Shown here piece by piece: positions 1 through 64,000 of a DNA stretch of 64,000 bases (the stretch's first letter is position 1; every line of letters begins with the position of its first letter). Both the position numbers and the translations under genes were made by a program. Under the pieces are notes generated by a model. That model saw only the letters and a list, made by a program, of their open reading frames with translations, ran no database searches and was not told the origin of the DNA. Source of the stretch: Ylistrum balloti (taxonomy: Eukaryota); contig NW_026781981.1 in NCBI RefSeq assembly GCF_031769215.1, positions 930,001 to 994,000 on the forward strand, written 5' to 3'.

Positions 1-107
1 AACAGGATGCTTCTGCAGCTGCCAAAACTGATGCTAACAGGATCACAACTCCTTGGAAGGAGGCCATTGTCAATAATGCTTTCAACTTGCTAGATTTGTT
101 CTCTTAA
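1..107 (+). CDS. Possible 3' end of a coding sequence running in from the left edge (...QDASAAAKTDANRITTPWKEAIVNNAFNLLDLFS*)
   Basis: Open, protein-like frame from nt 3 to a TAA at 105-107, with higher GC than the surroundings; AATAAA-like cluster near 668-710. No family recognised. Confidence 0.3.
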   Translation, partial: QDASAAAKTDANRITTPWKEAIVNNAFNLLDLFS

Positions 108-2356
108 AATTAACCTCCCACACTTAGCGCGATGTCTTATGTACTGTGGGTAAGGGAGCACGATTCGGTCAGTCATCACTCATGATGTCAAGTCATTTGT
201 TAACACTCCGCTTATGGCTAATAATAACTGCTCATTGGATGGCTTTGAGCAGCATTTGGGCGTCATTAGTTTTCTGTGATGCACTGTTGCTATCGGGAGT
301 GTTCAACATCACAAGAAATTGAGGAAAACATACGCATTTGATTCGTGGTACACACACCAGTTATGTAGAATTTCCTACAAAAACAGACACGATCACGGCA
401 TTGACATTCAGGTTGATGTACAACTTTGTTTTGAAACAGAATGTTTGACGCGCTTCTGGTTGTGGATAAAAAAAAACTCAAATCAAAGGTGCTTGGGATG
501 TGTATCGTGTGTTTATACTGAAATCAGAGGGCTGAGGAGTGGAAGTGTTCTAAGCAAGTCTGCATTTCGTGTGTGTCATATGGAATGCAAAAAAGCGGGT
601 ACAGAGAGGAGGATGGGGATGATTCAAGGGGTCCTGACATTTCCTCCTTTTCAAATCGCACACACGCAATAAAAATAAAGTAGATAAATAAAATAGAATA
701 AAATAAAGATACCCTCCGAAATGAATGTACCGAGGAAAAGCCATGTTAATACATGCATAGAAAATGCACCGGAATGCATTAATGGTGCACCCCGGACTCC
801 CTTAATAATGGAGAAAGGACGAAGGGGAGGGAGGAGGGGGTATATCTGTCCTAAACACAACCTATATCTCCTTATATGTCGCCCGAGACAACCCTCTTCC
901 AGAAGCACAAAATATAGTATATGTGACAATTATGAGTATTATAATTGTTTGAAGTATGTCAATTTTCCTTACAAATTGATCAGAATGTCTTGATAGCAAG
1001 TACCTTACCGGTAGCAAGGGGGGAAGGAATCTATTATCTGGTAAGTAGTAAGCAAGATATTTAAATGATCATAGATATTAGAGAGAATGTTTTATATCGT
1101 AACAAATATTATATCAATACTAAGTAAAATACAATCTGACATAACTTCCTAACAGCAGTGCCTACAAGCATACATTATATTCAAGTGGGTTTATATTCAT
1201 TCTAATAACACGCCAAAAAACCTCGTATGTCTAAATATGTGATGTATAACGTGCGCATGTATGTTGGTATGTTAGAATATACAAGTATGCGAAAGTGACG
1301 ATGGAAAGATTAAATAGATATAACACTAAATGAGAATGGGATGAAACTGATACACGAGAGTGTAAACAAAGGAGAGAGTGTGTTTTGAGTGATATTCCTC
1401 CTGAATGAGGAATTCACATTGTATAATAACACAAGGAATAGAATTCTGAATAAAATTTTAATTAGAAAATAAAATCCTGTACAAATCAGTATATACGCTA
1501 ATATCTGCACAACAATGACTCCATGATATGTTTATTATTATATCTATTTGCATCTACTGACATTGTCTACCAAATATATTATATACGTAGTATTGTTTAG
1601 GACCACGAATTAATCTGTCAGTTGATAAAAACAAGAAAATACCGACGTATTTACAGAATAGCTCAAATCAGTAGAAAGAGATGAATGTATTACTTCTTTA
1701 AACATTGCTCAATACTCAATAATGCCAAATACTGGTGAAATGATTTTATCGTTGTGGAAAAATGAAAAGATAAAATGAAAAAAAACATGCACTGTAACAT
1801 CATGCTTTTTTGCTATTTTACAAAAAAAAAAAAGAACTCTCGCTGGCGTTTAATTTCACGGGTCTTATCTAATTCACTTGTGCTCAACTTCATTTCTTTT
1901 TTCTCTGGATATCATTTCATGGACATATTAATTCGTAGTTAAAGAGTAATCACGAATTTAACCAAACTTAAATTCCTGCGAATAGTGATGTGGCCTGCTG
2001 AATTTTAAATATTTTCCATCTTAATCATTATTTATTTTTAAATAAAACACATGCTAGTTTCAACCCGACATAGGAGCAATTACTTAGGCGTAGACGTTGC
2101 TATTTATTACACAAAGTTCTAACCAGACGTCTCTAAATCACAGTTGGTATTATATATAGATTTTCTCATTAACAAAGATGTCAGCTCGTAATAGAAATGT
2201 CTTCATTACTTGGCTTGAATAAATTAACTCTACTAGATAAAAACCCGAATTCTAAAAACAACATAATAATCAAAATATTTCATCGTGGCAGAAATAATTC
2301 AAAAACAAAAACGGGTTGTTCATTATAATGTTCCACTGCTTTCATTAATAGTCTTC

Positions 2357-2858
2357 TACCCCTGTAACCTTACGATTCTGGGTGAGGGGAAAGCTGTATG
2401 TTTTCCACCCATGTCATTGATACAGGTTTCTATAGTAGCCCTGTAACCTTACGGTTCTGGTTGAAGGGAAAGCTGTATTATTCCACTCCTGTCATTGATA
2501 CAAGTTTCTATAGTAGCCCTGTAACATCCAGGATCTGGTTGAGGGGAAAGCTGTATGTTTTCCATCCATGTCATTGATACAGGTTTCTATAGTAACCATG
2601 TAACATCCAGGATCTGATTGAGGGGAAAGCTGTATTATTCCACTCCTGTCATTTATACAGGTTTCTTTAGTAGCTCTGTAACATCCAGGATCTGGTTGAG
2701 AGGAAAGCGGTATTATTCCACTCCTGTCATTGATACAGGTTTCTATAGTAGCCTTGTTACCTTAAGGTTCTGGTTGAGGGGGAAAACTCTATTATTCCTT
2801 GTCTGTCCTTGATACAGGTTTCTATAGTAGCCCTGTAATCTCAAGGTTCTGATTGAGG
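2357..2858. repeat. 78-79 bp tandem array, about 6.5 copies, overlapping the stop codon and 3' UTR of the G-alpha gene
   Basis: Recurrent CTATAGTAGCCCTGTAAC...GGTTGAGGGGAAAGCTGTAT...GTCATTGATACAGGTTT; equivalent positions at about 2361, 2440, 2518, 2597, 2675, 2753, 2832. Confidence 0.95.
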
Positions 2859-3006
2859 AGGATAGCCATGGTCGAGTTGAAGATTCGATCAAAATTTTCT
2901 GTGTCTATGGCTTTGGTAAGGTGACAGTACACGTCATCCGTTCGACGGCCTGCCGTGATAAACTGATTGCAGATATATTGGGACGAATCGCTGAAAGAAT
3001 TGTCAC
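2822..3006 (-). CDS. G-alpha exon 8 ([60 protein letters not shown])
   Basis: 185 nt to TAG at 2824-2822; CTTTCTGCAG acceptor; G5-like TKAID. Confidence 0.92.
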
Positions 3007-6000
3007 CTGCAGAAAGAAAAAATCGAAATTAGTTTCAAAATCACCAATTTGTGCACTCAGAACTATTTGTATTTAAATGTACGCTATTTATTAATTATTT
3101 ATTTTTAGAACACCTTTTCCAACCTTAAACTGCTGATATATAAAGTATCAACCGATTATTTATAGCAGCCTTTTGATTAGGGTATTGTCCATATGTGTTT
3201 AGTATTTTATGTAGCTTTCATTAAACGTATTATAAAGAAGAACAAAATTCAAGATTTACCAGATATTTGCTCATCAAAGGACGAGACATATAAATAACAC
3301 AATGGAAATTTTCGTGTGAAACACCATGTTATGTTTCGCCTTGTTTCATGTGTATACTATTTACCTTTATATTCTGGAAAGCAGCACTGGAGAGTTTTCC
3401 TTTTTATTAGGATTTGGAACACATCTATTTTATTTAAGAAAAGAACAAACGCTGATTTCGAAAGATATTTGTTTCTACATAAGGACCTAAACAGCGCTAA
3501 CGACTGGAGAAGTTTGCTCTGAAAGAAAAAAACAAATTTTCATAGAGTGCATTGAAATCATGCATAAAGTTTAGTGTTTTGATAAAGAATATAGATGAAT
3601 GAAAAACACGTATGGACATATTATTGATTTCAACACCAATCAAAGCTGAGGATTCTTTATATGTTCTATATCGAAATGAAAGTCTGATAACATGATAACT
3701 TGTTTATATTAAATAAAAATCTAACGCTTAGATATTGACCTATTTACAAACTAATCTACCACACAGACATATGCAAAAAAACTTGTCAAGGGGAAAAGGT
3801 CTCCAAATGTGTTTTGTATGTAATTTTAGTATGTGGAACAGAAACATGTTTCAAAATGTTTTCTTATTATGAAGTTCGGCAGTTACCTTTCTAGTTAAGT
3901 CGTCTATCTGAAAGTAGAAATTCATGGCTGTCACAAATATAACGGCTGTGACGTTGTCAAAACAATGAATCCACTTCCTTCGTTCTGACGTCTGTCCTCC
4001 AACATCTACCATACTGCAAAAATGTTGACGTTTGTATGAATGCTAAGCTAATGTTGATGTGAATAACATATAAAGGTGGTATCTGATATTATTATTTGAA
4101 AAATAACTTGTGAAGGTGAAATTGGTGTTTGATCTTGTCATGTGAATAACAAGTGGTGATGAATGGTGGTGTCTGAACTTATGTGAATAACACGTGAAGG
4201 TGAAGATGGTGCATGATCTTATTATGTGAATAACACGTAAATGTGGTGTCTGACATTATTTTGTGAATATCATGTGAAGGTGGTAGCGGATCGAACAACT
4301 CCATCCACTAACCATGCCTAGTTGAATGGATCCGTTAACTTTATATGGTTAACGCGATCCGCTAACATCCGCTCATCATGTTTAGTTGAATGGATCCGTT
4401 AACCATACATGTTTAACTCGATCAACTAACCATGCCTAGTTAAATGGATCCGCTAACCATGTACGATCAATTCAATTTGCTAACAACTTTTTGTACGAAA
4501 TCATTTCAATTTCTGACAAAGAGAAAAGGGTCATGGTAAAGATGCAATCAGTATTTACCATAAAATTTTTCCTTTGAAGTCAAAGTTGAGTTCTGTGACA
4601 CCTGAAGTAGTAACCCGAGCGCAGAGGATATCCTGGTCAGTTGGGACGTAATCAGGGGAAGCTATCCGGTCAAACGACCTGAAAAGGCTACAATATTTTG
4701 AAATTTTCAAAGTATCAGCAAAGTATTGTCTTAAATCGTTATCTTGATGTGTATATACGAATAAGTAACACGCCCATTATTTAAGAAACAAAAAACATAT
4801 ACTGATAAATAATGGTAATACATTGGTGGTTATTTTATGTTTTGAAGGTCTAACTCACTACTGCGCTCCATCTCCAAGACAATATTCCTGGCCCCTTTTC
4901 ATGCAGGCTTGAAATCCTCCTGAGTTGTATAAACATTTCAACTCCAACCGGAAATCCAGTATGTTTTGGAATGCATTGGCGTTCGTTAGATACTTATCTG
5001 CATATTCCTGCAATTCAGTTAATGTATTTAATGTATAAAGCATTGTTTGGTTAGTAATAAGTAGCAAATTCATCATCGTCATGTTTCTTAATTGCTTAGA
5101 AATAATTGACATTGTACTGTTAATATATAAGCGTATAATTATTATATATAAAATTGTTTTGTAAATGGCTTATGCGCTGTCAGGAAACTGAATCTAATGA
5201 CCTATATTCTTTGCCGTTTCAATGCAAATAACAAATAAACTCTTTTGACATATTTCTGATAATTTGATAATCAACTATCCAAGTTTTGTCTATCTAAATT
5301 ATGTTTATTGCTACTCTTTATCACATAGATATTAACATTCAACAATTGTATAGCACATTTATGCTTTCATTTATGAATGTCAATGAATACTTATTTAACA
5401 TGCAGACAACAATAAGTGAGTTTTAACTTTGTTCTTGTATTTGGCTTGGATTTAATACTTCAGACACAAAGGAGTCATTTTTCTAGACAGTGATAGTACA
5501 ACTATGGAAACCGAACGCAGCGCACAGGTATTCAATTGTGAGTTTTTGGTTATTTTGAATAACGATGGCCTCAGTGCCAGGAGAACAGAACTACGATTTC
5601 CCCTAATTTATAACTATTAGTACATTTAAATATCCTTGCCTATAACTAATTGTCTTCGTTTCTAATACAATATTACGTATCAACAGAAACCAAAACCAAG
5701 CAATGCAAGTGATCAGCTTACAAAACAACGAAATATAAGGTAATCACACGAGAAGAAATAACTGGCTTTCATATACAGTGCTGCAGATAAGTGACCGAAA
5801 CGATAAAATGACAATCTCGTCTATTATTGAACTTTGCTTTTTTAACATTACATTGTATCTGGCGTGACAGTAAAAAATGAGTTCAGAACTCATCGGTAAT
5901 TGTCTGATAATACCAAACTATAACCTGTCATGACTTTGTGTTATATGTGGTATCATCTATTACAACTAAGCTATAGTCTATGATTTTTTTCTCAAGTAGT

Positions 6001-8162
6001 TTTGTCTCATAATAACCCTCTTGCTTTGTGTAATATGTGATGTCTTCTGATAATGTAAGGCTATAACCCGTTCTTGTTTTGTGGCACATGTGGTGTCGTC
6101 TGATAATGCAAAGTTATAACCCGTTCCTGCTTTGTGTTATATATGATTTGGTCTGATAATGCAAAGCTATAATCCGTTCTTGCTTTGTGTTATATATGAT
6201 TTGGTCTGATAATGCAAAGCTATAACCCGTTCTTGCTTTGTGTTATATATGATTTGGTCTGATAATGCAAAGCTATAACCCGTTCTTGCTTTGTGTTATA
6301 GATAATATCGTATGATAATGCATAGCTATAACCCGTTCTTGCTTTGTGATATACATGATATGGTCTGATAATGCAAAGCTATAACCCGTTCTTGCTTTGT
6401 GTTATATATGATATGGTCTGATAATGCAAAGCTATAACCCGTTCTTGTTTTGTGTTATATGTGTTACATGGTGTTGGCGCTTTACCTTTGTTGTCTGGTC
6501 GTCAAATGCGATATTGAGCACAGCCATATTCTGCAGAATGATTTCAGTGTATTGAAGGAGATTCTCTATTATTACTGCCTTGAAATCCATTCGTTCTGAC
6601 AGACAAAAACCATCTTTGTGCAAAATCCTACAACATAAAATCGACAACAGCTAGCAAGAAGTGATGAGGTCCGACTGAACTGAAAAAGCATTTTTTATTC
6701 ATTTTGAATTGTCATATCAATGTTTTATGATAATGTTTTGACACTAGTTTTTTCACAGTTTAATTGCTAATGAAAGATTAAGCGTATAAGGGGAACAAGG
6801 CCCAATGGATGTATTGAGTTTATAATGCGCCTGTCTAACTGGTACAATGAGTCTTGTCAGTTACAACTGTTGCTCTGTCCTCCAGTAGACAAAACAACAA
6901 TACAGATTATATACAATGACATTGATGCTATGTAATGGTCATCCAAACTCTTTATTATTCGTATTGTATTTGATTAATGATATATTTGTTTGTGAGGATG
7001 ATGCTTACAAAATTAATCTTAAAACATTGCAAATATGAATTATGACCAGTGTAGACACTTCAAATGTGCATACATAAGAACAATTTAGCCATCATGATCA
7101 ACTGATTGTCGTTAGTCTCACTCAATAACGTCAATATAGAGAACGTTCCTTTCAAAAAATATTTCTTTCTTTGTAAGACGAAGAAGAAGGAGAAGATGAA
7201 GAGGAAGAAGTAGAAGAAAATTAAATCATTAGTAATATTTTCTTGACTGACTATAGAAATCATGGATATGAAGATTTTCATTGATATACTAAATACGTAG
7301 GAGATTCTACAGTAATTGATATGGTTAAGAATAAACTTCAGCTGATGCTCCATGTTGTGACAATTATTACGTACCTCATTTGCTTAAAAAGTGTAGTTTT
7401 TCCAGACCCGGAATCACCTGTAAAGATCAGTTGTATGTAGACATTGATGTATTGTTGTACATGTATTTGTGAAACAATCCTCAATTACACGGGTACGTGT
7501 TTTCATTCATTCAGCCGCCATGTAAATCTTGGTCAATCCAAGTAAGTAATATCTCGTTCTCAATGAGAACAAGGTGAATGACAACGGAACAAACAAGCAA
7601 ACTAACCATCATCAAAGACGTCCAGCTTCATAATTCACAAAGAAAAAGATTATTTCTCAATTGAATCACTGTGACGATCTAAAATCCTCTCGACTATTTT
7701 CATCAACCTGCATCTTCTTAAACATTGTGTTACTAGTTTGACAGTATGTGGAATGTTGATTTGAACAGACTTCTGATGTAAAATATTTCAGATGTTCATA
7801 TCATCCACTACTAATTAATTCTTAATAAAATGCTATACGTCCTTGTATGATTATTTATTTGGATACACAATCCATCTGATCAATGCAAGACTGTTGAATA
7901 TTTTATACATTAATATAATGTAGAAGAGAGTTCTTAATATCATTTACATTTTCGTTTCATGTTCGATTGCTGTTCATTAAAAACACATTAATATTATCAA
8001 TTGTTCCCATCATTTTTAATTTTCACATCGATTGATTTACTTACCTAACAGCAAAAATTTTAACTTTTTAATTTTTCGTTCTTTTGCGATACTGATGTCT
8101 ATTTGTCTAGAATGTTCTTGTTGAACTGTGAGCAGAATATTCCGACTTCCTCCACAACCCAT
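2822..8162 (-). CDS. Heterotrimeric G-protein alpha subunit, divergent, Gi/o-like gene structure (348 aa, 8 coding exons)
   Basis: Exons (minus): 8162-8045, 7417-7375, 6627-6486, 5007-4859, 4687-4559, 4013-3887, 3518-3365, 3006-2822 (118/43/142/149/129/127/154/185 nt = 1047 nt). All introns are GT-AG with compatible phases. Protein: [11 protein letters not shown]...[29 protein letters not shown]...[12 protein letters not shown]...[27 protein letters not shown]...LFLNKIDVF...[13 protein letters not shown]...[11 protein letters not shown]1-G5 boxes and the MGCxxS lipidation motif are present. Confidence 0.95.
3365..3518 (-). CDS. G-alpha exon 7 ([52 protein letters not shown])
   Basis: 154 nt; TTCTTTCAG acceptor; AAAG|GTAA donor; NKxD motif. 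Confidence 0.95.
3887..4013 (-). CDS. G-alpha exon 6 ([42 protein letters not shown]; switch II/III)
   Basis: 127 nt; TTTTTGCAG acceptor; AAG|GTAACT donor; DVGGQ motif. Confidence 0.95.
4040..4470. repeat. Degenerate intronic repeats in G-alpha intron 5: TGTGAATAAC-containing units (about 4040-4285) and 54-64 bp units with GGATCCGTTAAC palindromes (about 4290-4470)
   Basis: TGTGAATAACA..GTGAAGGTG recurs; AGTT(G/A)AATGGATCCG occurs at about 4320, 4384 and 4438. Confidence 0.75.
4559..4687 (-). CDS. G-alpha exon 5 ([43 protein letters not shown]; switch I)
   Basis: 129 nt; ATTGTAG acceptor; TG|GTAAAT donor; RxxT motif. Confidence 0.93.
4859..5007 (-). CDS. G-alpha exon 4 ([50 protein letters not shown])
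   Basis: 149 nt; TTGCAG acceptor; TA|GTGAGT donor. The stop shown in the ORF track is an artefact of reading into the intron. Confidence 0.9.
6010..6460. repeat. 53-bp minisatellite, about 8 copies, in G-alpha intron 3
   Basis: GATAATGCAAAGCTATAACCCGTTCTTGCTTTGTGTTATATATGATTTGGTCT at 6102, 6155, 6208, 6261, 6314, 6367, 6420. Confidence 0.95.
6486..6627 (-). CDS. G-alpha exon 3 ([47 protein letters not shown])
   Basis: 142 nt; TGTTGTAG acceptor; AAG|GTAAAG donor; matches the start of the helical domain. Confidence 0.92.
7375..7417 (-). CDS. G-alpha exon 2 (P-loop [15 protein letters not shown])
   Basis: 43 nt; TTTACAG|GT acceptor; AG|GTACGT donor. Confidence 0.93.
8045..8162 (-). CDS. G-alpha coding exon 1 ([40 protein letters not shown])
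   Basis: ATG at 8162; 118 nt; donor TTAG|GTAAGT. The exon extends 5' as UTR to an acceptor at 8236 (TTTTAG|GAAG). Confidence 0.92.
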
Positions 8163-8895
8163 GATGATGTCGGTTCAGAAGGTGTATTATACCAGGGAAC
8201 AAGTGGAAATATACTCCATTGATGTCACAACACTTCCTAAAATTAATCCAATATATGCAGTTACTCACAACTATGGTTAAAGTTTTTGAAACATAGCTTT
8301 TTTATGGCTCATGTCTTGGTTTGAAAAACAAATATTAAACTTAATTGCTATAAGAGAATCGTATACTAAGACGAGGAAGATGATTGATAATTTTCAACTG
8401 TGTGTATTTGGATTTTTATGACTAATCATTTGTATATCTGATACACGCGCCCTGAATTTTTTTCTTTATATATAAGATTGATACTTTTTACTTCTACTGC
8501 GAATACATGCATTGACAATATTGTTTTATTCCATTTACATTCAAGACGTAGATAGGAAAAATAACCCGAAAAACGAAAAAAAAAAAAAAATAATGAAATA
8601 AATAATAAAATTGATAAATACACGAAAAGAATCAAAGAACACATGCGGAATATTGATACAAGCCCAACTCATAACGTAAGTATTGGCCAGCGCAATGACA
8701 ACAGACCAAACCAGATCAACCCAGACTCAACCAGACCAAACCGAACCAGAACATGCCATGTTTTAGAGTATGCCTTTACAGAAATATTAAACTCCATTGT
8801 AGCTCTTATATTAGTCCATAACGTTGTCGTAATTAACTGACTTAACATGAATTGAATTTAAATTAAAGATAGACATTTTAACTGAAAAGACTTAC

Positions 8896-8970
8896 CTTAA
8901 ACAGGTCGATGTCGGAATGTCGCCATGATGAAGATGAATGAACTAGCACTGTGATTGTCTGACACAAAGT
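8896..8970 (-). other. Putative non-coding 5' UTR exon of the G-alpha gene
   Basis: Strong donor TTAAG|GTAAGT at 8896/8895, upstream of the acceptor at 8236. The 5' end is not defined. Confidence 0.45.
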
Positions 8971-10526
8971 GTCTTTTTGTAAACAACGTATGCATCAATT
9001 TTACATGGGTTTTGGAAAAAATGTCCTGTTGTATTAAAATGCTAAAGATAAAAGAGCATTACAGTACATCAGCTCTGCGATCTCGAAAAGTAATCGGCTT
9101 TTCTCCTCTTTCCTTTTATGGTCATTAGCATACAGACTAGAGCAGATTGTGGTGGTATTATTTGATATAAGGATAAACCTATTTTCTCACCTATCCGGTA
9201 TCACTGTTAATCACATGTTGACGTGTACTTTTAACGCTAGATAAGCATGGGGAAATTACGAAAATACATAGCTTTCTCAATAACAACCTCTTTGTGATTG
9301 ATTTTACATAGTTTTAATTTGGTGGCATGTGTAACATTTTATTTCATTTATATATGCTGTGAAAACATACATGTTTTGATTACGTTTGTATTGATTAATG
9401 AAATTGAGACATGTGTCAAGTAATGGTTAGCATTTTTACCGCGAACAGCATGAGCGTTTTTGCGGGCGGATTTTGATCTATTACGTCAGTACGCCATTAG
9501 CATGTAAGCCAGGTTCAAGGTCTGATCTTGAATAAAATACTCTCATGTGTTTCGTTGATTCTGTTTTGTTCATATGGCAGTGTGGTATGATATACATGTG
9601 TATGCATTGAACTACAAAATTAATAATACTAATAATGTGAGTAGAATGAAATACTAACGTAAGTATTTTGTGTACATATGTAAACACTTTTTTGTCAGCC
9701 ATACCATAATTAGTTAATTATTTACATCTGTAAAACAGAAGGGTGTATTTCTGCACGAAATATCGAGTGTGGGTAATTTGATTTCCCTCCCACGACTTAT
9801 TGCTATATAGAAAGGTAATTTGGATTAAATCTAGAAGTTCTACATATTATCATTATTAAGATGACCTCTTTCTGCTACAATATGAGATACAATTATTTGA
9901 TATGTTTTATTTTGGTTATGTGACACGATGGTGATGTTTCTATTTTACATCCACGAAGCATCATTTAAACAAGACAACTTTGATAAAAGGATAACTTCTA
10001 TTACACACACAACAAACACATGTACCGTTCTCTTTTGCTTTCGATATATCGATTTGATTATATTTATAATTTTCAAATGATCCATAACTACTTGTCCATG
10101 TTCTACATATCCAGCGAGAGTTATTGTTCTGAATTTCGTTATCGCGATTTCGCTATCAGAAGAAAATGTTTTTGGCTTTAAATGAGAAAAGCATACTTCT
10201 AGCGTTGTCCTGTGATTGGAATACCTGATCAATTGTTATAATCTATAGATATAGGATAAAGAATGTTAACGGTGTAAACCGCATCCATTCCCTTATTGAT
10301 TAGCTGTACGTTGATGAAGCTTTCGGACTTGTGTCACCTAGAGGTGAAAGCTGCACACCACAGGTATTGATATTTAAAATTGAGGAACAGACGTGAATGG
10401 TCAAGGGGGTTGAATTAATTTGAATATTTCCGTGATTCAGAGCAGAACGATGCTTATTTGTATGTTTCATTACTACGTAACTTTTTCTTCTTTTTATGTC
10501 TTATATATTTATAACTATTCCGGAAA

Positions 10527-10945
10527 GGAGGAGTGCCAATTTGGGCCTTCTGGCGGCCATGACCGATATTTTTTATTTCTTGTGTAGGAATTCCTTGGGG
10601 TTAGGCGGTCATGATATGACATAAAATTAAGGTCAGATCTGAGCCATTCATTAGTTATGGGGGGTAAAGTGGGCGGTAAAATTCATAAACAGCTCCATTA
10701 TGACAAACCTACATTATATTTTTGGATTTTTTCTTCATGTAATAATGCATATCAAAACATTCATTAGTAAAATTGATTGAAAAAAATATTCCATTGTTGA
10801 AAAGTAGGTCATGGTAATTAAGCTCATTAATTGCGAATTATATTAAAGATGAACTTAATTTTCTGCCTTAATGTACATAAAAACAATACCTTTATCATGT
10901 ACCATGTTTTAATAAGAAATATTTTTGCATACTTTAAAGAAAACA
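10527..10945 (+). repeat. Left terminal inverted repeat of the transposon
   Basis: Reverse complement of about 13665-14087. Confidence 0.92.
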
Positions 10946-11113
10946 AAGAAGAGGCGGTGCTTTGAATTTTAGTTCGACAACTTTGACCATATGTCTGTAT
11001 CTAGTGGTTTTACCGAAGTATTAACACAGAAATGGCTAATGAAAGATATCAATTTTAACCTCTAGTGTTGCATTTCACTCCACTATACATACAATGGTCG
11101 TACACATAGTTAG

Positions 11114-13139
11114 TTACTCATTGTCACTGTCAGACTCAGACCAGTCCTCAATCATCATTGCGTCATCAGCACAGCTGAGGTAGCTTGATGAGGCAGTTGG
11201 GTGTGCTATCCTAGGCTGGTGTCGCTCATAAGAAAGGTACCAGAGAACAGATGCAATATGGGCACAGCAGCCCACTACCCTGGCACCAACCTTACACTGG
11301 CAATACCAACCAGATATAGGAGTCAAACCAGGGGAATACTCAATCCACAGGTTGTACAGTTTCGAAGCAACATGTCTGGAACGAATCTGAACTTTAATTA
11401 AGCCAGGCTTTTCCCTGCATGCCATTAATTCATACTGGCCATCTTCAGACAAGTGCTCCATGGTATATGACTTTGCCTGCTTCAACTGATATACTCCCAT
11501 GGTAAGATCTCTCAACTCCGGTTCTGTCAGCTGAGGAAAGTCAGGCAAACTGGCCTCATCAAGCTTGACCCATATGGCTCTTTTCCTAGCCAAACCTTCT
11601 TTTTCAACTTGAATTTGCAATTTATTGGGACATTTTGACAGAGCCAACATTCGCTCAGCAATGATGAGGTCATTGGGTTAATCAGAGGCAAGTGGGGGGC
11701 GAAAAGCATTACAAATTGCACACACAATTCTCACAAAATCACCTACAACTGGAATGAGAGTGTTGGGCAAAACATGTCCCAAGGTCTTCCACTGCTTAAT
11801 CCGCCCATTTGCCGACTCCACAACCCACCTTACCTTTGTTACAAGACGAGATTCGTTTGCCTCAGTATGTGTGTGTTGTTTCTGCCCCTTTGGCAAGAAA
11901 AATGGCATTTCTGTTTTGATGCCAGCATCATTCAACAGTTCTGTCACATCTCTGAAGCCTCTGTCAACGACAAGAACATCATCATCTTGAAACCAATCCT
12001 TGATGTTCTCAGTGTTAGTTTTCAACATGTGTTTTGTAATGTTGGCGTCCTTATTTCGACCGTCTACTAAATATGGGCCTAGGACAGACAGTATATAGCC
12101 ATCTGAGGCCACAAGAAGCATTGGTTTCAGGAGAGGGCGTCCTTTGTGCATCGAAAAAGAGCGTCGTTGGAAAGTATAGTTGCTGGACTTTTCAACATAA
12201 ATATATGTGCCATCAGCAACAGCTATAGCGACATCTTCACCAGAGGCAAACATCTTCCTTGCAAATACCGTTGTATGGTTTTGAATTACTTGTTCTCTAG
12301 TGATGTGTTGCAGGCCAAGGTGTGAAGGAACGAAGTGGGTCATCAATGCTTGGCGAGCTGAATGAATACATTTTCCACATATTCTCTTTGTCATGTTGAA
12401 CAGAGAAGCTAATATTGATAAAGACATGCCAGTCCTCAACTTTACAAGCAGGATGGCTAATGCAGTCCTTGTGCTTCTGTTCAGTGTAGAGTAAAGAGAG
12501 GGATTAACTGATCGTAAAAGGTCAGAAAATTGATTTTTATACAGACCTGTGAGACGGTAGTAATCTTGATCAGTTAATCCATCTGAGGAATCAAAGTCTA
12601 AACAACTTTTCTTTGAAGCAGCTGCCCTAAGTGTCAAAAGGATCTCTGATATTTCAGAAGAATCCAGTTCAGTGTCTTTGCTGGAATATGCGAGTGAAGA
12701 TAGACTATCAGATGGGAAATCACCATTCACTATGTGGGAAGAACAACATCTGCAGGTGTTTGGGACAAGGATACCTGTCTTAATAAAAATCTTTACTCGC
12801 ATTTCTGTTGAGAGCATTACCATTTTACTTTTACATTCCTCTCTTAACATTTTACAAATGAAACATCGAGATTCACCTAATGTAGCCCGTGGAATGTCAA
12901 GTTTGATTTTTTTTGTTTTCAGGTGACTCAAGCTGGTGCTCTACATCGCTACTAGGATGTTCAGTAGATGAATGGTGATTGTAGTATCTTCCCCTGCATT
13001 TTTTACATACGGGGTCACCAAACCTTAAGGCATCATTAATATTTGCTTACAAGTAAGACAGAATGTCTGTTTTATTCAGACAACAGAGCCTTACTTTATA
13101 TTGTGCTTTACAACAAGCGCACTGCCTGTGCACTGGCAT
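11114..13139 (-). pseudogene. Disrupted transposase, about 674 aa: N-terminal Cys clusters, HTH, DDE_Tnp_4-type catalytic domain, C-terminal SWIM zinc finger
   Basis: ATG at 13139 (MPVHRQCACCK...CKKCRGRYY). In-frame TAA at 13049-13047; +1 slip in an A8 run near 12907-12914 (ENKK-IKLDIP); in-frame TAA at 11680-11678 (PPLASD*PNDLIIAERMLAL) joins ORFs 11678-12931 and 11114-11650. Catalytic ADGTY / VVDRGF / WVVESANGRIK; SWIM YCQCKVGARVVGCCAH. Confidence 0.9.
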
Positions 13140-13664
13140 ATTGATAAAAGAAAAGAAAACAGGGCATAAACTTAGAAAACACTCCTCATTAAAACCTTAA
13201 TTTGGATGAACAAAATTATGAACAACAGTTGAATTACAATTATATGTCTAAATTATATGTACAATATCAGTGACAGTCAAACCAAGAAAGTATACTAAAA
13301 TCGCTGAGGTTGTGAAGTGTAGTTGCCACGTATTAATTGTATATATAAGGGTATATGAACTGTCTGAGACAAGGTGCACATGTATACTCACCGGTAGACA
13401 CAAAGATCCTTAACAAGGTATATGTCAGGGGATGGCATTATATCCCGCCATTTTAGCTTAAAGCTCAACCAGCCGTACCAAACTGGTTTAAATATCTCTA
13501 CATTTATCAAGCAATTTATTTTAAACAGTTCTTAATGCAGTACAATTTAACATTTATTTATTAGATATTTATTATCTAATATAATTACATAAGACAACTC
13601 TGATATCAACCAAAAGTTGTCAAAAGTGTGAACCCGCCCCCTCTCATTAATTAATTCTCCATTT

Positions 13665-14087
13665 TCTATAAAGTATTCAAAAATAAATCTTACTAAAGCA
13701 TGACACATGATAAAGGTATTGTTTTTATGTACATTAAGGCAGAAAATTAAGTTCATCTTTAATATAATTAGCAATTAATGAGCTTAATTACCATGACCTA
13801 CTTTTCAACAATGGAATATTTTTTTCAATCAATTTTACTAATGAATGTTTTGATATGGATTATTACATGAAAATTAAGAAGAAAAAATCCAAAAATATAA
13901 TGTAGGTTTGTCATAATGGAGCTGTTTATGAATTTTACCGCCCACTTTACCCCCCATAACTAATGAATGGCTCAGATCTGACCTTAATTTTATGTCATAT
14001 CATGACCGCCTAACCCCAAGGAATTCCTACACAAGAAATAAAAAATATCGGTCATGGCCGCCAGAAGGCCCAAATTGGCACTCCTCC
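13665..14087 (-). repeat. Right terminal inverted repeat of the transposon
   Basis: Reverse complement of 10527 to about 10945; carries an extra 9 bp (TTAATTTTC on the minus strand). Confidence 0.92.
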
Positions 14088-14975
14088 TTTATCGCAATAT
14101 GTTGTTTAATCCATTGGTTTTTTAACATAGTCTTCCCATTTCCAATTAAAACTCGTGTGTTTTATCTCGTGCGTTAGCAAAGTCGTTTGATACTCGTTAC
14201 TATGTCTTGGTTGTATCATTGTTATTAGAATTGTTCTCATTTGATAATTTGACATTCATACTTGTAATGGTCAAAGCCTAGGCTTGTGTAGTCACTGAAG
14301 CAGAAACTGTTCAATGTTCGTTCCGAAACACGTGGTCTTATTCTCCTTATAATTTTTCAAATCATCTAATTAAATTAATATTTTATTAATTTTCCTCCTC
14401 GTTGCAATTAGTGTTTGAATGAGTAACCTATCAATATGAAAACAATTACATGAATGTAACATATCTCTAATAAGATTTCCAAATGCATTTCGCCCTTCAT
14501 GTGCCTTTTATTACTAGTCAGTGTTTCAAGAATATCTATTTATACGTGTATATGTACAAGCTATGTTCCTGAAGCGTTGTTTAGATATTGCGAGTAAAAC
14601 GTTCCTAATTTCTATTTCTGCAAGATTATATTTATACATATTAGGCATCACAAGGCGGTGTTTATATTTTAAATTACTTGTATCAGCAAAATGTGTCGTT
14701 TCAAAGTACCCAATGGGCTAATAATAGATTGGTGACTCATAAACAACATCGTTCCGAACTATATAATTACATATTTCAATTAAACACATTTCTGCTGTTT
14801 TTTGTTCTTTATTTTATTCTTTATAACACAATACAAAAATACAAAATACCTTTATCTTCGAAATATAGATAAAACAATGTTTAGTCTTCACATTTACAGA
14901 ACTAACTGTAATTTCAGTAAGTTGTCGTTTAGTCATCATCATCATCAGATCCAGCATCAGTTGCTGGGACGTCAG

Positions 14976-16205
14976 TCAGTTGAGTAGCAAAAAGGGGATG
15001 AGGAGGAGAAGTGGCCCTAAAACAGGCAAACAATGAATTCTTAATCATATGTACTTTGGAATCATCTGATCAATATCAAAAGTACAACACATATACATTT
15101 ACATGATTAGTATAACATTGAAAAAATCGGAATTACTTAACAATATTCGACATAAAGGTTTGGATATGTCATAACAAAATAACGTGTGTTTTTATTTGAG
15201 ATTTGATGTTTTTGCTCTTTGTTTTAACAACTAGATGTGATATTGGAAATGCAATCGCAACTACAATATATTGTTGAATGCCACCAATGAAAGATGTATA
15301 ATGCAATACGAATTTACAACACATTACCTCTCGATAACAAATTGATACTTACACCAATTGCCGAGGAGTCCTCCCGGTTGTGGTCCGTAATAAAATGGAG
15401 TTTGTGGGTTATTGTAACCGTGTGGTGTGTGTATAGGGTGTGTCATCCAGTAACGTTGGTAACTAGGCCCGCCGTATGGAACACCATGATATCTATATCC
15501 ATACACAGGGAAGCTGTAAATGTTTGGTACGACAGCCATATGACGAATAGACTTCCCATGGTTGCCATGGTTACCATACCCTTGGTTACTGTACCAGGGT
15601 AACTGTTGACCATAAAATCCGTGTGGGTAGGTGGGAACTGGCGCCCATCCGTATGGATATCCATAGAAACCATTCCAGTTGTAATTATTTGGTAAGTAGT
15701 TCGTGCCATAAAAATTGGCTGGATTATAACTATTTCCGTAAAAGGAAGGATTGTAGCCCATTCCGTAGTTGGTATTAGGACCATTGTATGAATTTGGACT
15801 ATTGTATGAATTTGGACTAATGTATGAATTAGGACTATTGTATGAATTTGGACTATTGTATGAATTAGGACTATTGTATGAATTAGGACTATTGTATGAA
15901 TTTGGAGTGTTGTATGAATTTGGATTATTATATGAATTTGGAGTGTTGTATGAATTTGGAGTGTTGTGTGAGTTCGAAGTTTGAAGTGAACTAGGGGTGT
16001 GGTATGAATTTGGATTATGGTATGAATTTTGCGTGTTGTATGAATTTGGATTGTTTTTATAATTGTTGTTAACATTTTGGTTATAATTGGAATTGTAGTA
16101 ACTGTTTTGTTGATTGGTACTCTGTGCAGATGTGAATGCAGCATATACAAAAACTGCACACAGGATACATCTGACGAATTTGGCGTTCCATGGCAACCCC
16201 AGCAT
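14976..16205 (-). CDS. Secreted Asn/Tyr/Gly/Pro-rich repeat protein (candidate shell-matrix or structural extracellular protein), about 297 aa, 2 coding exons
   Basis: Signal-peptide-like MLGLPWNAKFVRCILCAVFVYAAFTSA; 15 PNSYN(S/T)-type hexapeptides; GY/YG-rich C-half. Exon 16205-15353 ends at a GTAAGT donor; acceptor TGCCTGTTTTAG at 15016 gives ...GNWWPLLLLIPFLLLN* (TGA 14978-14976). AATAAA near 14810. The function is inferred from composition only. Confidence 0.8.
15780..16049 (-). repeat. 18-bp coding tandem repeat (15 x PNSYN[S/T]-type hexapeptide)
   Basis: TTGTATGAATT(T/A)GGACTA-type period-18 units on the plus strand. Confidence 0.95.
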
Positions 16206-16420
16206 CCTTAAGCTGTGCTACAAATGAAAATGAAATGGAATCATGAAAATGATATACGAACATGAATGTCATTTCGAAAATAAAAGCATATTAATATTTT
16301 AAAAACCAGTATTATCCAATACGACATTGCTTAACTGTGAAAACAAAGCCAGACAAAATGTCGAAAGGTTGGAAAATTGTCAATAATTGAAATATTATTT
16401 ACTTAAAAGATATAACTTAC

Positions 16421-16506
16421 GTGATACAGTAGAAGTGTTGATTTGAATGCTTCGAAATGTTCGGGTCACCACCAATGGGTTGAAATGAAATTGGACATTA
16501 TTTATA
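16421..16506 (-). promoter_or_regulatory. TATA box and short 5' UTR exon of the N/Y-rich protein gene
   Basis: TATAAAT at 16506-16500 and TCATTTC (Inr-like) about 20 nt downstream; donor CAC|GTAAGT at 16421; acceptor TTTTCATTTGTAG/CACAG just upstream of ATG 16205. Confidence 0.6.
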
Positions 16507-19500
16507 TGTAAAAGTGTCCGGAAGTTTGACCTATACATCGCTAAAACACCCACGATATGAACATTGGTCATCGTATACCTAATGTAAACATGACGCATTA
16601 AAACCAGGAAAACCGCATCATTTCGGGTCGTGTATTCGTTAATACTCATGGCATATCGTCATTAAGGTGTACATCGTCTGACAGTAGATGGGGTGGATGT
16701 GTATCATACCCCCAATAGGTGACCCGTATTAATCATCGTTTTTCCTGTATGGTTATTTATAGAAACGTTTATACATGTTAGTGTGTCGGTCACATAGAGG
16801 CGTTTATCCTGAGATTGGCGATTCTGTTACTGGGATTTAGCTGACATACAGAGGTGCTGTATTTGGCAGCGGCAGAATACGGCTGTATGGGGCATTACTG
16901 AAAGTCATCGCCATTACTTAATTACTTAGATATCATATTTTAGATTTGGAAAGATTTAAACGTTTCTTGTTTAGCTACATATTCGCAATTATTTGGACGT
17001 ATGTCCATAATCAGTGTAGTATCAGCGCTTGTTTAACCTCTATCAGGAATAGAAGTACGATGTATAGTACGGGGGATTCAGTTCGGGGTTCTTTAATGTC
17101 GCACAATAAGAGTTTAAATGTTTGAATATTTTTTGTGATTTGTCACGATCGATACAAATTTTTGTGTTCTTAGGAAGTGTATTCCATCCGAAAATTGCTC
17201 AAATTATGTCATCTTTAGGACGCGCATGTCATGCACGTTTTAGCAATTTATTAAAGCAACCAGATTTCATACACAGCACAATGTTTGTAAAATCATTAGT
17301 CGAATGTAAAATACAAGAAAAATATGCTGGGTCATATGAATGTGGTTAACTATCAATAAAATTCTTATCATGTAGTTTCCCGAAAAGATCACAACAAGAA
17401 GGAGGAACGGAAGGAACATCCTAGAGATACACAGCACTGTCTTGGTAATGCAATGCCCATGTGACAAATAATTCTGTTATCCTATTGTTTTTGGTCAATA
17501 ATTTTACCTGGTTTTTGCCGGATCATGTTGTTATTTTGTTTAATTCGACATCTGCAATTTCATTAAATGTCTACCATTACAATATATACACAGGATCTGA
17601 TATCTTCGTTAATGTACATGAACATCACTTCCGCCTTGTTGATAACTTCGCATCACCAGCGCAAATCTCTAACGCCTGTTCCGGGTTGGTGGGGTTTTAC
17701 CATCAGCTCGAGGTTATCACTGTCTACATATCTAGTGTCCTCACAAGTCTAATCAGGCAGCCGATGCAACGAAGTCCATGTTATGTCTATATGCAATAAG
17801 GTATATAGTTAATAATGGAGTCAAGTTTTAGAAATCAATCAATAAGGTCATTACATCCAATACAGAAAGCAACCAACCTTTGTTTTCAATCTATACACTT
17901 CCTCGTCCATAGAGATATCTCAGCGCTATCATACCATATATCTATTTTATTAATTCCTTCTATATAAATATTTATTGTTTCGTGTTTGTGTCAAAGGAAA
18001 GACAGAAGAGAACTGCCTCGAAAACTCCATATATTTAATTATTTGCAGTAAAATTCTAGTATCAAAAGCATTGTCAGCAGTGCTGTGTATATGATACTAA
18101 CACTGTGCTTACACAATTTATCTGCCCCCAGGACTGAGTAGTACTGTGTGGACATATACTGTTCTTTTGGATGTGATATAGACACACACTGATTGTCTTG
18201 CTATATATATCTGATACCTACAAATTAATATGTACTTAATTCCGTAACACATAGGAAGTAAATATTCGAAAAGATAAAATCGTGATATTAATGCTGATTT
18301 TTTTACAAGAAAAATATTACCTGCATAGACTCAAAACGGCTCTTTGTATATAATACAAGTATCAAAATAAATAATATGTGACGGTATAATAAGATATCAG
18401 ATTTCCGGCCCTTTTACGTTGGCTAATTTGATTTTGAATTTGTCTTATAATCAGTATAGACAGTTTTCGCTTAAACGTCAGCCAAATTCAACGCCAGCAG
18501 TGAGAATAGGGGAACAAGATATGGCGCTTTCATTCACAAAGATCACCATAGTAAGGCGGTAAATAGGTATTAACACAATTAACATACAAATGTATGATTA
18601 CTGAAATACAAAAAATAATTATCAGAAAGGTAGGGAATACATAGGTCTATTGTGAATTCTACAAAATTGTATCCAAACAAACATTTTGTAACCTTAAACT
18701 GGTTTTTGGGTGTGTAGTTACATACAGTTAGAGAGCATTAAAACATTAAGCCAATCAAAAATATGAAGATAAAAATCGAATACGTGGTCCTATGTAATAT
18801 ATTATCTACATAACTCTCTATAGTTGGTTGTAATTCGCTCTATTCGCGGTCAACAATGACATCTCAAACTTAAATATCTAGTATTCATATCTACACTGAG
18901 TGAAAATCACGGAAAATATCTGTTATTTTATATACCTGGACGCCAGTTCATAGATGTAAGTGAGAATTAACCTCGTGAAAGTTCGCAACTACATAGAAAA
19001 AATTGATGTACTAAATAATTTTTCGGAGTCCATATGTAATTTGCTTTAACGAAATTGTTCAAAGGTACTCTCCGAATTATTCAAGAAATGTTTTATCGAA
19101 ATTATTTGGAAACATTTGATCTCTGGTCCCGAACAATACGTTGAGCTGAAATGATATATGTTTGAATTTATGCTATGTTTTATCGACATTATTTACACAA
19201 CACCATGAAAATAATCCTTCTGGTGGATACTTATCTATAAATCATTTGCAGGCCATGGACTTCTGTTTGATGCAGAGCATAAAGCTACTTTCAAGCTTGA
19301 AACATATCACTTTAAGAACAACAAAGAAAATATCTACATGATAACAGAATCTTTATTCAAACCCAAAGTCGATGACAACAATACAAGATATGCACAAAAG
19401 AAAAAGTTATACGGAAACTCGTTAAAAGGTAAAAGGCCGGAAATTCTTGAAGGGTATCCTGCTTCATAGACAACACTCGTGATTAAAGACTAAAGATCTT

Positions 19501-22500
19501 CAAATGCATCGAACATCGTATCACACAAAGGATTTTAATACTTCATTATCATTAAGGCAAATGTTAACTTCCCTATAGTCTTCATCAGCCTGTATCTCCC
19601 AAAACACTGTTTTAGGAGTTAATTTGCCATTTGTTGAAATCATGCATCAAAGTTATTATTTTGAAGACAAATACTTGAATATCGAATTAACTAAGACCTG
19701 CAAACACTATAGGTAGGAGAAGTAAAACTGTTGCTATCCAGAAATGAGAAAATTCACAACAGGAAAATAGAAATCAATATACCGCTTGGTAGCTCTCCCT
19801 GTTAGCTTCGGTGTTTAAAAAGAGCATATTTTGATAAGCTCTTCGGTAAAATCCTTGTATGAAAACAAAACACAAAACACAAATCGGCAATGAACGGAAC
19901 GCAGTTTTCCACCATAGATATACCAATAGTTTGTTTTAAAGATCCTCTCAACAAAGTCGATGAAGACATTTTCTCTCTTAACCACAACAAAATAAAATAG
20001 TTATTTATCGTATACGATATAACTTGCGATGAATGGCTGTTTTAACAGTTTGGACAATATCAACAAAGATATGTATCAGCATTACCAGGATCAACTGAAA
20101 TACAAACCTGTATCTCTCACTGATACTTTTAATATCGTCTATTGAACAACGTTAATTAACGTCAGTTGGTAACAAGGATTATACTTAATGACCCCTTCGA
20201 ATTCTTTTCAAACCTTGCCAGTTATTTTCATTCCGAATGGGAGTACCTTCTTCTCAAATTGTATATGCGGCGTTTACAAAAAACAACAGAAGAGATGTGG
20301 ATGTTCGTGCGTTTCGTTTTAATTTTTGAACTCAAGTTAACAATTCCAAATCAAGTTATAACATACGATAAAATAATAACCATAATATCTAAATAACCAT
20401 GGTAATGTTTCTCTAATTCATACTTTGCCACAGTTTTATTGAATCTGAGTTCGGGTTTTGATTCTATGGTAATAATGGTGTTTCTTTGATGTTATTGTTC
20501 AGTTGAAAAATTACTGTGATATTAGTACCCGCCTTCCTACCATCAGTCAACCAAAATATGTTATAACACAAATATCAGCAATATTGGAAAACAATGATTA
20601 ATGTAATGATACTATTGTTGTGTTACAGTAAATGACCGTGATGACTATATAACGGGTAATCTGAGTACATCTTGACTATGATCTGACCACTTGGGGATAT
20701 TGTACAAGGTTTACTTGCCAAAATATAGGCTATTTAACTTACAATTAATGCTGTCTGGAGTTAGGTCCCTTAATTAACGTTTCATATCTATTGAATACTA
20801 TTAAATCACAGATGATGGATTCAGTATGACCAGAATATTCTTTTAATCACTTTAATACATATTTACATCAATTCTTTCTATATATGTAGTAAAATGCTTC
20901 TTGTTCAATGAATAGATAGCCCAAATATTAACAGTATCCAATTGATTCAGTAAAATAAATATCGGGTAAAACTCCTTGGGGTTAGACATTTAAGTTACAA
21001 AGATAACTAAATTCTTATCAGCTTCTAATAATACTACTTGTAATAGATAAAGACCTAGAAACCTTTCATGGATTTTCTAATTTACTCTTCTCTGCTGAAA
21101 CCGGAATTCTGTACTTACAGGTACTGGGACATTGAGATGAATAGAATTGAGGTTTGATGTTTGCTGTGTTAACTGTCTTTTCCCTTCCTAGGGAAAGGGC
21201 ATATCTATATTTCCCTCCCCAATCCGGAATGCTAGTTTGAAGTATGGGAGAAAGCATGGCCTTTGTTGTCCGTTGCTTGTAATAAGTAAGTCATTTTAGG
21301 TTAAAAGACTCGATGGCCTGCAATCATGCCTTTCATCCAGTCAATGTCCAAAATAAACACACGAAATCAAAGTTTTGATTATTTTTATTTTTACAAATTG
21401 ATTTTATATGAAATTATCACATTTGTCTGAACAGTGATTTTAATCGAAATTACTGACAAATCAAATGCTATCGCCATCTGTTTTTTAATTTGACAATGCA
21501 TTTTTTTATTGTGAAACATTGCTGTTGAAATATAATACGTTAATTTTATTCAAAATGGATTAAAAATGAAAAAAATCGAACTTGCCGACATAGCGTGAAA
21601 AGAAGTGATATTAAATATGTGTACGTAAACAATGTCTACTTCAAAATTCATTTTCAATAAAAATACAGATTTGTTTAAAATTTCCCTACCATAAGTGTTT
21701 ATCGTATTTCATTTATCCTGTTTGATTACGTACTGGTATCTTATGTTGAAGAATGCGAACTCCTCCAAGATAATTTTTCTATTTATGTGTTTATTTTTTT
21801 TTCATGTTTTTTTTTTGTTTTTTTTGGTTTTTTTTTAATTGTTTTTGTTTATTTGTTATTTTGCTTTTTTTTGTTTTGTTTTTTTTTCTATGCGATATTT
21901 TGTTTTTCGTATGGTTTTGCTTAAAATTTTATCAGAAAAATATAGTTTGATTTGTCTGAAGATAACAGGAAATTCTGTAATGTAAAATCATTTAATTTTG
22001 TTCATTTTAGACAAAATGTTGTAACACTTTTGACTTCCCCAATAGATAAAACATCACAATATTTCATGATGATCATATTTTTAATTGAAATTAACACACA
22101 CATACATACACATACGCACACATATATATACATATTCATTTTATTTTGCTAAACCATTCCACCTTTCTACGTTTTATCGGCTACCGGTGTTACACTAATT
22201 AGAGATATAATGTTGATTCAATCCATATACATTTTTTGTGGTTAAAATATTACTTAAACTACGTTTACGCATTTTTTCTCAAGGAAAATCTCTTATATAT
22301 CTTCCACCTGTATTAATTTCATTTCAACACAGTTTATTGACATAAGATGAAAAAGGTAGTTCATTGGATTAGTTTCCATGAGTGGCTGGAGTAGAAGAAC
22401 ATGATGATAGAAAGTGGATATATTTTACCGACAGTTATACATAAACAATGGAAGGGGGACAACTCCCACTTGCCTACATGATAGGATTTACACTAACTTT

Positions 22501-22825
22501 ACATGAATACATACGCACACATTCTAACAAATAATACATACATACAAGTTAACCATTAATTATCATCGTGCCTTTAAGTAGTTGAGCACAAGCATTATAT
22601 ATGGAATACAGTTGTTCGGCAATTTTACTTAAAGTCCATGATGTACAAATGATGTACAAGTCATAATGTTAAATAGTCACCTGGTTAATGAGAATGAAGG
22701 ATAACTGGATAAGGATACAGGACGATAGAGAGGATAAAGAAAACAAAAAAACAAAAACAACAAAAAACAAACAAAAAACAACTATGCTTGCAATGGAACC
22801 GATTGCGGCAGCCCCACCCCCCTTC

Positions 22826-23145
22826 CCAACACACACACAACCCGTTCTGAATGCCGTCCCACTTACATACATAACTACACAACCCGTCCCGAATACCGCT
22901 CACGCCCTCTTACACCCACGCCTACACAACCCGTCCCGAACAACCACCCCACCTTACACACACACACGCCTACACAACCCGTCCCGAACGACCACCCCAC
23001 CTTACACACACACACGCCTACACAACCCGTCCCGAACGACCACCCCACCTTACACACACACACGCCTACACAACCCGTCCCGAACGACCACCCCACCTTA
23101 CACACACACACGCCTACACAACCCGTCCCGAACGACCACCCCACC

Positions 23146-23196
<51 letters not shown>

Positions 23197-23215
23197 CACA
23201 ACCCGTCCCAAACGC
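22826..23215. repeat. 48-bp minisatellite (about 6 copies) with an embedded (CA)n microsatellite
   Basis: CCTACACAACCCGTCCCGAAC... at 22921, 22969, 23017, 23065, 23113, 23193; pure (CA)n at about 23146-23191. Confidence 0.95.
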
Positions 23216-23599
23216 CCACATGAACCTCATCAAAAAAAAGTCATAAAACTAAATTTCATTGAAATCACACATTTATAAAATTCGACTTATCAGAGGCCAG
23301 GAAATCTCGAACAGTCAGTAGCCTACATTTTGCGGATAATTTGTATGAAATGTAGACTCTATCTAAACACTTGCATTGTTACATTATCATCCCTTCTTCC
23401 TGATGTATCCCAATGTTTATGACATAGAACAAAAACTGTAAATAGATATATTAAGCAATTGCCATCTTGGCTAAACAGACTTAATCTTACTCCTCGCAAG
23501 AGATGACGTCATCGAAGTATACAAGATAACGAGTTGTGTCTATGATAAAAAAAACATTTGATTTTCTTAAATTGTGGCAGGGCTTTATAGAAATACACG

Positions 23600-23975
23600 A
23601 TACTATGGGGCATTCTGAAACACTTCACCAACAACATTGAATCAATGGAGGGGAAATCTTCGGAATGGTGATATCAACACCACAATCAAACATCAGATTG
23701 GACAAATATTGGATGGATCAAGAAATGTATAGAATCACAGAAATATGTAATTACAGAAATGATAAATAATTATAGAGGTACATATGGGAATGACTGAGCC
23801 GAGCATTCAATACATGTTTGAGTCCGCTGGAGAGGATCATGTAGATCCCTATCAGACAATATTCCTATCAGACAATATTCCTATCAGACAATATCCTTTC
23901 AGACAATATCCTTTCCAGACAATATCCCTTCCAGACAATATACCTTTCAGACAATAAACTAAACTAAGCTACACT
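23600..23975 (+). mobile_element. 5'-truncated CR1/L2-like LINE 3' end with short-repeat tail
   Basis: Remnant TTG GAC AAA TAT TGG ATG GAT CAA GAA (LDKYWMDQE), like the CR1 RT C-terminus. It is followed by a UTR-like stretch, 15-16 bp CAGACAATAT repeats (23850-23955) and a TAAACTAAACTAA tail. Confidence 0.5.
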
Positions 23976-24873
23976 AAATTATCAATGACATAACCTTCAC
24001 GTGTTGTCGGTTACGACGACGTTATCCTGTCAATCTAATACAAATATTTCTCATGGCATGAAATGGATGATTCTATTCCCTGGCTATTTCGAGTTTGTCG
24101 AAGATCTGGTCTGTATAAGGGGAGATAAACGGCTGGAGAATGTCATATAGTTCTGAAACAATAGAAAAGTAATATTAATATTTTAATCTTTTTATCAAAA
24201 TGTAATCTTAACATGTATGCTTTTCAAGCAAGTGCTCTGTAATTACGCTTAAACATTGTTGATTATAGTAACTGCATATATTGGTTTTGTGACTCGCGTT
24301 GTGATTAAGTTATTTAACTAATAACTAAATTAAAAATATTATGGGAACAATACATTAATCCGATTGAAATGCTTTCATGTATTGCTTTAAAGAAACATTT
24401 GCCGTTTTTTTTATGAAGAGTTCAATAGTTAGGTACCAGGCGAGTTGAACCACTCCTGTATATTAAAACAGATATATGTTAATCTTCTCAACTTTGTTTT
24501 GTTTAAATCCACTTTACGAGTAGATGAAAAAGTGCGGTTAGTATCTGATCAGTCCTGCGTGTTGTTTTTCGTTCACACAATGAGACAGCCTGTTGATGTA
24601 CAATACGATAACTACAGACTTTTAATATAGAACAAAACGTCATGGGAGAAGAAACGTTACAGTCGATTCGTTAGGGTAAAGTAAATCTAACATTCGGGAT
24701 ATTTCTCTCAGAGAATGATAAACAATTTATTATTTCTTTTTATCTAAAATCAAATTAATGCATTCTCTAAAAAATAAAATCACTTATTCACACTAAAATA
24801 CCGGAATGCATGTTATCTGTTTTTTTTTTTTTTTCAAATCGAATAATTTTCATTTTTATGACCTTCAACGGGT

Positions 24874-27742
24874 TTAACTATACCAGCTGTAAATTCCTAC
24901 TGTTTGGTTTTTGTTTTGTCCTTGTCCGTTGATGCTGTTGTATATTTCTGATTTTGGGACTGATATGTAGACACACATAACAATACACAATAAACATTTA
25001 ATAGAAGATCATATGTGTGCTGGATTTCATGTCAACGTTATAAATCCCAACCGAATGAACTACCAGGTTGTTTTTTTAAATTCAAATGGCTTGAATTACA
25101 AGAAGCACCAAGTCATATTAAGTATATGAAGAAACATTTCTACCTTGCACATACGTGAGGTTCATTTAAACGCTGTTCGAAAATAAAGTAGACAAAATAC
25201 TTACTGTTTCCACAAAAATTTTCAATCGCTTCATTAATGAAGGCATTTGAAAAGTCGGATGTTGGGTTGAACACTCTATCAATGATGTTTAGCAAGAACG
25301 ATGAGCAAGCTTCCCACGGCATGTAGTACTGAACTACAAAATAGCGTATCGGTATTACAGAGAGATATACAAGGTAAATAATGATTAAAAATGTTCACCC
25401 GGTATTCTGCATTTTATGAATAACAGGAAAATACCGTCATATCGACAACAAACAACATGGATATTGATACCTCAACAGAACCAAAAGAATTTCAATTCAT
25501 ACTAAAAAAAAGCTTCTGAAACGTTTCAACATGATAACAATACAGACAATATTACAACTGAGAATACATCTACAACATACAAATATATTATGTCCCGTAT
25601 TTTAAATGAGAAATGTTCTCAACAACAAAGCGTCCATGCCATAATGATGAGCAGGGATCACATCTAACTTAAAATGTCAAATAATAATGGTGGTGACCAT
25701 AATCATTGTACATTTCTTTAAGCTCTGTTTTGTGAGTTCATTTCACAGCTGTCGACATCTTTCACGGGAATCTTGATCGGGGGAGTACGATAAAAATATC
25801 GAACCACTGAGAACACACGTAGTAAATAGATATTTCTTAACAAAAAATCTAAATAATCACATTGTTTCTTACATCTAAAGGTTTTTTACTCGTGGTTTCA
25901 ATTCAAGTTTTTGTACCTCACCGGAAATATAGATGCACGCATACATGTGAAATGCTATCAAATGAAATTACAATACTTTTGAGGGATAGTACAACTTTAC
26001 ACGATATGTGATGCGTGAACGAAGTCTGTACAATTCGCGAACGATTAATGAACGGTGTGTGGCCAGTTTTTGACCAAATATGCACGATGGATTGCCTGAC
26101 AATTGAAACGAACTGCGATGACCTTTGTGTAGGATATATATTTAAGAATTTCTGATCAATAACCTCGAAATTTGTGGAACGAAATTTGTTCTATAAACAA
26201 TGGACGATCATTTATAACTGCAAAGGGAAATGTTATGAAATGAAAATTTAAATCACAAAATAAAAAGAGGAAAAGACTGAATAATGAATTCAAATAATTA
26301 ATTACACTTATTTATCTTCAGTATAACACTGTAACAAACAAATTTTGTAACTTATTTATCTTCAGGTTAACACTGTAACAAACAAATTTTGTAACTTATT
26401 TATCTTCAGGTTAACACTGTAACAAACAAATTTTGTAACTTTCATTAGAATAGACTTATTTATCTTGTTCGATGTAGCCAGTCAAATGGTATATTAGAAT
26501 AAATAATGATGTTTTATCATTATAGATAGTAAATAAGTAAAAGTAAATCTATATTATCGATACCACTCAGCATTAATAATAATTTAGATAATAATGCTCT
26601 TTCTAATTCAACATGATGACTTAGGAATACAGTATGTTAAAAATATCATAAATGTCTGCAGCTGCTCCTAACAAAATCGTAAATCTTTGTTACAACATCT
26701 TTTATTGTCTTGATTTATAGGTTGTATCTTAATGTGAAGAAAACGTTTAAGTGACTTTGATTAATCATGTAACTCAGAACTTAGGCGTATTCCTAATCTT
26801 GAGATATTTTAGGATGTCCTTAGCTTCAGTTTAGGAAACCATTTGATTATAAAATATCTGAGACAAATTATCATGAAACGCTTAACATAAATCATCATAA
26901 TCTTGAAAAATCTATGTTCTCACATTCTGAAAAAATGGCTTTTAATTTGAAAGTAGTTTAGTTGAAATCATTTATCATTTTGATAATCTAAATATATACA
27001 AGATTTCTTTATTTGAATAAATGCGTGTTTAGAGATGGGGTGCCTCAATTCCACTAAATACAATCCGTCTTTTTTTTTTGTTGATTTTGGAATAACAATC
27101 AACCGTCCAATCAGATTCAAGCTGATGTAATCAAATCTCACATGAAGATGTATGACGTGTGCATGATGCACGAGCGATGTGCGAATGATTGCGCGGTGCG
27201 TTTTGCTATTCCACAACTGTACGATATATTAAAATAATTCTTAAAAGACGACAAATTCTTTAACGTGTTATATTTCTTCAAATCTTAATATTTTTTCAAG
27301 CTTTTAATTTTTATGATAAAACTTGAGCTTGCGGAATGGTCGACTTATAAATATCTAATGTTAAACACTTACGAGTTTGGTCGACCAGCGTTCTGCTGAT
27401 AGACCTCACTTTGTAGTTGTCTGGCTTTGTCTTCGGCTTCTTTGCTTTATATTGAGCCTGAGATTGCATGTATTCTTGGTATTTTCTCACTTGATTCCTG
27501 TAATAAGGTGTTAAATATGATGTTCGAGAGTTCTTCATATAACTTTTATTATTGTATTGATTCCGATTTGGCACAGCACCGTAATTGTTCCAGTTATTCG
27601 GTTTGCCGTATTGCTGAAAATTTTGTGTCGCTCTCATTCTGTTCGAAACTTGAGTTTTTGATTTTCCGTTAGAAAAGACAGCAGGCTGTTGGCATGAACA
27701 CAAACCGAAGAGAACGACGAAGATAAGTTTTAGGAGAACCAT
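24874..27742 (-). CDS. Secreted orphan protein, about 194 aa: N/Q/Y/K-rich low-complexity region followed by a small two-Cys domain; 3 coding exons
   Basis: Exons 27742-27373 (370 nt; TTTTCAG acceptor 9 nt before ATG; C|GTAAGT donor), 25333-25205 (129 nt; TTTTGTAG; A|GTAAGT) and 24959-24874 (86 nt to TAA); phases 1-1 are compatible. MVLLKLIFVVLFGLCSC-QQPAV...DQT-LQYYMPWEACSSFLLNIIDRVFNPTSDFSNAFINEAIENFCGN-IPKSEIYNSINGQGQNKNQTVGIYSWYS*. AATAAA near 24730. The last exon is the least certain. Confidence 0.72.
26308..26440. repeat. 46-bp tandem repeat, about 3 copies (intronic)
   Basis: ACTTATTTATCTTCAG(G)TTAACACTGTAACAAACAAATTTTGTA, repeated. Confidence 0.9.
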
Positions 27743-28704
27743 TTTGTCGTGCTGAAAAGAGTAAATAGTAAAGATAAAAACTGGAACACTAAACAACGAA
27801 ACCAAACGTAATTTTATATCACATTATCGGTTAGTTCATATGTCAATACATTTTATATAGGGAATTATTTTAGTCGATGTTTTGCGAACACTGACAAAAA
27901 CACATTCAGAACTCTGTCGGAAAGCACATTGTTTTATTGTTTTACGGAATAATTCTGTATTTAAAACTGCTATTCACTCGTTTCTTACGTGGTATACTCC
28001 ACTTAATTTCATATTCAAAGTTATTATAAATGTTTTAATTACAAGTTTTGCACCAAGTTCTGTACGTATACCAAAGTACTTCCTTCGCATCACTTAAGTA
28101 TATTATCTTTCCATTAAAAACGTCTTATTCAGAAGTCGTTCTTTTATTTGTACAACAGGAGCAAGGCAAGGAATCACCTCAGAAATGTTTTTACATTATA
28201 TCACACATCGAGTGCAACTAGGATGATATTAACTTTGTTATAGACAATTTATAATTTAACATTGGACAAGTCTATGTGAATAACACAATTACACGTTATG
28301 TATGAATAAATAGATAAATGAATATACCTGATTAGTCTCTCTCTCCTCGTTCGTGTCTCTTCATTAATTCTTGAAACAAAAAGACATAATATGAATATTC
28401 AAATCAATTGTACCAGGCAGATAAAAAGATAAACTTCATGCGGTATTTAATCAATTTGATAATTTCATTTCCTGTAAAGATTGATTAGTGTTCTCGAAGA
28501 GTGCTAGTATTTACAATACTGGTATATACAGATGTGGCATGAAGAACCATTTCAAGCATCGAGAACAAATACATAGAGCTTACCGTGCAATAAAGGTTCA
28601 ACGAACAGATACGTCTGATTCCTTAGGGCATTTACAAAGACACAAATGAATAACATATTTTCATGCATTTTTGGAACTAGATTGCAGCCAAAAAACTATA
28701 CTGC

Positions 28705-29108
28705 ATCACACAGCTGTTTCGTCCTTCTAGGAAACGTCACTGATGCTACATTATGCAGCTGTTTCGTCCTTCTAGGACACGTCAGTTATACTACATTATA
28801 CAGCTGTTTTTCGTCCTTCTAGGAAACGTCAGTGATGCCACAACATACTGCTGTGTCGTCTTTCTAAACACGTCACTGATGCTTCATCATACAGCTGTTT
28901 GGTCCTTCTAGGAAACGTAACTCATGCTACATTATACAGCTGTTTTGTCCTTCTAGGACACGTCACTGATGCTTCATCACACAGCTGTTTCGTCCTTCTA
29001 GGAAACGTAACTCATGCTACATTATACAGCTGTGTCGTCTTTCTAAATATGTCACTGATGCTTCATCATACAGCTGTTTTGTCCTTCTAGGACACGTCAC
29101 TGATGCTA
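28705..29108. repeat. About 44-45 bp minisatellite, about 9 copies
   Basis: CAGCTGTTTCGTCCTTCTAGGA(A/C)ACGTCACTGATGCT... at 28712, 28756, 28801 and onward. Confidence 0.93.
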
Positions 29109-32100
29109 AGGTCCTATAATGTTAAAACCCATAAGGCGACAGAGGAAAATCGCGGTCTAAATTAACGTGATTTTAGTATATGATAATGTCAAATGAACAT
29201 CAAGTACGTGGATACACTTAACCGTGTCATTATTTAATGAATTAAAACGTAGCATGAAGCTCGCGCCAGACCTCGGGAACAAAAGTCCACATGCAGAGTG
29301 TACTGATAGCTGTTGGAATTTGAAGATGTGAAAATGTGAAAAAATTTAAGGTGCAACTATATTTCTGTGTTCTAACATATATAGTTTAACAAAACGAATA
29401 CCTTTTACAAGTGTTCGATTAACGGTTGCTCGAAACTAATTGAACAAATGATATTCTAAAAAATTTAAACAGAATATTGAAATACATGTATGTTTAACAA
29501 CATTTCTCTAAGGGTGACGACAAACGAGAACCGGGGTTCAAAGTGTTATCAATACTTATCAGTAATTGTAGAATTGTTCCAAATCAAGGGGAAAACATTC
29601 ACCTAAGTCGGCCTTAATTGTCAAAATGATAAAACAGATACGTTTTTTTTTATTGGGGTGAATGCAGAGGGTTAATGTCATCGGATATGTATACGGTATG
29701 GGACCAAAAAACGGCAACAATACATTTACTTCATGTCCACGATAAGTTCCTTAAGGAAAACTTATAATTTTATAAGGAAACAAAGAAAAGAGACTTTCTC
29801 AATAGGACAGTTCAGTAGGTCTGTGTATAACAGGAGAGTACACATAACCCAGATCTATAAGCGGTATTCCCCCGAGCGTACCCGGGGTTGTCATCTATTA
29901 CCCTTGACACAGAAAGGTTAGGGCCTTCGCTGTGCGGATAATGCAATGTAAAATCGTACAGTTTTATTAGTTAAGTAATTCCACTTCTAATCTTATCTAA
30001 ATCTCCATTTATAAATATGTTGTGGTATCAGAATAAAAGTAATTGTGGCTTATTCGTAACAGTTTGAAACTTATATACCAACAGATAACATGAGAGTCAG
30101 ACTTAAATATCTAAATTAGCGTTGTCACTGTAATGGTGGACATCATCCACTTTGGCTTGGTAATAAAAATGTTCTTTTTTTAACCTGGTTGGTTTATAAT
30201 CAAAAGTCAACGCTAATGATGACAATGAATTAATACGTATGCATATGTTTAATCCCAACATTGAAAACTTGGTATGACCTAAATCAACATTCCCAATGTT
30301 TTCGTTTATTTTATTGAAATTGAAAAAAAAAACAGGACATCACGGAACCTCCCTCCCCCCTCCCACACACACACACCACCCCACGCCCTCCTCCTCCTCT
30401 TTTTCTCTCTCTTCATAAAGGATGTAAGACTATAGCAAAAGAACATGGGAATTGGTTTGGGGGAGAGTGGGGGTGGAGGGATCTTTACTTACGCATATAC
30501 ACCTGAGCGATCTGTATTTGCATTTATTAAAGAACTGCGTAACTAAGCAGTATAGTGTTCCGTACGATGCATGGCGAATAAAACAGTCGCTACATCAGGT
30601 GAACAAAGTGAAAAGTTTGCAGGTAGATAGTCCAAGGTTAGGATAGAACGTCAGTATGACAGATGGAAAGATTTCAACGTGGAAGAATTGCCGTAGGAAT
30701 GAGGAAACACTTCGTGCTAGAGTTAACCGAAGTTGACAAGCGTGCATTGTAAAGGGGAACCCAGAGGGGGAAATGAGGAATGTTTAAAAATATGTACACT
30801 GAATAACATTTCAGTTGTTATAAACCATATGTAACGTTCTTTTGAAATTACATACATGTTTGTAGTGTATTCAACTGATGCAAATTATCTCTGTCAACGT
30901 AAATAAAAACCAAATGTAAGTGCCTCGTTTTCAATTCTTTATGTACATTCAAAGGAGTCTCCCGAAAAAAGTTCCTAAATCCCAATGCATGAAATATCAT
31001 TAAGAATTTTTTTTTTTCTTTTTATGATGCTTTCTAGTATGTTAACTATATTTGTTTCATAGAAATGTTTAATGACGCGCGTTAGCGCAAGATGTTGAAG
31101 TATCTGTTAAAAAGCAGTTTACACACCAGTAAATAATACAAAGAAAAATTAGTTCCTATATTTGTATTTTGAAAGTTTTTTTTTATTTATGCTACTTTTT
31201 AAAAAGTAATTTCTGGACGTTATACGCAGTAACGGAATGGCCCGACAGCTGATTGTTTATTCCAATATGGCGGGAAAAGTTGTCGGACTTACATTTACCT
31301 AAGAGGAAACATTAAAATGAATTGTTCGAAATTCTAAAATATTTGTTTTTAAATGGCAGATTTTTAGACAGAGGTAGTGTCCACTTATATTAATGATAAC
31401 AAAGATTTACAGGAGTTCGCCTTTCAAATAAATAAGAGTTTAAATACTTTTCCGATAAGCAATTCGTTCGACATGTAGAGAAATCATTGGATTGGATATC
31501 AGTCTAAACGTACATTAAAAAAACATAACCATTTAAAGTTTTCTGACAGTTAATCATCACAAGAAGTAAGTCAGCTGTAGAGCATCATCGAATGCTGCAA
31601 TAAATCCTTGTTATTCTTTGATATTTATAGATTGTAAACACTTTTTTAAAGATACCAAAGGTCTGTAAAATAAATAGAACTTCTCTAACAACTGCAATAA
31701 CTATTGCTTATAAGAACATACATGTTACTTACCATCGCAACTTTAGCCTGGTAACGAGACCCTCATCACTACGCGGCGTTTGGAAGACGACCTCTCGAGA
31801 GAATGAAAATCGGGGCGAGAAACATCACACCTGGCCCAGACATGGTCAGGTGTTCTTGTCCCTTCAGGGACTCAGTCTACTGAAATCCCGCTGATTGACA
31901 GGTCTCGCTGTCCATTACATCAATACCAGCTACCCTGTATAACCCGTTCAGGTTCATGAACCCAACATTCGCAAAGGAATGACTGGAACTCCGATAATTA
32001 TTACATTCGGTTTAATTTCTTCCGATCGAGTCTCACGTCAGACATTTTTACATGAATATTTGTAACTGCAGTAAGGTTATACTTCAGCAATGTATAGTAT

Positions 32101-32287
32101 TCATTAAGCAACGACAACCTAATTTACAACAAAAACATTCACATCATCAGATATACATGCGATGTACAGTACCTTTTTGGAAACAACGTGAAAAAAACAA
32201 AAAATTAAAAATAAAAATTATGAAGTATGTCTTCACAAAAAACAAAAACAAAAAAAAAAAAAAATTTTTGGGGGTTTGCTATTTTTT

Positions 32288-32322
32288 GGGGGGGGGGGGG
32301 GGGGGGGTGGGGGGGGGGGGGG
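32288..32322 (+). repeat. Poly-G tract (34 G interrupted by one T)
   Basis: Directly visible; potential G-quadruplex. Confidence 0.95.
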
Positions 32323-35300
32323 TTGATAGAAATCCATGTTTCAATGATGATTTGTGTTGCATTTGGATTTAAAATCATGTTAAAGTCATTGTATTCAGAG
32401 CTACTGTGGTGATGACTAAAATAAATAAACGTATAATTTCGAATTAGTTAACAGTAGAATCTAGGCGACATCAATGAAAGCAATGCTTTCTATAATATTT
32501 TTCTATCTCCTTCGAAATTTGATTATAAGGCTAGAGAATAACCAATATATGCCTGTATAGTACACACATTAACTCATGTTAGATTCACCACTCCTGTCGG
32601 TAAAATTATCTTGCTTCTGTAACTTAACCATGACTCCAACTTTCCAAATCTGCATGATCACTATACTGCTTACATTTTAACTACATGCTCTAAGTTTCGA
32701 TGATCAATTAATCAGTCCTTGAGATATATTAGCACGAACCATCTAATTTGTGTTTACTATTAAGATTTGTCGTTACTGAGCAGGTTCAATGAGATTTAAT
32801 CTTCCGTTCAACTTTGAAAACGCTGTCAAATATTGGAAACCTTCATGATCTAGTCTTTGTGTAAAACACCAGTTCCTATTTTAGAACTTCTATTTATTCT
32901 CAAAAAAGTAGAATCTCGAGGATGCTGTTCACATACAATATGTATGTATAAAATATATCAGCTGTTTAACTGGTCTTAACTTGTAACCTGAGCAATATGT
33001 AAATGTTACATATAACCCTAAATAGGACTTTAAAGAAATAAAACCATAAAATTACTAGAATTCTAAAATATCGCTACTTTACCTTTTTATTGTTTGCACG
33101 TGATATGTTGCACTTTGAAGGTCATACATTTACTCGTGATATAACGAAAATGATATATATTTTGATCGGAATGACATATAACACGTGGTTGTTGAGAATA
33201 ATAACAATACCAGAATTTCATTGACTGTTCTCACATAAAGGTCATGACCTTACTTAGATCAGTATTAACATTGTAAATGTTATCTATTAACAAACATCTA
33301 CAGTTCCTTGATATCTGGTATCATTCCCCATGCACCATCATTCATTCTTTATTGACCTCTGATCCAGTATTCCCTTATTTCAGAAGGAGGAACATCTAAA
33401 CCATCGCCTACAGATAGGGAGAGGTTATGATTACGATAATACTTCTTTATATCATAAAAAACACAGTTTAATATCAGAATCTTTTAAGCTTACTATCTAA
33501 AATATTTAAGATAGTACCTATTTTCTCAATATCACAATTTTCGAGCAAGATGTATCGGCAACTGACATACAGACTCACAACATAGGGTTACGAGTGAAGC
33601 TGATTGAGGAATATGATGGGAAGGTTAAAGGCATGTCTGATGCTCGTTAACATACCTTTTCGTTCCGTTGCTGTTGACCTTATTCTCATTTGGGAACGTG
33701 ACATTACTAACTTAGATTGACCATGAATTACAATGTTTTTTATTATACAGAAGTTACGTCTAGTTCCACAGCGCGGATTTATAAGCATTACCATCTGGAT
33801 ATAGGTCAGCTGTTCTTTATCCGTCTACTGCTACCCTCAATAATAACTCGTATTCTCTTCCTTAACATTTAAAATAATTCGTGTATCCTAAACTATATAT
33901 TTACCCATTATATAGGCTTTATCAAGGGCCTTTATGACAACTGTCCAAAGACAAAATACGCGAGTTGAATGGTACAATATTCATGTCACTTAAACTTGCG
34001 AAACTTTCGGAAATATACCTGATCTGTCTAATTAACTGGAAATTGCCAGAGCTTGTCTAAACTGGAGGTCAAAAGGTTGAAAACGGACTAGAGTGTGTGG
34101 AAGTATAATAAGTGAGATATTTTTCATGTCATGTGTGTAATATGTTAGCTATTCTACATGTCATAAGTGTTGTCTATTATCGTAATTTACATGTCATAAG
34201 TGAAATCTTTTTCCGTATTTTTATGTCATGTGTGTTAAATGTTAGCTATTCTACGTGTCACAAGCATAATCTTTTCTACCTGTTATAAGGGATATTTTTT
34301 ATTATTTAAATATCATTTTCATAACGTATTAAAGAATCTTCACACAACGACCCTCATACCGCGAAATAAAACAAACGACATGCGTTATCTTGGTAATTTC
34401 TTTCATATCTTTTTTATTTTTGCAAGACTTTGCAAACAAAATCAAACTTCGAAGCGAATTTCAAAAATCTCGTATGAAATGCAAATTCAAGACATTTTTT
34501 ATCACATAGATCAGAAAGGTTACCTTTTGACAGATTTTAAAATGAAAAAAAAAAAAAAAACGTGGAGAAGAAAAGAAGAAAAATTAACGTAGACAGCCAT
34601 TTTGTTGCACCATTTACAATTTTTACGTACATATAACGTCATTGATAATATTATGACATCACTACCAGTTTCTGACTGACGTAGGGAAAAAAACATAAAA
34701 CTCCAGGACACGTGACACATTACATTGGCGAATTCAATAGTTAATGGGCTTATTATGTGTCAACATGTTAGAACTGATATTGAAAAGGACAAGGCAAAAG
34801 ACATACGGCTCTCTTCCTGTATGAGATCATCATAACGATAATAAAATATTCTATGATTTATTGATTGCAAAGTTATCTCTTCTGCATAAAAATATTTATT
34901 GTCAAATTTATAACCTCTTAATTCTATTATTGATCGTTGCTAACTGTTTAACTGATAGGAAAATGATATAATTTAGATATTATGGAGTTAATCCATAAGT
35001 ACTAGGGCATGACATTATCCAGGTATGGAATACATATAGGAATTTCCCTCTGGAAACATAATGTATTCTTGACCGGCCAAAACTTACTGACCTAGTTACA
35101 TAACATTACATCGGCGCCGACAGCACTAACCTATAACCTTCGTGTCTGTGATGTACACTTTTAAGTGTTTACCGACACTTCATGACTTACCTGGTGTAAT
35201 ATTAAAACAAAATGATTTCGTTTTATCTTTATTGCGTGGCGTCGAGCTTATTCATAACACTGTTTAAAAGACGGAATAAGAAATAAAAAAGATAATTCGT

Positions 35301-37782
35301 TTAAACGAAATAAAAAGTCGAACGCACCAGGAAAAAAGTTAATCTAAATATCAGATGTACACACTTAGCACTTCTGTATTGCACCGTTAACGCTTATAAA
35401 TATCTTTTGTCATGTCTATATCAGCAGACTTTGCGAAATAAAGGTGTTAATGTTTTGCTAAATTTGTTTTAAATGACTGCGTTAAGTAATATACTGATCA
35501 CCTTATAGTTTGTGTGTAAGGTATCATATAATCGATTATCTTTCCATTCTTCTTTATTGAGATGGTTTCATCACAGTATGCGCCGCTCGTTAAACGTTTA
35601 TTGTATCTGTAAGTGCGTCGACGTCAAGATAATTCGGAGACGAGACGACATACATACATATATCTTTCATGCTTCTCCTAATACTTTCTACCGCACCGGA
35701 CAGAAATATCCACACTTCCGGTGAGGGTAACATATCTCTATCTTGCCCCAGCAAGACGGTCTGCACACACAGGAAGTGACATTTCGGGTTCGTGTAATTG
35801 TTAATGACGTTATTTTCATGACGTGTCGGGGTCAGTTGGGGGTCATTAACGTCATTAAAATTGTCACCCGGGCCTCAAATACAAATGACAAATATATGGT
35901 TATAATGTCACATGGATATTTATTTGCTTAATTTTTTCTCAGGGGAAAATGGGGTAGAAAAATTATCATTCCCTACCTAGAGGGTAAGACAGAGACATCT
36001 CTACCCTCAGAGGAGATTCCTGACAGTCTAAATAAGATTTCTATCCTATTAAACTCAAACAAGTTATTCTGTCCGCTTCATGTGAATGAAATGAGAATTT
36101 TATTTTCGTTATCATTTCCTCGCGAATCTGTAAATTTTGCTATGGACTCCTCATTTCAGCTTACAAAAGATTTTTTTAACGATTTGTATTTATTATACAT
36201 AGAGTATACATGGTCAGAGTCTTAAAATATAAGTTGTATTTTGACGAGAGGGAAAAAAGACAAAATAGGCGAGTCTTTGAAATCAGACAATCAAAATGTC
36301 AACAGTTTAGTTGGTCAATCTTTGTTAACCTGACGTTGACGTTACACTGAATTTTATCGTTTGAATGATATAGAATAAGGACGCAGTCAGCAATCAACTC
36401 CGACAAGTAAAAATACAAAAAGATAAACGACAGGTACTCTTTGCGTCGTTAAGGGATATCCCGATGTTAGTAACGTCACTTTTTCTATAGTAGTGGACAT
36501 TTCTCAAAACTATAAATGTGGAACTAAATTGAGGATCGTTACCTATTCGGAATTCATAATTAGATGGAATAGTCACTACTACAACTGCAGACCTACATTC
36601 TATCTCGTTCCTAAGACTTTCTATCTCATTTCTGACTTTTTATCTCAGCTCTATGACATCTTTATCTCGTTAGTACGACTTTTTTGTCTCGCTGAACTGT
36701 CTTTTTTATCTCATTTCTACGATATTTTTAGCGTTCCTATGACTATTTACTTCCTTCTTATAACTTTTTATCTTCTTCAGTTTAATCAGTGCATACGGAG
36801 GCTTTCGATTTTAAACTATTTTGTTATGGATTTTTCCTCAGCAGGTTCAATTTAGATATTGTCGTTATTGATTAATCATCAATCACTGACCTGGTAAGTA
36901 TAGCCATGTCATCGATTTCTAATTTTAGTATTTCAAAATAGAATTAAGAACATTCTTGATACAACTATAACCATGTATTACATTAAAAAAACTTTTCATT
37001 GTTGAAATATTTTCCATTCCGGATTCTGTATTCCTGTCCTTTGTATGCTCCCAACAGATAATATGTACTGTGTGTTGCTACTGAAATTTTGAAAATCTGC
37101 TTCTGTTTTAAAAGGAAATTTCTTCTATTATCAATATGGATTAGGCATTGCCTAAAAGTGAGCACAATATTATTAGAATGCAAGACACAGCTGACTGAGG
37201 AATAGCAGGGTCCATAAAAAGGATAGCTACTTCTTGCTTGTAACGACTGATTTACCCGTTGTCAGACCGTGTAATATGTGCCCTCGGCAGTACAGTGTGG
37301 TAGCGCTGTACATCTATAAAGTCGACTTTAGTTCTGATTCCTCAAAAGAAGGCTTACAAAACAAAGCTACCCACAAACACACGTCACATTAAATCACTTA
37401 CAAGACCATATTTGTTGAAAGGGCGTCAACCAATATCAGACTAAACCCAACAACTCTTTTTAATATGTTAGTATAGTTTGGTCCCGAATCGTTTCCACCT
37501 GCACTTTATTATGTCCCGTGTTGTTAACAGGAAACTAGTTGAACAGTAAATTGCACTTGCTTTAATCCTGATTGGTTGAAAAAGATATAAAACGTTCTAT
37601 TTTCCAATAGTATGTACAAATCTAAGACTTTCTGTTAATTACTAAAAGTAAAAGTCACTGCAGCCATATTTTATTGATATCTAAAAAATTAAGAATGTAA
37701 ACAGTGCGGTCTTGATCTAGTTAATACATTACTGCTCATAACCCTGGTGCTGCGTATGCGTATAAGCCTAGAAAGAAGCAAT

Positions 37783-37985
37783 ATGGCGGACGCAAATACG
37801 AAAAGGCGGCGAGGACCTAAAAGTTAACTTACAGAAAGTGCTAGAAAGCGTAAGAGGAAGAGGTCAGACCTGAAAAGAGGACAGGCAAGAATTTATATAA
37901 GACTGGAGATCGATAGATCGCGAAAAAAGAAGGAAGATTTTTGACCGAATACGGACTCGGAATTTGCGAAGCTGCTGCTTGACTT
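37783..37985 (+). pseudogene. Degenerate first exon of a DNA-transposon protein (Kolobok-like N-terminal motif)
   Basis: MADANTKRRRGPKS*LTESARKRKRKRSDLKRGQARIYIRLEIDRSRKKKEDF*PNTDSEFAKLLLD followed by TT|GTAAGC: a basic stretch plus an RIxI...DxEFAxxLLD motif that I recall from Kolobok-type elements. Two in-frame stops. Termini not found. Confidence 0.45.
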
Positions 37986-38914
37986 GTAAGCTTAACGTTA
38001 GCCCTATATTATAACGTATCCGCCTGTCATTGATTATAATCCAATATCCAGTATTTATATCCAGACGCGTGAATATGTTATGAACAACACTACTAAAAGT
38101 GTTATCTGATAAGTGTTGAACGAAAATAGTTGTGTTATTCGCTTGAATGTACTATCGACAACGTGTGATTGTTGTTGACTGCAAGATGGGGCCTAATTGA
38201 GGGTATTCGTTCTAAGTGTGAAAATATGACGGTACTGGTGTTACTGTGAGAGTAACGAGCGTGGTGATAAGCATAACCTTCATAATAGACACATAGACAC
38301 TTGTTGAATGGTAAACAATATATATCAATATGTACAGAAAAAGTATCAATTCCTGTGCATTTCTGCACGATGAGTTTTTTCTTTTCCGAATGTTGGTTAC
38401 CACCTTTGATGCCCTACTAATTTAGCGGCGGAAGTAAATGGCTTCGTCACCTGACAAGCCATGTGACCCATTTGGCTTTCTTCGTAATAAACCGAGCATT
38501 AACTTGTTTATAAACAATAGTCAAGATAAACAATGTTCCGACGCCGAAAATATGTACCAAAACAAAAAAATTGACGTTATAGGCGCGCGTATATTTTATC
38601 ATTAATAAGCCGAATTCTCCATTTCCCGATGTTGAAATCTAAGGTAATAGCCGCTTTTAGTACATGCATGTATTTCAGCTGTTAATACGAGTAACCTCCC
38701 TTGGTTCACGTAATGCTGCTAACATCGTCGACAGTTCCCGATTTCACCTCGATTTAAGTTAAAAAAATCTAATACGTCTCGTCCCTATTTTCATTAAATG
38801 TATCTACCTGTATTTTAAGAGGTTTTGTTCAATTATCGTAAGGTAATGCATTTTCTTTTTTCGCATCCGAGTAATATTCACCGATACAGCGAAACAACGT
38901 AATTTTGCGAAATA

Positions 38915-39330
38915 CTGACATTGCATTTGATTCGCTATTCAAGGGCCTGTTCCAATTATAACGTTTTTCATGCAAAAAATTGTCAACTGACGGACAAGCT
39001 CGTAACACAAAGTTTCAGAAGATGTAGGTTAATGAAAATTATAGGGAAGTTTTATGGTCGCCATAGTGATCTCATCGAGAAATATTCTATTGCTTTGTGT
39101 TATGATGCTGGACGTATTTGATGCTCGTTAATTTGACTTTTGAGTTCCGTTGTTGTACATCGTGTTCTCACTTGAAGATGTGACATTACTTATTTGGATT
39201 GACAAAGATTAACATGGTGAGCATTGTCGACGAAGCAGAAGACGCTAACTATTACGGAACACCTGGTGTTATTCTCCTTGTACCCATTCGGGATTGTATG
39301 TGTGATTTTTTCTTTTGTTCACATTTTGCC
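38915..39330 (+). mobile_element. Penelope-like retroelement 3' fragment (RT thumb C-terminus plus 3' UTR)
   Basis: HLIRYSRACSNYNVF...[31 protein letters not shown] matches the QLIRYxRACS...KFYxRHxDLxxKY pattern. The ORF ends right after the thumb, followed by the GACGAAGCAGAAGACGCTAACT...GGAACACCTGG tail. Confidence 0.7.
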
Positions 39331-40364
39331 CTAGTTTCATGCAATTTGAGTTTGGATTATAATTGTGAGCAACGTTCTGAGCGCCTGAAACACGAAAAAC
39401 AAAATGTGATATTTTATCTATTTGTGCCATTTCAACGACAACTTCATCACTAAAACATGTTTGGCTAACCCTTATGCAACAATATGAACATATGGCACAT
39501 GTCAGACTTTCCCTACCCTCTCAATCAAGGCTAACTATAGAGACGCAGTTCAGTTTTAACACTGATCCCTCAGTAAGGTTTATACTGACCTCCTTTGAGT
39601 CCTATTTTAGTCAGTCAATCGACAATCGGAAAATGCTTTTTTTGTCCTACCTTGACTGCTCCGAATGGTCATGTGCTTTATTTCCTACTTTTACTTGGCT
39701 AGTTTTGCTTACATTGCAGATACACGTGCTTGCTGTAACCCGGAAAATTGCTTGTAAACAGTAAATATTAAATGTTTGAAATAAATCTCGCCAATAGTAT
39801 ATGGTACGGGTACGGCATTATAGCCTATAAACAATATGTCCTCGAGATCTGTTGCACACCGTAAATCTTGTATTTTTGACGTCGGTTCCATGGTAAAGGA
39901 GAATATATCTGTATACGCATACAATGTTTATTAAAGAAAATGAAATCACTCGAAGAGCAAAGGGTACGACCAGGACACCTAACCCGTTATAATCACATTG
40001 CTTCGTAGAGATTCGTTGAATGGTTTTTAAGTTGAACAAAGGAAAAACCTTAGAAACAACATATGATATTTGACTTCGTTACCATGGTGACAGAGAGAAA
40101 TACAAAAAATAAACCACTCTAAAAGGCACAACTAGGGCAACAAAACCTAATACAAAATGTATGTATACAAGATTCAAAATCCAGCAAACGCTTGTGAAGA
40201 TGAAGATGAAGCTTTATAAAGCCAGGAAATGCTTATTAACCCTGAATTTTGCATTTTTGACTTTATTTCCATGGTAATAGAGAATTATAGCCAATAACAA
40301 CAGTCATAGCTATGGTACTAGCTTAGTATACATACAAAGTTTTGTAGAGGTCCGTGGAAAGGTT

Positions 40365-40520
40365 TCCAACTTGTCGCCCGGAAAAGGCTTGTAAATAGTT
40401 ACTGTTTCAACTTGTAGCCCGGAAAAGGCTTGTAAATAGTTACTGTTTCAACCTGTAGCTCGGAAAAGGCTTGTAAATAGTTACTGTTTCAACTTGTAGC
40501 CCGGAAAAGGCTTGTAAATA
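40365..40520. repeat. 41-bp tandem repeat, about 3.7 copies
   Basis: AACTTGTAGCCCGGAAAAGGCTTGTAAATAGTTACTGTTTC at 40368, 40409, 40450, 40491. Confidence 0.93.
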
Positions 40521-42803
40521 ATAACTATGTTTCATCGTGATCAGTTGAACTGGAAAAGACCCTCGAATCGCGTTGCGGGTGAAACGTCATATTGAGTTAA
40601 TGGTAAAGTATACTATTTATACGAACTACACTTTATCACACGGAAGAACCCAAACCAGGGTATCCAACAAAATGGTCTGATCAGTGACGTATGCACTTAA
40701 AATAAAAAGTAATTCTCTTCCTTGTCTACATGGTGCTAAACAAACCTGACTCGTGACAATGAAATCCTTCATTGTCTACCTGAGGTGACTACATAAGCCG
40801 CCTTCAAGCGTATCACATGATAAAAACATCCCCAGTAACAAGCTCTGAAACTTCTCTCAACAGAGTTTTAAATGATATATATATGACATTTATCAACTGT
40901 CACATGCGACGAAAAGGATTCATTAAGAATATTTCCCAAATTTCGTATCTGGTCTTTGGTCTGTAACCTGCTGTGAGGCAGTGTGTTTTGAGATAAGTTT
41001 ATTCTTTTAAAGCTGAAATTTGAGAAAGGTGAAAATATTTTTCCCGGAAGACTCACTGAATTTGCTTCCATTTATCCACGAAGAAATTTATGCGATAGTT
41101 ACAAACTATGAGGATTTAGATTAAACACGTCCAATCGCATCTTTCATTTACAATAAACTTTGGCACGGAATTCCTAATCCTGTAGAATGTTACTAAAATG
41201 TTACATCTTTATCTGAAGTTATACATTTTCCCGAAATAAATGCGGTTAACCGATATTTCAGCACGACTACCTAAGTACTTATAATCGTAAACTGATTTAA
41301 TCTCTGTAAATATCATTCCCACGCCTGCATGTACTGTATCTATCCCCATGGTGACTGTGCCGAGGATGCAGTATAACGGCACATACTTGGAAATATTGGT
41401 ATTCGAACAAAATACGAACATTAAATCTATACAGGTTGCATAATAGTTTACACATTAAAACGGTTTAAATCGTATTAGCAGAAAACCAATGCAAACCAGA
41501 ATCCTTCCTTCATATCCATCCTTCATATTTTTGCTGTTTTTGTTATATGTTTGACATCTATCACGGTTACCAATGCTTTGACTGTCGTCAGATGTCGACT
41601 AGAGATATAATTTATTAACTTTTTGAGGTCTTGTAAGATGACATAACTTGAGATCAATTTGTTTATGTCTTAAAGTTTAATAGTGACCAGCAGTGTCTAT
41701 TAAGAGATTTTGGATAACGTTCTAGTGATTGTATAATGATTTCCATGTAATTCGTGCTTACCCTTACAACCTACGCCGTTCTTGTATTTTTAATTACAAA
41801 ACTTTACATTTACAGTAATTGGAAGACTTGACTAATGACTAATACATTGTGGATGTAACCTCATTCTCTCGACACCGGTTGTTATGTATATCCATGCCGT
41901 GAACAAAGAGAGATATTGCTTTTGTCAGTAATAAGCAATTATCATATTGTATTTTTATTTTTCTTTGTCTATAAATCATTAAGTATGAAAAGCTGTAACG
42001 ATTGTGACTTTTATACATTCATTATTCATTATTTATTTAGCTATTTTGAATTCTTTACTTAACATTTGGTTTAAATCTTATAACGTCCTTTATGCATTAC
42101 AAGTACATAATTCAGAGTCCATGTTCATATCCAGGTCATCTATGGTATTTCTTGGAGAGGACCTTGCTGATTTTGAGAAGCCAAATATATAACCATTATT
42201 ATTTCAATTTCGTGTTACCTTTGTTATGCGTAGATGATTACAATATCCTGTAGTTTATTTCATAGGAAATTCTGGATTCGATAGTCACATCTTCTTTGAT
42301 CATTGTATATCCACTCAGAAACCAGCATGTCAAAGGAATAAAGGACATTTTCCATCCATGCATAGTACTCTACATCAGATAAGTTTGTTTCAAGCTAGTT
42401 TTCACGTAATCTTTGCGAAAATTAATACTGTAAAAGAAATCAGAATAAACGATGACAATGCATCACCAAACACCTGGCTCCAGTGGCTTAAAGCTCGGTT
42501 AGTAAACAGCCAGCAGACAGAGAAAAATTTAATATGAATTGAACAAACTCTGGGGCATTCTTTAACCTTTCACAGCTGTAGATATGTAAAGACAAGTTTG
42601 ACTAGGAGACTTGGAGAGTTAGATAGTTAAGCTTTGAAATTCCTAATGTACTAATGCATGTGGCAACAACTAGAAATTTTCACTAACAACAGGTTAAATC
42701 TAATCAGGATTTTAGCAACGGAGTTCTAGAATCATGACCACATCTTGTCAACACTTACAGCTGTTTTCAAACCAAATATTAATAAAAATATAACCATGCC
42801 AGT

Positions 42804-43087
42804 CAGTGGCTTAGCAAAAATGTATGTTTGTATGATTACACTAGAATTCCATTAAGATATTTTCATTACTTTTCTATGGCTTCGCCCCTAGACCCTACTG
42901 TGGCTTCGCCCCTAGACCCCCACTGTGGCTTCGCCCCTAGACCCCCTCTGTGGCTTCGCCCCTAGACCCCCACTGTGGCTTCGCGCTTGACCCCCTCTGT
43001 GGCTTCGCCCCTAGACCCCCTCTGTGGCTTCGCCCCTGGACACTGTCATGAAAGCATACACTCCTAAAATCATTTGCTACGCCACTG
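42804..43087. mobile_element. Non-autonomous TIR element (MITE) with an internal 25-bp tandem array
   Basis: CAGTGGCTTAGCAAA at 42804 and TTTGCTACGCCACTG ending at 43087 (14/15 inverted match); internal TGGCTTCGCCCCTAGACCCC..TG x about 7 (42876-43040). No clean TSD. Confidence 0.75.
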
Positions 43088-43374
43088 CTAGCTAGTGAAA
43101 TCTTAATTTGGGTCTGATAAATGGCTTACTAGCTTTTATCGTGAATAGTTTACTGAAAATAAGACATAAATTACTGTACGTTTGAAATAGTGATGACATA
43201 CTAAGTTTATATTTGCGTTTTAAACAGTCCAGAGATGCAGGTTGATGTAAGTGACAGGATGGTTGTAGGGTTGTTCTAATAATCTTAATTGGAAATGATA
43301 TATTTTCTGAAGCGATATGAAATAAGATGTGCTTGATGTACATTATTGTTCTTGTTGGTTCCGTTTACCTGTGA

Positions 43375-43560
43375 ACCTGTTCTCATTAAGGAACGTGACA
43401 TTACTCACTGACGAAGATTTACATGGCGGATGTCGTCGATGAAGCAGAAGACGCTCACTAAGAAGAAAAGAAACTTGGTTTAATTTTCTTGTACTTTTTC
43501 AGGAGTCTCCGTGTAAAGGATCTCTTGTTTTCACATGTTGCCCTAGTTGTTTTGAGTTAA
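43375..43560 (+). mobile_element. Second, non-coding copy of the Penelope-like 3' tail (SINE-like fragment)
   Basis: GTGACATTACT...ACATGGCGGATGTCGTCGATGAAGCAGAAGACGCTCACT parallels 39180-39250. Confidence 0.6.
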
Positions 43561-46500
43561 GGTTTGGATTATGACTGTTTACATGTTGATATTTTTGTTG
43601 TGTTTTTTGTTTAATAAGTCTGTATACACAATGATATGGCATGCATAGAGTAAAAACACTATAAAGTAATTGTTTTAGAGTTTGCCTCAATAACACAGGA
43701 ATCCCATTTTGTAACCCGAGTCCGTTATTTGGAAATACCTAAAAGGCAAACCTGAAACAACAAAAACAGAAAGCGAATCTGATTTCATTCCACAATCATT
43801 AGGGTTTATTTCCGTTGTCACGATTGGTTGTCGATTAAATGTCAGAGATAAAAGCGTCTTGGTGAAGCCCTTAGCCATCACGTGACCTGACCGTATTTCC
43901 TCTGATCACTGAACCTAAATTGCAGAACATGCTCGTATTTTTTCTTTAATACAATAACACAGAAATGATGTATTTGTTTATTATTTTAAGTGTTACGGAT
44001 TCTTTACCAACTTTTCGGCGTTTCAGCGAGAAATCATAATGAGCAAAAAGAGATAAGGAAACTATGAAGTGAAAAAAGAGAGGTGTTCTGAGCCATCATC
44101 AACACACTTACCCTTCCTTAACAAATTCATAACACAGAAGGACATCTGTGTTTTAGGAGGTGAACACAATGGACACTGTTTTAAGTCCCATCCGACGGAT
44201 TGAATATTCGTAGTTAGTAGTTTGATACTTTGGATGTCCTTACAAGTATTGCATCTCCGTAAGTTGCATATATGTTAACTGTTTTGTCGATATCATGCAA
44301 GAAAATCGTGAGGTCTGGAACATTTAATTAGACTTTTTTTGTTTTTGCAAGCTTTGAATGGCAAAAAACTGTTTTAGTTTAATAAAATTGCATACGCAGT
44401 GAAAACAAATCTGACACACGCTTTATCAAATAACTCATATAACGAAGTTAAGCCATGCAATACACTCTAGAGTAAATTACAATAGTGACATATACGCAAA
44501 ACATGCGTGTGTGAATTCTGGCGGTTTGCATGAGGTAAAAAAAATGCCTCAGCGATGAAGTATTTACAAAGACTATCAAAATATCAGAATTAAAGAATTT
44601 GTCAAATTTCCATCAAACTGCATATCATCATTTATTGTTGATCCGATTAAAATGGTTGGAAATCGAAAGTGTTATTTGCCAATGTCTATAGCTAAGAGTT
44701 ATATGCAATATACTGTTTTCAGATGTTGATTTAAGCAGCATCGACAGTTAAAATAAATTCACATGGCCTTCCTTCGGCCTTCAGCAAAGTCTGAACAAAC
44801 TTTGATAATATTGTTGGCTGGAGGATCCGTTTAATTCCCTATCATTAGGACATTATATTGGCCTATAACTCCATTTTAATATGCTCTCCATTAGAATGTT
44901 TTTATTGTGTGTTATTTCTCTCAACCAATGAGTCAGTTAAGGCCGAATAAACAGGGAAATTGTTTTGGGCCAAGAGCAAACAATGTTTGCTATGATACCA
45001 GAATCAATAGCCATTCTTGCTGTTAATGACGACATTCATATCGCCTCACAAGTGTTGATGTTAAAAACGTTCTTTAAAAAGTTGGAATAATACAAAGCCA
45101 ATGATTCCCCGTTCGGAAAAGCTGTCTTTGATACATGCCTGTAACGTTTATAAACATAGATACATATCTGACATGCTCCCTATTGTGGCTGTCAAATACC
45201 AGAACTAGTGCCATGTACATCTTTAGTATGACTTCGTTTCATGGATTTCTAGTTTCGATTAAGGCATTGTTATTATGTCGAATTCTTGTTGTTGTTAAAT
45301 TTTAAAAATTGACATTTCTTAATGTTAAGACTATAGAAAACAACTGGATTCCTGGCAGGGATAAGTAGTAACCCAGTGGTGTATAAACAAGACCTTAGCT
45401 GTATGTCTCAAAGTCTCTACATTAAGTTTTGTTCAATGTATTATCATATTTCCGACAAGTGCTCTTGTTTCAGATCTGTTAAAACCTTTTCTCATGTTAA
45501 CCGATATCCCATCAATCACCAAAACAAAAATCCGGAGTGAGAGTATGATCGCCGATTAGGTGTTTGTTTTCCTTTGGTCCGAACAGAGGATGAATCTTCT
45601 CACGGTAACCATTTTCTACTGGTTTGTATTGAAATAACAGATGACTTCATATCTATGTTATAACATATTGTTCTGAGTCGGAACGAATTGTAACAACAAG
45701 CTCTCTTGTTATTAGGGTATTTATGTTTTCGGAAGTCTTATGTTCTATCTATCTATCTTAAGATTGTGGTGTGTTATGTTAATGTATTTTTACGAATATT
45801 CTAATGATGTATTGGGTTGATTTGTTATATATCGCCAATGTTATAACCCTTAAGCTCAATCTACTTCCGATATTTTTGGATTTAGCAATGTTTCCGATAG
45901 ATTATGTGTTAGTCAGTACTAAAACATTTTATCTATATTATAACTTTATATTATACCTACTACAAAACCACCACCTATGTCATTCTTTTAGACTGCTGTT
46001 CAGTCAGGTCTGTGCACTGTTTAAAAATTATACTTGTACACTTTGTGTGTTATAATGTTGTCGCATGACGTAGCTGGACAGAACAGAAATCAAACAATTA
46101 GCACAAACAATTAATTGTTTTTGGACGATTGACAATAATGAACACACTGGTAAATTTGTTTTTTTTTATGAGAATACTGCAGAAATCAGGATTCGACGTT
46201 CGTAGGAAAAGTACATTTTATGTGAATAAAAGTTGTTAAGAAAATTGAAGTTTTACCAAAGATAGCAAATTCTCTTTGCACATCTGCGAGCATTACTTTC
46301 TACAATGAAGTGAAATGGGTTCGATTTTTCGAGGTTGCGATATAGCCACACTTCAATATGTTATTAATACATAATTATTTAATTATTTTTTAAGACTTAT
46401 ATATATAGACACTCCTTGATATCAGACGTATTTCTGCGTTAAATGTTGTAATAAGACACGAATGATATTTCCGTCTGACTTAATTTTACACTCTTGCACG

Positions 46501-47809
46501 ATTTCTTTGCCGTATAAAGCAGTTCTGATGTTGTGTTAATATTTCGTACGAGCAACAGTTCTCTCTTTATAATTATCAAAAGTGTTAGTTTTAATGTCGT
46601 AAATACGGTGGTTTAAGTATAAAATATTTATGATTATGTTTTCGCTGAATGGCTGTTTACAAACACAGAATAAATTGTCGCTATAGGCTTCCATTTGGTT
46701 AAGCAACGTGATTAGCACTCTTCACGCCCCGTCTACTATAACTAAGGTCAGTGTAAGTTGCAAACATTTAGGTACATTTGTACTTTGGTCTCCTTGTAGT
46801 GGCTGGTGACAACCTTTCTGAACAATATAGGGAGACCCGTGGCATGCTATCCAGAGCAATTAGAATACCTTGTCTTGCTCAAGTACACAACCAAGTCGGA
46901 AAAGACCGCTCCGTTTCTCAGCCCCAACAAACAGCCAGGAATAGGGAGCTGCAAATCAAGCACTGCGGACCCTCATCTGCATGTCACCATTTCGATGACC
47001 AATGCTCTAATGTTAACCTCGGAAATGATGTTTGTGATGACAATATAATCACACTGATACTGCAGTTACAAGGAAGTACAAGGACTCTATAATTCTACAT
47101 ATAAGTAAGAAATCTCGCTGTTTTGCTATGTAATTATATTTCAGAATAACCACTTATCAAAATAACATTAAAATTATCTAAATGCTTGTTATGAAACTGT
47201 GTGAACAGAGTTCGACGTCTTCCATGAGAGTTGTCTATACTACATCAAGACTTCCGCTTGATCCATGACCGGTACAAACAGCTTGATGTGTCCTAGAACT
47301 TGTTCGGCTGAAGATATGGGGTATGTTAACTAGCGGAGAAAATGTTTCATGGTTTTTTTTTCATGAAGTTAAACTGCAATGTTCCTCACCAGTTCTTCAT
47401 TCGTGAGAGCTTAACTATAAGATATCTAAAACAAAAGGTCGCTTCGAAATTTAATTGCATTCCAATGTTGTATTTGTTGCCGAAGTTTCATCATAAATCA
47501 TTGCTCTGCTTTATTCTATTCACTACCAGTCTATATTAACTATGATATTCTGGTCAGATGGAAGAAAACACTTGTATGTAAGACCGAATATTACAATTTA
47601 ATTACATAAGAAAACCAGTGTTTTTCTCTATCTCCAGCTAAAATTGGGTCACACATTTACAAAAGTTACAAATTCTAAAATATCTTTTTTATTTCAACTG
47701 ATAAAGGCCTTGATGAAACCATCGATCGTTTGAAGCAGAAGTGAGTTCACGGTTTTATCGCTTGAGGAGTTGAGGACGGTACAAGTCACGTGACTGTGGT
47801 CCTGGTCTC

Positions 47810-48229
47810 CTATTTACCATAGCGAAAACCTTTCCTCCCTGCGTCTTTTGAACTTGACTGGTGTTTATTATTTGATGACATGCGCATTGAAGCCGGAACA
47901 TACCCAAGAGGCTGCCAGAAAACCTTTCGTTTGTCCATGGAGCGTTTCACACCAGTGAGATCGCCAGTACTGCTCATGTCACCGACTGTATCAAAATGAC
48001 CCCCCTTGTTGTCGTCCATTTCCTCTTCCAATGCGGCTGCGCGGTTCATAAGTCTCTGTATCACTTTAGCGTAGAAGGTCTTCTCTTCTTCCGCTACAAC
48101 TGTGTCTATAAAGTTACTGACCTCATTCGACTTAGAAAGTCCAAGAGCACCGGGGAGGTAGGACCCATTGCTGTGTACGACGAAAAAGTTGGTAAACACA
48201 ACAAGCAACAATGATATTCCTTGTGTCAT
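47810..48229 (-). CDS. NKY: NKY (neuropeptide KY) precursor, 139 aa
   Basis: Signal peptide MTQGISLLLVVFTNFFVVHSNG; acidic propeptide; KR cleavage, then KVFWQPLGYVPASMR...GRKGFRY-GK* (N-terminal K, FWxPLGY motif, amidated C-terminal Y). A TTTTTTCAG acceptor lies directly before the ATG, so there is an upstream exon. Confidence 0.88.
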   Translation of the reverse strand: MTQGISLLLVVFTNFFVVHSNGSYLPGALGLSKSNEVSNFIDTVVAEEEKTFYAKVIQRLMNRAAALEEEMDDNKGGHFDTVGDMSSTGDLTGVKRSMDKRKVFWQPLGYVPASMRMSSNNKHQSSSKDAGRKGFRYGK

Positions 48230-48967
48230 CTGAAAAAATGGAATGACGAAAATTTACTACATGTGGAGATAACATCCTGATTGTAGTGCAACATTTTTTA
48301 TAAATGGATTCTTTAGAGTGGAAGATTGGGATTGGTTTCACCCGATAAGGTTTTCTACAGATGTAAAGTGGAATTAAGGTTAGATAATTCACAATAATAT
48401 ATCAAACGAGAGCTTCGCCGACACCGTACATGCGGGAAGAAAAAATAGTCCCAGCGAAAGTACTGAATGACATTGGAGTGTGTAATTACTGAAAGAAATT
48501 CATCTGTCTTGACATTTACAGTCTCAACAGGTAAAGTTTATTTCTTGAGAATTAGTGTCAAGTGCGACCACGTTTTAAAGTACACACGCCAAAAAGACAT
48601 ACATATGTTGATGAAATTTATTTTTCTCTTTAAACCTCGATTGTACATTTCTGTTGCAGCCACTTAATAAGCATTACCAATAGAAATGTAGTTTAAGGCC
48701 ACGAACACAATTGAATCAATGTCAATTTGAAGCTCCTCTCCCGATCTCACGTAACCCAAGAACACCAAGAGAGGCAAAGATTTAAATTCTATTTCAGTGA
48801 TTTCTTTCGTTCTTTTCGACGAAATTAAGTTAAAACAACCTACATGTATTGATCTTTCAGACGCAAAAACACACGTAAGTGAACCGTTGCTTATCCTGCT
48901 ATTTCTGTATAGGGTTAGTGATAATGGCTTAACACCTGCTCTACCTTCAACCTATGGACATATGCTC

Positions 48968-49250
48968 TACTAAAAACACTTATATTTCGCGTGGGATTTG
49001 TTTTCGCGTTAATACGCGAGGAGAGTCAATCGCGAATTAAAGTCCCTCGCGATCATTTGTACGAAAATAACTTCTGATGACATCCACGCTGATACGGTTA
49101 TTAATATCAGAGTTCATATGTCTAAATTCCCATTCCCCGAATTTAATGTAATGTTCAGACAACTTTTCGTAAAATCATGTATTCGCGAATATGTCTGAGG
49201 AGGTAATTCCGCGAAATAAATTATTCGCAAAATCTAAGTGATTTGCAGTA
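48968..49250. mobile_element. Tc1/mariner-type MITE (TA-flanked, about 280 bp)
   Basis: TACTAAAAACACTTATATTTCGCG at the left versus TCGCAAAATCTAAGTGATTTGCAGTA at the right (imperfect TIR of about 25 bp, TA at both ends); internal TCGCG/CGCGA motif repeated. Confidence 0.65.
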
Positions 49251-50504
49251 TACTGAATAAGATGTTATTGTTAACCACATATAAGCTTCTGATCTTAAAT
49301 CCTCCAGTTGTATGGAACGGCAGTTACCGAATCAACATGACAGTGGACTATTTTCAGAAAGATTTTGGCTACACTACATGTTATGGTGGCAATGGGCCCC
49401 TATACTGCAGTGAACAATGTTGGGTTTTGGTGGCGTTTTACAGACGCCATCTGTTTGTAATTACTGATAATGTTAAGTATTTTATTATATATTTTTTCAT
49501 AATCTTGTTACCATATTCACGGCAAACATTCGTCATCTAGATTAATCAGAATTATCGGAAACAATCTTCGTTATTTCTATATAACCAAAAAACGAGACGG
49601 CTGTGAGCCTTTTATTTTGTTGATGGACAATAATACTGTCTGTAGATTGTTTTCACCGATACGGCAACTGTTATAAGTGCCTTAACCACATAGTATCTGG
49701 GATCTCGGGTCTGTTATGTATTTGAGCTCTACATAACTTCATTATATATATGTTAAAAACATAAATTTGAAAATTTTCAAACTGAACGATGACATAATCG
49801 GTTTTAATTATAATTCACACTGAGAGAAAAACAAACACACGAGCTTTTGTTGAAAGCTTTAATTTCCAATCGATATATTTTTTTTATTGATTTCTGTTTT
49901 TCATAATGGTTATACCAAATCTTTGATTTTTCTTTTATTTTCTAGATTACTGAAAAGCCGATCCTGAAAAAAAAATGTTGCTTTCTCATCAAAAGCGTCA
50001 GTATTCCTGCAAAACAGAACGATATTTTCCCAATCAATAAGATTATTCAAACACATCGGTCAACCCCAGGATGTAAACGGTAAATCAAACATTTGTCGCT
50101 TTAGAAGATTTGCTAACGGACAAAAGAGAATAAGTCACATCAACGGTTAGGACATGTCTTTCTCAGTACTCGATAATGAGCACGTGCCATGCGTACTCGT
50201 ACTGAAAGAGGAAATAGTAGATAATAGAGGTTGGTAATTATACATGTTTGAAACCAATGGAGGCTGTGTATGTTATGTGAGTATCAATTGATTATCATGG
50301 TTGTTATTCTATAAAAAAAAATATAAGAAGTACAACATCACAATGTTAAAAATGCAGTAATAAGGCCCGGGGTGTACATAATATAGTAATCATATAGTAA
50401 AAAAATGGTCTCATCGACTGATAGGTTATTTCTATATGTCCCCGACATACTGGGGAAGGTTTTATATGTCCATGACATACTGGGGAAGGTTTTATGTGTC
50501 CCCG

Positions 50505-51615
50505 TGTGTCGTGCCACTGACACAATGGAGTAGGTGTGTCGTGCCACTGACATACTGAAGTGGGTGTGTCGTGCCACTGACATACTGGAGTAGGTGTGTC
50601 GTGCCACTGATATACTCGAGGTGTGTCGTATCACTGACATACTGGAGTAGGTGTGTCGTGCCACTGACATACTGGAGTAGGTGTGTCGTGCCACTGACAT
50701 GCTGGAGTAGGTGTGTCATGCCACTGACACACTGGAGTAGGTGTGTCTTGCCACTGACATAATGAAGTAGGTGTGTCGTGCCACTCACATACTGGAGTAG
50801 GTGTGCCGTGCGACTGACACACTGGAGTGGGTGTGTCGTACCACTGACACACTTGAGTAGGTGTGTCGTGCGATTGGCACACTGGAGTGGGTGTGTAGTA
50901 CCACTGACACACTGGAGTAGGTGTGTCGTGCCACTGATATACTCGATTAGGTGTGTCGTGCCACTGACACACTGGAGTGGGTGTGTCGTGCGACTGACAC
51001 ACTGGAGTGGGTGTGTCGTACCACTGACACACTTGAGTAGGTGTGTCGTGCCACTGACACACTGGAGTAGATGTGTCGTGCGATTGGCACACTGGAGTGG
51101 GTGTGTAGTACCACTGACACACTGGAGTAGGTGTGTCGTGCCACTGATATACTCGATTAGGTGTGTCGTGCCACTGACACACTGGAGTGGGTGTGTCGTG
51201 TCACTGACATACTGGAGTAGGTGTGTTATGCCACTGACACACTGGAGTAGGTGTGTCGTGCCACTGATATACTCGATTAGGTGTGTCGTGCCACTGACAC
51301 ACTGGAGGGGGTGTGTCGTGTCACTAACATACTGGAGTGGGTGTGTTATGCCACTGATATACTCGAGTAGGTGTGTCGTGCCACTGACACACTGGAGTAG
51401 GTGTGTCGTGTCAATGACATACTGGAGAAGGTGTGTCGTGCCACTGACATACTTGAGTAGGTGTGTCGTGCCAATGACACACTGGAGTAGGTGTGTCGTG
51501 CCACTGACATACTGGAGTAGGTGTGTCGTGCCAATGACACACTGGAGTAGGTGTGTCGTGCCACTGACACACTGGAGTAGGTGTGTCGTGCCACTGACAC
51601 ACTGGAGTAAGTGTA
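50505..51615. repeat. 30-bp minisatellite, about 37 copies
   Basis: GTGTGTCGTGCCACTGACACACTGGAGTAG; two degenerate precursor-like units at about 50440-50500. Explains all ORFs at 50338-51620. Confidence 0.97.
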
Positions 51616-54600
51616 ATTAGGTGATGTCCCTTGCGTTGTGATTCTGATTTAGTGTATGTTGCTGGTATGTTGTTGTATTCATTTATATATTTTTATCACA
51701 TATTGGATTATGCAATGCTAGACTGCTGCACTGAAGGATATAGTTTCAAATATTGTTTTGTTTTAATTCAAATTCAAAATTTATTGTTTGCTTGTCCAAT
51801 CTTGAGTTCCTAAAAATGAGATGTACTGTTCAATTTCAGCAAGAAGTGTAAAGGTTACAGTAAAGTTCGGTTTACAGAGTTGTCGTGAGTTAACGATTTC
51901 CTGAGCACTTGATAAGGATGAAAGGTGTTTTTGACCTTAGACCTTTGTACTGTAATTAATGTTGTTTTATATTACATATGTCAAGATTTCCTCTTGTTCT
52001 GATTGGATAAGAGATCTTCACGTGCTGTTGCGATAACTCTTCAAATAATTTGGTAAGAAAACAAATTAGCCCAAAGAAGGGTGAAGTTAGTTCCGAGGAA
52101 TATGTCAACATCTAACCATTTAACTCAATGAAGATACTGTCAGCAAGAAATTCAGTTATTTTCACCAGTTCTACCACAGTGATTCATCTTGGCTGTTGAC
52201 GCACTCATCAGCCAAGTACACCCCAGTTTTAACAACCATAGACTTGTACCGACGTTTACGTTGCTCTGACGTGAAGATTGTACTAAAAACACAAGACACT
52301 CTTACCTGACAAAATTAGCCTCAGAAACATCTCATATATTTTCATATAGATAATTTCAATAAACGATATTATGTTTTCATGTATGAAGTAGAGACGTTTC
52401 TAGGAATAAACCATGTATATTCGATTTTAATTAAAGGTTCTAAGAGATGCTTCAACAGCCACACGCTGTTAATTCTATTGGTTTAGCTACAATCTCCTGC
52501 ACGGGATCGAAGTTGTAAAGTTATTACACTCAGAACTCCGACTCCAACAGTCACTTATTGACTGGAAAATTAACGATTTAAAAAAAGTTACAACTTAATG
52601 CATTGTGCATTTAATTTTAGTTGAACGTCGAACGAATTTATCAGACTCAGAATGACTTCCTTGCTACATTTACATGTAACGTTGTTCTCAATCGTCTCCT
52701 TCGCTCTGAACAGACAGTGTATGGACCTATTCGTGTTTCTCGTACATGCAAGATCTGATGCCTTGACAGCACGTGCTTGAACCTAAAAATCTAATGTCAA
52801 TTAAAGATAGTTACAATATGGCACACGTTTTTCTTCTCTTGAAGAAATAGTCCATGACATTATTCCTGTGTTAGGTGACGCATTGACAGTCGGGGTTCTG
52901 GACAGTAAGTGACGCTTTCTAATGCTATTTCACTGGCACCACGTTCCTTAATCACCGGTTAGAAGCGACTCTCATTGTCAACCATCCTCGTCCATTACTT
53001 TCACTCCATCCTCTGACGTATATGGCAAATAACACGAAAAGTTCATCGTAACATGAAATTATAAGCAACAAGATATTTTTTTTAATGTTGCCATGGAGAA
53101 ATCGATTTGCTTTACCACTTAACCATATAAAGAGAATATTACATGTTATAATGGTGAAGTTCATGGTTGGATCCTTTAAAAACGGAAATTATACGTAACA
53201 CTTATTTTTCCTCTTAAAATATCAAGTAACGTACAGAGATGAAAGCATATTGTATTAAAAAGTTATAATATTGGACGCATTTTCATTTCAGTTGTTGTTC
53301 CATCTATATCATATATCATGGTATCGCATGTGTTAGTACGACTTCCACACACATTTGGAAAGCTGATCTTCGTTTACCTGCTCTGTATTAGCATCATAGT
53401 AACCTATCAGGTGACAATCAAGCGTAATTTTTTTTGTATTTATAGATAAGTACTTATATCTTAAGTATCTTTTATACGATTCTTCCTCTAGAGCAAAAAA
53501 TGAGAAACCATTTTTAGCTAGAGGTTGTTTGTGTTTGTTATATATATATATGCTTTTGCTGTTACAGTTGTTTCATTCCGAGGTAACTATCCAGCAGCGT
53601 TCCAGTAGGATCGTTTGTCCACTGTATCTCAGATTTTCGGTAATCCACGTACTTCTGTGGAATTTTACAACAGACAACATGATGCCATTTCTATCGTGAG
53701 ACACACTTACAACTCAGTCTTAGTGAGGGTCTGTTAATACGATGCTGTAGTATTTTTTTTCTTTGTTTTTTTTTGTTGTTACATTCCTCTTTCTTAATGA
53801 TACATATTTAAACTGCATGAAATATATCACTCCCCGCCAGCAGATTTTATTGATCTTTAAGCAATGGAATTGTGTCTTTCGCTGCAATTCATTTACCGTT
53901 GAAACACATAGTGCTACATGTAAGGTAGTCAGCTGGTGTTTTGGACTATTGATTCTAGAATTATTTTAAGTTTCACAAATATTTACATTGTTCAGTCTGT
54001 TAAGTAGGTGCTCAGACAATGGAGTAAGGCTCTCAAACACTAAATAAAGCTCGTTCATGTATTTAAAGACAGGACTTTTTATCCAGCAATATTTCTGCAA
54101 CCACAGGTAATCGTTTCATCCGACACAAATTCAGTTGTTATCTATTTGTTATCTAGGATAACAGTTCTTTATTTTTCAATCTTAATTTAAGTCTGTGATT
54201 TTGTTGGATGTACCAAAAATCCTTATTTTAATACCGTGTGATTTTATAGCATAAAACTTATTATTCTAATTCAAACCACGTAATACATATTATAAACCTC
54301 AGGATTTGTATTCAATAACACGTCATTCATATTCTGTATATTTCAATATTCATATTCGAAATTCTTTGATTTAATTTTGATAGTATAAACATCCTTGATA
54401 GCCTCATGTGATCGCTTGTCCTAGAAGAAAATGAAAGCTGCCGTATCACCACGGATGGTTTGATGTGTAATGTGTCTGTCATACTCCTACTGTAATGATG
54501 ATTTCTGTATCAGTACTATGCTTTCTTAGATACTAAACCATGCCTATTGTCTACATATAATGGGAAAACAAGTAACAGTGTCTTATTATATATGGAGTAA

Positions 54601-56464
54601 ATAGACAAATGTTAAGATGTAAATGATAATTTTATCAATGTACATCTCCGGCTTGCCATATTCAAACACAGAGGAGATAGAATGAACTCTTGAAAATGGT
54701 GATATATAAGTTATATTAAAAATTACAGGAAAGACAAGTTAAGGTTTTGCAAATAAATCAAAGGCCAAATACCAATGGTTGACATACATGAGGGGACGGG
54801 GCGGATGGTTTATAGCGGAGGAAATGAGATTATATTGTAGAATGAAACATCGGGTGGGCAGGAAAAAGTCAATGACCAAAAATCAAATCAATAACGTCCG
54901 AAATTAAAAGGATCACAAAATGACAATACCAACAGTTAGCCAGCACGAGACACTTTTAAAAGAGACACCCTGAGCCCACGTAAGGGAAAAAAAGCCAAAT
55001 GTTATCGGAAGATTAATAAGACCCAGACACACGCATAGAACGTATGTAGAAAGTGATAAATTGCAGATGTGGCGTATGTGATTATTTCTTCAACAAAAAT
55101 AAAGTCTGCTCAATCAATACATTTGTCACGATGTTGTCTCGAATACAAAACAAAGTTGTCTGAACATGTCACACCGTGAAGCCAAGAGCGTCCTCAGGAA
55201 ACAGACATATACTTTTGACCTTGGCGATACGTAACTTCCGGTCAAATCGAAACAAATGATAGAGTACACATATAGAATACCATTTGACCTCACCAGACGA
55301 CGTATTCACATAATCTATAATGGTAATGGCACATATGCCGAAACGAACATTTGTTTGAAATATTGTGTTTTGTAGACTTATCATTAAAACGAGGACATAG
55401 TTGTTTTCGTGAATAAAATAGAAATCGAAAAGGGATCACTACGTTAGATTTCATTTTTTTTTCGACACACGAATGTACGGATATTTCTCGTCCTACCGCA
55501 GTCAATAAAACACAACTTTGTTTAACTGTTACATGGTAGTTTGCTCCTCTATCTAAACCTTTTTGAAGTCGTTTCAGCGTTGTATTTTATCAATCCGTTT
55601 CTTTTGAAGTTGACATTCGAATGTAATTTCACAACACTTTATGTCAATCATCGTAATTAAAATACCCTGGCGTTACTAGAGAACAACTTATTTCTGATGT
55701 TTTCAAAACTCCCCTAAGCCTCGGTATAAACATATATATATATATATAATGTTGGCTTTATCTGATCAGAACCTCACTATGCCTTCGTCTTCATTGTGTT
55801 TGAAAACTTACTTCCAATTTAATCAGATTTTAACTGCGGCTCTGCATTACCTCCGGCGCCTCACCATGATGGAACTTCAGAGACAAAGGGAGATAATTTT
55901 CATAGACTACACTTATTTATGTAACACTTGTTAAAATGATTTTCGTGTACGTTAATATTTATGAGCACACGGGACATTACCTCTGTACGTGTATGTAAAA
56001 TCGATTATCTTCTTCATACTGTTTTGAATGTTCACTCTAGCGTTGTATGCGTAATATTGCATGTGTTACTTTAAATAACAGAAAGTTCATCTAATAGACA
56101 ATTGTCAGAGATATATACTGAATAAAGTAGAGAACATTTGTTTTTATGAAGGTTTTCAAATGAGGAGAAATATCTGAACAACTTTCGATATCTTCAAGTT
56201 GAAAATACGAAAATGTGGCCGTTTTATACGAATGCTAATACAAAAACGGTCGTAATCGGTTACGGTTATTTGCAAAACAGTATCTAATCTGTACCTTAAG
56301 ATGTTAAATAAAAAGTGCACGAAGAAAAAAGAGGAATAATCCGAAACACATTCCACATTGCAAACTGTTCACACGGAATAAGCAATACGTATTACGTGAC
56401 GTATCAGCATTAGACACCAGATTTAGTAATAAAAATTAACTTGGAAGATGTGGTATTAACTGAA

Positions 56465-56835
56465 CAAATGTTCACCCAGTAGATGTGAGGTTAACAGGGA
56501 CACTGTTTACCCGGTAGATGTGAGGTTAACAGGGACAATTACCCCGGTAGATGTGAAGTTAACAGAGACAATGTTTACTCGGTAGATGTGAGGATAACAT
56601 GGACAACGTTTACCCGGTAGATGTGAGGTTAACTAGCACACTGTTTACTTGGTAGATGTGAGGTTAACAGGGGCACTGTTTACTTGGTAGATATTAGGTT
56701 AACAGGGACAATGTTTACTCGGTAGAAGTAAGGTTAACAGGGACAATGTTTACTCGGTAAATGTGAGGTTAATAGGGACAATGTTTACTTGGTAGATGTG
56801 AGGTAAACAGGGACAACGTTTACTTGGTAGAAGTT
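56465..56835. repeat. About 35-bp minisatellite, about 10 copies
   Basis: GGTAGATGTGAGGTTAACAGGGACAATGTTTAC(C/T)C at 56479, 56514, 56547, 56582 and onward. Confidence 0.93.
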
Positions 56836-59800
56836 ACCTGGAACAATTTGCTGTTTGTATAATACATGAGATGGCTTTGATCAGTTTTTATAAATCGTTG
56901 TATCTACAAGTTATGCTTCACACCCTTCTTATTTCCATATTTGATGAAAATGGTAATTCAGCTGGAGACAATTTTTGTAGATAAACAAATGTACATACAA
57001 ACGGTACAATAAACCCACTATGAATATAAAGTTGATAAATATGTATATCTCTCAGCACCTTAAAAGCTATTCTAATATCACCTAATTCCATTAAAGTATC
57101 ACTGGAGATAAATGGGTGTCATATCGTATTGTAAGATACTTTTTCTGTTCAATTTTTTTTTTTTATAATAAACAACAATGAAAAAGCTTCCTCAGAATAC
57201 TAAATCAATTTCTTGTGATATATATCGATATGATTGCTCTTCCTCAGTTCAAACATATTAGCAATAAAGAAAATTACCAATCAAGATATTACCCTTTATC
57301 CCCCCTAGGTCTTACAAAACCGATGAACCGATCGGAAATCGCTCTTGTATACGTTAAAAGGTAAAGACCTTGTCCTTACTCTAATCCTGTAGAGGATGGT
57401 AATAAAATCCTGTTCGTTATTGTTCAAAAGACGCCTGCGAAGCTGCAAAGTGGACTCTGCTGTCCGTTATCGGAATGAGATGCAAATCATGTTTTCTATA
57501 AACAATGAATTAGGGTCAATCTCCCTAATTCATTCCAAACGGACAATTGATACATGGATAGTGAATCTGAGACAATGTTTTTATGATGTATTCCTTTGTA
57601 TTAAAGACGGAAATGGTATGTAAATTTTATTTTGTTAATTCATGAAAGAATGTCTCGTGTCCATCGCACGTTCGGTCGGACAGCCATGATATATAAGGAA
57701 GATATAGACATCATTTATCTACCACTTCTGTAAGAAGAACAACGCGTATCCAGCTGTATGTACACCACATAAATACGTAATTACAACCATTATTCGATAT
57801 TTTTTTCAAGCATACAAATTTTAATTATTTTGTGACAGTGGGTACGTTTCGACCTTAGCTATATGTCACAGTGCCGAATTGGCCAAACGAGAGAAAAAAC
57901 ATGTTTGTTGGCTTCATTAAGGCTAACACTAAGGACCTTTGACTATAATCATAGAACTTTTGTATAAGTCTTTGATGTATGGCAATTTAGGGGTTAAAAT
58001 CAGTAAGACAGGTTCTAAGTTAACATGGTAGGACATTTTGTAATGATCAGCATTATACATATAGATAATACCAACACATCTAATGTAGTGAATGTGACCT
58101 CTGATATCAAGTATGGTCACATTTTTGCTTTTAATACGGGGACCTCTTTTAGTGCAACAGAAATATTTATCGGGATCGTTTATCACTGGCATCTTCAGAC
58201 GGAGTCTCATTGTACACTTTTGTAAAAGCTCTTGTGACATCGCAGAACATCATATGGAGGCCCGTCGCATGCCAACTAAAGTAATTCGGGTAATGTGTCT
58301 TAACCACAGACCGGCCTGTTTCTTACCTAGCTTTCCGAGAAAAACAAACCCCCAGGTGTAGGGAACGTTTAAAGTTATGAACACCGGTGACTATATATAA
58401 CTTGTAGACAATTAAGACTTAAAATAATGGCTGGATGACAAGCTCAATCAGAAAACATCGTCACGTGGGATAAACATGATGTATGGAGATGTTAGAACGT
58501 CTAAATTTTGTGTAGGTATTGTGTAAGTCAGTCATACATCAGGCATCACTTCATGGAAAGAAACCTCAGTTTAAAAAGTTTCCATGAATTTTTTTTTCAC
58601 AAAACTGGTAACTTCAAAAATTACCAGAGTTATCAATATATTTACAAAAAATATTCTTCAAAATGAATTCACGATCTAGGCCTTTGTATTTTCTTTTTTT
58701 TTCATTCATAATCCCGCTTGTTAATTTTCAGTACATTCCCGGGCATTAATTGATATGCAGGAAAAATAATCTTGTGATTGAGAACTTTCATGAGATTCAA
58801 ACTTCGACAAAGGAACATTAAAAAAAATCTTAATCCTTTTATAGAAATGCATACTCCTATACATAAATTTCATGGACTCTAATTTTCCTGTTCATTAAGG
58901 TGCAATAAAACAATATGATATTTCTCTACCCTGATGGTATCGTAAGGAGATACATTCCCAAAGAATCTCTAAGGATATTTTTCTACTATAAACTACTGCT
59001 GAAGAATTTTTATGTCCCATTTTACAATACCCTTATTGGAAACAAATTCTGAAGATACCGTTGAGATTTATTTGACCTATTATATAGTAGTAACTGATTC
59101 TGTCATTTTCCTGCTGACCTTGATGTAACCATCCCTATTGGCTGGGGTAGGCATCAGTTTAGGATACCAGTCGGTCAGTGCCGTATTACTAAAGTTACCA
59201 GAAATACGCCATGTTGTTATGCTAATAAATCACCTAAAGCCATATCTATATGTTGGAAATTGTCCATCAGGTTTTATGATGGGGTAATGGATTTTCATCA
59301 TTCCTTTAAACGTCAGTCGCCATGCAGCTGTCAGTCAGTCTGGCAACTATATAGATATCACTTGTAAAGATCTCTTTATTTTGACAGATATGGACTCTAA
59401 AACATCGCGTTGTTATTTACACTTTTAAAAATGAATACCACTTGTCAGACACAAAAGTGCTATTTTTCCACAGCAAACATCGAAATCGCATTATGGTCCA
59501 AAACCACCATTAATTGTAGGACACAAAGATGTCAAAATGCCATTGTTTTTCCGAGGTCCCTCCAGCTATGATAAATATGCACCTGTATATCGCAGACAAA
59601 TCAACCTTCCCTCCCTCCCTCTGTCTGCCTCAAATGTCTGTCTCTGTTTCACATCATTAACACACAAACGTACAGCACTTTATTGTAGTTTACAAATAAG
59701 ACAAAGAAAACGATCAAAATGTTCGTTCTCTCATTCAATATTCAAATGCTCAGACAATAGACAGCTGCCCAGATTGCAGTCGTATCAATTTGTGCTCGTA

Positions 59801-62800
59801 TTTTTGTTTCATTTTTTTCCCTTTGGTCTGGCATTGTTTATTTAGAATTAACAGCAGAATTCAACTATTCTTATGAAATCGTGGGTAGATTACAAAACAC
59901 CTCCTTTGTGTATAGGATGGTATGAATTCGTTTTCAGAGAGGACAATGATTTTGACAGGATACTCAAACAAGTATAAGAACCACACTGTTTTACGTCGTT
60001 GTGTATTGTATCCGGAAGTAGTAATACTGATTTCTATACGGTTTACAATTCGAACACTTTAGATTATAACGTGTTAGATTTAAGATGGTTAGGGGATCAG
60101 TTTATCATTGGTGATAGATATACTTATATAACATCGAAATCTCCTTATGGTCCAAAACTACCATTAATTGTATGAATTATTGATGATTTATATCCTTACC
60201 AACGAACCAATGACGAGAGGTTACTGAGGAATGCCAGATAATAGTGTAGTAACACAGCGTACCAAGGCACATTACGCTGGCAATGTGTATACGAAAGCAC
60301 TTAATGTGGAAATGAACAAGTAGAAACACTTAATAGTTGTGATAGGGACAAACATCACTCATAGAGAAGTGTTTGGGAATTATAGTAAGTCTGATGGGCA
60401 CCATCTCTATTTCATTGTATATAATGCACAGGAATCATATGTCCCGGTTGTATTCTTGTGACCATCAAGCTAAACAACAAGTTAGACAAATGTTTTGCGA
60501 GGCATAAATAGCGATTATATTAAAAACATTACAAAGCATAAGGTAACATTTTATACATTCAGAAGGGATATGCACTGAAATTGTCCTTAGTAATTTCTGT
60601 GAGAATAACCGACACACGAGGCTAAATATTACAGCCTATTACTGTTCATCTGAATAACAAGTTGACCACCACAACATCTGAAAATTTGAAATCCTCAAAA
60701 TGATCTATCGAAAGATATCGTGTAATTGTGAAGTTTTCCGCCCATGCTTGTTTGCAGAAACTTCTCTGTGTTATGGTGACTATTATGCACTGCACTAAAA
60801 CCGATTCCAAGGACGACTCCAAAGCAAGTTGCACCATCACTTGTGCTCCGTTTTCCCGTTTTGTTCTAAAACTGTCTATTATGCCTTTATCACAATTTGA
60901 TAAAAAATATTTCCTTTCGAAATAAAAAGATTAAATGAACTAACCAATACACAAAAGGAATTTGCACTGATTAGATTTCACGTTAGGTCGTATGAATGCG
61001 ATGAAAGTAAGACCAGCAGGACACTGACGCCCAATTACAGCTCTTTCCACGTCCAAAAACACGTTACTTTTTCATCCTTATTGGTTTTAAATGAGTCAGC
61101 TTCATTGTCAAGTAGTACACTCTCCCACATAAAATAACAGTTTTGATAAGAAATGAGAAATCTTTTCTTTGATAAATACCCTTAACTGTGTTGTGTTGGC
61201 TGGTTTCTCTCAAGGGGCCCTTAGAGAACAGTTAGGTTGATATGAATAGAAATTAATTTATCCTCTTTGATGCGAATATAATGGCTTTAAAATTTGCAGG
61301 GCTAGGAACAATAGTTATTTTAGATATTGCAGTATACAGATAATTATATATCAAACTGTTTGCTACAAGTATTTACGCGGCAGTCTTTGTCGGCTTCTTT
61401 GCACCTTTAAACTTCGTCTCAAATTGAAATGGAAAATACAGACATATCAGAATTTTCTCTCTCTACAACACTTTATCTTCACACGAAATATAAGATACAA
61501 ACATTATCCGACAATTTAAAGCAATTGTAAAAGTTATTAAAGAGGGAGATGTACTAGATAGAAGATACGAAAAATTAGACAAATTAGTAGCAATTACTCT
61601 GATGTATCACTGCTTGCTATTGTATTCCCACACCGACAACCTGTTTTGTAGTAAAACAGTTTTAAAATGCCAGCATTGCCTTCGGAGATTTCTGTTCCAA
61701 TCTGGATGGTGAATTGAATTCTTATAGTAAAACAGATAGTTGTTAATTGTAAATTGGTCTTTTAAACGTGATAGATGATGATTCTAATACTCAGATTTTT
61801 TGCTTTATTAACGCACTAATGTGCAAAAGAACGATGGCTAATGTTGTGTGGGTTCCTCTCTCCTAAATCACAGCTATTAAGCAATCTCGTTAGTGGAATC
61901 GACAACTTTAGTACACGTGACATCCTGTGAATCATCTTCTTCATTTTACGGCCATATGTCACCTCTATTTCTAAGAAGAAGTTTATTGAACATGTTTTCA
62001 CCATGAATAGTTCGCTCATGTCATTTTTTATATAAACTATATATTTCACTGTTGTGTTCAGTGTTACGTTTATACGTATGTGGTAACACACCATGTGTGT
62101 TGTTTATGCGATAAAAGATACCAAATTTGCATGCGGTGTTATTGTTGCAGTTGTCAGGTATCGTTAAAGCGTCGTTCCCACGTTTTGTGTCAGCATGGGG
62201 ACATGCTAACAAAAATTACAATGATTTGATAACAAATTGTATTTTCAGTTAAGGGGGTATAAATTCCTGTTGTATTAAAAGTCATTTTATTAGCGTTATG
62301 TATGATAATTTGACACAAGTTTTTCGTTTTTAAGATTAAAATTGTTTGATCATACATCGATCCATGGTTACATAATTAAATGTAGAAAGGCATGTTACAG
62401 ACACGGATCATGATCAAAGGCTACATTATATATACGATCCAATGACATGGTCTGCTACAGATTGTATATTCTTGAAATTTGGTTCCACAATTTGATCTCA
62501 AGTGAATTTTTCATATTATGGAATTGCAATAAGGATATGGAACCGATTTTTGTCATTTTTGGACTTATTAATTTTATAGAATACGTATGATGACATTTTC
62601 TTATCGGCATGGTTTGTTTCTGGGATAAATCTTTAAACTTTTTGCAGTGTGTATTTAAGCACCGTTGTACTTATTGATGAATAAATGGAAATTTAAAAAA
62701 GTGCTGTTTACCTCTGTATATGTTGTTCGGTCTTCAGTACTTTCAAAACAAATTGTGTTCTTACATACGTTATTATGTCCTCTTAAAAAAAGATCTCTTT

Positions 62801-64000
62801 CCATTCATATAATTAGTTTTAAGCGGAGAAAAAATGCTAATGAAGCAGTCAATAAACTTAGTATGTAATTGAATTATGTTGTAATATTACATAAATTGTA
62901 AGAAGTTTTGTTAGTATTAGTTTAATTAGTAATTGTTTTGAGATGGTATCCGTGAGATATTGGCACGAATGAGTTTATGCTTCAGCTAATCCACACATAA
63001 CAATAAATCCATCCATTTAATCGTGTAATAAATACCTGGTTTTTGCTACTCGTAGCAAGTTTAAATGCTCAACGTTTAATGTTTTTTTCCGCCTCAATCG
63101 GCTAGCTGAGAATTTGGATTGCATAACAGCCGTGTTCATTGATGGAGACGATTCTAACGTTAACGTTTATGAGATCGGAGAAGCGACTGATTTTTTTCTC
63201 GATTTGTACAGAGATAACTATACAGAAAAGCTCACGCGTGCGCTTGGGTGTTACATTTTATATTCCATGTAAATTTAGATGCGACACGGTCTTTATGTAA
63301 TTTCAGGGTTTAAAGGAGCATACTTCACAATAATATTATCAAAGCAGACACGAAGATAACTGGTTTGACTAGAAGGCAAAACACCTCATTTAATACCCTG
63401 TGGTTTGACTTGTGGTTCAATACATTCAATTCCTTGTGTCGCAGCAATTCCGTCTCGCTACCGTCCGTAACATTATCACGAAAAGCAAAGAATACCCATG
63501 AAAGGTTTTTGGCAATAAGCGTTAAGTTTTGTTGTGGTAATGATTGTTGAAAGTATATACACTAGAAAACAATATAAAAAACTTCTTTTTTTCTGCTGCA
63601 GGCATTAGATCATTTGTAATACGATACATCAAATTTAATTTATCCTTCTTCCCTATTTTCGAGTTTTTTTTTTCAAGAACATTTCTACTTTCATGACAAT
63701 GTGGGGAAATGATACTGGGATTGAAAGATAAAACATAATTTTTGAAAATACTAATCTTTATTTCATTTGACAAGCTCAAAACTACCGAAAACTGGAAAAG
63801 TGAAAAATGGCTCAATCCACGAGTTGCTGTATAACATTCACCCATAATCAACACATATTCACACAATATCCTAGGAATAGAAACGTACTGAAGCATTTTA
63901 CTGGTTCTAGGATTCGAAGAAAGGGATCAACTTTGTAAAGATTCTTTTTTAAATCTGCGCTTCATGGTGATAAAATTTTGTTGACAGACATCTAGCAAAA

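Follow-up and report, generated by a model that had tools for sequence, protein, structure and literature searches.

The 64,000-nucleotide stretch of the Ylistrum balloti genome analysed here (contig NW_026781981.1, positions 930,001 to 994,000; hereafter the window) carries on its minus strand, at 8162..2822, an intact, single-copy gene which is likely to be the Y. balloti member of a strongly diverged and so far scallop-only G-alpha lineage, one most likely derived from a Gi/o gene and expected to have a slow off-switch. G-alpha subunits are among the most conserved animal signalling proteins, and mutations of the residues altered here cause disease or lock the switch in human GNAO1, GNAI and GNAS. 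The gene is real and under selection, with its unusual residues lying where the signal would normally be switched off. A selected lineage that varies at switch residues between genera is a natural test of the extent to which a G-alpha can dispense with its GTPase cycle. As a second, independent Gz-like case it also raises the question of whether Ser42 is enough for a slow timer. The scallop protein is also a candidate transducer for lineage-specific receptors. A limited literature search found no paper describing this family; a scallop eye transcriptome paper names a 'Gt-protein alpha subunit' (PMC3726758), with its alignments given as images, which may or may not be the product of this gene.

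Gene model and fold of the product

The coding sequence of 1047 nt is distributed over eight exons of 118, 43, 142, 149, 129, 127, 154 and 185 nt (the last including the TAG stop codon) and encodes 348 residues with no internal stop. The seven introns, in phases 1, 2, 0, 2, 2, 0 and 1, all run from GT to AG, and all 14 splice sites are canonical. The spliced product is identical at 348 of 348 residues (100%) to XP_060064237.1, the automatic RefSeq model from Y. balloti (P0022 in our protein set), which means that the same gene model was drawn by an independent annotation pipeline; transcription and the seven junctions are predicted, as they rest on gene prediction. The spliced model was searched exon by exon, while full-length searches used P0022 as the query.

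All eight exons lie on the minus strand. Exon 1 (8045..8162) contains the start codon, the MGCGGS lipidation motif, the N-terminal helix and the first base of the Gly40 codon; it is the same as residues 1-39 of P0022 and is followed by a GTAAGT donor. The P-loop, GDSGSGKT, and the start of helix 1 are encoded by exon 2 (7375..7417), which is flanked by a phase-1 and a phase-2 intron. Exon 3 (6486..6627) covers linker 1 and the start of the helical domain (PF00503 positions 43-88), exon 4 (4859..5007) continues the helical domain with three codons fewer than the 158-nt exon of Gi, and exon 5 (4559..4687) provides the end of this domain, linker 2 and switch I with Arg175 and Thr178, the equivalents of R178 and T181 in Gi. 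Exon 6 (3887..4013), at 127 nt against 130 in Gi, encodes DVGGQ followed by Thr202 (R205T), the KWIHCF motif of switch II and a switch III that is one residue shorter. Helix 3 with Gln241 (E245Q) and the G4 motif NKID are found in exon 7 (3365..3518), and exon 8 (2822..3006) supplies the G5 motif TKAIDT, helix 5 and a C-terminus ending in NLEITGLL. The 3' end of the gene is overlapped by a 78-bp tandem array of 6.4 copies (2360..2866, with no strand assigned). In the first unit of this array, 14 codons from the end of the reading frame are followed by the stop codon and by 33 nt of 3' flanking sequence, and the remaining units lie downstream of the stop; the C-termini of the orthologues show the first unit to be the ancestral end of the gene.

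The product is a heterotrimeric G-protein alpha subunit with G1 to G5 motifs. Matches to PF00503 were obtained in five of the seven exons scanned and are collinear (55.7 bits for exon 6, 48.2 for exon 7 and 42.3 for exon 5), and the identical database protein carries a precomputed PF00503 assignment. The nucleotide-binding motifs can be read as GxxxxGKT (G1), Thr178 (G2), DVGGQ (G3), NKID (G4) and, in G5, TKA instead of TCA. An AlphaFold2 model (mean pLDDT 85.8, pTM 0.80) places the helices of residues 63-159 between helix 1 and strand 2, giving a Ras-like domain with an all-helical insert. The best Foldseek matches to this model are Gi and Gt chains, with target-normalised TM-scores of approximately 0.86-0.88, while a search of the ESM Atlas returned generic G-alpha clusters only. 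A first-pass annotation of the same DNA had read an uninterrupted 348-aa spliced frame with five G boxes and had proposed structure prediction as a check; the database entry confirms the frame and the model gives the G-alpha fold.

Scallop orthologues and the altered switch residues

Close relatives of the protein were found only in Pecten, Argopecten and Mizuhopecten, all of them Pectinidae. Full-length proteins of different genera are 58-65% identical, while no other G-alpha exceeds about 41% identity to this lineage, a value lower than that for Gi against Gq or Gs. An exhaustive phmmer search with exon 8 returned Mizuhopecten and Pecten alone at E<1e-10, barring one spurious low-complexity hit, with Argopecten next; the exon-8 matches P0003 and P0004 were rejected as relatives, being low-complexity repeat proteins. 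In a profile search built from the four scallop sequences the scores drop after 690 bits, the highest-scoring full-length protein outside the group reaching about 334 bits (40% identity). Full-length orthologues of 348 aa are present in Pecten and Argopecten, and the Mizuhopecten record is a partial model of 256 aa. The automatic database names of the four orthologues ('G(t)-like', 'G(i)-like', 'G(o)-like' and 'alpha-3-like') mask what is a single family. Within the Y. balloti genome the weak Pfam hits on contigs C67, C473 and C100 were set aside as Arf/Arl-type small GTPases, which are not G-alphas. The view of the first-pass annotation that the gene is lineage-specific is supported by the relatives found only in Pectinidae and by the single copy in this genome; the molluscan subfamily that it envisaged is too wide, with nothing close found outside the scallops.

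Residues were called by aligning the protein to a 354-aa Gi (P0340), the numbering of which we take to be equal to that of G-alpha-i1. The P-loop, GDSGSGKT against GAGESGKS, presents the changes A41D, G42S, E43G and S47T, and R205T, E245Q, C325K (TCA to TKA) and C351T (the -4 Cys) are found elsewhere; switch III is one residue shorter than in Gi and its acidic run is replaced. Conversely, R178, T181, Q204, R208 and N269/K270/D272 are kept and the Walker Lys and Thr are present; of the surface that RGS proteins contact, Gly183 and the greater part of switch II are kept. This reproduces every residue that the first-pass annotation had listed as changed or retained and adds S47T, which was absent from its list. 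The set nevertheless divides once the orthologues are compared. Ser42, Thr47, a non-Cys G5, a switch III one residue shorter and the loss of the -4 Cys of the Gi/o class (Thr345 here, Thr or Ala in the scallop orthologues) are common to every orthologue with a readable site, while A41D, E43G, R205T, E245Q and the Lys in G5 occur in Y. balloti alone. In the Argopecten orthologue both catalytic residues are lost (R178S and Q204N), and residues of the catalytic and clamp sites vary between the scallop genera. Invariant across the scallop proteins are the Walker Lys, NKxD, DxxG, KWIHCF and the lipidation motif of Gly2, Cys3 and Ser6 (MGCGGS here, MGC.GS in all four proteins, as read from the sequence). 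Position 42 is a glycine in nearly all of the approximately 340 G-alphas fetched; E43, R205 and E245, all three of which are altered in the window protein, are each at least 90% conserved in an alignment of 60 sequences.

The expected GTPase cycle

The lipidated N-terminus, with myristate and palmitate on MGCxxS, would hold the protein at the membrane, and the protein would be expected to bind GTP, to contact beta-gamma through the conserved switch II and to contact receptors through helix 5, which ends in GLL. With no cysteine at position -4 it cannot be a substrate for pertussis toxin. Ser42, which occupies the position of Ras Gly12 and is found in all four scallop proteins, would be expected to give a slow off-switch because it is also present in vertebrate Gz, where GTP hydrolysis is about 100 times slower; Gz, which lacks the -4 Cys, has a kcat of approximately 0.05 per min compared with 2-5 for Gi and Gs (PMC7404074). 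In Y. balloti, Gly43, Thr202 and Gln241 should in addition weaken the salt bridges by which the nucleotide is clamped and by which switch II is kept in place on helix 3 and switch III. Solved structures exist of Gi-alpha-1 G42V and G42R, the title of the G42R entry stating that the mutation prevents transition to the activated state. According to the first-pass annotation the protein may hydrolyse GTP slowly, be insensitive to RGS proteins or exchange nucleotide by itself. Such a kinetic reading carries over to this protein what is known of Gz and of point mutants made in another sequence background, with Ser a milder replacement than Val or Arg.

Vertebrate G-alpha-z (GNAZ) is like the scallop protein in being derived from Gi, in having Ser42 and an altered residue 43 (the fetched Gz P-loop is GTSNSGKS) and in having no pertussis-toxin cysteine, and the scallop protein may work like Gz, the intrinsic GTPase of which is known to be very slow (PMC7404074). 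Gz is described as a vertebrate retrogene of GNAI (PMC5896119), whereas the window gene has seven introns, a scallop-only distribution and approximately 38% identity to Gi; the fetched Gz protein, in addition, keeps R205 and TCA. With only Ser42 and the missing cysteine in common, assignment of the window gene to G-alpha-z was rejected, and the likeness would be convergent, with no shared descent.

It is conceivable, although we judge it unlikely, that the protein is kinetically ordinary, the odd residues being neutral or compensating for one another, with a cycle and an RGS response no different from those of other Gi/o subunits. The directly catalytic residues, namely Arg175, Thr178, Gln201 (the equivalent of Q204), the Walker Lys and Thr and NKxD, are all present in Y. 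balloti, Gly183 and most of the RGS contact surface are retained, and the strong purifying selection described below fits a working switch. The near-constancy of Gly42 across the G-alphas argues against ordinary kinetics, however, as does the observation that the Ser-bearing Gz is the slowest known G-alpha (PMC7404074), and this view would also have to accommodate the alteration of E43, R205 and E245 together. A bolder and rather doubtful proposal is that the scallop lineage, which would stand as far from Gs, Gi/o, Gq, G12 and Gv as these classes stand from one another, has a dispensable GTPase timer, its members needing no normal cycle of hydrolysis to signal or to sequester beta-gamma or receptors, possibly in a scallop-specific sensory system. 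This proposal is suggested by the fixation of Ser42, the loss of R178 and Q204 in Argopecten and of E43, R205 and E245 in Ylistrum, and the persistence of purifying selection despite these changes. A point against the slow off-switch is the variation between genera at catalytic and clamp sites, which could mean that constraint on the GTPase cycle has relaxed and not that the kinetics are tuned to be slow.

Descent, rate and selection

The slow off-switch that we favour is placed in a protein of Gi/o descent, for which gene structure, the N-terminus and structural matches provide the evidence. The Gi gene of Y. balloti (contig C522) has exons of 118, 43, 142, 158, 129, 130 and 154 nt and intron phases 1, 2, 0, 2, 2, 0 and 1, so that the exon sizes which the first-pass annotation had given for vertebrate GNAI/GNAO genes (118/43/142/-/129/-/154) match a Gi gene of the same genome. 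All seven introns of the window gene agree with it in position and phase, both genes have eight coding exons and, beyond exon 1, those of 43, 142, 129 and 154 nt are identical in length. Within this genome a 43-nt exon between phase-1 and phase-2 introns is confined to the Gi-type genes, while Gq, Gv, Gs and G12 have no intron after the P-loop exon and read straight through. Eight conserved coding exons have been described for pre-GNAI and seven for pre-GNAQ, in a study that sampled two protostome species only and makes no mention of molluscs (Lokits et al. 2018, PMC5896119). The window protein also shares with canonical Gi the MGCxxS N-terminus, the fold, DVGGQ and the KWIHCF of switch II, and its best 60 sequence matches among solved structures are all Gi, Go or Gt. 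It differs from canonical Gi in its P-loop, TKA, -4 Thr, R205T and E245Q, in the shorter, non-acidic switch III and overall, with an identity to Gi of 38% that does not exceed the 40% to Gv or the 40% to Gs.

In trees the scallop clade sits on a long stem of 0.9-1.4 changes per site, beside other long branches and outside canonical Gi/Go, and AU tests reject neither its union with canonical Gi/Go (p=0.09) nor that with Gv (p=0.15). Descent from a Gi/o-type gene is the most likely origin of the lineage. The Gi/o origin put forward by the first-pass annotation is supported by introns, N-terminus and structure matches but not by tree topology; of the database and phylogenetic comparison that it had proposed, the searches yield a scallop-only clade and the trees do not place that clade in a known class.

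The same trees bear on a different history, in which the scallop clade would be the much-changed scallop member of an older bilaterian lineage, shared with the hemichordate Gi-like genes, with Gv or with the Lingula/Capitella and holothurian 364-aa types, and lost or overlooked elsewhere. Maximum-likelihood trees (LG+G4 and LG+C20) group those lineages with the scallop clade with support of 82-92, union with Gv is not rejected as noted, a non-Cys G5 occurs in several of them, and residues other than Gly at position 42 are found in hemichordates (GASESGKS, GASGSGKS and GDSGAGKS), Patella (GRPESGKS) and Plectus (GSSDSGKS). We nevertheless consider such a history improbable. The nearest neighbours in the trees have longer branches than anything else in the data set, a pattern typical of long-branch attraction; the scallop proteins are 35-40% identical to each such lineage, no closer than to Gi; and Gly to Ser is a one-base change that can recur. 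The Gv gene of Y. balloti (C823) resembles the window gene in that position 42 is not Gly, its P-loop being GAAESGK as in a zebrafish peptide (PMC11087313), and in a G5 of TTATDT as in the scallop orthologues. It has no 43-nt exon and no intron after the P-loop exon, however, and is interrupted by additional introns near profile positions 72 and 265, and its identity is 62% to a Gv-type protein from a holothurian but only 40% to the window protein; on P-loop and intron pattern the window gene was not assigned to the Gv class. The Patella protein P0181 shares CCFPEYKG and TTATDT with the scallop proteins, and the first tree placed it as the sister of their clade. As a gastropod relative it was rejected, its own best hits being canonical Gi with the scallop proteins outside its top 120, and its grouping with the scallops is regarded as long-branch attraction. 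Nematode gpa copies have a chemosensory role. Together with the hemichordate 'GIb' (Lokits et al. 2018, PMC5896119) they provide a parallel to the scallop lineage as extra Gi-derived copies confined to one animal group, with fast divergence and some changes at position 42, although these are separate lineages with 35-38% identity and no closer relation to the scallop proteins.

The identity of 58-65% between scallop genera may be compared with the 80-86% of Y. balloti Gi against bird, snail or annelid Gi. On these sequence identities the scallop lineage evolves many times faster than canonical Gi, in line with the fast evolution proposed from the first reading. Divergence within the species was followed in DNA contigs of a second individual (run X1), in which the introns are covered at even depth; the selection figures refer to exons 6-8 and are drawn from 40 of the 147 differences in run X1. 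In these exons 5 of 466 sites differ (4 synonymous, 1 non-synonymous) against 33 of 935 in the flanking introns (Fisher p=0.008), so that exon divergence is one third of that of the introns, with a pN/pS of approximately 0.07. The window gene is under purifying selection within the species. That it is a decaying duplicate on its way to a pseudogene, accumulating substitutions at once-essential sites, could be argued from its terminal branch, which exceeds those of the other two scallop proteins in three of four trees (approximately 0.43-0.45), the Y. balloti-specific changes at E43, R205, E245 and C325, the absence of R178 and Q204 in Argopecten and a transcription that is predicted, but is very improbable given a frame open over eight exons with every splice site canonical, the excess of synonymous differences and low exon divergence in run X1, full-length orthologues persisting in Pecten and Argopecten, and invariant lipidation, Walker Lys, NKxD, DxxG and KWIHCF motifs. 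Within run X1, exon 7 accounts for three of the synonymous differences and the non-synonymous one, exon 8 has none, and Thr202 is retained despite a synonymous change.

The gene and its locus

The divergent G-alpha gene lies on the minus strand and comprises eight coding segments, obtained by reading window positions 2500-8500 with the frames listed, with exons 1 to 8 placed at 8162-8045, 7417-7375, 6627-6486, 5007-4859, 4687-4559, 4013-3887, 3518-3365 and 3006-2822. All introns are bounded by GT and AG, and the spliced coding sequence of 1047 nt provides 348 codons with zero internal stops. Database searches with the gene were run exon by exon, while later full-length searches used P0022 (XP_060064237.1), a Ylistrum balloti protein with the RefSeq name 'G(t) subunit alpha-1-like', which was reached through an exhaustive exon-8 search and then a search with the match P0006 from Argopecten irradians. 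P0022 shows 100% identity to our model across all 348 residues; the NCBI pipeline therefore arrived at the same gene model, and the protein is already known in RefSeq as an automatic model.

A confident AlphaFold2 model computed from a 60-sequence alignment (pLDDT 85.8, pTM 0.80) has Gi and transducin chains as its closest structural matches, with target-normalised TM-scores of ~0.86-0.88. The N-terminus, MGCGGS, retains Gly2, Cys3 and Ser6, and the G-alpha fold is intact, with the full set of nucleotide-binding motifs, the lipidation signal and a conserved switch II.

That the gene could be a pseudogene is argued against by the full-length 348-aa orthologues in Pecten and Argopecten and by the pattern of differences from run X1, a DNA run of another individual or close relative whose contigs span introns and exons alike. 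Counted over exons 6-8 and the introns flanking them, differences affect 5 of 466 exonic sites compared with 33 of 935 intronic sites (exons lower, Fisher p=0.008). Four of the five exonic differences are synonymous and one changes Cys281 to Tyr (pS 0.041, pN 0.0027, ratio ~0.07), while the Thr at position 205 is unchanged despite a synonymous change.

A 78-bp tandem array (6.4 copies, 2360-2866) takes in the last 45 nt of the coding sequence. These final 14 codons with the stop, plus 33 nt of 3' flank, make up its first unit, which orthologue C-termini show to be where the gene originally ended. Translated, the downstream units would give variant C-termini such as PLNQNLKVTRLL and PLNQILDVTGLL, each ending in a stop; since they follow the stop codon, the protein is unchanged unless alternatively spliced. 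Intron 3 holds a 53-bp tandem repeat (8.5 copies, 6012-6460) and intron 1 a very high-copy dispersed repeat (~7476-7654), for which the summed contig depth in run X1 is ~22,000 as against ~11 elsewhere. A 417-aa DDE_Tnp_4 (Harbinger/PIF-type) transposase ORF (11681-12931, minus strand, E 2.6e-17) lies ~3.5 kb upstream of the gene, and the large ORFs of the 64-kb window showed neither a receptor nor any further signalling gene.

A scallop family with variable nucleotide-cycle residues

An exhaustive phmmer search of 1.84 billion representatives with exon 8 returned 21 matches in total. Those at E<1e-10 were from Mizuhopecten yessoensis (P0001, a partial 256-aa model) and Pecten maximus (P0002, full-length form P0140), together with P0003, which was rejected as spurious; Argopecten P0006 came next, and the others were discarded as generic C-terminal fragments or low-complexity artefacts. 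Among the matches listed for a four-scallop profile, two full-length scallop proteins scored 695 and 690 bits, and any other single-domain G-alpha reached at most ~334 bits (40% identity). The automatic names of the four scallop proteins conflict (Gt-like, Gi-like, Go-like and alpha-3-like), so that no named class fits them. A limited literature search found no paper on the scallop G-alpha family, and the main study of G-alpha evolution covers two protostome species only and does not mention molluscs (PMC5896119). The gene, which is single-copy in Y. balloti, had been described as fast-evolving, and this holds: orthologues from different scallop genera are 58-65% identical, whereas Y. balloti Gi shares 80% identity with its bird counterpart and 86% with those of snail and annelid. 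The rate of the family is high by G-alpha standards only.

Alignment to a 354-aa Gi (P0340) bore out every residue substitution called in the first-pass annotation and added one, S47T. The P-loop reads GDSGSGKT (A41D, G42S, E43G), Thr directly follows DVGGQ (R205T), switch III is shortened by one residue and no longer has its acidic run, Gln occupies the position of E245, the G5 motif is TKA and Thr stands fourth from the end; the protein retains R178, T181, Q204, R208 and NKxD. All four scallop proteins share a P-loop with Ser42 and Thr47 that follows the pattern GxS[E/G]SGKT, a non-Cys G5 residue (TTA, TTV or TKA) and the loss of the -4 Cys. The one-residue switch III deletion is seen only in the full-length proteins, since the Mizuhopecten model is partial and does not show it; each of the three full-length proteins measures 348 aa. 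Invariant across the family are the lipidation motif, Walker Lys, DxxG, KWIHCF and NKxD; Asp41, Gly43, Thr205, Gln245 and the G5 Lys are specific to Y. balloti. Argopecten P0006, at full length and with its other motifs retained, has lost both the Arg finger (R178S) and the catalytic Gln (Q204N) and is predicted to be GTPase-dead. The loss of both residues that catalyse hydrolysis, together with the species-specific changes, identifies the nucleotide-cycle residues as the variable part of the family, and what Argopecten has lost points to a crippled GTPase being tolerated, or exploited, in this family.

Predicted switching behaviour

The window protein would act as a membrane-bound switch coupled to receptor and beta-gamma. 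Position 42 corresponds to Gly12 in Ras. Gi-alpha-1 structures have been solved for G42V and G42R, the latter deposited under a title stating that the mutation prevents transition to the activated state. A fetched Gz protein has the P-loop GTSNSGKS, thus sharing Ser at position 42 with the scallop family. Gz is insensitive to pertussis toxin, and its GTP hydrolysis runs ~100 times slower than that of Gi (PMC7404074). By analogy, members of the scallop family probably switch off slowly and are not substrates of pertussis toxin.

In Gi, Gt and Gs structures E43 forms a salt bridge with R178, R205 with acidic residues of switch III and E245 with R208. The Y. balloti protein lacks the partners E43, R205 and E245, losses that should weaken the grip on the nucleotide and make the active conformation less stable; the net effect on kinetics is not predictable.

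Among the fetched relatives (P0239, P0236, P0170, P0173, P0171, P0181 and P0257), a non-Gly residue at position 42 recurs in several other lineage-specific G-alphas: in hemichordates (GASESGKS, GASGSGKS and GDSGAGKS, the last, from Glandiceps, nearly equal to the P-loop of the window protein), the nematodes Plectus (GSSDSGKS) and Gnathostoma (GGSECGKT), the limpet Patella (GRPESGKS) and vertebrate Gz. Such a substitution may therefore be a common route once a Gi copy no longer has to fill its usual role.

Class, descent and the other G-alpha genes

A Pfam scan of the 648.5-Mb Y. balloti assembly identified nine G-alpha loci, the window gene included; three weaker hits were rejected as Arf/Arl GTPases. 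Paralogue exons were rebuilt against a profile and classes assigned by C-terminal and P-loop motifs, giving Gs (contig C1108), G12 (C382), Gq (C441), Go (C650), Gi (C522), Gv (C823), whose P-loop GAAESGK is that of a zebrafish Gv peptide (PMC11087313), and two further Gi-like genes on C194 (559007-563930, minus strand, and 910977-914939, plus strand; loci L038 and L039). Identity between the window protein and any other member of this set is 32-40%, and Y. balloti Gi shares 52% of residues with Gq, 50% with Gs and 43% with G12; by sequence alone the window protein is thus as distant as a separate class.

Trees (LG+G4 with bootstraps, and LG+C20) recover the three scallop proteins included as a clade with 100% support on a stem of 0.9-1.4 changes per site. 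The clade joins the longest of the remaining branches, those of one Patella and two nematode proteins, and then hemichordate Gi-like genes and others. We read this grouping as long-branch attraction, because the top matches of the Patella protein are canonical Gi rather than scallop proteins and the scallop proteins lie no nearer to any of these lineages than to Gi. AU tests reject neither union with canonical Gi/Go (p=0.09) nor union with Gv (p=0.15).

The gene structure is informative. Splice sites determined for the paralogues give Y. balloti Gi exon sizes of 118/43/142/158/129/130/154 nt and introns in phases 1,2,0,2,2,0,1; the window gene has exons of 118/43/142/149/129/127/154 nt and identical phases. 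The sizes 118/43/142/-/129/-/154, noted in the first-pass annotation for vertebrate GNAI/GNAO, are shared with Gi of the same genome. The 43-nt P-loop exon is present in Gi, both C194 genes and the window gene, whereas Gq, Gv, Gs and G12 have the P-loop and the next helix within a single exon. Pre-GNAI has eight conserved coding exons and pre-GNAQ seven, the difference falling at exactly this point (Lokits et al., 2018; PMC5896119). Together with the myristoylation-type N-terminus and the top 60 solved-structure sequence matches, all Gi/Go/Gt, the gene structure makes descent from Gi/o the best-supported reading, short of proof. The proposal of a Gi/o duplicate thus gains support from these three lines, although the trees leave the class unsettled; the window protein is a G-alpha that, judged by the structure of its gene, derives from Gi/o.

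The C194 pair is 61-69% identical to Gi and Go, with exons arranged as in Gi, a canonical GAGESGKS P-loop and no -4 Cys; the C-termini are ...LKDVSL and ...LESIGL, and one of the two carries DVGGQRNE (S206N). The last coding part of the Gq gene (C441 533005-533493, locus L040) is apparently in two pieces split within the G5 motif, one ending ...HFTCAT and the other starting near ...DTENIRF, which reflects either an extra intron or alternative terminal exons.
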